A DNA stretch of 62,897 nucleotides, counting the filler, from Bigelowiella natans CCMP2755 (taxonomy: Eukaryota; Protista; Cercozoa), in NCBI GenBank assembly GCA_000320545.1. It is 7 parts of 7 records of this genome, joined end to end, with 100 filler letters (N's around TTAATTAATTAA, not from the genome) between each part and the next. Parts side by side here need not be neighbours in the genome. Positions count along the whole stretch, not along the records: positions 1 to 22,729 come from ADNK01000575.1; 6 more parts are not named here. One strand, given 5' to 3'. The notes beneath the pieces were generated by a model. The model made no database searches, was not told the origin of the DNA, and saw nothing but the letters and a program-made list of their open reading frames with translations. Positions 1-62,897 of the stretch are shown piece by piece. The position numbers and the translations under genes are program-made. Numbering within the stretch: position 1 is the stretch's first letter; each line of letters begins with the position of its first letter.

Positions 1-144
1 TTGCTCGTCGGCAGCTTTCCCCCCCATCTCATCCAACCACCAAGTTTTGACTACTATGCGAATGTGTTGCAGGGATGCTGCCAAAAGCACCGGCGACTAT
101 CTGGCCCCCAACAAATGACCGCGGGTTGTGAGAGACGACGTAAA

Positions 145-521
145 TCATCGGTGTTTTTGGCAGTAATAAGCCCTGTATTGTTCTCCGCATAGTGTCCCCC
201 TTGTTCTGATCAAAATCATTTCTCTATACTCATCTTCCTCTCCTAGGGTGCTTTCTCTCAATCCCACCCGCAAAATTGTCTGATAGGCTGCCATCTTCTT
301 CATGAAATCTGCTCCGCAATTTTTCGAGCTTCGGGGGACTTGGCATGCCTGCAAGGGCGGGGGGATGGTCATCTTCCTCCCTGACGCCTCGCTGGCGACG
401 TTGGTGGTGGAGATGGCGATGGCGATGGCGATGGCGATGATCGTTCTCTCTGTCCCTCTTGTACCTGTTGTTAACAACGAGAATTAGTATCCACTAAAAC
501 AACGAGAAAAACAATCAGAAT

Positions 522-593
<72 letters not shown>

Positions 594-2216
594 CTGCAAG
601 CGTGTAAGTGTGAAGTCGCTCGTTGGCATCAACATCTCGTGGTTTACTCAGTTCTGCGAGGATGAGAGAGAACGAAATAAACAGAGGGGGGGCTGCATGT
701 TGTTCGTACTCATTCCAATCATCAGCTTCTTCATAGCCATCTCGTCGTCCATGACCTGTTTCTCTATCACCCTTCCGCTCCCCATTTACCTTCTTCTTGG
801 GGCTCACAAGAGGCAGCATGGCTCTCCCCTTGATTCCCTCTCCCCCCCCCCCCTTTGCTTCTCCGCCTCCGTCTTTCCTCTCTCGCACTAAGGGGGGCAT
901 CTTCGTCTTCGCTATGGAACCACCGTCCTTAGTTTTGGGGGAGGGCACGTTTGAGACGACGGCGAAGCGCCGCTTGTGCGACAACCAACGCAGATGCAGG
1001 AATTCAGTGGTGCCGTTACTGGGTGGTGATGATGATGATGATGATGATGATGATGACGACGCTATTATCGGTCTGAATGGCAAGGACTTGGAGTCGATAT
1101 CGATCCGAATGGGTGTCGCGACGAAGCTAGCAATCGCTGTTAGCATTCGGGATAAACCTAATAGTAGTAGTCGCAGTAGTAGTAGTAGGAGGAGTCATAA
1201 TAGCAGCAGAGCTTTTCATGTTGTATGTGCATGTGCGTGCAATGGAATAATATATGTTTACATCGTCTTCTTCCCTATGTTCTCATTCAGTCGCAGCACC
1301 ATTGGGCAACAACGAAAAAATAGGTCGCTATTACCAAGCGAAGGCTGCGAATTGCGGATTCCTAGGTGTGCAAAGGCCTTACAATGGGCCTCGACTTCCG
1401 TGATCCCAACCGCAACATCTACGGCTGCTGCTGCTGCTATCGCCCCTTTCTTCGTTCCTCCCGCACTGCATGCTTTCGATCCTCCGTGCTATCGTCGCCG
1501 TTGTTGTTGTGGCCATCATCATTGCTCTTGGAATCCTGAGCGGCGTCTCCTTTGAGAATCAGCCCCTTAATGTACTCGGAAAAGACGTCCTTCGAGGTGG
1601 GTCTCCGCACGTAGTTCATGTCGCGCTTGATCTTGGCTAGATACTCCTTGTTTCCCATGATAGCCTTCTGAGCGAATAGCCTCAGGAATTGGTCGCCCAC
1701 ATCCAGTACAGAGTTGAAGTTGGGGCGGGGGTCGTTGTCATTGCTTCGCTGGCAGACTCTCTACGCAACAAACAGCATAATAGATCGATAAAGGCAGCAG
1801 CTAACACACGCATGATGACGACGATGACGCACTTTACGACGATGACGCACTTTCACACCCACTCGTAGAACAATCAATCTGAATTAACGACTGAAGCTAA
1901 CCACCACCTGGAAGTCCGATATGTACGCAGCGACATCAACTGCTTTCCCCTCCCTGCGTGCTTTGTTGCATGTGCCGAGAAGGAAGTGACCCACGGCCAC
2001 CGCGCCGAACAGTGAGGTGTCTCCAGGAATCTCCAAGCTCCAATCCTTCCCCAGCTCCTTGCCTATTGTAGCTGTAGTGACAGCACTGCCAGCTTTAGGC
2101 ACGTGCTACGAGGTGTGAAAGCGAAAGCAGAAAGATAAGAAGATCATTCTGGGTGAGTCCAATCTTCCACAGATTAGGAAGCAGTTGAAGTAGCAGCAGC
2201 AGCAGCAGCAGTAGTA

Positions 2217-2254
<38 letters not shown>

Positions 2255-2263
2255 TCACCAACA

Positions 2264-2305
<42 letters not shown>

Positions 2306-3111
2306 TTATCAGTCGCGGTTATATCGATGATTCTACTACTCGTCTTCTTGGTGTAGTTCTGCTGCCTACCACTCTCGCTTCTGCAGTTTCAAAGTTTTGG
2401 CTCTTCTCATCCTCATCACCCGCTCCTTCAGTTCTGTTTCCTTTATTATTTCTAATCCTGTTCTTCTCATCATTATTCTGCTGCTGCTGCTGCTGCTGCC
2501 GTGAAGCAGTATTTCCGCTTCCGGTTGAAGAGTTTGAGGTATTTTTTGAGCGGCCGAGATGCTTGATGTTGGCGGATTCGAATAGCACATTTGGCGTCCT
2601 GGGCAAGTTTTCATTGTCATATCAAAGGATCAAAGAAAAGGGAGAAAAGACAGGAGAATGGTTGCACAAAAGCTCTAAAATTGGTCTTCTTCGTCATGCA
2701 TGTGAAGGAAATACTATCATCCAAACATGATGATAAGGTGTGTAGTGATACGATGTGAAATAACCGTTTGCTGCCACAATCGAGTGTGTAGCTTTCGCTC
2801 TCGTAGTGAACACCCACAACACGAGCCTTCACGCCCTTATACAGGACCATATTCCCCTTTTTAAACTTCGGATCGACTCGAGTCGAAGTCTTTGCCTTAC
2901 CTGCTTTCACTGCCGATGATGATTTATTTTCTGCCCCTGCGCTGTTGTTGTTGCTGCTGCTGTCGCTTTTCTGTTCAGAAATCGGCGGCTTGTCTCTTCC
3001 ATCCCCTTCCGCTTGTTGGGCGAGCCGCAAACTGAGATCTTCCATACGCTTCAGAGCTATATGAAGGAAGTCTTGGACGCGGTCTATCGGGGCCAGTTGA
3101 TACTGCACAAA

Positions 3112-3202
<91 letters not shown>

Positions 3203-3722
3203 CGGGGGAGATGGAAAAGCGTTATGTTAGTCATCATGTACTAGTATATTATGTAGCCTAAAAGATGGGGATAGGCTAAATTGTCATTCGGTATTGGGAA
3301 ATGATTAGTTTTATCGCTCATTGCTTCAAGTACCCACCTTATTGCTCGCAATGATCTTCTTCTTTGAATTGGGGTGTGGTGAGGGGGGTGGGGATCCCTT
3401 TGGGACTGGCAGCAAACTCCCGCTTAAGTCATGAAGTAGCTCTCCGATAGTGGTTTGACATCGTGCGAAAGCTGGATTGCCGCCCTTTGAAAGGGGCGCT
3501 TGCCCCTTCTTTCTGATGCTATCTTCGAGCTGGAAAACCTTTGCGAACGAATCGATAACCCTGTGGAAACCTGAGCGGAGGGCGAGATCGGAAGGAGGAG
3601 GCGAACAATGCGTTAATAACGACCTGCTGCTTGCCCGTTAAGGTCGCAAACATGCGATTGGAGCTACCTTTCTCTCCCAGCGCCATCTTGAGTACCCTCC
3701 TCGATATGATTTCATCCTGCAT
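145..3722 (-). CDS. Multi-exon hypothetical protein with a Tudor/SH3-like segment and a degenerate OTU-like domain (ends uncertain)
   Basis: Minus-strand exons bounded by GT-AG and separated by microsatellite introns. Segments include KFKKGNMVLYKGVKARVVGVHYESESYTLD (about 2770-2870), WSLEIPGDTSLFGAVAV (about 1995-2045), FSEYIKGL, LTAIASFVATPIRIDID and FLHLRWLSHKRRFAVV, in the order of OTU motifs. Not all exon joins are resolved. Confidence 0.4.
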
Positions 3723-4134
3723 TTTGTCAAAACGCGGGTCCTCCACCACTTCCGTCGCTCCGTATACTGCTCAGATGGACGGGGCTCGAGCTTTCGGCCT
3801 TAAGGCGCGGTGTTTCTGGTTATATCTAGAAATATTTTTGGCCCGAAATTTACCTATGCTTTGGAACAAAAATGAGATTGACGCAAGTAAATAATTACAG
3901 CAGTAAAGCGAAGACAAGATTTAAGCTCCAAACAAGGATGGGTATTCTCAGCTTGGGAATCAAACCAGATCCGAGCATCGGAAGGTATGGGATCATCTAG
4001 GATGTTCTCGGCACGTTTTCTGCTCCATCGAGCATCGAGCCGATAGCCAGGATTAGACGAATGCGAAGGCAGGCCATTTTAGACAATGATGCACCGAATT
4101 TAGGGAATATCATGCAGAAATTGGCCTGAGGGGA

Positions 4135-4725
4135 ATGATCGGCTTAAGAGCAGTTCCGAACTCGCCAGTCATGCAACCCCCACCGACGACACTTGTGCTG
4201 GTGGCCACCCTCCTCGTGCACGTGGTTTCCAAACCGCTGCGATCGCTGCGTTGTTCGCGCGGAGATTCTCCTCGCTCCCTCGCGGCTGCAGCAACCATGT
4301 CGTCGAGACGAGCCTTCGTAAGTTCATAATCACCACACATGGGATGACGGGGTCTTGAGGCATGATGATGATACCGAACCAACCGACGTATTCCACGATA
4401 ACGACGCTGGTGGAGGATGATAGAATAATCAAGATTGGTGGCTTGTTTCCCTTGGTTTGTTTCTGATCAAAATTCTTTCCTCAGGCGGTGCTACCCCCCC
4501 CCGGCCTATCCAGTCCTTCGCAAAACAAAGGTTTCTTGCGAAGAGGCACATCATTCGATGTGAAGAAGAAGCCAATTATGGCACAAAGGTTTGCTACATC
4601 GCCGAATTTTCCAATCATGCTGTCATTTTTGTTATATCCCATTCGATAGAAAGTCAACGGTGACTTTCGATAACGATGATAAATTTAAGTGCGTATGCCT
4701 GCTGGAGATAAGAGAGAGAGAGAGA

Positions 4726-4761
<36 letters not shown>

Positions 4762-4953
4762 ACATCGACAAAACATTTGACCAGACATCCGCCCTAATTT
4801 CACATTGATGACATAGTGAACGCAGCGTGAGCGTGAGGTCGCAGCGACGGTCCAACAACGCTATACGCGATGACAAGTGGACAAAGCTTGTAGTGTGCCT
4901 CCTTATCGACTTCATCGGAATGTCTACGGTATCAGTATTATTATCATTATTAC

Positions 4954-4991
<38 letters not shown>

Positions 4992-5713
4992 GAATTTCGG
5001 AGCTTGCTTGCCGAACGGCTTCTGTGCCCAAACACTGCCATCATTTCTTTCCGCTCAAATGAAATCATCAAAATGCATTCGTCTTCAGAAGAGGCAAGGG
5101 AAACTCTACACGAAAATTTCATTTTCTTCAGATTCGTTATGAAGTCGTATTTGAATGAAGTGTTAAAATTCCTGATGTGAAATAGTATACGGTGCCGGCT
5201 CTAGGCGAGACAGCGGATGTTGGGTAGAAGCGCGTCTATCTACAAATATAATTTCTTTTTCATTTTCATAACTGTTACACGCACGTGCACCCTCTTTTCT
5301 CCAATCTCGCTAGATGTTTGGTTGGCTCATCATCTGCTTCTCATTTACGGGATGAACGTGACATGCGATAACAATGGTGTTGAATGACCAGATGGGCCCC
5401 AATTAGCGCAATACTTGTACAGTATCTTTTCGGGTAAGTAACTAGGCCGTAGAATGCATTAGGCACGCACATAGGCACACGCGAAAGCGATCCGAGTATG
5501 TATCATTCTTTCCCAAATTCAGCAACGGGCTTCTAACTTCGGTGTCCTTTCTAGAAGAGCTCCTTCCGGGTACGCATATGACGGCAACAACCGGCCGTTG
5601 CTCCCCATTGGGATTTAAAACAATATCTCTCTGTGTGTAGTCGCACGGCTACCTGCGCTCGGCATTCGTAGACTTTAACTACATTAAATAGAAAAAGAAA
5701 TATATTATATTTA

Positions 5714-5753
<40 letters not shown>

Positions 5754-6021
5754 AATATACAGGAACCGACATAATTCCTACCGCCACGATAGCATGGATC
5801 CTCGAGAACTCCGGTAGTGGTTATGATACTGATGACTATATCTGCATTCTCCATCTTATTTTTTGAGGTTCATCGATGATTGTTATCGCTGCATGCACGC
5901 ATGATACTTACGCAAGTATTCCGTTGTCTTTTCGTGCACAGAGGCAGGAGATAGACTAACCCAAAAAGTTGGAGGGATGGATGTAAAATCTAAGGCCTCT
6001 GCGACAAGAAAGGAGGACTAG
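4135..6021 (+). CDS. Small conserved-type multi-pass membrane protein with signal + transit-like leader (putative plastid-targeted)
   Basis: Short GT-AG exons splice in frame to KWTKLVVCLLIDFIGMSTYTVPALGETADVGWAPISAILVQYLFGNGLLTSVSFLEELLPGTDIIPTATIAWILENSE...KED*, stop at 6019-6021. The N-terminus has a hydrophobic stretch LVLVATLLVHVV followed by an R/S/A-rich segment. Confidence 0.7.
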
Positions 6022-7382
6022 CTGCGATACTCATTCAGTATGTGCGCCCCACATACATATACGTGTAAATAAACCCTTGGGAGAAAAGCGAAATTGATAA
6101 TAATAATTGTGTTAAAATGCTGGTGAGATGAGGTATGTCCTACTATAGACACAGGCCACATTTATGCGTTATATCTATTGTTCCTGCTAGAAATATGTCA
6201 TTAAATAAGATTTTATTCATCCCCCAGGCGATAAACTCTTGTCACAGCGAAATAAGCACGCTCTATACATTGAATTGCCAAATATCCAAGCAAATGTGTA
6301 TCATTTGCATGCGGAATGGGTGTTTCACACGCGTACATCTGGACATGCTCATTATTTGCAGCGCACATAACGATGCAACGATGCATTGTTGCACACAGCT
6401 TCATCAAATTGATGCATGTTGAGCTTTGGTCGCTAAAATCTACATGACAGCCTTGGGCGACGATGACGGGTTCCGCCAGCTCGGCCTTGTTAGCGCTTTA
6501 TCCACCCCGCACGCACAAGATCCAACATGAACTGTCATGAACGCAAACAGCTGTGTTAGTGAGCCATGGTCAAGCTGCTGTCCATGTCACCAACCATGCT
6601 AGCATGTCAGCCTCCAGATTGCGAATCCATTTTTTCACAGTCTGGAACTTGCTGCACTTCCAGACTTGCGCGTTCAAAAAATTCAAAATCGCCGATCCAT
6701 GCAACTGTTGCAGACATCACTGCAGCCATCATCATCACCACTGACCACAGCACACTGGCACATACAAGCACAGTGCGTGAACCAAACTCTAGAACTAGCA
6801 AATCCTTTGAAAGGGGGTCACAATGACTCCAATTCCATGCCAGCATTGTCATGGAAAACGTTTGCTAGTTTGGCACATTGGGATCGAGCAGAAGGGCCCA
6901 AAAATTTCCAAAAATGTCACGCCCAATGCATGTGGACAGAACACCATCACACAACGTGCACTGCGTGTCAAACAAAACAGCACATCATGACCCTTCGATT
7001 TGAGCCACATTGCAGCGCCACATGCCAGCATGCCAGCATGCTGGCATGGTCCGATTTGAATGAAAAGAATCTCCTCTGCAGGCTCTTTCTGGGGGGGATG
7101 GTTGGTAAATGTTCTGTCTAATTCATGGCGGAATGATCGGAAGGAATTCATGCATTGCAAAAACGTGCAATGGTGGCGAAAATTGGACAAAGTGAGCACT
7201 TTCCAGCATCTCCGGCCAACTTTGGCACACCTTGGCAATTTTTGAATTGCTTCTGCCATGCATCAGACTGAATGGATGGCATCCCCATGAAAGCCTTGCC
7301 GAGGCAGTTCTTTTCGACTGTGCAGCGAACAATCGAGACCACCGCACAGAAAATGCGGGGCATCAAAACGAGTGAACCAGTC

Positions 7383-7708
7383 TGTTGCGCGTAAGGTGTT
7401 CACAGGCCGAGGCGCTACGTGCACAAGTAGGCAGGGGGGGGGAAAGGCACGTTTGCTTCCTTTTGAAGAGTTGTGTTTATTTTTATTAAAGATTATATTT
7501 TTATTAAATCGTGCACTGCGTAATCATTCGCGAAGCTTTCGCGAATGCCGCCGCACGTGGGGCAGCACACTTCCGGTGTGCTGCCATGAGTCCCGCCGGA
7601 ACCCACGTGCCTATGCTGTATTAATATCTACGTTATCTATATTCTATATCCGCGACAACCCCTTTGTTGTCGCACGTGACTTGTGCCCGCGTAGTGGTAC
7701 GCGCTACA
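7383..7708 (-). repeat. 3' LTR (326 bp)
   Basis: Matches 12773-13098 base for base (offset 5390). Terminal inverted repeat TGTTGCGCGTA / TACGCGCTACA (10 of 11 match). Confidence 0.97.
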
Positions 7709-7716
7709 CCTCCCCC
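7709..7716 (-). promoter_or_regulatory. Polypurine tract (GGGGGAGG)
   Basis: Purine run directly abutting the 3' LTR on the coding strand. A further AAGG repeat lies just upstream. Confidence 0.8.
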
Positions 7717-7759
7717 AAGTCACGTTGCTCCTTCCTTCCTTCCTTATTCCCTTAGACCT

Positions 7760-10700
7760 TCATCGCTTTCGGAACTTCACCAACCACCAGGTAATAGATT
7801 CCTCTCTAACCTTATCTCCTTTGTCGCTTACCCAGAACTCACCTTCGTCCTTAGGTTCGTGTCCATACCAGCCCTCTGCATCAAGGTCCCCCAGGACCTT
7901 ATACCAGTGCTCAAAGGGTAAGTCGGGAACAGCTAGGTAGAGTAGCTGATATTTTCCGTCCTTTATTTTCATAGCTACCCTCTCCATATTTCGTAATCCA
8001 GGGTAGCCTAGATAGACAATCTTCATGCGCCAATCGTCGTTCACCCTGACCTTATTGTTTCCATATTCCACATCGAACTTAGGTCGGGGTCCTAAACAAG
8101 GCATTGCTCGCTCCCACACAGTAGGGTTTACTTTAACATCCTCTAGGAGCTTCTCACCGATATCATAATTCTTTAGGTGACTGATGTGGCGCAAGGTGAC
8201 CCTGTTCCCATCATAGATGTAGTACTGCTTCCTCCCCTTCCTCTCGGTAACCTTTGCAACGCCACCCCAGAAGGGGTCTTGTTTATTTCTCGATCTCAGA
8301 TTTACCTTGGCCCTAACATACTGTCCTTCCTTTAGAACTCGGCCATCGTACGGGACCTTCTCGTCTTCGCTCTCGGTATCGTCGTCGTTGTCGTCGCCTT
8401 CTTCCCTCTCCTTATCCTTGATACCTCCCCCAGACGTGAAGGTGTCGTTTACTAACCCTTGTATCTTGTCTGGTGTGGTGCTATTTATCCTGCTTAGGTT
8501 GGCCAAGGTGCGGTGGAGTCGCTCTACCTTGGAGTTGGACTGGGCATAGTATACAGGTGAGGCATCAATATTAGGGTGTGGTAGCTGTAGAAGAGAGGTC
8601 TCATTATCCACATGTAACTTCTTTGGTATCTTGTTTATGCTAACTTCATCAGGGATAGCCTGGAGCTCAGACTCCCAGGTACGGTAGCAGTTAGTAAGCC
8701 TCTGCTTATATAAGCCTTTGTTCTTCTTAGCAACGTTGACCTTGATAATCTTTTTAACCCAGCACTTTCCAGTGGCCACATCAACGAAGGTAAGGTAGTG
8801 ATAGCCATCGTACTTATAAACATCAATTTGCACGATATCTAAGAAGTTCCTTGCTTTGATTTTCTTAGATGCACGGCTCTTGCTGGACTCCTTGGTGGCG
8901 ACGCCTGCCGCCTTCAAGCTGGAGCACCTGCAGCCACGCAGGTATGTCCTTATCTCTTTTAGCTTGTAGGGCCAGTAGTAATGGTAGAGTAGAGCAGTGA
9001 TATGGTTTTCTCCTACGTGTGCAGGTCCATGGGCGGTAAAGAGAAGGGCTCCCCTGGTCCGCCGTGGCACGTAGGTACGCCTAACATTATTAGTGTATAC
9101 ATATATCCTATCACTAAGTACCTCATGCTTGTGTTTGTATTTATCCAGGTGTTCTTGAAGGTGCTGGAGCTCCTCTGGCTCAGGCAGGAAGTCGCCGTCC
9201 TCGAAGGTAATCGCGTTAACCATAGGGGTGACCTGGGTAGGGACTTTCTTTTCGAACAGCCTGCTGAAATAGTCAGCAAGCTGCTTGTCTCCTGGTGCGT
9301 AGACCACTGTCCTCTTGTCCCTAAACTCTTCCGTGTCCGCCCTCATAGCTGCATACTCATCGTTAGGCGCTTCGAGCTTGCGGTCGATGCCTAGGAGGGG
9401 CTTGTGGTCAGTCATTAAGGTGAAGCTGGGCACCGACAGCAGGTAGTGTCTTAGTTTCCTCTGCGCCTCAGTCATGGCTTTATACTCTCCTTTTGTAGGG
9501 CTGTACTTGGCCTCAGCTGCTGTGCAGGCCCTGCCCCACACCCGTATGATCTGCTGGTCTTGGGTAAGTACAGCAGCCATACCTAGCTTAGACCAGTCTG
9601 TCCATAGGGTAGCTGGTCTAGTAGTGTCTAGCTTAGCATTCAATAGGGTGTTGCTGCATAACTTTATTAGGTTATCGAAGTGGGCATCAAGGCCAGCCTT
9701 GGCCCACACCTTAGCGAAGCTGAGGCCTACAGAGTTCTCCTTCCGGTAAGCAGTAGTAAAAGCAGCTGCAGTCCTAGCGTAGGTAGGGGAGAACCTACGT
9801 AGTATCCAAGCTGCAGTCTGCAAGAATGACTTTAACTCCTTTGCATTCTTAGGTTTAGGGGCTTGCTGTAGTGCTGCTACTTTCTCGGGGTTTGGGGTGA
9901 TGCGGCCTTGCTCCAGGTAATATCCACACCACTTGATTCTTGTAGCTAGGAATGTACACTTCTGCAGTCTAATAGTAAAACCGAAGTGTGCAAACCTAAT
10001 AAATATATTTTCCAGGAGGAAGATCTGAGCGACGACTGTGTTGGTACATATTATGTCATCATCCACATACACAAACACAAACACCCACAACACAGACGCC
10101 ATCCCATCATGTGTGTATGCCCTGTAGTTCTGACTACTGAACGCATCCCCTGATATGCTTAGGCCGTAAGGGAATACGACGAAGTGCCACTTCCTGTGCC
10201 TGCTGGAGAACGCGGTAATGGGGCGGGAGGTTTTGTGGATGGGTGTCTGCATGTATGATTCATTTTTATCTAGGGAAGAGTAGTATTTGTATCCTATGAC
10301 GTGTTCAATAACGTCATCTATCCTTGGTGTAGGTGTCTGGATCCTCTTTATTACTCGGTTGTGGCGGATGAAGTTGTGCGCCAGGCGGAAGAAAGGGTAA
10401 GTAGGTTTCTTAGCTAGCACATGTCTCACGTTCCATGGTGAGTTGCTTGGCTCTATCTTCCCTTCCTTTGCCCATTCATTGATCTGCCACTCTATCTTTT
10501 CCCAGTCCGCTTCCGGTCGCCTATGTTCTGGGTCATTGATGATGCACTCTTCGTATCCCTTCTTTAGCTCGATCTTTACTGGGGTAAGCTTGCTGGAGGG
10601 CTTCGTCGTCGGCTTGGTGATGTCAGAGTACTTCTCGTTTAATATTTTATTAATGTACTTTTTGCCTTTGTCGATATCCCAATCATCAGCTGGGGGGGTC

Positions 10701-12733
10701 TTGTCCAGTAGCTCCGTTATCTGTCGGATGGTCTTGCCGGGGTTCTTCTTCCGTAGCTCGGTAGGTGTAGGTAGCTTGTTGTCCGCTAGGTCCATAAACT
10801 CTAACGCATTAACGCTTGACTCAGAGGTCCACTCGTCAAGCCGTATCATGTTCTGGCTGATGGTCCTGCCTGACTTCTTTGGCAACTTAGCAAAGTATAT
10901 CTTGTGATTGTAGAATGATATGATCCCCCCTAATTTTTCTAGGGCATCCTGTCCGAGGAGTAGTTCCATGGATAAAGTCATGGCTACTCGGGTCTTGATT
11001 TGGGTCTCCGCGTCGCTGCCAGGTATCTGTAGCTTTAGCATTAGCTCACCGACGGTCTTCATGGAAGAGCTTCCGTCTGCTTGAGCATATTTACGTTCTT
11101 TCTTAGTCACTTGATCCAATAGTCCTAACCTTCTTACTGTGCTTAGGCTTATGAAGGACTTCGGCATGCTGCCACTATCCCAAAGGGCAGGTAGTTTCTT
11201 GTAGTCTCCGTAGCTGTCTTTAACTTTAACCTTGGTCATAGCAACTTTGATAGTCCTGTTAGCGTCTTCGTCATTAATGTTGCATACTCCTAAGTTCTTT
11301 ATGTCGTCTAGGGTCATGGGCTTGTCTTGGTCCTGCGTTGCTGGTACTGCTGTCTTCGTCGGCGCCTGCTTAAGGTGATCTAATATTCCGTTTATCTGCT
11401 GCTGTATAGCATTGATACTGTTCTGCTTTTTGTTCTTATATTTATTGTTCTTCCCGTTGTTGCTGCCTTGCCATTTGCTGTTGTTATATCCTTGTCCTCT
11501 GCCTTTCTTTCTCTTTAACTTCTCGTAGTGTTCGTTGAGCTGCCTGATCGTCATCCTGGGTCGTCCTTCTTTCCTGTCTCTGCAGTCTTTAGCGGTGTGT
11601 TTCCCTTTACGTGAGCAGTATCCGCAACGTCGGTTACCTTCCCTGTCCTTGTACCAGTCTCGCTGCGGCTTAATAGCGTTAATGTTTCCTATGCCAGGTA
11701 CCTTAGGGCTGGTAAACTTGCGGTCCTGCTCCTGCTCGCGTAGGGATATAGCCTGCACTGCTGCCTCCATCGTGGTGTAGCCTTTCTCCGTAACGTAAGT
11801 GGATTCCTTTATCTTTAACTTGAACTCTTCAAACCTTGCCTGATCATCACCTGTGTTGTAATTAAAATCATGTAGTTCGTCGATCATATCCTGGAAGCGC
11901 GTGGCAAAGTCTCTAACAGGTTCTCTCTCATGCTGCATCATTGCTCTGTATTTTCTAATAGCCTGGGGTAGGGAGTTAGCATCCTGTTCATTTACAAAAG
12001 CCTTCATTATCGCCTCAACGTCTCGTAGCCCACTAACTGTAGTGTGTATTTTCTCTAGCTGCCTGATCCGGGTCCTGCCTGTCTCGTAAAGGTCCATGGC
12101 TTGCTTTATTATAGCTAGCCATTTGAGCTTGTCGTTTTCGGTGGGGTTAGGGGTAAAGTCGCAGAGTATACTCCTAGCGTTCTTCCACCACCTCCTTGCC
12201 TCACCTCTTTTCCCGTTGTATTTCGTTATCATAACCGGTGCTGTTTTAACAGACATGAACTGGGTGTTCCGCTGTACCGGCTGCTGCTGCTTGACGGTGC
12301 TCTGGGTCGTCCCCCGCGAGGCGCCCAGACCCCCGTCGTTCCTAAACAAAGCTGCCCACTCTGGAGGTAAGTCTGCTTCGTAATCCATGATGTCCTGCAT
12401 GATAGCTGCCCAAACATCATGTGTCTGATACTTGTATTCTATCGATACTTTCAGTTTGGCGTAGTTGCTCGCCCTGGGTCGCAAGGCTCGTAATGCCATT
12501 ACGACCTTCTTGCTTTCGGCGGCCACGTCCTCGTCGTCCGCCTCGTAGAAGTTCTCCAGTGCCTCTGCTGCTGCATCTGCTTTCTTAATCCCGGGTGCTG
12601 GTCCCGGCGGTGCCTGTGGAGGTGTTCCTCCTCCTTCCTTAGCGTCCGTATCGCCCTTCCTTTCCTGTTTCTGCTCGTGCCCTTGCACGGCCTGCGAGCC
12701 AAAGTCCTGCTGTTCTTCTAGCTGCTGTGACAT
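7760..12733 (-). CDS. Gag-Pol polyprotein, 1657 aa (gag zinc knuckle, aspartic protease, RT, RNase H, integrase, C-terminal extra domain)
   Basis: Motifs: CGYCSRKGKHTAKDC; LWDSGS; YVDD; RNase H TDWS, GEYKAM, TDHKPL and ADYFSR; integrase AHGPAH..CRC, IVQID, HVDNE and SKVERLHRTL; GPY/F-like PFWGG..RHISHLKNY. No stops or frameshifts. Confidence 0.96.
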   Translation of the reverse strand: MSQQLEEQQDFGSQAVQGHEQKQERKGDTDAKEGGGTPPQAPPGPAPGIKKADAAAEALENFYEADDEDVAAESKKVVMALRALRPRASNYAKLKVSIEYKYQTHDVWAAIMQDIMDYEADLPPEWAALFRNDGGLGASRGTTQSTVKQQQPVQRNTQFMSVKTAPVMITKYNGKRGEARRWWKNARSILCDFTPNPTENDKLKWLAIIKQAMDLYETGRTRIRQLEKIHTTVSGLRDVEAIMKAFVNEQDANSLPQAIRKYRAMMQHEREPVRDFATRFQDMIDELHDFNYNTGDDQARFEEFKLKIKESTYVTEKGYTTMEAAVQAISLREQEQDRKFTSPKVPGIGNINAIKPQRDWYKDREGNRRCGYCSRKGKHTAKDCRDRKEGRPRMTIRQLNEHYEKLKRKKGRGQGYNNSKWQGSNNGKNNKYKNKKQNSINAIQQQINGILDHLKQAPTKTAVPATQDQDKPMTLDDIKNLGVCNINDEDANRTIKVAMTKVKVKDSYGDYKKLPALWDSGSMPKSFISLSTVRRLGLLDQVTKKERKYAQADGSSSMKTVGELMLKLQIPGSDAETQIKTRVAMTLSMELLLGQDALEKLGGIISFYNHKIYFAKLPKKSGRTISQNMIRLDEWTSESSVNALEFMDLADNKLPTPTELRKKNPGKTIRQITELLDKTPPADDWDIDKGKKYINKILNEKYSDITKPTTKPSSKLTPVKIELKKGYEECIINDPEHRRPEADWEKIEWQINEWAKEGKIEPSNSPWNVRHVLAKKPTYPFFRLAHNFIRHNRVIKRIQTPTPRIDDVIEHVIGYKYYSSLDKNESYMQTPIHKTSRPITAFSSRHRKWHFVVFPYGLSISGDAFSSQNYRAYTHDGMASVLWVFVFVYVDDDIICTNTVVAQIFLLENIFIRFAHFGFTIRLQKCTFLATRIKWCGYYLEQGRITPNPEKVAALQQAPKPKNAKELKSFLQTAAWILRRFSPTYARTAAAFTTAYRKENSVGLSFAKVWAKAGLDAHFDNLIKLCSNTLLNAKLDTTRPATLWTDWSKLGMAAVLTQDQQIIRVWGRACTAAEAKYSPTKGEYKAMTEAQRKLRHYLLSVPSFTLMTDHKPLLGIDRKLEAPNDEYAAMRADTEEFRDKRTVVYAPGDKQLADYFSRLFEKKVPTQVTPMVNAITFEDGDFLPEPEELQHLQEHLDKYKHKHEVLSDRIYVYTNNVRRTYVPRRTRGALLFTAHGPAHVGENHITALLYHYYWPYKLKEIRTYLRGCRCSSLKAAGVATKESSKSRASKKIKARNFLDIVQIDVYKYDGYHYLTFVDVATGKCWVKKIIKVNVAKKNKGLYKQRLTNCYRTWESELQAIPDEVSINKIPKKLHVDNETSLLQLPHPNIDASPVYYAQSNSKVERLHRTLANLSRINSTTPDKIQGLVNDTFTSGGGIKDKEREEGDDNDDDTESEDEKVPYDGRVLKEGQYVRAKVNLRSRNKQDPFWGGVAKVTERKGRKQYYIYDGNRVTLRHISHLKNYDIGEKLLEDVKVNPTVWERAMPCLGPRPKFDVEYGNNKVRVNDDWRMKIVYLGYPGLRNMERVAMKIKDGKYQLLYLAVPDLPFEHWYKVLGDLDAEGWYGHEPKDEGEFWVSDKGDKVREESITWWLVKFRKR

Positions 12734-12749
12734 TGTTAGTCAAATCGTT

Positions 12750-12767
12750 TCCCGTGTGTGGAAGCCA
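12750..12767 (-). promoter_or_regulatory. Candidate primer-binding site (TGGCTTCCACACACGGGA)
   Basis: Begins with TGG 5 nt after the 5' LTR. Its complement ...CCCGTGTGTGGAAGCCA looks like a tRNA 3' end. The cognate tRNA is not identified. Confidence 0.6.
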
Positions 12768-12772
12768 AAGGT

Positions 12773-13098
12773 TGTTGCGCGTAAGGTGTTCACAGGCCGA
12801 GGCGCTACGTGCACAAGTAGGCAGGGGGGGGGAAAGGCACGTTTGCTTCCTTTTGAAGAGTTGTGTTTATTTTTATTAAAGATTATATTTTTATTAAATC
12901 GTGCACTGCGTAATCATTCGCGAAGCTTTCGCGAATGCCGCCGCACGTGGGGCAGCACACTTCCGGTGTGCTGCCATGAGTCCCGCCGGAACCCACGTGC
13001 CTATGCTGTATTAATATCTACGTTATCTATATTCTATATCCGCGACAACCCCTTTGTTGTCGCACGTGACTTGTGCCCGCGTAGTGGTACGCGCTACA
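12773..13098 (-). repeat. 5' LTR (326 bp)
   Basis: Identical to 7383-7708 and followed by the TSD AGTC. Confidence 0.97.
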
Positions 13099-13776
13099 AG
13101 TCTAGCAGTGAAATGATTCCCACTGAAAGTGTTGCGGGTGAATGAATGAGTGCATGAAGCGATCAAATCCAAATGCACAGCTGAAAGCATCATGGGTGTG
13201 CTGACTCATCCACTCCACAACCCTCCTCAATCAGAAAGACAGAAAGAAAGAAGTGTTTCCTGTTCCATGGACAATGGAGCAGGATCACGGGAACCACAAA
13301 ATTGTTGTTCACGATTCGCAAACGCCCTACATTTTCCATCTACAACAATTCCAAACACACGTCGCAGGATCAAATAACTGCAACGTTCGTCCCTTCCAAA
13401 AAGAAGCGTTCGAGGATCTTACGAGTAGCAATCGTTCCTCCGAAACTGCTGCGATCTCCCCGAAAAGGGCAAAAAACAGATTGAGCGTCTTGAAAGGATG
13501 TCGCAGGAACAAAAGGCAAGCCAATTTACCTACAGCCGTGCTCTCCGTTCGCTGATCGAACTCGTTGCTTTCCCGACCGAACATCACAATGGAACACGTT
13601 TTGACTTTGATGTAGCAAGGAGGCCCCCCCCTCCTGAACCAACGTGTACAAGACAGGACCAACATCATCCAGCAATTGACTCATCATTCAGATATATCTC
13701 ATCTTCCTCCTGGAACAAAAATCGGAATTTCGCAATTGTGACCTTTGAAATCGTAAGCTCTTTCTTCCGCTTGGCT

Positions 13777-14568
13777 ATGGCGAGCTTTCAGTCAGTTAAC
13801 CAGCACATCAATGGAAAAAAAAGGAGAAGAGCGTTCAATTCCAAAGATAAAAGAATCAAGCTGAGCGACTCTTCCTATCCATGCGGTATCAACAGCGGTC
13901 TGATGCGACACGGGAGTAGTCTCGTGACATCGCATCTACGATCGATCACACGTTTCTGCCCACTCACATCAGGGTCCACTATCAGCATTTTCGGTGTTAG
14001 GAAAAAAAATCAGCGCAAAAATACGGTAGCTTGTGATGAAGACGAGAAACAGGAAAAACCGTTGGTGAAAGCAGAGCCGAGATCTCATGAAGCGCCCGAT
14101 CACACCAAGCAGGTTTACGCTACCCCCCCAGGGAAGGACTTCAAAAAGACAAGGACTACACAAATTAAGAAAGTTATATTAAATATCAATTCTAAATTTT
14201 CCAAGATGAAAGCGAAGTCCAGCACCAAAACCTGCTCCAAAATGAGAAAAAAGTCAGAAAAGCGAAAATATGACAAGCTCCCTGAAGGCCACCATTACGT
14301 CAGAAGCATAAAAGGTAAAGTGTGAACCTCAAAATACTTGTTCAGCCATTTGGAGATTGAGAGAATTTATTTTTTGGGTTTATTTTGGTTTATTCTAGGC
14401 CATTTCCTCACAGATGAAGGTATATTTTTCCGTGTTCAATGGTGGGAGGGAGACGTTACCGAAGAGCCTTTGAGCTCGGTTATTCATATGCTTCCAACAC
14501 ATTATGCCAAAGAATGGGAGAAGCTTCAACAATCTGTACCTTCTTGGGTTCTTTCAATGTGCACTTAG
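13777..14568 (+). CDS. Basic low-complexity protein with a C-terminal chromodomain-like fold
   Basis: An 84-nt GT-AG intron (14315-14398) joins ORFs 13498..14325 and 14338..14568, giving HYVRSIKGHFLTDEGIFFRVQWWEGDVTEEPLSSV. This matches the chromodomain pattern Y.V..I..H......Y/F.V.W.....TWEP. The start codon is uncertain (13498 or 13777). Confidence 0.6.
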
Positions 14569-15205
14569 AGGAAAATGTGGAACACAAACAAGGTTATTCT
14601 AATCTGCATCGAAAGCTGTTGCACGATTGGATTTGCTCTTAGCTACATCCGCCGGAGCGCATACAACGTATAAAACTCACGGCAAATGTGAAATTTATAT
14701 AACTTTAGAAAAATGATGATGTCATAGCAGACATTGGTGCCATTATGATCAACGTAGCATGGCATTGGCACACGGTAGCTCACTAGCTATCTGTTGTCGT
14801 GTGTCACGTCGTGTGTCACAATTGGTTGTCAGCAGATGATCCATTGCGACCAAGCTTGCATGCATTCGCAACTTTGAGCCGCCAGATATCTGCTGCATCA
14901 CAGATGATTTGGCATTCTATTAATGGCTACCTGCACACGCAGGTGTAGAGCACGTGTCCTTTATTCTTGCCATTTGCTGGTCTTGCTGGCCTAGCGTCAG
15001 AAGAAATGTTGCTGCAGTACATCGCAATGCCATGCAATGCCAAGCGCACATTGCGTGCAGCGTTCACGCGATGCATCAGTCATTCTGGAATCATTGCAAC
15101 AGCAGCTACAAATGAACTCACAGCAAGTCTCAAATGAAATGTATAAACTACGGCTACTATGCCTCATCAGTGTGATTTATTTTTTGTTGGTGACTGATGT
15201 TAGCG

Positions 15206-15669
15206 CTATTTTTGATTTGAACGAGTGTGTAACGATGTAAGGTCGTAGCCTTCCAGGTCTAACGCATGTGCCAATTCATTTTCCTCGATACTTCCCCATT
15301 CCTCCGTCTTCACACGCACATTAACTTTGCCCGTTTTGAAATCGACATCCTCCACCGCGACCACACCGCTGACTTGCTCGAACACGGAGCGAACTGCAAC
15401 CTCGCATGCTTCGCATCCCATACCATCAACGGTCACCTCTAATAGTGACGATGAGGGGGGAGGAGGAGATGGCGACCCCGCAAAAAGGCTATAATTGGTC
15501 GACAGTCGTAGGACCTCTGGCAGAACTGCGAGAGCAATCGTGAAGAGAGTATGGAAAAACAACCGTCGCCTTGCTTGCTGCTTGGGACGTCCGAAGAGCC
15601 ATAGACCCCCTAGCCACGCGAAGGTTACTGCACGTAGAATAGGTCGGAGCGGACCGAGAATCTGTAGGT

Positions 15670-15714
<45 letters not shown>

Positions 15715-16021
15715 GGGGGGAGGAGAGAGAGGGTATTGTGAGAAACGGAGGTCGAACAATTTATTCTTTCAGTGCGGATCTGACTATCCATAATTTTTGA
15801 TACGCGGGTGGGACACTTCCAGCATCTATTTTGCGTCTACACCTTGTTGAATCCTGCACACCCAACATGAGCGACGTTCTGTGGTATAGATTAAAAACTT
15901 CTTTTTCACTAGGGAAAAGGAGGGAAAAGGAAGAAGGAGGCGCAGGGTCGCTGGGTGAGAGACAACACCAGAGGCATCCAATCATAATGTAAATTCTAAA
16001 TATATACACATACATATGTAA

Positions 16022-16068
<47 letters not shown>

Positions 16069-18160
16069 ATATATATTGGAGTTGTCGTTTTACCAAGCCG
16101 GAGAGTATATTAAGCCCAAGTTGAAGGATACAGCAACTGCTGCATGCGAGACCGGCGATCAGATGACCGACTAGCGGGAGATAGGAATATAACGAGGACT
16201 CTTCACTATCGTCATTTCGTTTCTCCACTCCAACGCTGCTGCTGCAGCTGCTACTGTTTTCTTCCTTGTTTTTACTCCCCACGTCGCCACACTTCATAGA
16301 GGCTCCCTCACCGCAGCAGCTGCTGCCTGAGTTCCGTGTGCACAACAACAGTCACTTCCAACATACTATGTGGTGGAACGAGTAGTTAGTTGTGTGCAGA
16401 TAAAATGCTTCATTTCAACGACACTTCACAACTACAATCTAATCGCTCTCTCTTTTTCCTTTTCTGCAGATAACAGAGTGCATGAGCTAAGCGTGTGGTA
16501 CGTGTGATGATTGATCAACAATGTTCCTTTGGTATACTTTCCTCCCCCCCTTGATACACAGCATCAACACAATTTTCCGACCTTTCGCCTGGTGCTTGGA
16601 AGCTACCTCTCCAATGCCGCTGTCCCCCATTTCTTCTTGCAGTCTCTTAACACTCTCCACCTCAGCGGGAAATCCATTCTAGGGTATTTTGGTAATAACA
16701 CATTTAGTAACACTCCTTAGTTTAAATGACGACCAAAATGTCGATGACCACCCTTGCGAATAAGTTGTGGGACTATTCCGCCATTGCTTAGAGTGTGAAT
16801 TAAAGACAACTTCCTACTGATTCGCTATTGGCTGCTACCCATTCTCATTTTGTTGACCTTAGTGATCCGCTCTGCGGCAGCCTCTGCCTCCTTCTGAGCA
16901 CGACTTCGATCGTCTTCTTTGCCATGATTCTGCTTCTTCCTTGAAAGGACGTATGTAGCGGAACCGCTTTCGAAGTCAACCGAGACATCACTCACAGTCA
17001 TGGAGTCCCGGGGCCCGTTCTTGTTCTTCTCTCCTCCATTCTTTTCTTCCTCATTCTCATTTCCTACTGGTACTAGGCTGTTCTGCACCGTGGTTACGCA
17101 TGCGATGCAGCCCATTCCTTCCACACGCAACCGCACCTCGTATGATGAAGATGTGCCACACGACGACGACAACATGGGTTGCGACGTTGAGGCCTTGGCT
17201 TCGTCACCAAACGAAGGAGATCTCTTGTCATCCATGTTGGTTCTCCGAGAAGACTTCCCAACGCGGGAAAAGATGTAAAGAAACTCCGGAAGCAGCATCA
17301 GGGGGAAGGTAATAACGGTTCCGATAACAGCTTGGCGCTGCATGTCAAATCGCCCTCTATTTGGCATATAACAAGGACGAGCAAGCAAGACATTGACGTT
17401 CATAATGTAACGGAAACATCGCACACCGACCATCGCGCAACGCTTCATCACGGTTACATTATTTACCTAGCCAGCAGCCACTGGCCTGCCTGCATGCTTA
17501 AAGTAAGAGCCATGAGAGAAGGGCGATACGGTCCTAGAACAGTGTTGAACCTGGAGCATGTACGACATTTATGATTGTAACCCGCTACTATCCTAGCGCC
17601 ATTCTCACTCGGTTGTGTGGACTTTGGACTACAGCACGACACGTGACAACACGTATTCATCTCCGCCTCGATAGTGTAGAAAGCTATAGTACCCAGCACA
17701 TCCCAGAGAAAACGCGTTGAGAAGAAGCTGGAGAGCACAGCATGCAGAGGACAGGAGTCCCTGAAAGGGAGGAGGAGAATGGGCAGCAGTAAAGGGGTAT
17801 TTCTGGTGGTGATGGTGCTACGATAATGATAATTTCAACTACCATGATTCCCCAGACTACTTCCATTTGGAACCACATGTACAAATAATCGAGCCACCTA
17901 AGATAAAGAAACAAGTAAGCAAAAGCCTTGCAGATAAAAGCACAAGACCTCAAAGCTCAAACAGAATGACGACACCAAAACAAGGGAGCTCAAGAAGTAG
18001 AAGATTTCGCTTTGTTCAATTCTAGTACCCTCGCACCAGACGTGACGAACTCGCGGCAGAGACGACGAGGAAGATAACGCCAACTCTCACAATTAGAGCG
18101 CGCGCGAAGCCAGGGGACGAGAGCAGGTGCAGCTCCTTGCCACTGCTTTCAACCTTCGGC
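15206..18160 (-). CDS. Heavy-metal-associated membrane protein: two tandem modules of a MerT-like Cys-Cys TM region plus an HMA domain (start unresolved)
   Basis: Module 1: LLSSACCALQLLLNAFSLGCAG|FNTVLGPYRP...VEGMGCIACVTTV. Module 2: LACSSCCILQLGLNIL...GCAGFNK|ILGPLRP...VDGMGCEACEVAV. GMxCxxC is the HMA signature. Confidence 0.8.
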
Positions 18161-19837
18161 CTGATGTGGATAAGGCAAATCAGCACGTTCTATTCACGGA
18201 ATCATTTGTCACACCGAACGCTCTTGACCCTGCAGTCATGCCGTCCGTAATGCTGTCCCGGGTGGGTGGGGTCGGAATCTGCACCACAGACTGTCCAGGA
18301 GGGCCTCACGATGTCTGGCTGCGACAAGGCCATGATGTTGTTTTCTCGTACAAATTGCAGGCCATTTTCCAACGGGACTCGACCACCACAAGAAAAAGCC
18401 TGAACCTGTACGGGCGATTTCCCTTATACGGTGTTTTTATCTGTTGTCGCAGGATTTTTGTCGAGGTGATTTCAAGGCGTTTTGGGCTGTCTCTCTCTCC
18501 ATCATTGATACGATAGAAAGGACGACTTCTTCTGCTTCCGGCTGCAGCCACCACTGGAGAGGACACAGGCAGAGAGAACTGTGTAACCATGGCGAGTGCT
18601 TTCGTCCATGCTCTCGCCCGCCCCCACCTTTTGTTCGGGATTGCGGTCTTCGCGGCGGTCACGACGCAGGGCTATGAGGTAGTGGCGAACCTTGCTGCCA
18701 TGAGTGCTTCGCTGAACCACCTCCACTCTCTATTTCTTCGCAGCCCCAGAGAATAGATACTCCGTGGCATGGAACGAGCGTTCGAGACCTTCACAACGAG
18801 TACATGAAATGATAATGATAAGAAGGAGGTCGTTTAATATTATGCCTCTCGTATGTGCAGATATTACAATATCTTTCGACGCGGAAACCGGAACGCAGCC
18901 TCTCATTTATGGTCCACTTTCTTACTTGAGCGCGCGCACCAGATGACGGAAGAACGCTTGAGGTAACAATCTAACATGAAAACCGAGTTCCAATCTAGGC
19001 AGGCCCTCAAAGGTCAAGTTGTGACATTGTTCGTTAGTATGAAGGTATTTCCTTTGTCATTTTCGAAATATTAGGTATATGTTCAGTGGGTTTTGCGCGG
19101 TAAGCGGATCCCCGACCCAGCCTTCTGACTAGTAAATCACCAACCACGTCGTTGGGGGGAGGAGGGAGGGAGGGAGAGAGAGAGAGAGAGAGAGAGAGGA
19201 GGGTGGCCGGCGCGCATACAGACTTAATGGAATTCTAATTGGAATATCCATGCACATGGGACATGAAGCTTTTCGTTGTTTGTTCTGCAATCATCATCAC
19301 AAAAAATTGTTCTTTACAACGGAAACGAATGAATTACCTGTTGTCTTAGTTCGCGATATAAAATGACACTGAGAACGGTCAGTAACACCTATATATATGC
19401 AATGTCGTTTGCGTTCATACACTTGGAAGAAGAAAGTACCTGACAGGATTTCGCAGATTCCTCCCCCTTTAGCTCACTTCCATATTCGAAAGCGAACACT
19501 CCCATCAGCATCAAAATTAGCTCTTATCTTGCTTCCCGAATAGATGACCGGGGAAGCGATGACGGGATTCACCTACTTCTGCTGCTGGCCCTGTGTGTGC
19601 GACACACAGGTGTGCTCTTTCTATATGTCGCAGAATAGCTTCTTTGTGCGGCTGGCAATTCGATAAGTCTGATGTGAAGATGAAGGTGATGATGATAATG
19701 ATGACCTGTGAACAATTTAGGATCTGATCCGAGTCGACACCCGGAATGTCACGACACAGGAGGGGGAGAAAAAGATGCATTTTCTGGGTGAGATACATTG
19801 ATGCACATAAATTTATAAAGGAGAGGCGAGAAAGAGA

Positions 19838-19885
<48 letters not shown>

Positions 19886-20686
19886 CACACTCAAACATTT
19901 ATCGTAAAATAAAATATGTGAATACATGAACCATATCTATGGTAAACTGCATATGCAATGTATGGTGTAGCGAGATCACGTCCCCCAACGATAGTAATCG
20001 GTTGTTCCTTTTTGCGCATTTACCTATACATGTTTGGTGGCGCTGCCTATCTGTCGAGGCCTTGATATTTTTTAATCTCCTTCAGTGATCGGCAATCCGT
20101 GCGAGGCCGACCAAAGTAAAATCCCATGGGAAGCTCCTGAAGTGGTAGGTGACGAGACGCTAATTGCTTCTCGGATAGCATTATCTTCTCTCTACGTGAA
20201 AAGCTCCATTTTTTTGACCCGAGTTATTACACGATTAGTCACTGTATTTGTGACAAATAATGTGTGCCTTTATTCTAAGTTTTTTTACTTCTTCCTTCAT
20301 TTCCTAATTTTTTTAACATCATTATCTTAAGGTATGTAATGGACAAGAACTTGAGCGAGCGATCGTAAGTGACATCCTCTCCAGTTGATGTTTTCCTTCT
20401 TCGGAGTGTTTGTGTCTTGGCTTCTTCCCTGTCCGTACGCACATATGTATCTGCACACGAGTGGTACATTTTAACCGAAATAGAAACATAATCAGCTGAG
20501 CGACCATGGCTACATTATAATCTCGATGTTCTTCCCCTACGAAGACAGCATATCGTCTCAGGTATTTCTTCTTTTCCTTTCACTACCTATGCGCACATTC
20601 TTTCCTCCTCGCTTTAAGTAATTGTAGCTACGGTTAGGAAGTATAGGTCCGTGTATGCTCATCAAAAGGCATCTTATCTTTAAGTG

Positions 20687-20724
<38 letters not shown>

Positions 20725-20743
20725 AATATGATGGTGCTGCTAG

Positions 20744-21095
20744 GATGAAGGCACCTACGCAGAGCACTGTGAGCACCGGAAGCAGATGGGATATAACTCT
20801 GGAATGGGAGAGATCTTCCGCAAGGTATTAACTGAAGATCATCGAATTCATATGCGCAATTGGATTTGCTGGGAAATTGGGAGCTCTGCTACATTTTCCC
20901 ACCAGTAGCTCCTCGTCGATCGATGAAGATACTTATGAGATCTGAGCAACCATATCAATGGGGATGGTGCGTAATCAGGTGGCGAGCATCACACCCCTGG
21001 CTGGTGTGGGTCAATCTCCGACTTGCAGCATTCAGCAAGAGAGAGACAATCAGGCTGCTGGCGCCATCTGTGAGGGACCTGCATGTAAAGAGTAA
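20744..21095 (+). CDS. 3' exons of a small uncharacterised protein
   Basis: Exons 20744-20824 and 20979-21095 splice in phase: DEGTYAEHCEHRKQMGYNSGMGEIFRK|VASITPLAG...CKE*. No 5' exons lie upstream. Confidence 0.55.
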
Positions 21096-21525
21096 TCGGC
21101 GAGAACTACATTAGGGGACAGCATGATGAACATGATTTTATTGACGCAGATTAGCTCCCATTTCCTAGATGCAAATGGAGGACATCATCGTTTGACTTAC
21201 CATGTAACAACTGTACTCGCCATGCGTGCATGCGTGTGTTTGTGCGCTCGACTCACATGCAGTCACGGGTTGTAGGTGTCAACGTAGCTAGGTAGATGCC
21301 ATGTGATGAACAATGGTAGAAGACATGTTTCTTGCACATGTTCATTTTATAATTTTTGCACGCGCATGTGCACTGCACAATGCACAGTGAGTTGCATGCG
21401 CAAAGCAACAGTGCATGCAACAACGCGTGCAGAGCCAAGGCAAAACAGAACTCACAAACCTGGTCCGCCTTGTAGCGATGGCACGAAGGAATCGCAGCCA
21501 GCAGCGCATGACGCTCATCAGTGTT

Positions 21526-21569
<44 letters not shown>

Positions 21570-21836
21570 GCTCAGTCGGACAGAGTCCAGAGCGCAACAA
21601 GGAGTGAATGATGAAATGAAGTGTTTCCAATGACGGTGCGGCTGAAAATGAATGTATGGGAAACCAGGAAACCCATGAAAAATGGTTACAAATCTCGAGT
21701 CGTAGTCGAGAAATCCCCCGTCTCGCGCCCTTGCACCTGTACATGCAGGGCTACTGCACACCAACTGAAGAGCGTGTTGCGGAGGCTGGGCGACTTCCAT
21801 ACAAGTTGAAATACATGCGGTTTTTGCCCCTGCGAC

Positions 21837-22292
21837 ATGGGATTCGACGAGTACGTCTTAGTACGAGTGGTGCAGTACCGGTCAGCTAAGATGAAAAATC
21901 AAGTGGAAATCAGTTTGCAGTTACCATTTGGAGAACACGACTGACTTCGGGGGTCCGCCATGTGTGAGCGGAGCTATTCTCTCATCCTTACAGCCTTTCT
22001 GTGGCTGCTGCAGCATGGAAGTGTCCATTCAGCGGTACCTACCATACAACGAGCATGGGCACAACGGGGGGGTTCGAATAGCGGTCGCGTCGCGTCGCTG
22101 TTGGGTGTGATTCTGTTTATTCTTTCTACTCGTTAGGTCTCTGATAACGAGGATGCGGTGTATCTAGCTGGGTATGAGGGGGGTGATGCATATTACATTG
22201 ATACGGAAGGCTCTAAGCGCGTAGAAACGGATCGACTCAAAAGACGAGTGAAAACCCTTGGCATTGACGAAAGCGATAACGTCGTAGTGCAG
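21837..22292 (+). CDS. 5' exons of a small uncharacterised protein (probably the same gene as 20744-21095)
   Basis: Four GT-AG exons give MGFDEYVLVRVVQYRYHLENTTDFGGPPCPFCGCCSMEV...AVYLAGYEGGDAYYIDTEG...DNVVVQ. This ends in phase 0, which is compatible with the exon at 20744. Confidence 0.5.
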
Positions 22293-22478
22293 GTTGATTA
22301 GTCGCACGCATTACTGTTTCAAGTTGTTCGAACAAGATGGTGGTGTTGTTGATGATGATGTTGATGAATGTGGTTGGTGATAAGATTCATGTGAATCGAT
22401 GATAATGAGTGAAACGGGACCGAATGTTGGAACATCGAATAACCCTTGGATGATAATATCGCCCTAAACACAAACACA

Positions 22479-22642
<164 letters not shown>

Positions 22643-22644
22643 TG

Positions 22645-22729
22645 TGGAATGGGAGAGATCTTCCGCAAGGTATTAACTGAAGATCATCGAATTCATATGC
22701 GCAATTGGATTTGCTGGGAAATTGGGAGC
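22645..22729 (+). repeat. 85-bp exact direct copy of 20800-20884 at a contig end
   Basis: TGGAATGGGAGAGATCTTCCGCAAG...GGGAAATTGGGAGC occurs at both positions. Confidence 0.95.
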
Positions 22730-22829
22730 NNNNNNNNNNNNNNNNNNNNNNNNNNNNNNNNNNNNNNNNNNNNTTAATTAATTAANNNNNNNNNNNNNNN
22801 NNNNNNNNNNNNNNNNNNNNNNNNNNNNN
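22730..22829. other. Assembly spacer (N44-TTAATTAATTAA-N44); also at 40021-40120, 44051-44150, 50540-50639, 57372-57471 and 60594-60693
   Basis: Identical 100-nt pattern six times. The linker has stops in all six frames, and several genes are truncated at these joins. Confidence 0.98.
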
Positions 22830-22945
22830 TATCAGCACTAGTGCAGTGAGATACTATATTCGCCCGATTAAGTCACCATGGTTGGTAGTGTAGAGAGCAC
22901 GAAATGGAGGCCCCTGCATGTAGGAGAACAAGGCATGAAGCGAGT

Positions 22946-23002
<57 letters not shown>

Positions 23003-23699
23003 ACAACCGATTTCACTCATCGCTCTCCGATAAATGATGAATGAATCACCATGCTCAATAGTACATGTATTAAGGCTCCCTTAGGTTTAAAACAGGAGAT
23101 GTTCCTTTCCATTCCATCAGACTTGTAAATCAGAGCTACTAGGTCTACTACAAATGACACTGCTGCAGCTGCTGCTACTAAATACTACAAGCTATGACCA
23201 GGCCGTTCGATGGAGCCATGGGTGATGGCAGAAAGATACTGAGGTGTTGTTGAAATAGATAGTGTTAAGCAAGATGCTACTGTCATAGCGAGCATCATGA
23301 TAATGATAGTAACAATTAAAAATAAGGAAAATAGGAAAAATAGGAAGAGCACGTCGCGCTGCAATTTTTAGAGCTTCACGTACATGCAATGACGCCGCCA
23401 TGATGAAAAACAGCCGACACAACGCTGCCTACTGTGTACATGAACAATCGAGACTTCACCCCTGAGAAAACCATGCACTACTCTCAGTATTGAGCAATCA
23501 AGAATGCGGTTTCTTCAAATATTACTTCGTATGAAAAGACACACATACACGCACGCACGCACACACACACACACACACACACGCACACACGCACTAGCAA
23601 CTAATACAGTTTTTGTGCATACGCATACATGATCTAATCAGAAAAAATCAAAAGGCCTCGCAGCAGAGAGAGAAGATAACGTTTGGTTGTGGTTTTCGA

Positions 23700-23820
23700 G
23701 GTAATAGTGATAGCGACCAGAGAAGAAGTTGAGAACAGAGGGTTGGTGCCCCTTTGCATGGTATATTGCTTTCAGTGTGTCCACCATCGAAGATCCTTTG
23801 CTAGAGTTCATACCTGTAAA

Positions 23821-23859
<39 letters not shown>

Positions 23860-23903
23860 ACACAGTAAGATACTTCATCGACGAGATTATGATACATTGC
23901 GCG

Positions 23904-23942
<39 letters not shown>

Positions 23943-24741
23943 ATATATTAGTAAGCATATATTCATTTCTCTGTATTTACTTGTGTGTGTGTGCGTGTGT
24001 GTGCGCGCGCGCAATGTATCATAATCTCGTCGATGAAGTATCTTACTGTGAGCGATTCGTGCCATGTGGAATGGTTGCGACAACAGAATCCTGAGGAAGG
24101 TGAGGAGGAGGAAGAAGGAAGAGCAAGAAAGAAGCTTAAGAAAACAAAAACATAACCTCAGCTACAAAAAGCAAAAAGTCATCATCACCAATTTCCTACC
24201 ACATCGACTGCTCGCATAGTATCCGCCAGAACTTCTCCCCGAAGAAGTCGAATCGATTGAACATCTCCCTATTTTCGTGAGTAGCATCACAAAACACAGG
24301 AGGGGAACGATGGGGAGAAGATGAGATGAAACCGAGAAGACACCCGTCGTGATGACTGGAAGAGCTTCGTGGGAGATGCTCTCTTTCTCTCTCTCTCCCC
24401 TCCCCCCACCCCCCTCCCCTCTTTCTCTCTTTCTCTCTTTTGATAAGCTGATCAAGGGGATGCGGCAAAACACAGAAGCAAGCGTTGGTGACTGTATTGC
24501 ACTGGGGAGGTGCTGAATTCGATAGCCTCAAAAGTCTTTTCGGAGAACAAAAGAGATCCGCATCGATCGTTTCGTCTCTCGTATTATTACCAGGCTTCTG
24601 TGTACCAAATGCCAAAGCGAAGACCCTGCCTTTTCAGCATCGTGTGCTGGAAACTCTGCGCTGCGGACTTGGGGGATAGGAGAAAGGAGCACTCAGATGG
24701 AGCATACACACACGCACACACACACAAAGATAGATAGATAG

Positions 24742-24788
<47 letters not shown>

Positions 24789-26435
24789 AACAGGCACTCA
24801 CAGAAATATTCATGTGCGCTGGGCGTGTATGCGTGCGCGTCGTTTCAGACGTAGAACAAAACCGCTAAGGAGATGTTCCTGTTTAGATACTTCCCGCACA
24901 TTTTGAAGGCGGGAAGATCCGCGCCTTGTTAAGCAACAAAACACAGCATGCGATGATGCCGGTGGGCACCACTCATACACACACAAGGACATTTGGCGGT
25001 CGGAGATAACAACAACTATTGTATGCGCTCACCATAACGAGTCGGACTAGCGCCGGATGACCATCGAAGTGGACACGTCGAATGTTCAGAGAAACAGCTG
25101 CGCCAAAGGTATCATAATCGTCATCACCATCATCATCATCATCAACATCATCATTTTCATCATTATCCTCATCATCATCGTCGTTGTCGTCATCGCTCCA
25201 TTCGTTGGGTAGAATGGAAAAAGGGTCACGTAGATGACCATACCGTCATCAATCAATATTAGACTTTCTCATCGGTCAAACATCCATCGCTTCTACCATC
25301 GTGGACGATAACGGATACTGTCCCACGCGCCGAGTATTCCCTCAGCAGCCCAGGCTTCTTTATCTTGTGGTAGTGCATATATAAGAGTCAGCTTCAGAAG
25401 AAAAACTGCAACCGATGAGTCGGAATACAACAAGATCGTCCCTGGAAAGGGCGCGGAGAGGTCGCTGGAGCGTTTCGACGGCAGCATTAAGCAATAAAAC
25501 CAAAGAAGGACAAAACACCATCACCTTTTTTTTAAAAATACGAGAAAACAACGGCACAACCTCCATGCTCAGAGCCTGTGCATACTCCGAATTGAAAGCC
25601 GCAAGCTGTAATGAACCGCCGATTTGGATGGAAATGGGGGTAGATGAGGAAATGACGGCGCGGAGGCGAGATGCAAAGAGAACAAGAATGATTGCAGCAC
25701 GTGATACGGAGGAGGGGAGATAGAAAAGGGACAAAGACAGTAGTTGACACCGTTCGAATTCACTGGAGTAGCAGAATGGGCTACTGCAGGAGCAAAAAAA
25801 ACCAGCGCTACAACTACCGACGACAACGAAAAGACGACGATGAAAAGGACTGCTGCAGCGGCGTCCAATGATACTACACGCGTCGTCGTCATAACCTTTG
25901 ATTCGAGCGCCATCAGCTCATTTGTCAACATCAAGTCATCCATAACCTGTGCGGCGTAGCATCAAACACAAACAGCAGGAGGATATTTCTTCTTTCGATG
26001 CTTTCCTCTTCTTCTTCTTCTTCCTCTCCTTTTTTGATTGCACGCTCCCATGTTGTGTTTTTACTACTGCTCAGGGGCTTCTGCCTTCATAACGTCGAGG
26101 AGTCGAATGACAAGATGCGTAAACTTAACGTTGATTATTATCATTACTATTACTTTCAAATTTCCCCCGTTTCACTCCCAGCCACCCTCCAATCCTCCCG
26201 ATCCCCCCCCCCCCCCCCCCTTTTTCCCTCTACGCTCTATCAGTGTGATATACTTGTTCAAAATGTCGAACGAACAAAGAAGAAGTAACACACACGAGGA
26301 TATCGAAGATGCCGACAAACATACGTTTTCTCTGCGATCTTTCAGCAACGCCGCGTAGGTCTGTGCAGTGCGCTCCACCTCCTGGTAAAGCAAATTGTAA
26401 CGAGCAGAACTACCCTATCCCAACGGCACCGCCAT

Positions 26436-26474
<39 letters not shown>

Positions 26475-26597
26475 GTATGTATGTATATATCAACATTGCG
26501 TGTACTCATACAACGAATACCTGCCACGGAAGCAAGCAGTTCTTGTCCCACAAGTACCTATACGCCTATACCAATAGGCAGCAGTCCCCCATAATAA

Positions 26598-26633
<36 letters not shown>

Positions 26634-27169
26634 GCACAACGACGACAACCACAGCGAAGAGAAGATGCGGAGAGGGCGTAGAAGAATACGATGATAATTG
26701 AGACACGCGACGAGTAAAAGTAGCGATAAAGACAACGAGAATACGTTTAAGTATTAGAAGATATTTTTTGGTAAGATGAGCCAGCACAACCTCAATCAAA
26801 TCATGATTTTCTTGCTGTTTCTTCGTCAGCACCACCGACTTTGAATCCGCCGATAACCGCGCATCTTGTCAACGGGAAGATAGAATTCGTACGGAGAGGG
26901 GGACGGAGATGGAGGGAGAGAGGGGGAGAGCGAGAGAGAGAGAGGGAAAACAAGATATTTATCCTTGCTACCCATCGATGTTGTTTTTGTATTTTGTGTG
27001 TTTTTGGTTGGGATCATCCGCTCCCAGAACCTGAATCAAGTGCGTGAATGCGCTTTGTAATTTTCGCCTTCATCGACACCAGATGCTCCATGAATAGCTC
27101 TTCATACTGGCCGATGTTGATGGGTTGACACACACACACACACACACACAAAATTGCAGAGGATTATAT

Positions 27170-27216
<47 letters not shown>

Positions 27217-28259
27217 CATTTCTTGTTATGATGAGAGGACCTGCGAGTGTGTGTTTTCTCATTTTTTTGTTAACGTGCGTGTGTCGCTATTGGCTGCTGT
27301 TCCTAGGCGCAGTCACCTTCTTATCGAATTTCGCTCCAGCTTCCGCCTCGAGGTCAGGCCGATAGGGCAACGACGAGCAGACGACCTTCTCGACGGGCAC
27401 AGACGAACCGTGAGGAAGTAGAAGAAGAAGAAGAAGAAGAAGAAGAAGAATCAAAACGACGGTGAATGATGATATGATGTGTGTTTGCTGGACAATCTCG
27501 CAATACGAGGAAGTAGCGCTCCGTCGCGCTGATGGGGAACCACGGCCCTTTCTCCTCCTCCTCTCCATCGGCAGGATCAACCTGAAGTTTAAAAGTAGAG
27601 AGGGGGAGGGAGGGGGGGGGGGGATAACAGCGAATACATGGACGCAACGTACAATAGTGGTGGTGTGTGATGGTGGTGGTGGTTTGGTGGTGCGTGGCGG
27701 TGAAAACGGATGTGCTGCTATCTGGAATTCGGAAGGAGAGAGTTTCTTCGTGGGCAGTCCTTCCGCATGTATGTTAATAGTATCGTATACTACCGTAGTA
27801 GCACTTTTCCCAGATAAAATCTTTCCATAGAGCTTCCCTGAGTAAGGGCACAGGATGAACAAAAAAACACAAGGGATAAAAATCCTTCTATGTTTCTCTC
27901 TCTCAAACACACACACACACACACACACGCGTGCGCGCGCGCAAGCACTTAACCAACGAAAACCATACAAAAGCGATGGACGCGAGATCAGACCATAAGC
28001 AACTATGTGAGCTTTTCATGTCGCTGGCGACTACTTGGAGAGAAAGGAAATACCGGCTCAATTTATGCACAAATTTTCGACTACTACCATCATCGTGCTC
28101 CTTGCATCGTATGGTGACACTCACGTTAGGGCAAGCTGGAAAACCTGAAAGAAGAATCGTTTGGAGAGTAGAGTTGGAACCAAGTTTTCCTCTGCTTTAT
28201 GACTGGGGAAACACCCTCTGAAACCTCCTCCCCTCTCTTTGAGAAATAAAGAGAGAAAT

Positions 28260-28302
<43 letters not shown>

Positions 28303-29178
28303 GAGAGAGAATCATAACACCCAAGACATATATTTACACACGAGCACTTGTACTCGCATTCCACCACCTCCTCCGCCTCCTCCTTCCCCTACAACAACAA
28401 CAACAACAACAACAAAAACAACTACTACTACTACTACTGCTACCTCCATCCAAGGGATGCGACGTTACCGAAGTCACGAACTTATAGATCAATGGGCCCG
28501 CTGAATAACAGTCGTCAGCAGACATATCTCCTTCAAATTTTTGTCCCGGATTTTTATTAAATAGAAGCTCTAAAAGTGCTCACGACGTGTGCTACAAAAC
28601 TCCCAATTATTTCTGATAGTAATGCTGTCCTCCACCCCCCCCCCCCCCCCCCCTCTCCTTTGAGTAATGGAATTTTGGGTAAAACCTGGGCGAGGCTCGA
28701 TCGAAAAAAGGCAGAGGGGGGTGATGGGTGTGCGCTGATATTAGCTAATAATTGATAGATGAAGGAACCCCCATAAACGACGAGGAATGTGTTAAATACA
28801 CACACACACACACACACACCCACACCCACAATAAACCCAGACATATTGATAAAGTGTCTTGTGTGCCGCGTAAGAAATGGAGAGTCATATTTTCTATCCC
28901 GGGGTTGCTCTCCACCCCACGATAAGGAGGATCATTACTATCATCGTCGTTATCATCATCGTTATCATCTAAACCATCATCAAGCACGATTATCCGTAGA
29001 CAACAACAACAACAATAGAATATGAATGGCGGCAACTGGACGGTTTCTACCTGTTCTGTTGGTTCTTCGCATCTATTTGGACATGCTCGAGCGGTATCGT
29101 CAGCGATAGCACCTAAAGACAAAGTCCGAAAAATTAAATTCATGCATTTAAATATCAAAATATACAAGATGTAAAATG

Positions 29179-29249
<71 letters not shown>

Positions 29250-29400
29250 CTTTATCGCTACGAGAAGCTCTTCATCACCCACCACGTGGAAGGTCTTCTT
29301 GCTATTCGTTTCGCCATGTCTTTTATAGCTGTTGAATCTTAGTTCCACGCACTCGTTCCAGTGATTGGTGAAACTTTGGGGGTTTATTAGACAGAAGAGC
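23700..29400 (-). CDS. Unassigned multi-exon coding region (C-terminal extension of the calpain or a separate gene)
   Basis: Many short minus-strand GT-AG exons, e.g. EMFNRFDFFGEKFWRILCEQSMW|ILLSQPFHMARIAH|SMNSSKG, LAAFNSEYAQALSME and VMDDLMLTNELMALESK. No family recognised. Confidence 0.45.
23861..24050. repeat. Perfect 48-bp inverted repeat in an intron
   Basis: 23861-23908 (CACAGTAAGATACTTCATCGACGAGATTATGATACATTGCGCGCGCGC) is the reverse complement of 24003-24050. Confidence 0.95.
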
Positions 29401-29446
29401 GCGACAGCAGTTCATGCAGAAGGGGGGGGGGGGGGGACGAAGAGGG

Positions 29447-29489
<43 letters not shown>

Positions 29490-29633
29490 TATTAAGAGAG
29501 AAGCATATTGGAACACCGAAGCTACTTAATTTTTAGCTCTCAATACTGATTACCCAAGGAATCCGTCAGCGATATTCCTATCATATCCTATGCAATGATA
29601 AGTTGCATGGTAGAAACCAATATGTACATTAGT

Positions 29634-29674
<41 letters not shown>

Positions 29675-29799
29675 ACTTATATACATGTATAATATTTATG
29701 TGTGCGCGCGCGCGCGCTTGGTGTTACACATTTGTATTTGTGATCATTCTGCGACCCGCTGCATGCATATGCGATTGGAACCAAAACATGCCGATTGAT

Positions 29800-30351
29800 G
29801 CATACTCCACAAGTAGCAACAACAACTTCGTTACCCATATTCGAAATCGGAAGCACATTCTCGAACAAACGCTCATACCAAGACCGAAACCAGCCTTTTG
29901 CTTCAAAGGGGGGGGAAGGGGGGTGGGACGGGGTAAGGGGGAGGATTAGAGAAACGAAGTACCAGACACAACTTTGTAATTGTGACTTGCGAAATCACAG
30001 AGCAATGAAGACGATTCCTGCCGAGCGAATGAGCGAATGAAAAACAGGCATGAAATTCTACGCTAAACAGCATGTGCTCGCCTTCCTCCTACCTGGTCGC
30101 CCGAGCTGTTGCATTTGGAAGCACTTGTCGGAGAAAAGGTAGAAATGGGGGTGGATTTCGAATTGAAATCGGGCCTCGTAGCTGTGCAAACGACCTGCAA
30201 TTTGAATATGGGACTGTGCTGTGGCGCGTGGCCATTGTCGTAGTATTTGTCGTTACCCAAGGAGCAAATGGAAAGCACGTTGAAATACTCTTTCATGTCT
30301 TCGATTGGCATCCAAAAGATTCCTTCGTCCTAAGCGCCCAACATAAAGATG

Positions 30352-30389
<38 letters not shown>

Positions 30390-30678
30390 ACACGCGCGCG
30401 CGCGCGCGTATAAACAAACAGGTGCGCGTCGTCGAGCAACACTTTCGATGATTTGGTTGAAAAGCTGGTTTGGGTGGTTTTTTGGGCTTTGTACCAGGTC
30501 CACACGTAGGTTCTCTCTCGAATCAACCTCTGCAGAAACGATCGAACAATTGTATAAATGCAGCAACATTGGGAGAGCACACACGCACACACAGAGAGAC
30601 AAACATAAATGTAATGTTGTGGTGAACCCATCCCCTCTCTATTTCTCTCTCTCTCCTTGTCTGTCTGTCATTCTGTGC

Positions 30679-30749
<71 letters not shown>

Positions 30750-31074
30750 TGTTCCAACAACTAGGATCTTAGTACACACAACCTAGGGTAGACAACAGGT
30801 CGCTTCCGTCCGAAAAGGCCCCAACCCATGCCCTGCGCCCCTGGAATTTCAGCACAATGCTCTTATCTTCTAATCGTGAATCTCTAGTTGTCGAAGATCT
30901 GTCGAATATCTGTCTAATCATTATCACCCTAATCACCTCCCTCAAAACAAACCACCACCGCTACATGATACACCCCTGTCAGAATGCCAAGCTACCCATG
31001 GATTTCGCAGCTTCACTAAGTGACACATGTTTCCGCTGGTGTCCTTTACGGCCAGCACGTCAAGCACACTGATA

Positions 31075-31116
<42 letters not shown>

Positions 31117-31941
31117 CTATGAGGGGTCTTGATATAGCATTTGCTTTATGTCAAGAAGAAGTAGGTATTGTTTAATTTGACAACAAATATCCGTAGAGGG
31201 AGAGAGTAGATTGGAATCAAAGTTGTTAACACGGTAGCTTCCAAATGGCCCTCAATGGCGCTTTAGCACCCCAAGACAATGGGCATTAAAAACGACAATG
31301 ACGACGAGAACAACCACCTGTAAGCGTGCCCCTCGACAAGTCCAACGGCCTAGCGCGAAGCCCATCAGGACACAAGTTTGGAGGAATTTTCAGTTCGAAA
31401 ATGTCGAGCATTTTACGGCATAAATTATTACAACGAAAGGCAACAACCACCCAACATTTCTTGGGAGGCGTTTTCGATAGCTTTTGGCAGGTTGTACGGG
31501 GGATCTTATGCAGTGTATGGAAGGGCATTTGCAACCTTATAGAGACCGTTGTCTTTGTCTTGGAGGAACTTCGTTGAGACGCTGTGTGAAATAGCACCAT
31601 TTATACTCGATTGACAGCAATTCCAACACAATCTGCTGCATCTATAAATCTCGATGTCTTTCTCTTTTAATCAAACTTCGCTTTGCTATTGGGAACACTA
31701 CCCCTACCAACATAACCCCCATCAATACTACAACTGCTGCTGCTGCTGCTGCTGCTTCTACTACCACATAAGGCATTCATCCTTCTTGCATGCCTGAAGT
31801 CGTTCCCACGCCTCCCCAAAGCTCAGCTGGAGAGCAACAGATGACGGTCACAGACCACAATAGTGAGAGTGCATAATTCGTGGAGACGCTCAGCGTGGAA
31901 GCATCACAAATATGGAACGAAATAGAGGTGGAAACCATACG

Positions 31942-31976
<35 letters not shown>

Positions 31977-32191
31977 TACATTGATAATATGTAGATCTTC
32001 CCCCACTGTATGCTCGAAACTAGAAAACATGTTCCAGAAAGGAAAGTAACGGACGGAAGATGTCGGTGGCAAACCTGATCCAAGCGGAGCTGCTTGACAG
32101 GACACCCTGTCAGTTCGTGCAACGCCTTTTGTGTGTTATCATTTGGCCAACAGACAACATCAATAAGGACATAATCTACAACACTATTCCC

Positions 32192-32233
<42 letters not shown>

Positions 32234-32616
32234 ACGCTGAGAGCGACGAAGCAAAATCAGTCATATCCTAGCATTCATGATCTTGGTACCCATGACGCCA
32301 TGCCACCCTCAATGTTCTTGTAGCCTCCGTGCGCCTTTGCATAGGCCTTCTCAATGACTGAAACCCACAGCTCGTTGCTAGTAGATCCACAGAAGGCCAG
32401 CACGCCAGCTGTTGTGAGAAAACGTCATCTTCAACAATGTGTATAAAAAATGACGACGTGTCGCATCAGGCGGTGGCACCTTGCCACCTCTAAATAACCC
32501 TGAAGACACATGTCCCTACGACTGCTACCTTGGGGATCGACAGGAAACAGATCGTCGACGACGAGCGTCTTCCACTTTCCAGTCTGTGCGTGGAATATGT
32601 GGCATCATTTGTGTGT

Positions 32617-32655
<39 letters not shown>

Positions 32656-34375
32656 TGCTGTCAAACTGAAAAGGGAGGGCCAGTTATGAAGTCGGCAAGC
32701 GATGCTGCTGCCCCTGCAAGCAAGCCAGGCTCTCAGAGAGAGCTACATGTTAAAAGGCCGATGTACAGCATTTGTACGGTCGTCCTTAAAACATCGTCAT
32801 GATTTCTCCCTCGACATGTGTTCTGTCGAGGAAGCAAAATCAGTCCAAATTTTCTGGGACTCTATCTGAATGTACTATTTGTTCGAATTCTGCGTCCATG
32901 GGAGGGGGGGGGGGGGGGGGGGGATGGGGGGATATGTTGACAATGAATGGCATAATAATTTCGCCCACCTCGGCGATTCGGACGAGAAATTGGCCAGTTT
33001 TCATGTCGTCGTTCGAGCTGACCACAGCATGCACGCATGTGCAGCACACAAAGCGCACACATGAGAAGGCATCTATCAACAGTCACCCTCCTTTGTCATT
33101 CGCGTATTTCTGCTGCAGCGCGTCCCCGAGCTGTAGAAAACAGTGCGATTCGTAGGGAAAACACAACAACTACACATCCACCTTAAAAGCAAGTTGCGGA
33201 CTTGCTGTGGCTTAGAGGCAAGGACCTGGTTCATCAAAGAATAGAGAAGCAGACTTGAATAGAGGGTGGAGGGACTACTACATGCGCATACATGAATGTA
33301 CAGCTTACCGAAAGGCTTGAAAGAAACCAACAGTCTCCAATGCGGCCTGAACATATCGCAAAGTGAGAAGGAGCAATATATGCTACACAGATGTTGACTT
33401 CCGACACAGCCAAAGTATGACTTCTTCCACGACCTTGATAGATGTCGTCGGGGCTGATGCCGCCGCGCTCCCCCCTCACCAGAGTCCATGGCAAAAAGTT
33501 GTCACCTGCCCATTATATTTCGGAGGATATATGCATGCACGTCTCGACTCACAAGCTCGCACAAAATCAAAATGTTGTCTACTAATTCGATGTTTTTGTC
33601 GTTACAATTGTCCTAGTTGTGATCATCATCTGAAGCCTAACTTCTACCCATCCAATACCTCGCTTCATATACACTTACCGCTTTTGTTTTCTTCCTGTAT
33701 TTGCTCTCCACGTTCGTTCACACGCGAGAGGCCTTCTGCGAAGACAAAAAGTGGTTGGCATATCAATTCTTCGCCTTCCTTCTAGTTTTCTTTCTCATTT
33801 AGCTCCTCCCGCTACATGGCTGAGCGTGGTGGCCCTGCTAACATCTCGCACATACTTGGGAATTGCTCCGGCCTTCTCCAGACCTACGGCGGCGGCAAAG
33901 TCACAAGCGCGCACACCACGGCAAAAACACCCAACCGCCGAGTTTCAGTACCAGATTCTCACACGCAAACATTTGACAACGTTAATGATAAGACAACCAC
34001 GTGGGGAAACGCCTGAAGATTTTCCTTCATCTCGGAGCGCTTGGTGATGGATGCTGTAATAGTGTTATGCGTCTGTCATCACTTTCAAAATATATGTAGC
34101 AGGTTTTCCGCATGGAGCAGTTTCCCCAGCGGTTGCTCAATCAGAGCTACCCGTAGATGTCGATGGAAGGGTGGGGGGAGCACGAGAAATTACTACCAAT
34201 GTTCTCGTCAGTCGGGAGAAAACTTTTGTCTACAAAACGACAACTTGGACGTGTGCCGTCCCCTCCATAGCGCCGAAGCCAACGGTGCTAAGTGCGAAAG
34301 TGCGGGGGTTGGAAAAGTTAGAAATTAGTCGAATTTTCTCACCATAAAGTTAACGAATATAGTAATACAAATTAC

Positions 34376-34411
<36 letters not shown>

Positions 34412-36044
34412 TTAAGAGAAATGCGAAATGTTAGTAGGTGGTGTGCTAATGTGCCTTGTAAATAGCCCTGATTTTATCTTTGTCATGTTTTTCTTGCACT
34501 AATTGTGTCTTGAACCACGCCCTGTTGTCGAGTAGCATCCCAATCTAATACGCACATTTTTAGTCAACCCAAGCGATAACAGCTCGGCAACAACAAAGCA
34601 ATTAACGGCGTCCGGAAGGGTATCTTTCCTTGTAGAATTCTCATCGGCAAATCGATGACTTATGACTCCAATGTTAATGTGTTCGAGGTTCACGATACAG
34701 AAACTGACATTCGTCGTTCTTCATATTTGAAGCTGTGCGTGCGATGCATGGAATTCCATCTCAAGCGCGCACATGACGACTTACTAGACCTGCTTGCTAG
34801 GATCTGGCTGCCTGGGAGCCCAATACTCGTAAATCAACGTGACCATGAGCTCCATCGTGCCTGCATGGGTTGTTGCCGTTGTTGTTGTTGAGACTTGAGT
34901 GCACCCCTCATGATGTGTGGTATGCTGTGCGTATGTAGTGTTTGTGTTTTTTACACCAAGAGATGTAAATGTCTATATTAGCCGACGTATTTCTGCTCTA
35001 TGCGGGTTTCTTCGTCCTTCTCCTAGACATCATCAATATCACTCGCAAACAAGACCTTGCAATCCAAGGGGCCAGCCCTCTGGAGGAGTCAGCTTGATCA
35101 TCCTCTCTGCGAGCGGTTCAGCAACATTCTCTACCACGTGCGGAAAACCTAACACGAAATCGAACAAGGAAGCGGTGTGTGCAGTGGGGGGAAGGACACA
35201 AACTCCCGAGATTTAGTCGCGCCTTATGAAAATCAAGGGTATTTTTAGCTTCGATAAAAACTTAGAGCAGCGCCCTTTCATTTGGAACATATTTTGAAGT
35301 ACCCCAGTCGTGCAAGACTTGCTCACGAACCGACTTCGCCACCTATGTATTATTTGTACGAAAGACATTAGGTTGTCTAAGCAGAAAAGAACATGGAGTA
35401 TAATTGGCAAAGTCCGAGGACGCGAAAGCATAAGCAAAGGTGCGATAGTTGAACCATCGGCATCTTGAAAACCAGTCTTTGCCCTTTCTGTCTTTAGTTT
35501 GCACCATTCTGAGCCTACCTTGAGCCTTTCCTCGGGAACCCACACGGTCTCTTTCGTCGACTACACAAAAGGAGATGCATTTCTTAAACACAAGCAAACG
35601 CTGACTCGTCGGTGAAATTAGTCGAAGGAAGAGTCCCAGAGAGTATATGGTTATGCCACACACCTTGAGTCTAATTTTCACTTGGACCTTTCCATCGACA
35701 TTCCTGTCATCTTCAACAACAGCAGGCGCACCGTTCAGCCACACCTACAAGTATTGAGAAACGAAGCAAAGGAACAACATTGGGAAAGAAAAGTGCATGG
35801 GGAAGGAGAAAGGGTCAGTCTGGATGGAACAGGGACTCAAACATACAACGACCTTATCTGTTTGGTGCGCCGTAACGTATACAGAAACCTGTCGCTTCCT
35901 AAACTTTGGTACGAATTTGGGCATGTCTGAAGGTACTTCATCGCTGCTTTTCGGGCCTCCGACGATTTGACCCTCGGCATTCTCGGGAGGAGAAGTTTTG
36001 GCATCACTTCCGTGAGAGGTCGAAGCTCCATGTGTTCCCTCCAT
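29800..36044 (-). CDS. Calpain-family cysteine protease (CysPc, intact Cys/His/Asn triad)
   Basis: Spliced exons: DDIYQG|RIGDCWFLSSLS (Cys about 33331), NELWVSVIEKAYAKAHGGYKNIEGG, ALHELTGCPV, GLVEGHAY (His about 31327), LVKLRNPW|G (Asn about 31002), AWVGAFSDGS and WMPIEDMKEYFN. The 3' end is unresolved. Confidence 0.92.
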
Positions 36045-36680
36045 AGAATCTGAGAGGGTTAGTTACATGGACAAAGGTCAACGAAAATCACGCAAACAGG
36101 GTGAGTTTGCTGGACGAATACCTTCGTGATACTCGCGGGTGGCGGATAGGTACGCTCGGAGAGCAGACCCGATTTAGCCGATTGGACTTGGATGATATTT
36201 ACAATATTTTCTTTGTCTTAAGTCTGAATTCCTTTCGAAAATCCTCAACGTATAGTGAGATGGGATTCGGATTATGCGTCAATGTTTATTTCTTGTCGTA
36301 ATGAGTTTTTTTTTCATATTACAGGAGCATGGGACACCCAGACCAAAACGAAGTACCGGTACGCTTTTCAGGGACGAGCGACATGAAAGCATTGTAAAAA
36401 TGGTCGTATGTCCAGACTCTTTTTAGCAAGCAGTTCCTAATTAGCAAGATTTCTAATGTGAATCGAGCTCGTGGTGATTTTTATGCTTATGCAACGAAAT
36501 TGTGGGTCATTCTTGTGGGAATGGCATTGATTTCTGGTTCTCAGGCCTTTGATGAATTCCACAAAGAGCTTAATTTACGGCGAATCAAACACTTTTGTTG
36601 GCGTCTCCTTCCTCTCCCTCGTTGAACTCGAAAATAGATAGAATAAGAGGGATATAAGAGAGATAGAGAGGGAAGTAGCC

Positions 36681-38763
36681 ATGTCGATGAGCATCGACCA
36701 AGCGGTGGCAAACCTCAAAACGATGTTTCCTAATATCAATTCCGATGTCATTAAACTGGTGCTCGAGTCCAACGGTCGCTTTCCAAACATCTTGATACAG
36801 TGTTTCGAATAAGTGGTTTAGGTGGACGTTTACTATGCGTTCTTTCGTGATTTCTGTCGAAATAACTATGTTTTATTAGTTAAGGTATATTTTTGTAAGT
36901 ACTGCCGCCTCTCGCATTAATCTCATGAACTACCTACACCTGATAGTCTCCACACGTATAAGACATCTGCATCTTACCTTATTTCAATGAATAAATACAG
37001 CATTGAATGTTGACGCAACCGTGACGGCTCTATGCGGCATGAACGATTCGTCCACGAAGACCGTTCCGAAGATGAGACTTCCTCACCTATACGTGCGTGC
37101 TGTCTCCCGTTCCTCACTTCTCCCCTTGTGCTGATGCTGATATGGAATATAAAACTTTTGTTTCAGAGAAAGCTGGATGAATATAAACTAGAGATGAAAA
37201 ATGCTGCAGAAAGCCAGGTATGTTTTTGTAGAAGGTAGCGTTATTCACATACATCTTTCACATATGGATGCGTATGTCTGTATGTGAGTGAGTGAGCGAG
37301 TGTGTGTATGTGTGTGTGTGGTGTAGTCGGGGGCTGGGATTTGTATGGCTGGGATTATCGCGAGCATCCTCTTAAATAGTATATCACTGTTGATGATTTT
37401 TTTCACTAAAAGCTATGAGAGCGCTCGTTTCTTGCACATAGTAATATTTACTAAAAGGACTTCCACACGGCTGCCAAGCGCAAGGACCAAATTAAAGCTG
37501 TGGAGGCGGCGATCAAAGAAGATCGAGAACTTGGTCACACGGTGAGTTGCTGCTGTCTATTAGATTCCAAAGAAGATACACTGAAGCTAGAGGGATAGGC
37601 GGTAGTGATGAGGGCATTGACATTAAAAGATTAATGTTGTTATCATCTACTACCCTCGTTCTAGATGGAGGAACTGGACGCTAAAATATTCCTTGCTGAG
37701 GACGGAAAGGCGGGATTTGACTTCAAGTATCACAGGTAACTTCTGCATTTTGCTTAGTGATTAGAGAACTATTTTTGGCAGATATCTTTCGTCAGCAAGA
37801 TTACAGCTGCAAAGACCAAAAACTGCTGTGGCATGGCGATCTAATGTACTTACGTAGTACGAATTATCTACTACTCAGTGGCGGGTGGGACGTGACAAAG
37901 ATCTCAGAGAAACCTGGCCAGCCGAATCTTATTCCTGGCGATCGTATCGTTGCAGGTTGTCCCCCATCCCTAAATTGCTTCTGCTTTCTTCCTTTCTTGC
38001 TCTTTCATCACCCTCACACCCCTCTCTCTCGATTTCGAATATCCTCCTCCTCCTCTTCTCTCTCAGTCGGAAAAGCTAGTTTGAAAGGCATAAAATACGA
38101 CCAACAAAAGGGTATGGCAATCCAGCAGCCCTTAAATTGTTTATGCGTTTGCTTTCATTGCGAAAACCTTAATGGCACTTTTGAGCATCCAAATAATTAA
38201 ACATTTTAATATTTCGTATCTGTTCCTTCCCTGCTGCGTTCGTGGTATTCAATTTAACGGATTGCATGTTCTCTTCACCCCCTCCCGCCCGTTCCGTCCT
38301 CAGAGCTTTGGAAGAAATCTGCGGCTGAAGGGAGTTGCTTCGAGGCAACAATTGTGAGGGTATTACTATGTTGTGTTGTTATTCACGGCCACGCGACGTA
38401 CTTGCATGTGCTTTGACGTGCAAAAATGTAAGTGTGGATTGTATACGCACGCACGCCTCCTGTGAATGGAGGGCTTCGCCACGACGCTTCCTCACCAAAA
38501 ACCACTAATCTTCCACATTAGTTCACTGACCGCAACAACCTTGACGATAATGACGAGAGCAAAGAGAAGAAGGAGACGACGGGTGTGAACAACGACGGCA
38601 AGAACGCTGAGGCATCATCAGCCGCAACGAGGACGGAGGACGTAAAGGAGAAGAAGAAGCATCAGGCGAATAATCAAGGATCAGCTGGCGATACGTCAGC
38701 GCGAGAACGGAAGATGTAATATGTTCTGCTATTTGAGTATTTCTTCCATAATATCATCATTAT

Positions 38764-38799
<36 letters not shown>

Positions 38800-39951
38800 A
38801 ATCGTCATCATCAATCCGCAACGACTCAGGATCGTCGCCGAGCTTAACAAAGGCCGTGTCCCCGACAACTTCCTGCGCCCCCCCTCCTATTACACGGTTG
38901 ATAGTAGAATAGTCCCAGGAATATTGGCGGTGAACGAAACTGGGGTTAAAAATGAAGTATTTCTCCGTTCGAGGGGAGCTAAGGCGGGGGGGGGGGGGGG
39001 TAGAGCTGAAATCATGAAATCCTGATTGAAGTCTGCGGTAGGACCGATAGACTAGACTTAGCACATGTGTATTCCGGCACATATACGGTGCAATTCATCA
39101 TCTCATCCGCCATCGTCTACGCACAGGATGGTCGCAACGCCAATGCGCGGGTCCAGTCGCAGGAAGAAAAGGACGCTCAGCTGGCGAGGCTTCTGCAAGG
39201 TGTGGTGGTAGTGATGATTGGTTGTGTGCTGTCACTGGCTCCTGCTGCAACCATGACCACACACGAAACGATGTTTCAAAAATTCTGATGATGTATTATT
39301 ATATTGATGATGATGATGATGCTATTAGGCTGGTAGCAATGTTGGCGATATAATGATGATGGTGGTGGTGGTGATGAGATTGATCTTGCTGGTTTTGGTA
39401 GTCTCTGTTGTATTGAATTATGCGTGTTGTTGTACATGCCAGATGAGCTGTTCATGGAGGAACTTCGCAACAATCCTGACGCATATCTGGACCCCGCGCC
39501 TAGAAGAAGAAGAAGAAGAAACCAGGGACGGCCTAGGTATGAAGAAGAAAGAGCGAGGGTTTGAAAAAAGAAACACGATCAAAACTACCCTCTCTACAGA
39601 ATAAAACAGCTCGCCGAAGAGCGTGTGCGTGTGTGCGTGTAGTTTGGAAGTGACATCTCTTCTTCCTCCGTTCCCCCTCCCTTTCCCTTATCCCCCACAG
39701 CGGTCAGCGCGCAAGGACGCAAGCGTCTCTCTTCTCGGGAGGAAGAAGAAGAAGGTTCGAGTTGCATAGAATTGCCCATCGTTGCTGTTGAAATCACATA
39801 ATCTACAACACAACAACAACAACAACAACAACAACAATCACGTCTACTCCGCACCCGTCTCGCCCCCCCCCCCGACAGCAGCAATAATAACCGTGGTAGC
39901 GCTGCAAATGCTGAGCCTGCATCCCCTACCAGCTCAAATGGAGACATTTCC
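36681..39951 (+). CDS. CUE-domain protein with a UVR-like coil and PDZ-like domain (3' truncated at gap)
   Basis: MSIDQAVANLKTMFPNINSDVIKLVLESN...NVDATVTAL (CUE, MFP motif); DFHTAAKRKDQIKA; GFDFKY...WDVTKISEKPGQPNLIPGDRIVA|VG (PDZ-like); QEEKDAQLARLLQ|DELFMEELRNNP. Confidence 0.7.
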
Positions 39952-40159
39952 GGTATTCTATGACATGTTAATATAGTAAGAATAAGTTTGGGAAGGGCAG
40001 GGGTAACACGCCTATTTATTNNNNNNNNNNNNNNNNNNNNNNNNNNNNNNNNNNNNNNNNNNNNTTAATTAATTAANNNNNNNNNNNNNNNNNNNNNNNN
40101 NNNNNNNNNNNNNNNNNNNNCCCCCCCCCCCTCCCGTACCTCATCATCATCCCATGCAG

Positions 40160-40336
40160 GTGATCCAACGGCTGCTGGAGCATTGCTCAAGTGCCCAGAG
40201 AAACAGCATGCTCAAGGAAATCCTCGAGCAAACGCAGGGTTTGGCCAAGAATCAATACGGAAACTATGTGATCCAGCACGTCCTCATCCACGGAAGTGCC
40301 CGACATCGGTAGAGAACACATGTCTACTGCTACTGC

Positions 40337-40369
<33 letters not shown>

Positions 40370-41410
40370 GCGAGTGTATATGCATTGGGAGAGAGAATGT
40401 AGTAGATATATCTGCGGGTTTTTAAGAACACACACCGGCTCACACTCACACTCACACTCACACTCACACTCACACTCGCGCACAGCGCGCGCGCGCGCGA
40501 CCATATCTTCACCATTACATCCTCCCCTCCCCCTCCCCCTCCTCCTCTTCGTCCTCGTCCTTCTCCTCCGCAGGGCTGCGGTGATAAAGTCCTTCCAGGG
40601 CATCCTGCTGCCGCTCAGCAAGCACAAGTTCGCAAGCAACGTGATCGAGAAATGCGTGACCCATGCGACGAGGCAGGAAAGGCAGATGCTCATCGAAGAG
40701 ATCTTGGGCACGGACAGCAGGTAGTAGTAGTAGTAGCAGTAGCTGTAGTTGACGACGACGATGATAGTGGTGGTGCCGATCATGGGGGGTGAATATGTGA
40801 AAGAGAGGTTCAGAGATCTCTCACCCCCCACCCCCCCACCCCCCCCGCCCCTCCTCTCTCCGTTACTCTCTTCTCCCTTTTTTTGCTTCGACTTCTTCCG
40901 CAACTGATACTAAACACGAGAAAATACCCATACTTACACAGGAATGCCCTCAACCCGCCCTTGATGGGCATGGTGCGTGATCAATTCGCTAACTACGTCG
41001 TTCAGAGACTCATTGACGTCATGGACCCTGAGCAGCGGTATATCTACCTATCTTACGTCTTCGAGAAACACTCTGCCTTTTTCTTATTTTCATTTGTAAT
41101 GGAGTATTGACTGGCGCTGTTGATGACATTTTTGCTCCCCCCTCCCTCCTGCCCCCAGGCAATACTTGATACAGAGGATTGGTCGGCACTTGCCGAATTT
41201 ACGGAAGATTCCGTATGGAAAGCACATCGTGGCGAGAATAGAGAAGATCGCAGGTACGTGCATACAGTCGATATTCGCGGTGTCTTCTTCGAGTGGAGTG
41301 TGCCTTCGTCCTCTCCCCCCCCCCCCCTTTTCTATTCTTAATTCGTTTCGCCAACCTCTCCCCCCGACCTAACCCTACCGCCCATCGCGTCTTGCACAGG
41401 ATATATGTAG
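40160..41410 (+). CDS. PUM: Pumilio/PUF RNA-binding protein, last repeats (5' truncated)
   Basis: [48 protein letters not shown] and [16 protein letters not shown] are canonical repeats 5-8. Confidence 0.95.
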
Positions 41411-42721
41411 AGACCATGATGACATGTTAACGAGGCAGTGCGAGTGTTCGGCAGCAAGGGGGGAGGGGAGGGGGCACACTGAGACTAAGGAGGCCGGAGT
41501 GCTGCTCATTACCACCAGATGATGACGGTGGTATTCCTGTACAAAAACGTGGGTGTAGAATAGCACGAACGCCCTGCTACTGCCATAGACTTTACATTTA
41601 GCAACACGTAGTTAATTGCGCAACGCTCTATCAGCGATGATTAGTAGATTAACATATTATATTTATCTATTTAATATGTAAGCATATATAGATACATAGA
41701 TAGCCATATAATGCACTTTTCTTGCAATGCGAGATTTCCGAACTCATTATTAGAATGACGACAGCCACGGCAGAGTCTCGTCAGGACTATAATTTAAGAT
41801 GGTAATAAAATTACAGGAAGGGGTTATGCTAGTGTGGTATGTCTCACACATGCATGTTGTTGTTGTTGTTGTTGTTGTTGTGCTGTGCGATGCTGCCGGG
41901 CGGCCCACGCTAGCACGCGCTACCTTAGCTTGAGCTGTGCCATCAAAATGTGCTTGCACATTTTTAGCTGTTGCGTCATGCGGTCGATGCGATTAAGCAC
42001 ACGTACCGTGTCGCCGTGCTAGACGCAACTCCGGCACTTCTAGAGACTTGTCGATGTCTCGAATGTCTGGGAGCTTGCATGCTTCTGAGCCGCGGCATGT
42101 GAGCACGTGCAGCATGCATTTGTTTTGCATTGCATTGGACTTGTCAAGCAGCTTGATTCGCTAACACATGTCACGTGAGCCAGCAAATGCTTGCCACTTG
42201 CCATGCACGCACAGAGCGCACATCACACGGCGTGCTGTGCAGTGCCAGATCTACACGCAGCTTCAGAACAAGCAGTCTTGTGTGGCTAGCTTGTGAACAA
42301 GCTCTTGAGCTTGCTAGCTTGTTTGCAGCAGGCTAGCAGGCCACAGGGCAAACTAGCAAAGAGCTCTAGACACACATGTGCGGAAAGGCGAGTTCGACGG
42401 ATCAACCCTAAATGTTCACCCGTGACGACGAAAAGGGGTTGTGAGGATCTACATGGGCTGATGCCATGATGCCCAAACTAATCTGACCCCACAGCCCACC
42501 GAAGCTAGAGCGCTGCGATGCAGACGCGAAGGTCGGAAAATTTTGCGGGCGTTTCTAGTTTTTTGCGTATTTAATCCATTGTCGTGAGGTGATTTCGCAG
42601 GGGATTCAACGATATTTTCTTCTCCTTGGTGCACACGTGCGCTGCCCCTGGCTGCCTACCTGCCCGCCCTTGGGCGACGAATAGCGATTAATCAGTAGTC
42701 GTTGGACGATCCTCTTCATCC

Positions 42722-43627
42722 ATGGCTTGGGCGTGGGGCTCTGTGGCCTTGGTTTTGGCCGGTCTTAGTGCCGTTGTTGTCATGATTCTTCTGATGGTGA
42801 GCACACCTTCGAGGGGCATCATAGGCGACGGCGGCCTGCCAGCGACGATTCGTGCGAGGGCCTACAGCACCCGAGCCAAAATTATGTCAGAAGACTTGCC
42901 CTTTTCTACCTCCCTATTCCTCGCTTTTTTCTCCCAATTGAATGCGATCCAGTAAATCTATAACTAAGCTCATGTTAGCTCTATCATGCACGTTGGCGGG
43001 TCGAACACCGCGTTCTTAACATTCGATTTTTATTCAAGGGATTTCCCTTACTCCCCCCCCCCCCCCCCCCCCTTTCCACCCATCCTTCCTAATCAGTGCC
43101 CCGAAACTTGATCGCCTCTCCAAGAGGATAACGCAGAGCCTCCTTAAAAAGGCAGACCAGCAGGTCATCGGCAGCGCGCATTTCCGTGGTCGTGTGTTTC
43201 ATTGCTGCTTCGAGCAACGAACTGACGACAGTGTACTCATCGATTTGTGTCTTGTAGGTTCTATCTGGCCAGGAATATGGCCTATCGATCTGCGTGTACT
43301 ATAGAGGTGACGGTTTGAGATGATCGCGTGTGAAAATGTGAATGTATTTGTATTTTTTTAATCGTTTGTGTGTGTATGTGAGTGAGAGAGAGAGGGAGAG
43401 AGAGAGAGAGACTTACATGTTACGCGCAATACACCGAAAGCCCATTCAAAGAAATGGTGAGAAAGCGATAAGTTATTTTGAAAAGCAGGCCAGGAAATTG
43501 CAAATGTATGCGCTGGGAAATACCGAAGCGTCGCAGGTGGTTAATTTTGGATGGAATAATAACTTATATGCAAGGATTCGTTTATCCCCCCCCCAGACAT
43601 TATTTTTACACACGGACGCACACACAT

Positions 43628-43673
<46 letters not shown>

Positions 43674-43969
43674 TATGCGCGATGTGTGTGAGTGTGTTTT
43701 ACCAACTGTATCAGCACTCAGATAGCATCGATTCTAGTATTGATCATATATACTCTTCTTCCACAACTTCCTACTACTACACGTACTAACACCCCCCCTC
43801 CCCCCCTCCCCCCCTCCCCCCCCCCACACAAACGATGATGACGATGATGATGTCATATTTAAAGGGTGGGGCAACGCATGGCGACCTGTAACCCCAAGCA
43901 CTCGATTCATGGGCTATTCGGTGTCAAAGGGTATTGCTGCCGCCACTTTCCTAGCGATGGCGGATGCTG
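42722..43969 (+). CDS. Beta-lactamase-family serine hydrolase with an N-terminal hydrophobic leader (3' truncated)
   Basis: GLSICVYYR followed by WRPVTPSTRFMGYSVSKGIAA (SxxK at 43918-43929). Leader: MAWAWGSVALVLAGLSAVVVMILLMV. Confidence 0.75.
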
Positions 43970-44172
43970 GTACTAATATCATCATCGTCATCATCAACAA
44001 TAATGATGATTGCTGATTGGTCGGAGTGGTGGCGGTGATGCTGATGATGCNNNNNNNNNNNNNNNNNNNNNNNNNNNNNNNNNNNNNNNNNNNNTTAATT
44101 AATTAANNNNNNNNNNNNNNNNNNNNNNNNNNNNNNNNNNNNNNNNNNNNATAAATAGTATATATATTTTCT

Positions 44173-44216
<44 letters not shown>

Positions 44217-44441
44217 GTATATATGTGTAAATTTACATTTATATACATTTTCATATTTATATATTCATTCTTTGAAACTGGTACGGAGGGCATCACTGTT
44301 TTTCCTACTACTGCTGCTGCTACTGCTACTGCTGCTGCTGCGGCTGCTGTCCTGAACGCCCTGCTCCACAAAGACGAAACACACAGAGCATTTTCTATGA
44401 CCGTTTCTTTCACACCGTCAATATTCCCTCCCATCCTTTAG

Positions 44442-45000
44442 GCGCGGCATGGGGCTTCAAGCTCGCCACGTTGGGCAAACTGAAGATGCTACGGAACAAT
44501 GATGGAAAGCACCATCTGCTGCACTTCATTGCTGACGCTGTACGCTCGCGGTTCAAAGACTCTCTCCGATTCCTCGAGGACCTCAAAGATGTGCGTGATC
44601 TATGCTAACGGGTGCTGCTGCTGCTCGTGTTAATCATACAATTACTCCTCCCCCTCCTACTCCGTACCTGTCACAGGTGGAAGCTGCCTCCCAGAAGGAC
44701 GCGCTGTGGCTGGCTTCCGAGGCGACCAAGCTGCAGTCAGGGGTGAGGAGGGTTGGCAATGAGGTCAAGAAGCAGCACTTCGCTGCCAACGATAAGTTTG
44801 TGCCCGTCATGAGCGAGTTCCACGGCAAGGCTCAGCCGAACACCCAAGCCCTTGTCGCGGAGAGCAAGAAGATAGCGGAGGCCACACGGCGGCTGTGCAA
44901 GGCGTACGGGGAGAAGAGCTCGGTGAAGCCGGGGGAGCTGCTAGCGAAGTTTGCCGTGTTCACGAGGGACTTTCGAGCGGTGAATATATAAATAAATAAA

Positions 45001-45043
<43 letters not shown>

Positions 45044-46149
45044 GTGTGTGTGTGTGTGTGTGTGTGTGTGATAATGAGCAAGAACTTGCGACTCACGCTC
45101 GTTATAATTCATTTCCTCTATTTCGTGCTACTGCGTAGGCCCTCTCTGCTATCGACAAGGAAGTTGCAGATAAAGCGGTTGGTTCGCCTCTATACCATTC
45201 ATTGGAACAGTATTCATCGAGCGTTGATGCGGAAACTTACGACTACTACTACTACTACTACTACCACTACCGCCACCACCAGCGAAAACATCGATGAATC
45301 TTGCTCACCAACATCTTTCGAGTGCGCGTATGTAATCGTGTCTGTTGGGATTTCCCCCCCCCCCTGTTATCGTATCAGGACCACGAGCGTCGGCAGAAAC
45401 TCCTCGCAGAACGGAAGGTACTGTGATTATGGAGGAAGAGGAGGAGGAGAGGATGGTGACATTGCTGCTGTCGTTGTGTACATGTGTATGTGAATATGTG
45501 TGTGTTTGTGGTGTACACACGCTTTGCAGCTGTTTCTGCATACGCACGTCGTCAACTTCTTTCTTCTATCCTTCTGCGTGTAGGAAAAACAGGCGTTGGA
45601 GAAGAAGAGGAGGGCTCGCGAGAGAGATAGGGACGCAAAGAAAACGGTACGTTTGTGTGTGTGCTATATGCATTATAGCGTAATTCTCGGCTTGTATGAA
45701 GGATACGGAGAAAATTGTGGTGGCTACATTGAATTCTTGCAATTGTTCGGTGCATTTAGCCCGCGTCTGCCAAATGTACGCTTCATTTGTTGATTGCTTT
45801 CTAGACAAAACGGGGCCTCAGTCCTATGGCCATCCGCAACAATGATATTGTCGATGCCGTCGTAAATGACCTCACCAAGTTCTCTGCCAAAGACATGCTA
45901 CGAAAGGTGAGTACTCACTGTTGTTGCCGGTTCAATGACTTGGAGGGAGCGCTTAATATTTTTGGGAAGGGACGGGGGGAGGGAGGGGCAGCGTTGTATG
46001 TGGTTTATGAGCTGGCTAGATTTGATTGCCATTCATTTCTGTAGTTTAAGAAAAAGCGAATGAAAAGCTCGATGCTGAAGAGCAATAATGCCCCATCGAA
46101 GAAAGCAGACCCCAGCAGACTCCAAGTGCCTATGAAGCAACGATGCTAG
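44442..46149 (+). CDS. Formin, C-terminal FH2 plus DAD-like tail (5' truncated)
   Basis: GAAWGFKLATLGKLKMLRNNDGKHHLLHFI, DKFVPVMSEF, AYGEKSSVKPGELLAKFAVFTRDF and DIVDAVVNDL. Stop at 46147-46149. Confidence 0.92.
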
Positions 46150-47147
46150 TATAATCCAGATAATAACATGCCAGCGTATGAGTTCAAGCGACAATCAACA
46201 TTTTTGCGCCTTCTCTGCCATATGGTAGTTGGATTCAGCGTAGATAACGATCATGTAATTCTAACAAGCACCGCAAACTGTTTTTGAACGGTATCAAGAT
46301 GAACAGTAAGCAGCACTGCTAGACTGTAATGTGACGAATGTACGCTCTAGATATATAGACATCGCGGAGTTTTTTGCATCGATCTTGTGCACGCGATCGA
46401 ATAGTCGACCTATCTAGCTATGTTGGCTAGCTCCTTTGTGTGTGTGCGTGTGGGATCGACAGAAATGCATGCACATCTAACAGATATCTGTCACGTCTAG
46501 CTAGCTAGATGGACGTGCATAAAGCTACATGCTAGCATAGCTAGATAGGCGGTCATGATGTTCCTTTAGATCTAGAAATTAGCTTTAAAAGTCTAAATGT
46601 GCAATGCAGAATGATCTCTACATCGTATCTAGCTAGATGGTGCCATCTAGCTGGCCATTGCTATACACATTTTCGCATTGCCACCATGATGAAGATCTAA
46701 AATGTTTCGGCGGCGCGCCTGCTAGCCTGCCTGCGTATCACGTACGCGAAGCTAGACAGCTAGACAGCTAGACAGGCTCAAGCTAACTAGCTAGCGGAGA
46801 TCTATTGCTAGATTGCTGCTAGCTAGCAAGGTGTAACAAGTATCTTGGTGAACAGCATTCATCATCTTGCTAGTATCCTTGGGAGCACATGGTCATCATC
46901 TACTGGTGACATTGATATATGTGCTTATCGCATGCTCATGCCGGTGCGATCCGGAATATTAGAAGCATCTGCCCTAGCTAGATCGCTCAACATACATACA
47001 GCTTTAGCTACTTGCTTGTACGTCTAGATGCAGCTTGTTAAAAACTGAGACTCGTACTTATTACGCTAAATGCAGCCATACATCTACTGTATCAGGCACG
47101 CCTATACGTGTACCTTGCATTGGTATATGGGCATATTCCTTTGGGTT

Positions 47148-47980
47148 TTATGCTGCGTTATTGAGTGCATCCCTCCCATCTATTTTGCCGTTTTCGTTCG
47201 TACGGTCAGTGGACGACTTACCCTCACCTTTCTCCTCCTCCTTGCCGTCATGGAGATTTCCCCTGGAGCTAACAATATTTATCGTCCCGTCCTTTTTTTT
47301 GCCGAAAATCCGTTCTAATGAAGATCAAAGGGGGGGCATAAATCAGCATTTTGACACGCTTGTTCGCTTGAACGTTGCGAATTAGGTGCATGATGAGAAG
47401 AAGACAGACGAAGAAAAAGACGAGAAGAAGTAAAAGGTGTGTGCACAGCAGTACCATGACGAGAAAAAGAAAAAGAAAGTCAGAGATAGGGGTATCGAAG
47501 ATGATATATTCATTTGTCAGGATTTCTTGACGATGCATTCAATAAGAATGCAAGAAAATACGAATTCGAGTTGCTATCATATGTACCGTAATGTTTCGTC
47601 TGCACGTACATCGGCTCAGTGTATGGTAGCCCATCCGCATAAAATGCTGGACAAAATAAGAAATCATCAAGATTCGATGATACTATGAGAGATATGACAC
47701 TGGTGCGATTTCAAGCTCCAACCAGTGACAGATGAAGGTAGGCCCTTGAAAATATCACATAATGCTAGAAAGATAAAATCTACCTTTCATGTACTCAGGG
47801 GCACTGCAGATGGAATACGTCGGAAAGTTCTCGGGGACTTTAACCAACTCCTCGAAGAAACTGAAAGAAATTAGAAAAATGAGAACTCCAAACATTCGGA
47901 CTGCCTTTTTGCTATGATTACACCATTTGCACACATACATGTGAATCACTCAGATGATCTACTAACAAGAGCCTATAAAA

Positions 47981-48024
<44 letters not shown>

Positions 48025-48944
48025 AATATATATAATTTTTTGAAAAAAATCTGACACCCTGAAATTTCCGCCTCGTTTCCCATTTCTAGCCCGAACGTCT
48101 TCGTCATCCAACTGTGTGTATGAAAGCAGTAACGATGAGGAGAATGACAACGATGAAAGGGCAGCAGCAGCAAAAGCAGGAACGAAAGTAAGAATTATTA
48201 GAAAACAATCCTAAAGGGAAATGTGGTTGGCTGCATTACTCGTTGATCTGCTCGTTGATCGCTGGGGTTAGGAAGTAGCGGATGTAATCATTAAGTAGAG
48301 CAAAAATGATCATCCAGAAGCTGGTATTATTACACAAGAGAATAAGAACCAAGACAGGAGTAAATTAAACATGGGAAACCCCCACGGCTAGATGAACTAG
48401 CAACAGCACACACACACACACACACACGCACATAAGAACCAGAATTACGCCGAATCAAAAAAGGAGGAACCCGAGGATCGGGAAGAAGCCATTCCATTTG
48501 TCCCCGCCGGATTTTAGGCCGCCCCCAGCTTCCTTATTCTCCCCGCCGTCCAATGTGTACGACGTCAGTAAGAGGTTGTCAGCTGAAATCGGAAAAACTC
48601 TTAATCACACACATCCCTTGCGCAGAGAGTGCCACGCACATACACCAAATGTATCACCAGTTGTGACAAAAAGAAGGGTAAGTAGTCTTACCGTAAATTA
48701 CGAATGCCGCGAGCATGTGCACCCACACCTGGTTGTGAAACCACCAAAGTAACAACAGAAAAGCCATCCACTATGAGCGCACATGATAACTCGTTTTTGT
48801 CGTTTTGATCGCCACTGCCGTTGTGCCCCCACCCCCTAACAAATCAACTTGCGAATCATCTTACGTACCCCCCACTTCGCCACCCACATCGCATTGTTGA
48901 ATACGAGTAAGCCTAAAGAAGTACAGACAGGGGAATGAGTGCTA

Positions 48945-48983
<39 letters not shown>

Positions 48984-50539
48984 AAAGAGACAGACAAAGA
49001 AAGTGAAAATGAAAATGAAAATGAAAAAAAAATAAACAAAAAGACAAAGGAAGAGAGGAGCATAAAGCCATAATGCACTGGCAGATCTGCTCGATATCCT
49101 CTGCCGGCCGCTGCAGCAAGGAGGTCATCCAAAGGAAATATACAGCATTTGTTTGGGACAAGTTTACCTAAGTAATCTGGCTTGCGGTAATGACGTAGAA
49201 TAGCCCATTTTTCCACAGCCCAGCCGACAAACAAAGAGACGCCAAAGATCCAGTATAAGATGGGTATTCCTGTATCATCATTCGGTGTAGTCGGTGAGTG
49301 CTTAACGAAGGGAAAAGGGCTCATAATAATCGACGGAGATTGGGGGGAAAGAACAGGAGGAAATGAGAGTGGATACCTGGCGAGAATGTCAATGCAAGGA
49401 ACATCTGGGCAAGAAGATTCGCATACTTCTGGCCTGGAAGATATGGAAAAGAGGGTGAAATGGCAGTTGGATAAACACGCACATGCGCACATACACACAT
49501 TAAGTGTATATACATCAATGAGTAATATTAACTTATTATTGCCCAGGAAACAGAGGGCCGGAAAGAGGTGTAAATTTTGCGCTTACCCATGTAGAATTCA
49601 TTAGGCTTGTATATTTCATTGAGCTCTTCTTGCGAAAGACTATCAAGACTTTTTCGTGCCAGCCTACACGTCGAAAGCCTTCAGTCAAGGAGTCGCATAT
49701 CCACATATACACGCATATACGCATACATGCGGCAAGCACGCTTACAATGAACACAAAAGTTGAGTTTGAAACTATTAGGATCTTCTTCTTCTACTTACTA
49801 CTAATAACAATATTGGCAATACCATCGCCTGAAGACGCCATACAGTGCATACGTAAACGGCATCATGTTCACAGATATGGAAAGGATGGCACTAAGTTCC
49901 ACTTGATATCCTGAAAGGAAGCAGAACGAGCGCCAGCGTCGGCGAGAAAACAAGCTCATCAACGCAGATGTTAGCCAATAGCATGTGCGCGCGCGCACGC
50001 GTGCATGTGTTTGTATCAAGGTATACTGTACTGCAGATTTGGTGTATGTGTTGTTTATGCTGGCTTCATATACAGTTTAAATACACACACGGGAAGGTTT
50101 GAGGTAGTTTGTGGGTGAGAAATCATACCTATTGTTTTGTACCAGTCGGAATTTAACTCTGCAAGATATGAACACAGCACATGCACACAACGTACTCGTA
50201 AAATTAATCTAGGTATGTGGTAAGATATATGTGTGCGTGTGTGTGTGTATGCGCCACGGATTCTGTTAAAAAAATTAGGTGGGCCAGCAAGCATTGATGA
50301 TTATCTTGCCACTTGACAGAAAAAGCACCTTTATGTTCAGCTCCACGAAACCTGGGAGATACAAAGGCAAAGATTTCACCGATTATTCCAGGATAAGCAG
50401 ATATAACGCTGCTAATACAGCGAGTTTATTTATTGTGTGTGTATTTTTTTATTTGTGTGTGTGTGTGTGCCTGCCCGTGAGCATGCGCCAATCATTTCAT
50501 CATCTTGCGGTCGTAGGCTTGAACTTTGCTAGCGGTGAC
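47148..50539 (-). CDS. Multi-pass membrane protein, TMC/OSCA/anoctamin-superfamily-like (5' truncated)
   Basis: SQEELNEIYKPNEFYMGKR|YANLLAQMFLALTFSP|GIPILYWIFGVSLFVGWAVEKWAILRHYRKP and NSDWYKTIG. Confidence 0.6.
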
Positions 50540-50688
50540 NNNNNNNNNNNNNNNNNNNNNNNNNNNNNNNNNNNNNNNNNNNNTTAATTAATTAANNNNN
50601 NNNNNNNNNNNNNNNNNNNNNNNNNNNNNNNNNNNNNNNCGTCGTAGTGTTGTGTGTGTGTTGTGTGTGTGCGAGTAGTAGTATATCG

Positions 50689-50729
<41 letters not shown>

Positions 50730-50731
50730 AG

Positions 50732-50829
50732 GCAATTACGGAGAGTTTGAAAGCTTTACAGTGTGAGAACGGTTGCTTCAAATGTGCGACATCAGAGGTA
50801 CTCAGGCGGCTCTCCCTCTCCCCCTCCCC

Positions 50830-50867
<38 letters not shown>

Positions 50868-51158
50868 TACATTGGTGCTTCTTCGTCATTCGCATTGTGT
50901 ATATTGTCGTAATATATGTTGGCGCTGCTGCTGCTGCTGCTGCTGCTACTACTGTTTAGGAGGATGACATGAGGTTTATGTACTGTGCGTGTGCTATTTC
51001 GGAGATGCTTGGAGATTGGTCAGGGGTAAGTGGGCGCAGCAGCATTATAGTGCTTGACGCTCTCAGATGATAATGGCTTGCGGTCGTTCGCTACCGTCAT
51101 CATCATCTTGATATTCTTCTTCTTCATCAACCACCGTGTCTGTGGAAACAAACACGGG

Positions 51159-51190
<32 letters not shown>

Positions 51191-52067
51191 CTCTCGGTAG
51201 GTTGATAAGAAAAAGGCCGTGAAGTATATTCAGGAGTCACAGGTGTTGCCTCCTCTTCTTCTTCTTCTTCTTCTTCCTATCACTCCCCCTCCTCCTCCTC
51301 CCCCTCCTCCTCCTCCTCCTCCTCCTCGAGATGTCCTCATACCAATGGTTGCTATTCACCTCTCCCAGGAAGAGAATAGCAGCCGCCTGATAGGTGTTGT
51401 CGCTCATTCATCTTACACGTCTTGACAAAGAATTATTGTTGTTCTTGTTGTTGTTGTTGTTGTTGTTGTTTCAAAGGCGTTTGATGGAGGGATCGGTCTT
51501 CGAGTAGGAGCGGAGGGCCACGGCGGCACGACCTATTGCGCTATCGCCTCGCTTGTTCTTATGGGTCGCCTCAAGGATCTTCCGGTTGACTCAACTCACG
51601 ATTTTGGAACCGACCCCCTCCCGCTGTATATTTTTGGAGTTTGGGGGTATGCGCGAGGGGAGAGGGAAAAGACCGATAATTCTTGCCCTGTAACGTAATG
51701 TATCGACGCATAATGCATCGCTGTGCCCTCTTTCTCCCCCCCCCCCTAAATAGGACCGCGAGGCGCTCATTCGATGGTGCATGTATGGGCAGGGTAAACT
51801 ATAATCACAACGACAAATTATAGGGAATATGATGATGATGATTTTGATGATGATGATTAGATGGAAAAGTAGCTGATAATTTTGACGAATATGTAGCCTT
51901 TGAAATATTCTTAATTATTGTGTATGCTTTCCACCCCCCCCCCCCCCCCCATTCCCAACACTCACACCACAAACGTTTGATTCAATACCTGGCAGGTGCT
52001 GGGTTTGTAGGGAGGCCGAACAAGCCTCCTGATAGCTGCTACTCCTTTGGATCGGTGATGATGACTA

Positions 52068-52101
<34 letters not shown>

Positions 52102-52350
52102 CTAGAAGGATGGGGGGGGGAGGATGAGGATGGCGGTATGTGGGTATATGCAGCAGTTTTAGTAGCTTTGAGGATGGAAAAACGGTGTACTTATCTCTGT
52201 CTCCCATGCCCTCCTTTGCATACGAACGATATCAGGAGCAACGATGAAGATGCTTGGAGTGTACGATCTCACGGCCTGTCAGGAGAATAGAAAGTAAAGC
52301 CATCCAGAGCTACGTTCATACACGAAATACGTGAAGGACACCATTGCATC

Positions 52351-52385
<35 letters not shown>

Positions 52386-52442
52386 ATATATATTTATTGT
52401 TATATCTAAAATATGTTATTTATTATCTTGCTTTACGTATAA

Positions 52443-52538
<96 letters not shown>

Positions 52539-53069
52539 AAAACAGATTCAACCTATCTTGCCAGACGACGATGGGTGGATTTGGCAAGTACCCAGATTCT
52601 TTTCCGGATCCTCTACACTCGTACTTCGGGTCGTAGTAGTGATAGTATTAGGAGTAGGCGCATAACACACGCTTGAAACATCAGCATTTGTGCGACTAGA
52701 GCACCCAGAAGACATTGCATTGCAACGATAATACCCCTACCCTGTGACGTATATAATAAGAAAATAATGATGAAATGAAAAAACGAAATAAACCTTGGGT
52801 GTTTTCCCCGCCCCCCCGCCCCACGCACGGTGCTGGAGAGAAACACATCCTGAAAATGCTGCGTCGCACTGTCTACGACATTGCTGGCCACCGCATTAGT
52901 TCTCCGGCATTCTTTTGAAATATAACCGCTCATTCTCAGGATTTGCGGGCTGAGCTTCATGGGGGTTGACGAGTGCTTACTGCCGGTGGATCCTGTGTGG
53001 GGAATCACAGAGCGCGCGAAAAAGAGAGCGCTGAAGCTACGAGCTGACGCTACCGCTGCTTCGAACTAA
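50732..53069 (+). CDS. PGGT1B: Geranylgeranyltransferase type I beta subunit (5' truncated)
   Basis: EDDMRFMYCACAIS, FDGGIG..AEGHGGTTYCAIASL, GFVGRPNKPPDSCYSFWIG and GGFGKYPDSFPDPLHSYFG. Stop at 53067-53069. Confidence 0.9.
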
Positions 53070-54784
53070 GAGACATCTAGCAATCAAGGCGGACCGCCCT
53101 ATGTAAATTGTTAACAATGCTGCTACGTATTTAAATGCCTACATATAATTCTCTTTTGCGTTGCCCCTCGGTTTAGTTGAGCTGTCTTTGCGCTGTTTAC
53201 ATGTTGGGAAGCGCTACGTCCCTAGGTGTCCTGCTGCTATCGCACAGCTACCAAAATGCGTGCGGCCATGCTCTAGATGCTAGCATGTATGGTGAAAAGT
53301 GCATGCAGCTTTGCTGTCATTGTTAGATCTCAGTCGGTGGTAGCATCTATTGAACCTCTTATGTGCGAGCAATTGCGCTAGCTAGCCTAGCGCTCATGCT
53401 ATGAGTAAACTTTGCATTTAGGCTTCATTTGCAGTGCACCCTACCTAGCACGCTGTGTTAGAATCTAGAATGTGGCCGGCGAGGCTACATGTATGCTAGT
53501 ACATGTATGTGTGTCTACATCTCGATCATGTCATCTGCATTACATTATCAAGTCATTGCACGCTGTCCTCTAGCCCACCTGCCCATCAGCCGCACGCAAA
53601 ACAAATTTCTTGCCCACTCTGCAAAAAACAGCATGCCTCGACGTGCTTATTGCACTCGCTAGTAACTCGCTCCATGTTCCTCACTATTAGCACATGCAGA
53701 CCTCCATGCTATAGCATGCATGCACACTTGTATGGGGCCCACAACTAAAGGTGCTGCTGCCTCTAAGGTGGTCGCTTCATTTTGTTTGATGCAGATGATC
53801 AGTTTTTATCTATATTACTTGTATATTTGCGCGAATAAAGGTTAACTTCCTACCAAATGCCATCGCCCACGTATCTGTAGCTGTTTGCGCTGCAGGTGCC
53901 TTGCACACTAGTGCACACTAGCACATTAGGCGGTGTGTGCGCGACGATGCGATGCATGTAAAGCTAGCTAGCATGGGCTAGGCTAGTAGGTAGAGACAAG
54001 ACTGCTTGATCGAAAAATTGCGCCGCCGCCGGCAAACATAATCGCGACCACTGTAACGATGATTCAATCATCGCACGACGACGTACTGCGATCGATGCTT
54101 AGCAAGTGTTTGTTGAGCTTGTTGATGATGAAGATGGAGGCAGATATAGAATTACTATGTCTATTTTGCAGGGACATCACTAAATCATTGTGGCATATAG
54201 AACATGCATCATTTACATTTGAATTCTGTTGTGTTGTACGTCCAATTCAAATGCCAATTTCCAGCATTGCTTGCTAGAACAGTTATACAGTCAGATTGAG
54301 AATTAAAAAGTGTCTATGGTATTATTATTACGCACATCGATATCGAGCGTAGCGCCGGCGGGGTGCTGCTAGCTGCTAGCTAGCTAGTACATGTGTGTAC
54401 GACAAATGACACTACGTACGCGCTGACTAGTCACACACATCACCACCTCGCGAGTGTTACAGGAATTAGAAACTAGGTCTAGTGTAGGCTTGTGCATAGG
54501 TTGCTCGCTCGCGCCAGGATCAGATGAACAGGGTGTCGTAAGGTCGGCTACAAAATAACTCTAGAATGCGAGCGCGTCGCTGATCGGCGATGCGCCACAT
54601 GCGTGTGCATAAGCAAACACCATGTCCCAATTCAATTCGTAAATCAAACAATCTTGATATTTTTTATTGGAAATACTTGTAATTGCACGAGCAAAGGTTG
54701 TTCTAAGCTTGTGATTGATTCAATTGATCTTAGAGCAGCACCTATTAAGTATGTGCACATTGTATGTAGCTAATTTTTATCTTA

Positions 54785-55975
54785 TCATTTGAGATTTTTG
54801 TATGAAGATTTCATGTCCCCGTGGGAACTCGTTACTCCACTACGGGTAGAGGGTCTTGTTGACGCTCGGCTACGAGTGGATCCCCGTTTTTGCCTCAGAG
54901 CCTTCGCGGCTGCTTTCTTTTTCCTCTGCTCCTTTCTCTTCTGCACGATTTGTTTGTATAGGGTTTTGCGATATTCACTAATTGAGAATCTAACGTTATC
55001 GTCAATTGATATCTTTATGGGTTTCGACATTGTAATTTCTTCGTCCGTGTTGCTAAACTGCTTTAAGTATGGGTGTTTAAGGGCTTCTGTGGACGTGATT
55101 CGTTTTTCGGGATTGAACTGAAGTAGTTTTCCTAAGAGATCTAATGCGTCGGTCGATGCGTTTGGGTACAAAGAACGAAGTGTTTTCCTCTCTTTGACGC
55201 TAATGTTCTCGAGCATGCTGGAAGTGTAGCGCGACCTTATCGCCGCCATATCCTCCTTGCTCGGAAATCCCGTGACAGCAATAACCTTTTCTAGCTGGTT
55301 GATTGTCGAGTCTCCAGGAAACATCGGATTCCCCCCAACGAGTTCTCCCAAAATGCATCCTATGGACCACATGTCGACCGACTTGCTGTACTTCGTCGAG
55401 CCAAGTAGGATTTCTGGCGCTCTATACCATCGGGTCGCAACGTAATCGGTGAGGACAACATTGGTGTTGTCTACGTCTAAGTTCTCGCAAGACCGCGCAA
55501 GGCCAAAATCGATAAGTTTGCAGTGACAGTCAGAATTCAAGAGAACGTTACTAGGCTTCATATCTCGATGGATCAGCTCTCCAGAGTGTAAAAACTTAAG
55601 AGCCTTAATTATTTGATAAAGGATATACTTCTTGTGCACCTGCTCAAGGATATTTGCTCGGATAACCGCATGGAGATTTATTTCCATGTACTCAAAGACC
55701 AAATAAATATCTCTGTCATTATCAGCTTTCAGAACGTTGAGGAGCCGAATGATATTTGGATGAGAAGTCATGTTAAGTTCTTGCAAGAACATGATCTCTC
55801 GGAAAGTTCTTTGCGCATCAGTAGAGTTTTGGAATGCATCGAAGATCTTCTTCAAAGCCACTGTGCGTCGTGTCTTACGATCAGTTGCTTTCCACACAAT
55901 ACCGTAAGCTCCCTTCCCAACTCGCTTACCCACTTCGTACTTCCGAAGGATATGTTTATCGATTTCCTCGCTCAT
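54785..55975 (-). CDS. MAPK15: MAP kinase of the ERK7/ERK8 (MAPK15) type, intronless CDS, 396 aa
   Basis: MSEEIDKHILRKY, GKGAYGIVWKA, KKIFDAFQNSTDAQRTFREIMFLQE, HRDMKPSN, DFG and TDYVATRWYRAPE. Confidence 0.95.
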   Translation of the reverse strand: MSEEIDKHILRKYEVGKRVGKGAYGIVWKATDRKTRRTVALKKIFDAFQNSTDAQRTFREIMFLQELNMTSHPNIIRLLNVLKADNDRDIYLVFEYMEINLHAVIRANILEQVHKKYILYQIIKALKFLHSGELIHRDMKPSNVLLNSDCHCKLIDFGLARSCENLDVDNTNVVLTDYVATRWYRAPEILLGSTKYSKSVDMWSIGCILGELVGGNPMFPGDSTINQLEKVIAVTGFPSKEDMAAIRSRYTSSMLENISVKERKTLRSLYPNASTDALDLLGKLLQFNPEKRITSTEALKHPYLKQFSNTDEEITMSKPIKISIDDNVRFSISEYRKTLYKQIVQKRKEQRKKKAAAKALRQKRGSTRSRASTRPSTRSGVTSSHGDMKSSYKNLK

Positions 55976-57542
55976 CTAAATATTGAAAAGGTGAATCAGT
56001 TTGGCATTCGACACTCTTGAAATTTATACGTTTCAATATATTTAACTATGTGGTAATTAGCATTGGGGGGGCGGACACTAGACGAATACACATGGAACGT
56101 TATAACCTAGAGAAAGTGATTTTCGCCTTCTTCAATTTTCTTTTCGATTTTCCTGGACAGCTTTCTTAATGTTGTGGACTCAGAATTCTTCGTTTCACCA
56201 CAGAGTAGCCTATGGGTCTACTAGCAGGGCATAATGCTACACGTATCCCTTCACTTCGCGATCCTTCTTGGATGAATGATGCAATGGCGGGGGGAGGTGG
56301 AGGCTAATGTAACTAATTAGGCAGAAGTTGCGTTGTGCGACAACACTCGTTTGGAAAAATCTACAGTAAAAATTTGTTTTCTTCTTAAAAATATTTGTCG
56401 TAGGTAATAAATACAACTCATCATTGATTCTGTTACTGAGAATAATATTTTTAAAATGGATGCATTGGACGTTTCTGTTTCTGCACACGCAGAATAAAAC
56501 GCGTTTACCCTTTGCTTCTTTTTATCTGAATAATCTAATAAGGACATAAATTATATCTACGACATCACATATTTTATGTCTCTCAAAAAGTCACAGGAGG
56601 TGTTGCTTTTGGGAAAATAAGCAGCGTTTTCTTGAAAACGAATCAGCTTTGCTGTTGCTGTCGATCTTCTGTAAACCCGACGGAATAAAAATTAATCGCA
56701 AGAAATCTGTAAAAAATAATCCCTAATGCCAAGCTTATTTAATATTTTTGCAAATCGATACTTTCATCTTAAGCTGATCTTTTTCCCTTTGTTATTTTTA
56801 GGTAATAACAATGTTTGCCGCGAGTGCCCGAGTCCCACACCGCGCGTCAATTCTGAGCAGTGCAGAATGTCCAGAATGATCTGAAATTTGAAAGCCGTAG
56901 TTTGGAAACGTGTCCTTCTCGGAGCAAGATGTGCTGTTTTTAATTTCAGATCTGCAAGCTGCGGGGTTCCAAGCACTTTTGCCTGAGCTTCCGAGCAAAA
57001 CGTACAAAAAGTTGGATGAATCAACGGTCCTTTCCCAGCATGCCAAGGGTCTCGCGCGCTGGGAAGCGCAGGAATCGCACTGAAGCGCAGCAGAAAATTC
57101 CCATTTTCTCCGCAAGCTAGAGGGTTCGATAAGTAGCGACGAGGAAATTGACATGTCTTTTTTATGAATTGGGTCCCTATTTTGAAATCGACCGGGAATC
57201 CCGAAAGAGGAAACATCCTCTGTCATCATCAGCGCATCGGCAATCACCCATCAAGGGAGGAGTATTCTTCGCCGTAATCCGCGACGGGTGGTGGGCTTCC
57301 CCCCCTCCTAACCTTTCAAAATGCAGGCGATGCTGCTCGCAGTTGCCAGGATTCTCCTTCTCTTAATCCTANNNNNNNNNNNNNNNNNNNNNNNNNNNNN
57401 NNNNNNNNNNNNNNNTTAATTAATTAANNNNNNNNNNNNNNNNNNNNNNNNNNNNNNNNNNNNNNNNNNNNCCTCCCCCCCCCCCCCCGTTTACTGGTGA
57501 AAGGACGCACAAGGTGTGGTGATGGCGTCACGGCACATAGTG

Positions 57543-58303
57543 CTAACACGTACTGTTTGAAAAGCCTGTTGCGCGATTTGCAGCTCCATCTTTTCTCGTG
57601 CCCCCCCCGATCTCATCATTGCTATCTGGGCGTTGCGGAGCCTCTGGGAGGAAAAGAGCACAGTTAACTTTCACTACGAGCGGGAAGGCAAGGAGTAGAC
57701 TGACACTTTCGCAAATATTGTTCCCGTGCGCATGTGCGCATCTTATTCTGAAGCGGGGATGATATCGGTAGCGCGGGCTGTACATATGAACAGACCTGGC
57801 TTGCTTCATTGAGCTGTTCCTGGAAGGGGTTCCCGTCATTCTTTGATTCCATCATCTGGCGTGATTGATTTATTTATTGATTGGTTCATAGATGCACATT
57901 TGTTTCAACGATGGGGATCCGAATCAAAATAGGTGCGATAACATTACCAGTTTGTGCACGCGTGTAACGCACACGCAGACACGCACGCATATTTGTATGT
58001 GTGGGGGGAGGGGGTGAGAGAGAGAGAGGGAGAGATAGAGAGAGAAGGAAGAGAAACACGCGTAAATATTTGCAACCACATACACAACATGCATCTATAA
58101 TTATGCCGCATTAAATCGCTTTCATCAGAAGGGCAGAGTGAGGCAATTGCCCATATTAAGCTTCTATTCTTCGGAACCGGATCGATTCCTTGAAGCTGCT
58201 GTCCTTTCGAGTCACCCCCTACGACCTCCCCGAGCACAGGCTCGCCAGAGGTCATATGCTGCCTATTTCCTGCGTCACTGAAAATGTCCTTCCCGTCCAT
58301 CAT
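57543..58303 (-). CDS. Hypothetical multi-exon protein fragment
   Basis: Exon-like segments with GT-AG ends (MDGKDIFSDAG..., MMESKNDGNPFQEQLNEASQ). No family recognised. Confidence 0.3.
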
Positions 58304-59951
58304 TGTCTCTAGTATGATGATGTAGACATCACCTCAAATCAGATGGATGGAGAGAAGGGTGATGACGAATTATGAATCAAATTACATTCTGTTTCTACTC
58401 TGCGCCCTCCTGGCCCTTCCGATGCGCTCGAATCAAAATCTGAAAGGAAGGTTGGATCGAACTCCCCCCGAATTGGATGGATGGCACACACGGTGTGCAC
58501 TACACCAAAGGGGGTCGGGGGCTCAATCGTTTGCCCAAGATTCTGCTGTAGTGAGATGTGGAGATTTGCCATTCGTAAAGCCAAAAAAAAAAGATATTCT
58601 GTGGTTAAAAAAGGGAAATGAACTGAGATCTATCCTTTCCCACTGGAAGAATAAATCTGAGAGGAGAGGAAAATTCTCAAATTATTTATCGTTAAATTAT
58701 CGTAAAAAAATAGCGAACTCTAATGAATGTTTTTTGACTTATTGTTATTGTTGTAGGAAACCAAATGGCTGGAAATTTCACATCTCAATTGAGATTCTCA
58801 TCTCAATTTGTCCGGCCGCCAAGTCTCCTGAAGACCTAAAAAAAAAAAAAAAAAAAAAAAGCCTCAAACCTAAAAATCAAAAGAAAAAAGTTTATTAGTC
58901 CCATAAGTCACAAATTTTGCCATGTTTTGCCATGCAAATTTTGACTTTCGCAATGTCCGTTATGAGACAACATCCACTATGAAAATCACTTCGGTGTAAC
59001 AACATAGCTGGGAAGTCAAGGGCGCGAAAAGATTAACTAACTAACTAACTAACATTTCAAAACTATGGAAATCCTAGGAAATCCAGGAAATGGAGGATAT
59101 TTTAACTGCTACGACAAGCAGATTCCTCGAGGCTACCGCGAAGACCAAGATCAAATCTGTAAATCGGATGAAGAGTACTGAGTAGATCTTGTCTCTGCGA
59201 TTTTACCTCGCTTCTTTCCTAGGTCTGAAAGGACAATGTGCATGTCGCTGTGTGAAAAAGAGTCCCATTTCCATCTTTTTTAGTGAAGTTGCTACCCTTT
59301 TCATCTAATTATTATTACGTTGAATCCTGTGTTCTCATTAGGCTCCTACACACTTTCCCCACCCCTCGAACGGACGCCTGAGCCGATTGGTGTCCTCCCT
59401 GCACTCAAGGCTACATCTCCAAATATCCAGGTTTGTCTTTGGTTATGGTGATACTTGTCTCTCCTCCCCTATTTGCGCGAAAATAGCGCGTGAGCATGTA
59501 CACCCGTTGTGTTCGGCATGGAACTGCTCGCCACAGCGTCGCGAACTCCTCGAGAATAAGCACAATAGTGTCTTCAAACTCTGGTCGTTGATCACCGTCA
59601 ACTTCCAGTGTGCAAGGGAAACGTCTTAATGTTTGCCGGCTTGGTTATTCGAACCGTGGCCTACTATACATTGCAATGATCACTCTAGTAGATTAGGCGA
59701 AAACTCTCTGAAGAAAAACTATACATTTCGAAGCAATGCGCTTAAGAGAATCTAGATCGCGGCCACGCAAGTGAGAGACTAAAAACCGAATCTCCCCCAC
59801 CCAATTAGGAATCTGGCATTCATGCGTTGGTGAACGAACAAGTAGCAGTGAAGTCAAGGTGCACGCAACGAGCAGCTCTTGACAAGACAAACCAGGGAAC
59901 TACCGATTATCACTTAACACATACCCGGGGAGAAGAAAGGGCTTGCGCGCC

Positions 59952-60593
59952 ATGATGTCGCAGCAGCAGCCGAGCCGGTTCGAGGAGAAATCGGTCCAGT
60001 TACTCGATAGGTATACGGCACTCATCGCATGCCTTTGCGCGTTTTGTTATGTTTCTGCCTCGACGACACACACCGCCGCCTTCTCCCATTCTGCTGCGAT
60101 ACGAGTGGCGGAGTAGAGAAACGGGCAGTGAAGACGATGATGCTGCTCCTCGACACACGTGCGTGCCTACTTACCCCTACCTACCTACCGCAGGATGACA
60201 AGCATAATGGTGAGGGCGGCCAACAATCCGGCTGACTCCAAGACAGAGGGAGACTATTCCACGACGTGCTTCGACGCAGCTATGATGGTTTGTTCAACCC
60301 CGTTCTCTCTTCCTCCCCTCTCTTCTTCTCCCCTGCTATCTTTCGAGAATAAATTCCTCCCAAAGTTTCAGCTGGCGGGGGGAGGGTGGGGGGGAGGAGG
60401 GGGAGATATGCATGTATTGCTGTGAATACGGGTGAATATGGCTTCGTTGATTGCGATTCTCATGATGCTTTTTCCTGCGCATACTGACTAACACAATGGA
60501 ATACTCCGCTTGCGCGAGTAGCTTCGTGAAATGCTACAGTGCTGGAAATCGAAGGCGTTCCATCAATGCTGCAGGAATAGCCTCCTGTTCGCC
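59952..60593 (+). CDS. Hypothetical protein, 5' exons (truncated at gap)
   Basis: Three exons splice in frame: MMSQQQPSRFEEKSVQLLDR|MTSIMVRAANNPAD...FDAAMM|LREMLQCWKSKAF. Confidence 0.45.
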
Positions 60594-60828
60594 NNNNNNN
60601 NNNNNNNNNNNNNNNNNNNNNNNNNNNNNNNNNNNNNTTAATTAATTAANNNNNNNNNNNNNNNNNNNNNNNNNNNNNNNNNNNNNNNNNNNNGGGGGGG
60701 GGGGGGGGCACAACCCCGGATGCACTACTCTTCTTCTTCGCTGTGGTGAAGTGAAGCTGATGATGGTGGTACTATCCTGATGAATGATGTGGATGATGAT
60801 GTGACACGAACAGCGTTGGCGGCAGTAG

Positions 60829-61279
60829 GGAGGGGGCAGAAGTACCCTTCGACTTCAATCACCCCTTAGAAGCGGTAACGCCGGAGAAGAACAACAATCA
60901 CGCTGCTATAGAATACGACGTCGAGCTGATCATGCCCCCCCAAGAGGTGCGCCGCGACGATGATGATGGATGTGTTGTTGCTTAAGATTGATTGATGATT
61001 TTGCTCATTTGATTTCATACGCGTAACGGTGATGATGATGATGAAGAAGAAGAAGATGATGATGTATGCAAAACGACGTTTTGCAGCGGGAAGAGGCTAA
61101 GAAAGAATCATCATATGGGGAGCTCAATAGTGAGCGGAAGGTTCTCCCACCACCACCACCACCACCATCACCATCACCATCACCATCATCATCATCATCA
61201 TCATCATCACTTATCTCTGGGGAAGGCACCGGATCTGTGCGTCTCTCTCATCATTTCATCCATCCCAAAGCGTGTTATG

Positions 61280-61318
<39 letters not shown>

Positions 61319-62288
61319 ATGTATAAGCTCTCAGTTAAGACACAACTACTACTACCAGGACTTCAGCTCATACTCGACAGTTGTCACAAGCAAGCCCTTT
61401 GGAATGTCCTTGGATCAAGGTCCGCTCTCTCCATGCAATTTACATCTCTCTTTTAATATCCCTCCCCCCTCCCCCTCCCTCCCTCCCTCCCTCTTCTCTC
61501 TTCCTTTCATTTCGTTATCTTTATGCGTATTCTCGAGATCTCAGTAAAAGAGTATTTGAGGTGATGCTAGTTGTCTCATCGTTATCATCAACATCAGACT
61601 TACGCGTAATATCGGCCAAAAGTCCAGCTGATAAAGAGGTACTACTCCTATCTATACTCGCCGTTCCGTCTGTCCTCCCCGCCCCCCATTTTTCTGGTGG
61701 GCAAGGGTGATGAAGGAAGAGCTATTTGCACTATAATTCTCCCGTTATCTCCTCAAATATAGCTTCGGGGACCAACCCCCCTCCCCCCCCCCCCCTCCCC
61801 TTTCATGTTGAGTTGCCGGGGAATGCTTTCTTTTTCTTTGGTGGTATTTCTCCTCTTTCCTTTCCTCCTTCCTCTTCTTCTTCTTCTTCTTCTTCTTCTT
61901 CGTTGATCTTCAATGACCCACTGGTTATTATTTCTAGAAGAAGATGGTAGCAGTAGCAGCAGCAGCAGCAGTAGTAGAGGAATTGGTACTCGTGAATGGC
62001 ATTCGATAATGACGTGAGCGAGACATTTTTCAGCATCATCAACATCATCATCATCATCATCATCAGGGAATAATGTGTGGAGATCGATTGGAGAAGATTG
62101 CTGGCCAAAGCGTCACATCCGACAGTTGGAAGTAGCCTCCTCCTCCTCCTCATCCTCATCAACATCATTTTATTGCCTACTGCCTCGTTATTCAGGAAGC
62201 AGTTCTTTGATGAGAAAGTGCCGTTTGCGCTTACGATGTCCAGACCGAAGGTGCTGTGCGGATATAATATAAATATATATATTTAAAA

Positions 62289-62332
<44 letters not shown>

Positions 62333-62549
62333 TCTTCTACATGTGCGGTAATCATTCACCCGCACCTGTTACGCGTCACCGGTTGGCAAGAATGCAAACA
62401 GAATCACGTCTCTCTCGTCTCCCCTCTTTTCTTCTTCTTCCAGTGCTGATCAATTATATGCGTTATTGTTGTTGTTGTTGTTGTTGTTGTTGGAGCAGAT
62501 AACGATAGATACAATGCTGGATATCATCAAGCAAACGCTACACATGCCG
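60829..62549 (+). CDS. PDZ-domain protein (partial)
   Basis: Exons splice to YSTVVTSKPFGMSLDQ|DLRVISAKSPADKE|GIMCGDRLEKIAGQSVTSDSW|KKQFFDEKVPFALTMSRP, a complete PDZ pattern. Confidence 0.75.
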
Positions 62550-62561
62550 GTTGGTGGTATA

Positions 62562-62610
<49 letters not shown>

Positions 62611-62897
62611 CTCACACTGCCGTCCGCCTACACGCACAAAAATAAATGATGTGTTTTTTTAAAATGGACATTGTCAGATAGAATATATGTGTGTGTGTGT
62701 GCGTATATATATATTGCATGTGTGTGCAGTTTGTTCGATCACGCTGGCACCGCAAGAAGAGCTTTGGCCTTTCCTTCCACGGCAACGAGTAGTGCAGCGA
62801 CGATAATGATGATGATGATAATAGCATGATGAAATGGGGGGGGGGGGGGGGGGGGGGGGGATTGCTCGCTACATTGCCTATCTCTCTAGCTTGTTGT

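What the first reader, a model, noticed from the sequence alone, without database searches (positions are those of the whole stretch)
6541..13327. Insertion site is purged of TpA dinucleotides: possible RIP-like TpA to TpG/CpA hypermutation
Seen (hand count): 3 TA dinucleotides in 6841-7380 (540 bp) and none in 13105-13327, with abundant TG/CA, TGCA and CATG. The element between them is TA-rich. Flanking ORFs lack Tyr and are rich in Cys/His/Met; back-mutating gives more protein-like text (LACGAAMWLKSKGHDVLF becomes LAYGAAIWLKSKGYDVLF). Established: 5mCpG deamination removes CpG but not TpA, and fungal RIP creates TpA. Inference: a different context-specific mutator (A to G / T to C at TpA, possibly adenine modification or deamination) acts on silent DNA. 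The element landed afterwards inside such a zone. A link to its MTase-like tail is speculative but testable.
Basis: partly seen in the sequence, partly recalled or inferred. Interest (0 to 1): 0.78.

Follow-up and report, generated by a model that had tools for sequence, protein, structure and literature searches.

The report
Retrotransposon inside algal TpA-hypermutation scar
A young jumping gene in the alga Bigelowiella natans sits in a 1.1-kb stretch almost free of TA dinucleotides, likely a scar of the TA-to-TG/CA mutator already reported for this alga in a 2026 preprint; a sister copy of the element carries exactly that damage, and the mutator likely spares CTAG sites.

Summary
The counts are right. 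With the element removed, the flanks form one 1,107-bp patch with 9 TA against 56 expected, rich in TG/CA. The window is Bigelowiella natans. TpA>TpG/CpA hypermutation in this alga is already in a 2026 preprint (10.64898/2026.01.13.699255), so the process is known.

The insert is an intact Ty3/Gypsy element with identical 326-bp LTRs and a 4-bp target duplication. Three runs hold the empty site, already purged, with no differences, so the scar predates the insertion.

Not in the preprint's main text:
- A B. natans copy of this family has 16 of 18 amino-acid changes of the TA type; two related gene models (1,243 and 670 aa) lack tyrosine.
- Surviving TAs are mostly CTAG/YTAR, while RTAY is about 30-fold depleted, also in a 41%-identical metagenomic relative.

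The patch's ancestor was not found, and the back-mutated peptide argument is circular. The tail has an N6-methyltransferase-like fold (Z 6.6) but no NPP motif; no link to the scar is shown.

The parts
6501..7382 (.). TpA-purged patch, left part (882 bp, 8 TA, rho TA 0.14, rho TG+CA 1.73); ancestor not identified
7021..7048 (.). Short imperfect palindromic repeat of CATG and C(C/T)(A/G)G units; inferred to derive from a TA-rich repeat; similar motifs lie beside other junctions of this LTR
7379..7382 (+). Target-site duplication, left copy (4 bp)
   Evidence: one copy in empty-site contigs
7383..7708 (-). 3' LTR, 326 bp, TG...CA, identical to the 5' LTR
7709..7718 (-). Polypurine tract before the 3' LTR
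   Evidence: read from sequence
7760..12739 (-). Single open gag-pol frame (1,659 codons stop to stop): gag, protease, RT, RNase H, integrase, tail; TA-rich (rho 1.13), CpG-poor (0.67)
7763..8137 (-). C-terminal tail with a Rossmann N6-adenine-methyltransferase-like fold; GYPG in place of NPP; conserved across the family
8159..8380 (-). Integrase C-terminal SH3-like domain (best match foamy virus integrase, Z 7.5)
9448..9448 (+). Only fixed difference listed between this copy and the laid contigs of three runs: window TG where they read TA (RTAY context); one event, may be an assembly error
12745..12772 (-). Candidate primer-binding site after the 5' LTR (tRNA not identified)
   Evidence: read from sequence; inferred
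12773..13098 (-). 5' LTR, 326 bp
13099..13102 (+). Target-site duplication, right copy
13103..13327 (.). TpA-purged patch, right part (1 TA, in CTAG); contiguous with the left part in the empty allele
21353..21654 (.). Second small patch with the same signature (outside the finding)
42010..42500 (.). Third patch: all 12 residual TA are CTA, 7 of them CTAG (outside the finding; left edge chosen after seeing the list)

Best explanation
The 1.1-kb patch is likely an old scar of the host TpA>TpG/CpA mutator already reported for Bigelowiella natans, and a young, intact Ty3/Gypsy element inserted into it afterwards. Shown: the TA loss and TG/CA gain; the order of events (empty allele already purged); and that the mutator has hit this element's own family, one copy to near saturation, by transitions at TpA only. 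Inferred: the patch was once a TA-rich piece of mobile or foreign DNA, and it also lost CpG through cytosine methylation. Inferred: the enzyme is most likely a host adenine deaminase acting on DNA (A to inosine, read as G; the preprint's candidate is ADAT2/3-like; about 0.55 for this step). Inferred: it reads a four-base context, hitting RTAY best and CTAG least. It would inactivate copies by missense rather than nonsense change, since TA>TG/CA cannot create stops and removes all Tyr codons. The family outruns it by bursts of identical copies. The element's methyltransferase-fold tail is likely a bystander for this scar.
For: Patch statistics and scan control. Species: 100% identity over 94% of the window's MAP kinase to a Bigna1 model; 8 of 10 hits to the element's 3' part are Bigna1 models. 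Process shown de novo in the preprint, whose window cut-offs (rho TA <=0.43, TG+CA >=1.52) the patch meets. P0125 (Bigna1/137107): 16 of 18 amino-acid differences over 114 aa are TA>TG/CA products (p 2e-11 against a transitions-only null). In it, 8 of 8 TA sites where either product is visible are hit, 0 of 88 other A>G/T>C options and 0 of 18 CpG options. Tyr-free B. natans relatives P0129 (0 in 1,243 aa) and P0139 (0 in 670 aa) have His/Cys facing the element's Tyr. Empty site with 0 differences in X15, X17 and X2; filled site in X4 and X1. Context per kb in three patches (1,900 bp, 22 TA): RTAY 0.5 vs 15.1 background, mixed 2.1 vs 28.6, YTAR 8.9 vs 10.6. Control TA-poor windows without TG/CA gain show YTAR 37 of 222. 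Metagenomic relative L002 has RTAY 0.8/kb vs 14-16 in L001 and the element (p 3e-10).
Against: No paralogue or less-mutated ancestor of the patch itself was found at >=80% identity in the 8 runs laid, so direction at this locus rests on composition and on the family copy. The seawater run X20 gave only 6 listed differences on two contigs of depth under 5: 3 at TA/TG/CA sites, 1 at CpG and 2 other (p about 0.10). The foreign origin of the patch is unproven. On a fixed 1-kb grid no window meets both cut-offs (6001: 0.59/1.59). The context rule is not absolute. In P0125, 3 of 6 half-visible YTAR sites are hit, though neither of the 2 CTAG shows its visible change. A fixed-grid window at 60901 passing relaxed cut-offs has 0 CTAG among 10 TA. 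Products of CTAG are also above background (16 vs 9.2), and the patch edges were partly chosen by eye. No call tests the enzyme.
Confidence: 0.82

Rival explanations
1. Same scar and same order of events, but the chemistry is not adenine deamination: an error-prone polymerase during local repair, or a modified thymine at TpA that pairs with G, gives the T>C/A>G changes.
For: No call or cited experiment identifies the enzyme; the preprint calls its deaminase a hypothesis. CTAG is spared, although U-A-G anticodon-loop contexts are common ADAT2/3 tRNA substrates (recalled, not from a call). The changes are strand-symmetric, so the lesion could be on T or on A.
Against: The changes are almost purely transitions: 210 of 211 in the preprint's larger region and 16 of 18 in P0125. 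Error-prone polymerases usually add transversions (recalled).
Confidence: 0.3
2. The patch is an intrinsically TA-poor sequence that has also lost CpG by 5-methylcytosine decay; no TpA mutator acted here.
For: CpG is depleted (rho 0.55), no ancestor was found, and the host background is already TA-poor (0.77).
Against: CpG loss (about 24) cannot account for about 81 surplus TG/CA or remove about 47 TA. No background stretch comes near (minimum 33 against 9). TA-poor control windows lack the CTAG/YTAR bias. The mutator is proven in this genome.
Confidence: 0.06
3. The element's methyltransferase-like tail causes or guides the TpA loss, for example by marking adenines near its insertion site that are then deaminated.
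For: The tail folds confidently (pLDDT 94) and aligns best, for that domain, with N6-adenosine methyltransferases (Z 6.6 and 6.2). Three other LTR junctions lie beside the same CATG-type motif, and one single-contig flank has TA only as CTAG (these were picked up because they resemble the patch, so they are biased).
Against: The empty allele is already fully purged. The element itself is TA-rich. NPP/DPP is absent in 47 of 47 rows. The mutator also hits viral inserts with no such element reported. TE-borne DAMs with intact motifs gave no 6mA in E. coli.
Confidence: 0.05

Closest known systems
TpA hypermutation of integrated foreign DNA in Bigelowiella natans (Mettrop et al., bioRxiv 10.64898/2026.01.13.699255)
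   Same: Same species, same TpA>TpG/CpA transitions; the patch meets the paper's rho cut-offs; the paper already reports transposon domains among TA-poor genes and likens the process to RIP.
   Different: Its main text has no mention of LTR, retrotransposon, trinucleotide, CTAG or CpG. This locus is about 1.1 kb and split by an insertion, below its 3-window cluster rule. Here there is an intact-versus-mutated pair in an active LTR family, a four-base context bias and accompanying CpG loss. Its supplements were closed and may hold some of this.
Fungal repeat-induced point mutation (RIP)
   Same: Dinucleotide-specific transition mutagenesis that ruins mobile elements and leaves compositional scars (established knowledge; the preprint draws the same comparison).
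   Different: Opposite direction: RIP turns CpA into TpA and makes stops, whereas this destroys TpA and cannot make stops. Dependence on repeats is untested, and many identical copies of the element are untouched.
DAM-carrying DIRS and LTR retrotransposons (Fernandez-Moreno et al., bioRxiv 10.64898/2026.05.21.726589)
   Same: Ty3/Gypsy element with an N6-adenine-methyltransferase-like domain in the pol frame.
   Different: NPP triplet replaced by GYPG across the family; no Pfam Dam hit; the text has no mention of Bigelowiella, Rhizaria or chlorarachniophytes.
5-methylcytosine CpG decay
   Same: Also produces TpG/CpA; likely contributes about a third of the surplus here.
   Different: Cannot remove TpA; P0125 shows 0 of 18 visible CpG options hit.

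Membership tests
B. natans TpA-hypermutation target (Mettrop 2026) | Host is B. natans | tested here: met
B. natans TpA-hypermutation target (Mettrop 2026) | [quoted passage not shown] | tested here: met
   0.12/1.71 on the joined patch; 0.24/1.65 on 6501-7500. Not met on a grid starting at base 1.
B. natans TpA-hypermutation target (Mettrop 2026) | Cluster of three or more consecutive 1-kb windows (the paper's cluster rule, not a requirement of the process) | tested here: not met
   Patch is 1.1 kb and interrupted
B. natans TpA-hypermutation target (Mettrop 2026) | Directional TA>TG/CA change against an intact homologue: the patch itself | tested here: inconclusive
   No paralogue in 8 runs; X20 3 of 6 differences, p about 0.10
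B. natans TpA-hypermutation target (Mettrop 2026) | Directional TA>TG/CA change against an intact homologue: the element family | tested here: met
   P0125 16 of 18
B. natans TpA-hypermutation target (Mettrop 2026) | Viral or transposon origin of the mutated DNA (patch) | tested here: inconclusive
   No family or homologue for 21 open frames scanned, nor for the longest minus-strand frame
B. natans TpA-hypermutation target (Mettrop 2026) | Raised de novo mutation rate at the locus today | not testable with these tools
   Needs line-by-line reads; the paper's tables were closed
Fungal RIP | C>T at CpA, with gain of TpA | tested here: not met
   Opposite composition and direction
Fungal RIP | Triggered by sequence duplication | not testable with these tools
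   No genome held
Ty3/Gypsy LTR retrotransposon (the insert) | TG...CA LTRs with a target duplication | tested here: met
   empty site
Ty3/Gypsy LTR retrotransposon (the insert) | Order protease-RT-RNase H-integrase | tested here: met
   Pfam at aa 514-600, 799-940, 1019-1119, 1223-1270 (protease and integrase zinc-finger hits are below their curated cut-offs)
DAM-LTR retrotransposon | N6-adenine methyltransferase-like fold | tested here: inconclusive
   VIA Z 6.6 (107 aligned, rmsd 3.2) to cap adenosine MTase 6irx, Z 6.2 to KsgA; under Z 8; Foldseek E 0.013
DAM-LTR retrotransposon | Asn-Pro-Pro catalytic triplet | tested here: not met
   0 of 47 rows; consensus GYPG
DAM-LTR retrotransposon | Sequence match to a Dam profile | tested here: inconclusive
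   No Dam family among hits for 18 members (Pfam, PHROGs) or 47 members (NCBIfam)
DAM-LTR retrotransposon | 6mA enrichment on copies | not testable with these tools
   No modification calls available

The most novel reading that the evidence does not exclude
The B. natans TpA mutator is an adenine counterpart of RIP aimed at LTR retrotransposons, with an RTAY-preferring, CTAG-sparing enzyme that also operates in other marine protists (L002 has purged RTAY while keeping its frame and its Tyr). The family's conserved, NPP-less methyltransferase-fold tail is a counter-measure or TpA-state reader that shields new TA-rich copies or steers them into already scarred DNA. The context rule and the wider host range alone are more likely (about 0.5); the tail part is the speculative one.
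Probability: 0.1. Interest if true: 0.8.

Novelty: new member of a known kind. Interest (0 to 1): 0.43.

Why it matters
The process itself is published as a preprint, so this is a new instance and not a discovery. It adds three testable things to an open question, namely which enzyme does this and what it targets. First, an intact-versus-ruined pair inside one active LTR family shows that retrotransposons are direct targets. Second, a four-base context (RTAY hit, CTAG spared) is a fingerprint that any candidate deaminase must reproduce, and it can be checked at once on the preprint's 231 de novo mutations. Third, Tyr-free proteins and RTAY loss are cheap markers for finding the process in other protists.

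Tried and rejected
No whole genome was held, so no genome-wide scan of insertion sites or scars was possible.

Patch identity: 21 open frames from the patch, its surroundings and the second patch gave no Pfam hit better than E 0.007, none meaningful. The 137-aa minus-strand frame had 20 candidates, none at E<=10, among longer proteins, and only low-recognition Atlas hits. It did not match P0129. The 74 family proteins gave no tblastn hit outside the element, and a collapsed-alphabet comparison found only simple repeats and self-palindromes. A resemblance of that frame to the end of a LINE reverse transcriptase is recalled only and unsupported.

Eight single-copy diverged contigs on the element carry more differences than there are TA sites (for example 80 against 45, and 26 against 19). 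Only one of their letters was visible (11690, T>C at TpA), so they are not used as evidence.

The single-sequence fold of the tail failed (pLDDT 36). The PDB sequence search with the tail profile gave only ribosomal L21 (SH3-like part). The Atlas gave no usable hit for the tail. The viral contig scan found no relative; the metagenome scan gave 3 loci from 379 candidates, of which only L002 is TA-poor, L001 is TA-rich and L003 is a weak match. Splitting products by 5' or 3' neighbour did not tell whether 5' pyrimidine or 3' purine protects.

A CTAG methylase of chlorarachniophyte giant viruses as the reason for sparing: no CTAG in that paper's text. Two look-ups of earlier scan findings returned nothing. 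The 2015 provirophage paper is not held, so I could not check whether this scaffold is on its list.
Full report
Observation. The insert is bounded by identical 326-bp LTRs at 7383-7708 and 12773-13098 with a 4-bp target duplication. Removing it leaves one patch, 6501-7382 plus 13103-13327, of 1,107 bp. It has 9 TA against 55.7 expected from the rest of the window (Poisson 1e-14), with rho TpA 0.12, rho TpG+CpA 1.71 and rho CpG 0.55. The lowest count in any equal stretch was 33, both in the real background and in 40 simulated sequences. The budget roughly closes: about 47 TA and 24 CG are missing and about 81 TG/CA are surplus, so CpG decay may supply a third.

Organism and prior art. The window's MAP kinase is 100% identical over 94% of its length to a Bigelowiella natans gene model. 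A search for Bigelowiella, TpA and transposable elements found Mettrop et al., bioRxiv 10.64898/2026.01.13.699255. I read the outline and parts 1-4 of 5 of its text and ran a term search; its supplements were closed. It shows by mutation accumulation that two viral inserts mutate about 1,000 times faster than the rest of the genome, almost only TpA>TpG/CpA. It also reports transposon domains among TA-poor genes and 124 clusters of TA-poor, TG/CA-rich windows, and it proposes an ADAT2/3-like deaminase. The patch meets its cut-offs but is too short for its cluster rule. Its main text has no LTR, retrotransposon, trinucleotide, CTAG or CpG. My other five paper searches (listings only) showed no title on a context rule or on this element. 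The supplements could hold either.

The insert. One open frame of 1,659 codons on the minus strand carries protease, RT, RNase H and integrase in Ty3/Gypsy order. Eight of 10 hits to its 3' part are B. natans models, most with 100% identical segments. In DNA run X4, element contigs have depth 5,640-6,220 against 7-9 for the flanks. The tool warns that depth is no copy number, but this suggests a large recent burst.

Order of events. Contigs of X15 and X17 join 7378 to 13099 with one copy of the duplication and no differences. DNA run X2 also runs from the left flank into the right one, while X1 and X4 hold the filled site. The scar therefore predates the insertion and was not made by this copy.

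Direction. No paralogue of the patch appeared at 80% identity or more in the 8 runs laid. Seawater run X20 gave two short contigs of depth under 5 with 6 listed differences: 3 at TA/TG/CA sites (two keep TpA where the window has lost it), 1 at CpG and 2 other. That is weak (p about 0.10). The element family gives the strong test. Of 61 proteins compared, the close copies are mostly unchanged, but P0125 (Bigna1/137107) differs at 18 of 114 residues, and 16 are exact TA>TG/CA products. In it, 8 of 8 fully visible TA sites are hit, 0 of 88 other A>G/T>C options and 0 of 18 CpG options (p 2e-11). Eight of 74 family proteins have no Tyr in their aligned part. Two are long B. natans models (P0129, 1,243 aa; P0139, 670 aa); besides P0125, the other five are short pieces from a transcriptome set and metagenomes without a named host. 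The window's own copy differs from all laid contigs of three runs at one site, 9448, where it has TG for TA. A random change would be of this type 5-14% of the time, and it may be an assembly error.

Context. Five of the 9 surviving TAs are CTAG, against 5% in the background (p 4e-5). A fixed-grid window at 42001-42500, chosen on rho alone, has 7 CTAG among 13; another at 60901 has 0 among 10. Over three patches (1,900 bp, 22 TA; edges partly chosen by eye), per-kb counts are RTAY 0.5 against 15.1, mixed 2.1 against 28.6 and YTAR 8.9 against 10.6. TA-poor windows without TG/CA gain show no such bias (37 of 222), nor does the kinase gene. Independently, metagenomic relative L002 (41% identical, host unknown) keeps a 1,434-codon frame with 40 Tyr but has rho TpA 0.38. 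It has 4 RTAY in 5.3 kb against 85 and 94 in L001 and the element (p 3e-10). That is what long exposure under selection would leave, although another cause of TA avoidance is possible. Against an absolute rule, P0125 has 3 of 6 half-visible YTAR sites hit, and CTAG products are also above background. The firmest form is that CTAG is hit last.

The tail. With 47 aligned relatives the last 213 residues fold at pLDDT 94. The first part is the integrase SH3-like domain. The rest aligns with N6-adenosine methyltransferases at Z 6.6 (107 residues, rmsd 3.2) and 6.2, which is moderate support. No row has NPP or DPP; the consensus is GYPG. DAM-bearing LTR elements are described in bioRxiv 10.64898/2026.05.21.726589 (parts 1-2 of 5, section 9 and a term search seen), which keeps NPP as the hallmark and does not name Rhizaria. 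The tail looks like a DAM derivative but fails that membership test. PMC12695648 was only term-searched, with no hit; 10.1101/2025.11.19.688996 was seen as passages.

Verdict. Shown here: the scar, its age relative to the insertion, and direct damage to this LTR family. Inferred: the patch's foreign origin, a deaminase as cause, the RTAY/CTAG rule and a wider host range. Not supported: a role for the tail in making the scar. Interest 0.43.

Noticed in passing
window 7383-13098: The element looks massively amplified and polymorphic: contig depth several hundred times the flanks in DNA run X4, lower over much of the 3' end in X2, and this insertion is absent from X2, X15 and X17. A search for Bigelowiella natans with LTR retrotransposon and methylation found only one general review.
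   Followed up: partly
window 7788-12251: Contigs of runs guessed to be RNA show many GT..AG joints on the + strand, antisense to the element, suggesting spliced antisense transcripts.
   Followed up: no
window 13575-14700: Spliced transcript (intron 14313-14396) in X15 and X17 just right of the patch; its 3' exon reads like a chromodomain (recalled pattern; no Pfam hit). TA is low (0.50) but TG/CA is not raised.
   Followed up: partly
window 21353-21654 and 42010-42500: Two further small patches with TA loss and TG/CA gain; weaker signals at 6300-6500 and 14601-15200.
   Followed up: partly
window 22480-22640: Compound microsatellite (CA)n(TA)n(TG)n, and an inverted repeat at 23861-24050 with similar arms; whether the mutator converts TA repeats into CA/TG repeats is untested.
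   Followed up: no
window 20797-20884 and 22642-22729: 88-bp direct repeat (99%) ending at an assembly gap; may be an assembly artefact.
   Followed up: no
L002 1-5282: Metagenomic relative starting at an LTR-like TG, with an open frame, one in-frame stop within the integrase, and near-total loss of ATA/TAT triplets (5 and 5).
   Followed up: partly
window 54785-55975: Intron-free ERK7/MAPK15-type kinase gene, used to identify the species.
   Followed up: yes

Follow-up and report, generated by a model that had tools for sequence, protein, structure and literature searches.

A predicted adenine-methyltransferase fold without its catalytic motif at the C terminus of a Ty3/gypsy polyprotein from Bigelowiella natans

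An intact Ty3/gypsy retrotransposon of Bigelowiella natans encodes a polyprotein that ends in a 134-amino-acid domain with a predicted N6-adenine methyltransferase fold of the Dam/PCIF1 type. Comparison of related sequences indicates that this tail domain is retained across a deep clade even though its catalytic motif is gone. The reading favored here, to which we give about an even chance, is that the tail is a retained but catalytically dead methyltransferase fold serving as an integrase tether. Dam domains in gypsy elements are already known, and the novelty lies in the motif-less variant and not in a new system. The family is a new lineage of Dam-bearing LTR elements that is invisible to Pfam-based screens, and it bears on the question of whether the Dam domains of retrotransposons have any enzymatic function; should the tail indeed be a tether, it would be a new integrase targeting module.

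The element and its polyprotein

The window (the whole stretch of DNA that was analyzed, 62,897 nucleotides) contains the element with its ORF on the minus strand, a 4-bp target duplication, and two identical LTRs of 326 nt each. The features, in window positions, are as follows.

6501..7382, no strand, TpA-depleted and TpG/CpA-enriched flank in which the element is inserted, likely an older hypermutated repeat
7379..7382 (left) and 13099-13102 (right), no strand, target-site duplication AGTC, 4 bp
7383..7708, minus strand, 3' LTR, 326 nt, with TG...CA ends and the same sequence as the 5' LTR
7709..7719, minus strand, polypurine tract adjoining the 3' LTR, recognized from sequence
7760..12733, minus strand, gag-pol ORF, single and uninterrupted, 1657 aa
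7763..8164, minus strand, C-terminal 134-aa domain (aa 1524-1657), predicted minimal Dam/PCIF1-type N6-adenine methyltransferase fold without the catalytic motif
7997..8008, minus strand, GYPG, in the motif IV (NPPY) register
8165..8347, minus strand, SH3/KOW-like integrase C-terminal module of the GPY/F type; some relatives retain WxGP
8429..8851, minus strand, DDE integrase core, with a spacing of 27-28 residues from the second D to E, family-wide
8927..9070, minus strand, integrase zinc-binding domain (HH-CxC), Pfam PF17921, E 0.002, under the curated cut-off
9380..9682, minus strand, RNase H, Pfam PF17917/PF17919
9917..10342, minus strand, reverse transcriptase (YVDD), Pfam PF00078
10937..11197, minus strand, aspartyl protease, Pfam PF13975, E 0.002, under the curated cut-off
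12750..12767, minus strand, primer-binding-site-like stretch (TGG...), 5 nt inside the 5' LTR, recognized from sequence
12773..13098, minus strand, 5' LTR, 326 nt

The direct LTRs with TG...CA ends and the short target-site duplication are those of a Ty3/gypsy element, as is the domain order gag-PR-RT-RH-IN, which was read from Pfam matches and, for the integrase, from DDE residues that are present at a shortened spacing. Because the LTRs are identical and the AGTC duplication, polypurine tract, and primer-binding-site-like stretch are all present, the insertion is young, and the element is an intact retrotransposon that was inserted recently. Among 79 candidate matches, 8 are gene models of the JGI Bigna1 set that are 99-100% identical to the element protein; given these near-identical B. 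natans models, the family is multi-copy.

The integrase departs from the usual design, in which the second D and the E lie about 35 residues apart and the zinc motif is CxxC. In this clade it is reduced, with a D-E spacing of 27-28 in 16 of the 17 proteins examined, plus a CxC zinc motif. The DDE core had no rve hit in the Pfam search and gave weak matches to the PFV and Ty3 integrases, and the SH3/KOW-like module gave a weak match to eL21. TAL-repeat entries in the PDB sequence search were discarded as an artefact of summed weak matches to one integrase helix.

The tail stands directly after the SH3/KOW-like GPY/F-type module, and the peptide quoted for it in the earlier note is indeed the C terminus of the minus-strand ORF (7760-12733). 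Its length of 134 aa (residues 1524-1657) had also been given correctly, but these residues correspond to 7763-8164, whereas the interval previously assigned to them, 7763-8140, encodes 126 aa (residues 1532-1657).

RNA contigs from two marine metatranscriptome studies display many joints across the element. Among the 15 joints listed of 23, 14 are GT..AG and one is GC..AG, all on the plus strand and antisense to gag-pol; six joints are common to both RNA studies, and none occurs in two DNA runs. A second alignment, over 7300-10000, contains 13 joints, 12 of them GT..AG, and the alignment of contig L123 breaks into 14 blocks separated by matching gaps. The RNA over the element appears to be spliced antisense RNA, its direction being read from the splice signals since the contigs are unstranded. 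Along the antisense exon chain over 7709-8794, the longest stop-free stretch is 114 codons. Three transcriptome-derived ORFs considered as evidence of tail expression (P0069, P0085, and P0087) were rejected, as their junctions coincide with the antisense introns.

Predicted fold and catalytic motif of the tail

A phmmer search of 1.84 billion representatives with the 134-aa tail retrieved 47 matches at an E value of ≤1e-3, namely, 38 distant relatives at 29-41% identity and 9 nearer copies at 67-100%. These relatives are drawn from metagenomes, assemblies, and transcriptomes, and the long ones present the order RT-RH-IN-SH3-tail, with the tail as the last domain, joined to the SH3 module by a short fixed junction. 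A quick tree built from 50 RT-RNase H rows groups six tail-bearing rows and one C-terminally truncated row into a clade of seven with a long stem and an SH-aLRT of 100; for this tree, 13 near-duplicate or degenerate rows were skipped and rows outside 230-520 aa were excluded. Among the proteins first retrieved in a further search with 65 hits, the tail HMM matched only P0083, a host copy; none of the outgroup gypsy proteins scored, and PF05869 was listed for 0 of the 65 hits. Family loci were absent from the viral and prokaryotic collections searched, and metagenome contigs contained one family locus only.

Of the folded domains in the polyprotein, the tail is the most divergent. Its mean pairwise identity is 28%, whereas the others reach 38-47% and the linkers 20-28%, which makes it no more conserved than one inter-domain linker. 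It contains one invariant Pro and several near-invariant Trp, and its conserved positions are mostly Trp, Pro, and Gly.

The AF2 model calculated from a 46-sequence alignment shows a five-strand core, with a pLDDT of 94.3 and a pTM of 0.88; a model from the single sequence (pLDDT of 33.8) was set aside. Foldseek against BFVD, which holds predicted viral structures, returned eight hits at an E value of ≤1e-3 (best, 9e-6; TMq, 0.60-0.65). The five named hits are all methyltransferases, four of them named N6-adenine methyltransferases, and viral PCIF1-like proteins come next. Against the PDB, Foldseek returned nothing at an E value of ≤1e-3, and the first match was PCIF1/CAPAM (6irx; E 0.018, prob 0.98). 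PCIF1 was also first in VIA-align against the PDB (Z 6.7, rmsd 3.3, 111 aligned), at the head of a list made up mostly of SAM-dependent methyltransferases; 0 of the 48,161 chains reached a Z of ≥8, and a Z of <8 falls in the range that the tool calls common. The structural matches share 5-15% identity with the tail, and PCIF1 shares 8-10%. No chromodomain was detected in the tail by Pfam (query and relatives) or by fold (PDB and BFVD). A better match to a chromodomain or another known integrase C-terminal domain, which by the earlier note would have refuted the fold call, was absent from the Pfam results.

At the sequence level, the tail query matched nothing in Pfam at an E value of ≤1, PF05869 included, and searches of Pfam, PHROGs, and PDB sequences gave no significant methyltransferase match, so that the HMM search against Pfam and the PDB proposed earlier as a check did not return one. 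Among 40 relatives, one (P0029) matched PF05869 with an E value of 0.032 and 14.4 bits, compared with a curated cut-off of 28.1, and in a tblastn search of P0029 against phage the lowest E values (0.2-0.7) belonged to Dam genes. The Atlas held no usable match for the query tail; it provided, as a lead only, a eukaryotic cluster in which PF05869 accounts for 75% (score 0.80). With the tail HMM, 9 of 115 phage Dam segments reached at least 8 bits, as did 2 of 1150 shuffled segments and none of the 115 reversed ones; the test is biased because the Dam set was picked by the VWCNPPY pattern. In the reverse test, the Dam HMM scored ≥5 bits on 0 of the 42 tail rows that were left after removing 4 near-duplicates, and hhalign of the tail and Dam profiles gave P values of 0.083 (local) and 0.16 (global), which are not significant alone. 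Weak as it is, the sequence evidence agrees in direction with the structural matches; homology of the tail to the Dam/PCIF1 group is very probable, and the Dam-like adenine-methyltransferase fold proposed in the earlier note is borne out by the predicted model and its Foldseek and VIA-align matches.

In amino-methyltransferases, motif IV opens with a residue that takes a hydrogen bond from the target amino group and closes with one that stacks on the base. The profile alignment sets V-W-L-G-Y-P-G of the tail on V-W-C-N-P-P-Y, with the next helix and the P..W segment colinear, and thereby supports placing GYPG at the position of NPPY. Motif IV is spanned by 38 of the 42 tail rows, and a canonical (D/N/S)PP(Y/F/W) is found in 0 of these 38; siblings with an intact NPPF or DPPY, which had been suggested as worth looking for, are thus absent among them. 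The forms observed in the 38 rows are GYPG (15 rows), GCPG (4), GFPG (3), SFPF (3), AYPG (2), GHPG (2), GRPG (2), SFPL (2), and five singletons, and those with C, H, or R may be products of TpA mutation in a Tyr codon. The wider motif correspondence drawn earlier recurs, in profile alignments that are not significant alone, for DW..VW, motif IV, the helix with its Lys, LYLAVP..W, and NP/TP, whereas the register of GPRPKFD and motif I is uncertain.

The SAM-binding side had been called eroded, and the alignment points the same way. The SAM lobe has an Asp in 29 of 36 rows, though in an uncertain register, and no conserved DGL; from the motif I Asp to motif IV there are 22 residues in the tail and 34 in Dam, a segment approximately 12 residues shorter. 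The Dam arginines of PART (91 of 103) and GRL (103 of 113) are without counterpart in the tail, and the C-terminal half of the tail is net acidic on average. Without these two arginines, binding to plain DNA is less likely. With Gly in place of both the acceptor and the base-stacking aromatic, and with a shorter SAM lobe, methyl transfer appears to have been lost, and the tail is, judging from its motifs, probably catalytically inactive.

Possible roles and host TpA hypermutation

In the tether reading, a Dam-type domain would have been captured once, anciently, by the ancestor of the clade. Methyl transfer would then have been lost and the fold kept as a binding module. By analogy with the chromodomains that fill this slot elsewhere, the tail may tether the integration complex to host chromatin, and the plain DNA backbone would be a less likely ligand than either a chromatin protein or a modified base. 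A local hint for tethering comes from one site (n=1), the TpA-poor flank of the insertion: a TpA rho of <0.4 is found in only 2 of the 119 500-nt bins of the window, and both are the left flank. The TpA rho of the right flank is low (0.46-0.53), and the element itself is not depleted. At odds with strict targeting to silent chromatin, RNA contigs of spliced antisense RNA run in from another host flank, so that at least one other copy is read through and some copies must lie in transcribed regions.

The tail could also have a purely internal structural role in the particle or intasome of the element, without any host ligand, for example making up for the reduced length of the integrase core. 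Such a role would accord with the fixed short junction after the SH3 module, with the reduced integrase of the same clade (D-E spacing and CxC), and with the predominance of Trp, Pro, and Gly among the conserved positions. It is nevertheless unlikely, as in this fold the conserved motif IV loop and Asp31 would lie in a surface pocket.

Rather less likely is a tail that still works as a methyltransferase, of altered chemistry or substrate, and marks element cDNA or RNA; Asp31 would then still bind SAM, while Tyr/Phe54 and the conserved Trp residues would position a base or side chain. Several residues are conserved and not drifting, namely, Asp31 (29 of 36 rows), Asn36 (24 of 37), Tyr/Phe54 (28 of 38), Pro55 (36 of 38), and Gly53/Gly56, and a subclade with S-F-P-[FL] (5 of 38) has a polar first residue and sometimes an aromatic last one. 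Furthermore, the main text of the preprint on DAM-LTR retrotransposons proposes self-methylation of intermediates (10.64898/2026.05.21.726589). The main clade, however, is without acceptor side chain or stacking aromatic, the segment that bears the DGL motif in Dam is shortened, and even eukaryotic DAMs with an intact NPP are reported in that text to have no activity in E. coli (10.64898/2026.05.21.726589).

TpA-specific A>G hypermutation of viral insertions is described in B. natans, with transposons suggested as targets too, in a preprint whose main text leaves LTR or gypsy elements unmentioned (10.64898/2026.01.13.699255). The present family is a target of host TpA hypermutation. Substitutions relative to the window ORF that fit TpA>TpG/CpA make up 16 of 18 in P0013 and 31 of 45 in P0108, both degenerate copies. 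Tyr-free proteins, which are copies or relatives, comprise P0013, P0019, P0020, P0027, and P0108, plus three metagenomic relatives; by comparison, 0 of 51 other proteins from the search with 65 hits fall below 0.5% Tyr. The live copy has 141 TpA at codon junctions, compared with 112 expected (z 4.2), and is poor in CpG (z -6.2), whereas a host kinase ORF has neither the TpA excess nor the CpG deficit at codon junctions.

A defense of this kind could be met by the tail itself, through masking of TpA adenines or binding of the host deaminase. The family is struck by hypermutation, as the substitutions in P0013 and P0108 and five Tyr-free proteins attest, the live copy is TpA-rich, and a fold with an adenine pocket would be a natural candidate. 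Yet these observations amount to co-occurrence, many copies have been erased regardless, and at 9448 the window copy departs, in the TpA direction, from three other data sets. Foreign genes are, moreover, TpA-rich in general according to the hypermutation preprint (10.64898/2026.01.13.699255), and counter-defense of this form is very unlikely. A neighboring proposal, in which a non-catalytic adenine-pocket reader engages the chlorarachniophyte TpA-deamination defense and either shields TpA-rich copies or steers the intasome into hypermutated silent DNA, is doubtful though somewhat less so; if true, such a reader would be the first case of a transposon countering an adenine-directed RIP-like system. 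Since the element is young and multi-copy and its host is a cultured alga with published TpA hypermutation, both targeting and counter-defense are directly testable.

Convergence of a small alpha/beta domain unrelated to Dam would agree with the lack of a significant sequence match, the 5-15% identity of the structural matches, and the VIA-align Z of <8, but it is extremely improbable, as BFVD, the PDB, the tblastn search of P0029, and the Atlas lead all point to one narrow family and the motif spacing after motif IV is colinear.

Relation to known systems

A dead methyltransferase fold used as an integrase tether would not make this element the undescribed system for which the earlier note held it the best candidate. 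Ty3/gypsy elements with DIRS-derived Dam domains, the DAM-LTR retrotransposons, have already been described by Fernandez-Moreno et al. (bioRxiv 10.64898/2026.05.21.726589). The main text of that preprint distinguishes five lineages (chlorophyte, chlorophyte-ochrophyte, ichthyosporean, Pyropia, and Euglena), whose domains conserve Asn-Pro-Pro and were found by HMM at an E value of ≤1e-5, and it reports 6mA enrichment in some hosts; Bigelowiella, chlorarachniophytes, Rhizaria, and Cercozoa are unmentioned there. That HMM cut-off would likely miss the B. natans family. Like the DAM-LTR elements as described in the main text, the present element is a Ty3/gypsy-like LTR element of a unicellular host with a Dam-type domain (by predicted fold only) of a five-stranded minimal fold. 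Unlike them, its family escapes the Pfam Dam model and is without the motif throughout, whereas DAM-LTR elements keep NPP. The element resembles a DAM-LTR in architecture but is not filed as a member, since it has neither the motif nor the HMM match by which that group is recognized.

The literature searched contained no description of this clade, and the supplements of both bioRxiv preprints may list B. natans elements. Nothing was found for the host on AMT1 or 6mA-enriched insertions, and the main text of PMC12695648 is without mention of the host. Further literature bears on the relation to known systems (PMC5890265, PMC6338049, and 10.1101/2025.03.17.643675).

The MT domains of DIRS elements are described as detectable by PF05869 (PMC3783388), and Iyer et al. 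describe the DIRS1 methyltransferase domains as PCIF1-related and likely inactive binders (PMC4738411). The tail shares with them a PCIF1-related predicted fold class and a position at the end of pol, and the DIRS domain, too, has been judged likely inactive. Compared by description, the tail differs in its setting: it comes after a DDE integrase and an SH3 module, and the element has LTRs, a target duplication, and no tyrosine recombinase. A scan of viral contigs for the DIRS-type MT pattern gave chance matches only.

The phage N6-adenine methyltransferases (PF05869 Dam) provide the best structural matches, with motifs that are colinear from W-x-x-x-VW onward. The tail departs from them in having GYPG for NPPY, 12 fewer residues between motifs I and IV, and no PART/GRL arginines. 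PCIF1/CAPAM (6irx), the first solved-structure match in both Foldseek and VIA-align, is an active RNA enzyme whose motif IV is NPPF; the tail, in contrast, is only 8-10% identical to it and has no WW or helical domain. Chromoviruses form a separate RT clade and carry the chromodomain that is absent from the tail by Pfam and by fold, but the slot after the GPY/F-SH3 module is identical, and it is by analogy with them that a targeting role is proposed for the tail.

Base composition and signs of TpA hypermutation

The live element (window 7709-12772) is TpA-rich, with CTA at 45 of 124 leucine codons and ATA at 40 of 90 isoleucine codons, and it is also CpG-poor. In both respects it differs from a host kinase ORF of the same window, which is neither TpA-rich nor CpG-poor and which we take to be MAPK-like.

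54785-55975, minus strand: intronless protein kinase ORF, 396 aa (Pfam E value, 3.6e-67), with a TDY activation motif

The flanks of the element (6501-7382 and 13099-14000) are TpA-depleted and TpG/CpA-rich; they are likely an old hypermutated repeat that was split by the insertion, and Pfam gave them no identity. Another stretch is chromodomain-like by eye (Y-V-R-S-I ... F-R-V-Q-W-W ... T-E-E-P-L); its second apparent exon, searched alone, gave no Pfam match.

14290-14568, plus strand: two apparent exons, chromodomain-like by eye

Degenerate copies free of tyrosine occur among the database proteins (P0013, P0019, P0020, P0027, and P0108, as well as the unnamed P0045, P0047, and P0052). These are consistent with the TpA-specific A>G process reported for B. 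natans (bioRxiv 10.64898/2026.01.13.699255) acting on the Ty3/gypsy LTR family of the element, possibly in other hosts too. At position 9448, in a TpA context, the window copy has G, the base being A in two DNA runs and in one RNA run. The G places histidine instead of tyrosine at residue 1096, in RNase H, and is possibly a first hit of host hypermutation.

Antisense spliced RNA

RNA contigs of two metatranscriptome studies, the aligned contig L123, and transcriptome ORFs revealed at least 20 short GT-AG introns antisense to gag-pol (7383-12860), with variable retention. One RNA contig enters from another host flank via the LTR. Donor-like words on the antisense strand show a modest excess over the codon-shuffle expectation (GGTA, z = 3.7), which may merely reflect the TpA excess.

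Reduced integrase and database relatives

The integrase (8429-9070) is reduced across the family, with a D-E spacing of 27 to 28, a CxC zinc motif, and a core that is short beyond the catalytic glutamate; this interval gave no Pfam match to rve. One family member, P0036, is assigned in the database to a Nitrospirales MAG, where it is called a hypothetical protein; it is likely a eukaryotic contaminant of the bin. P0100, a gypsy polyprotein unrelated to this family, is of a kind already known and includes a PF00145 domain (C5 cytosine methyltransferase).
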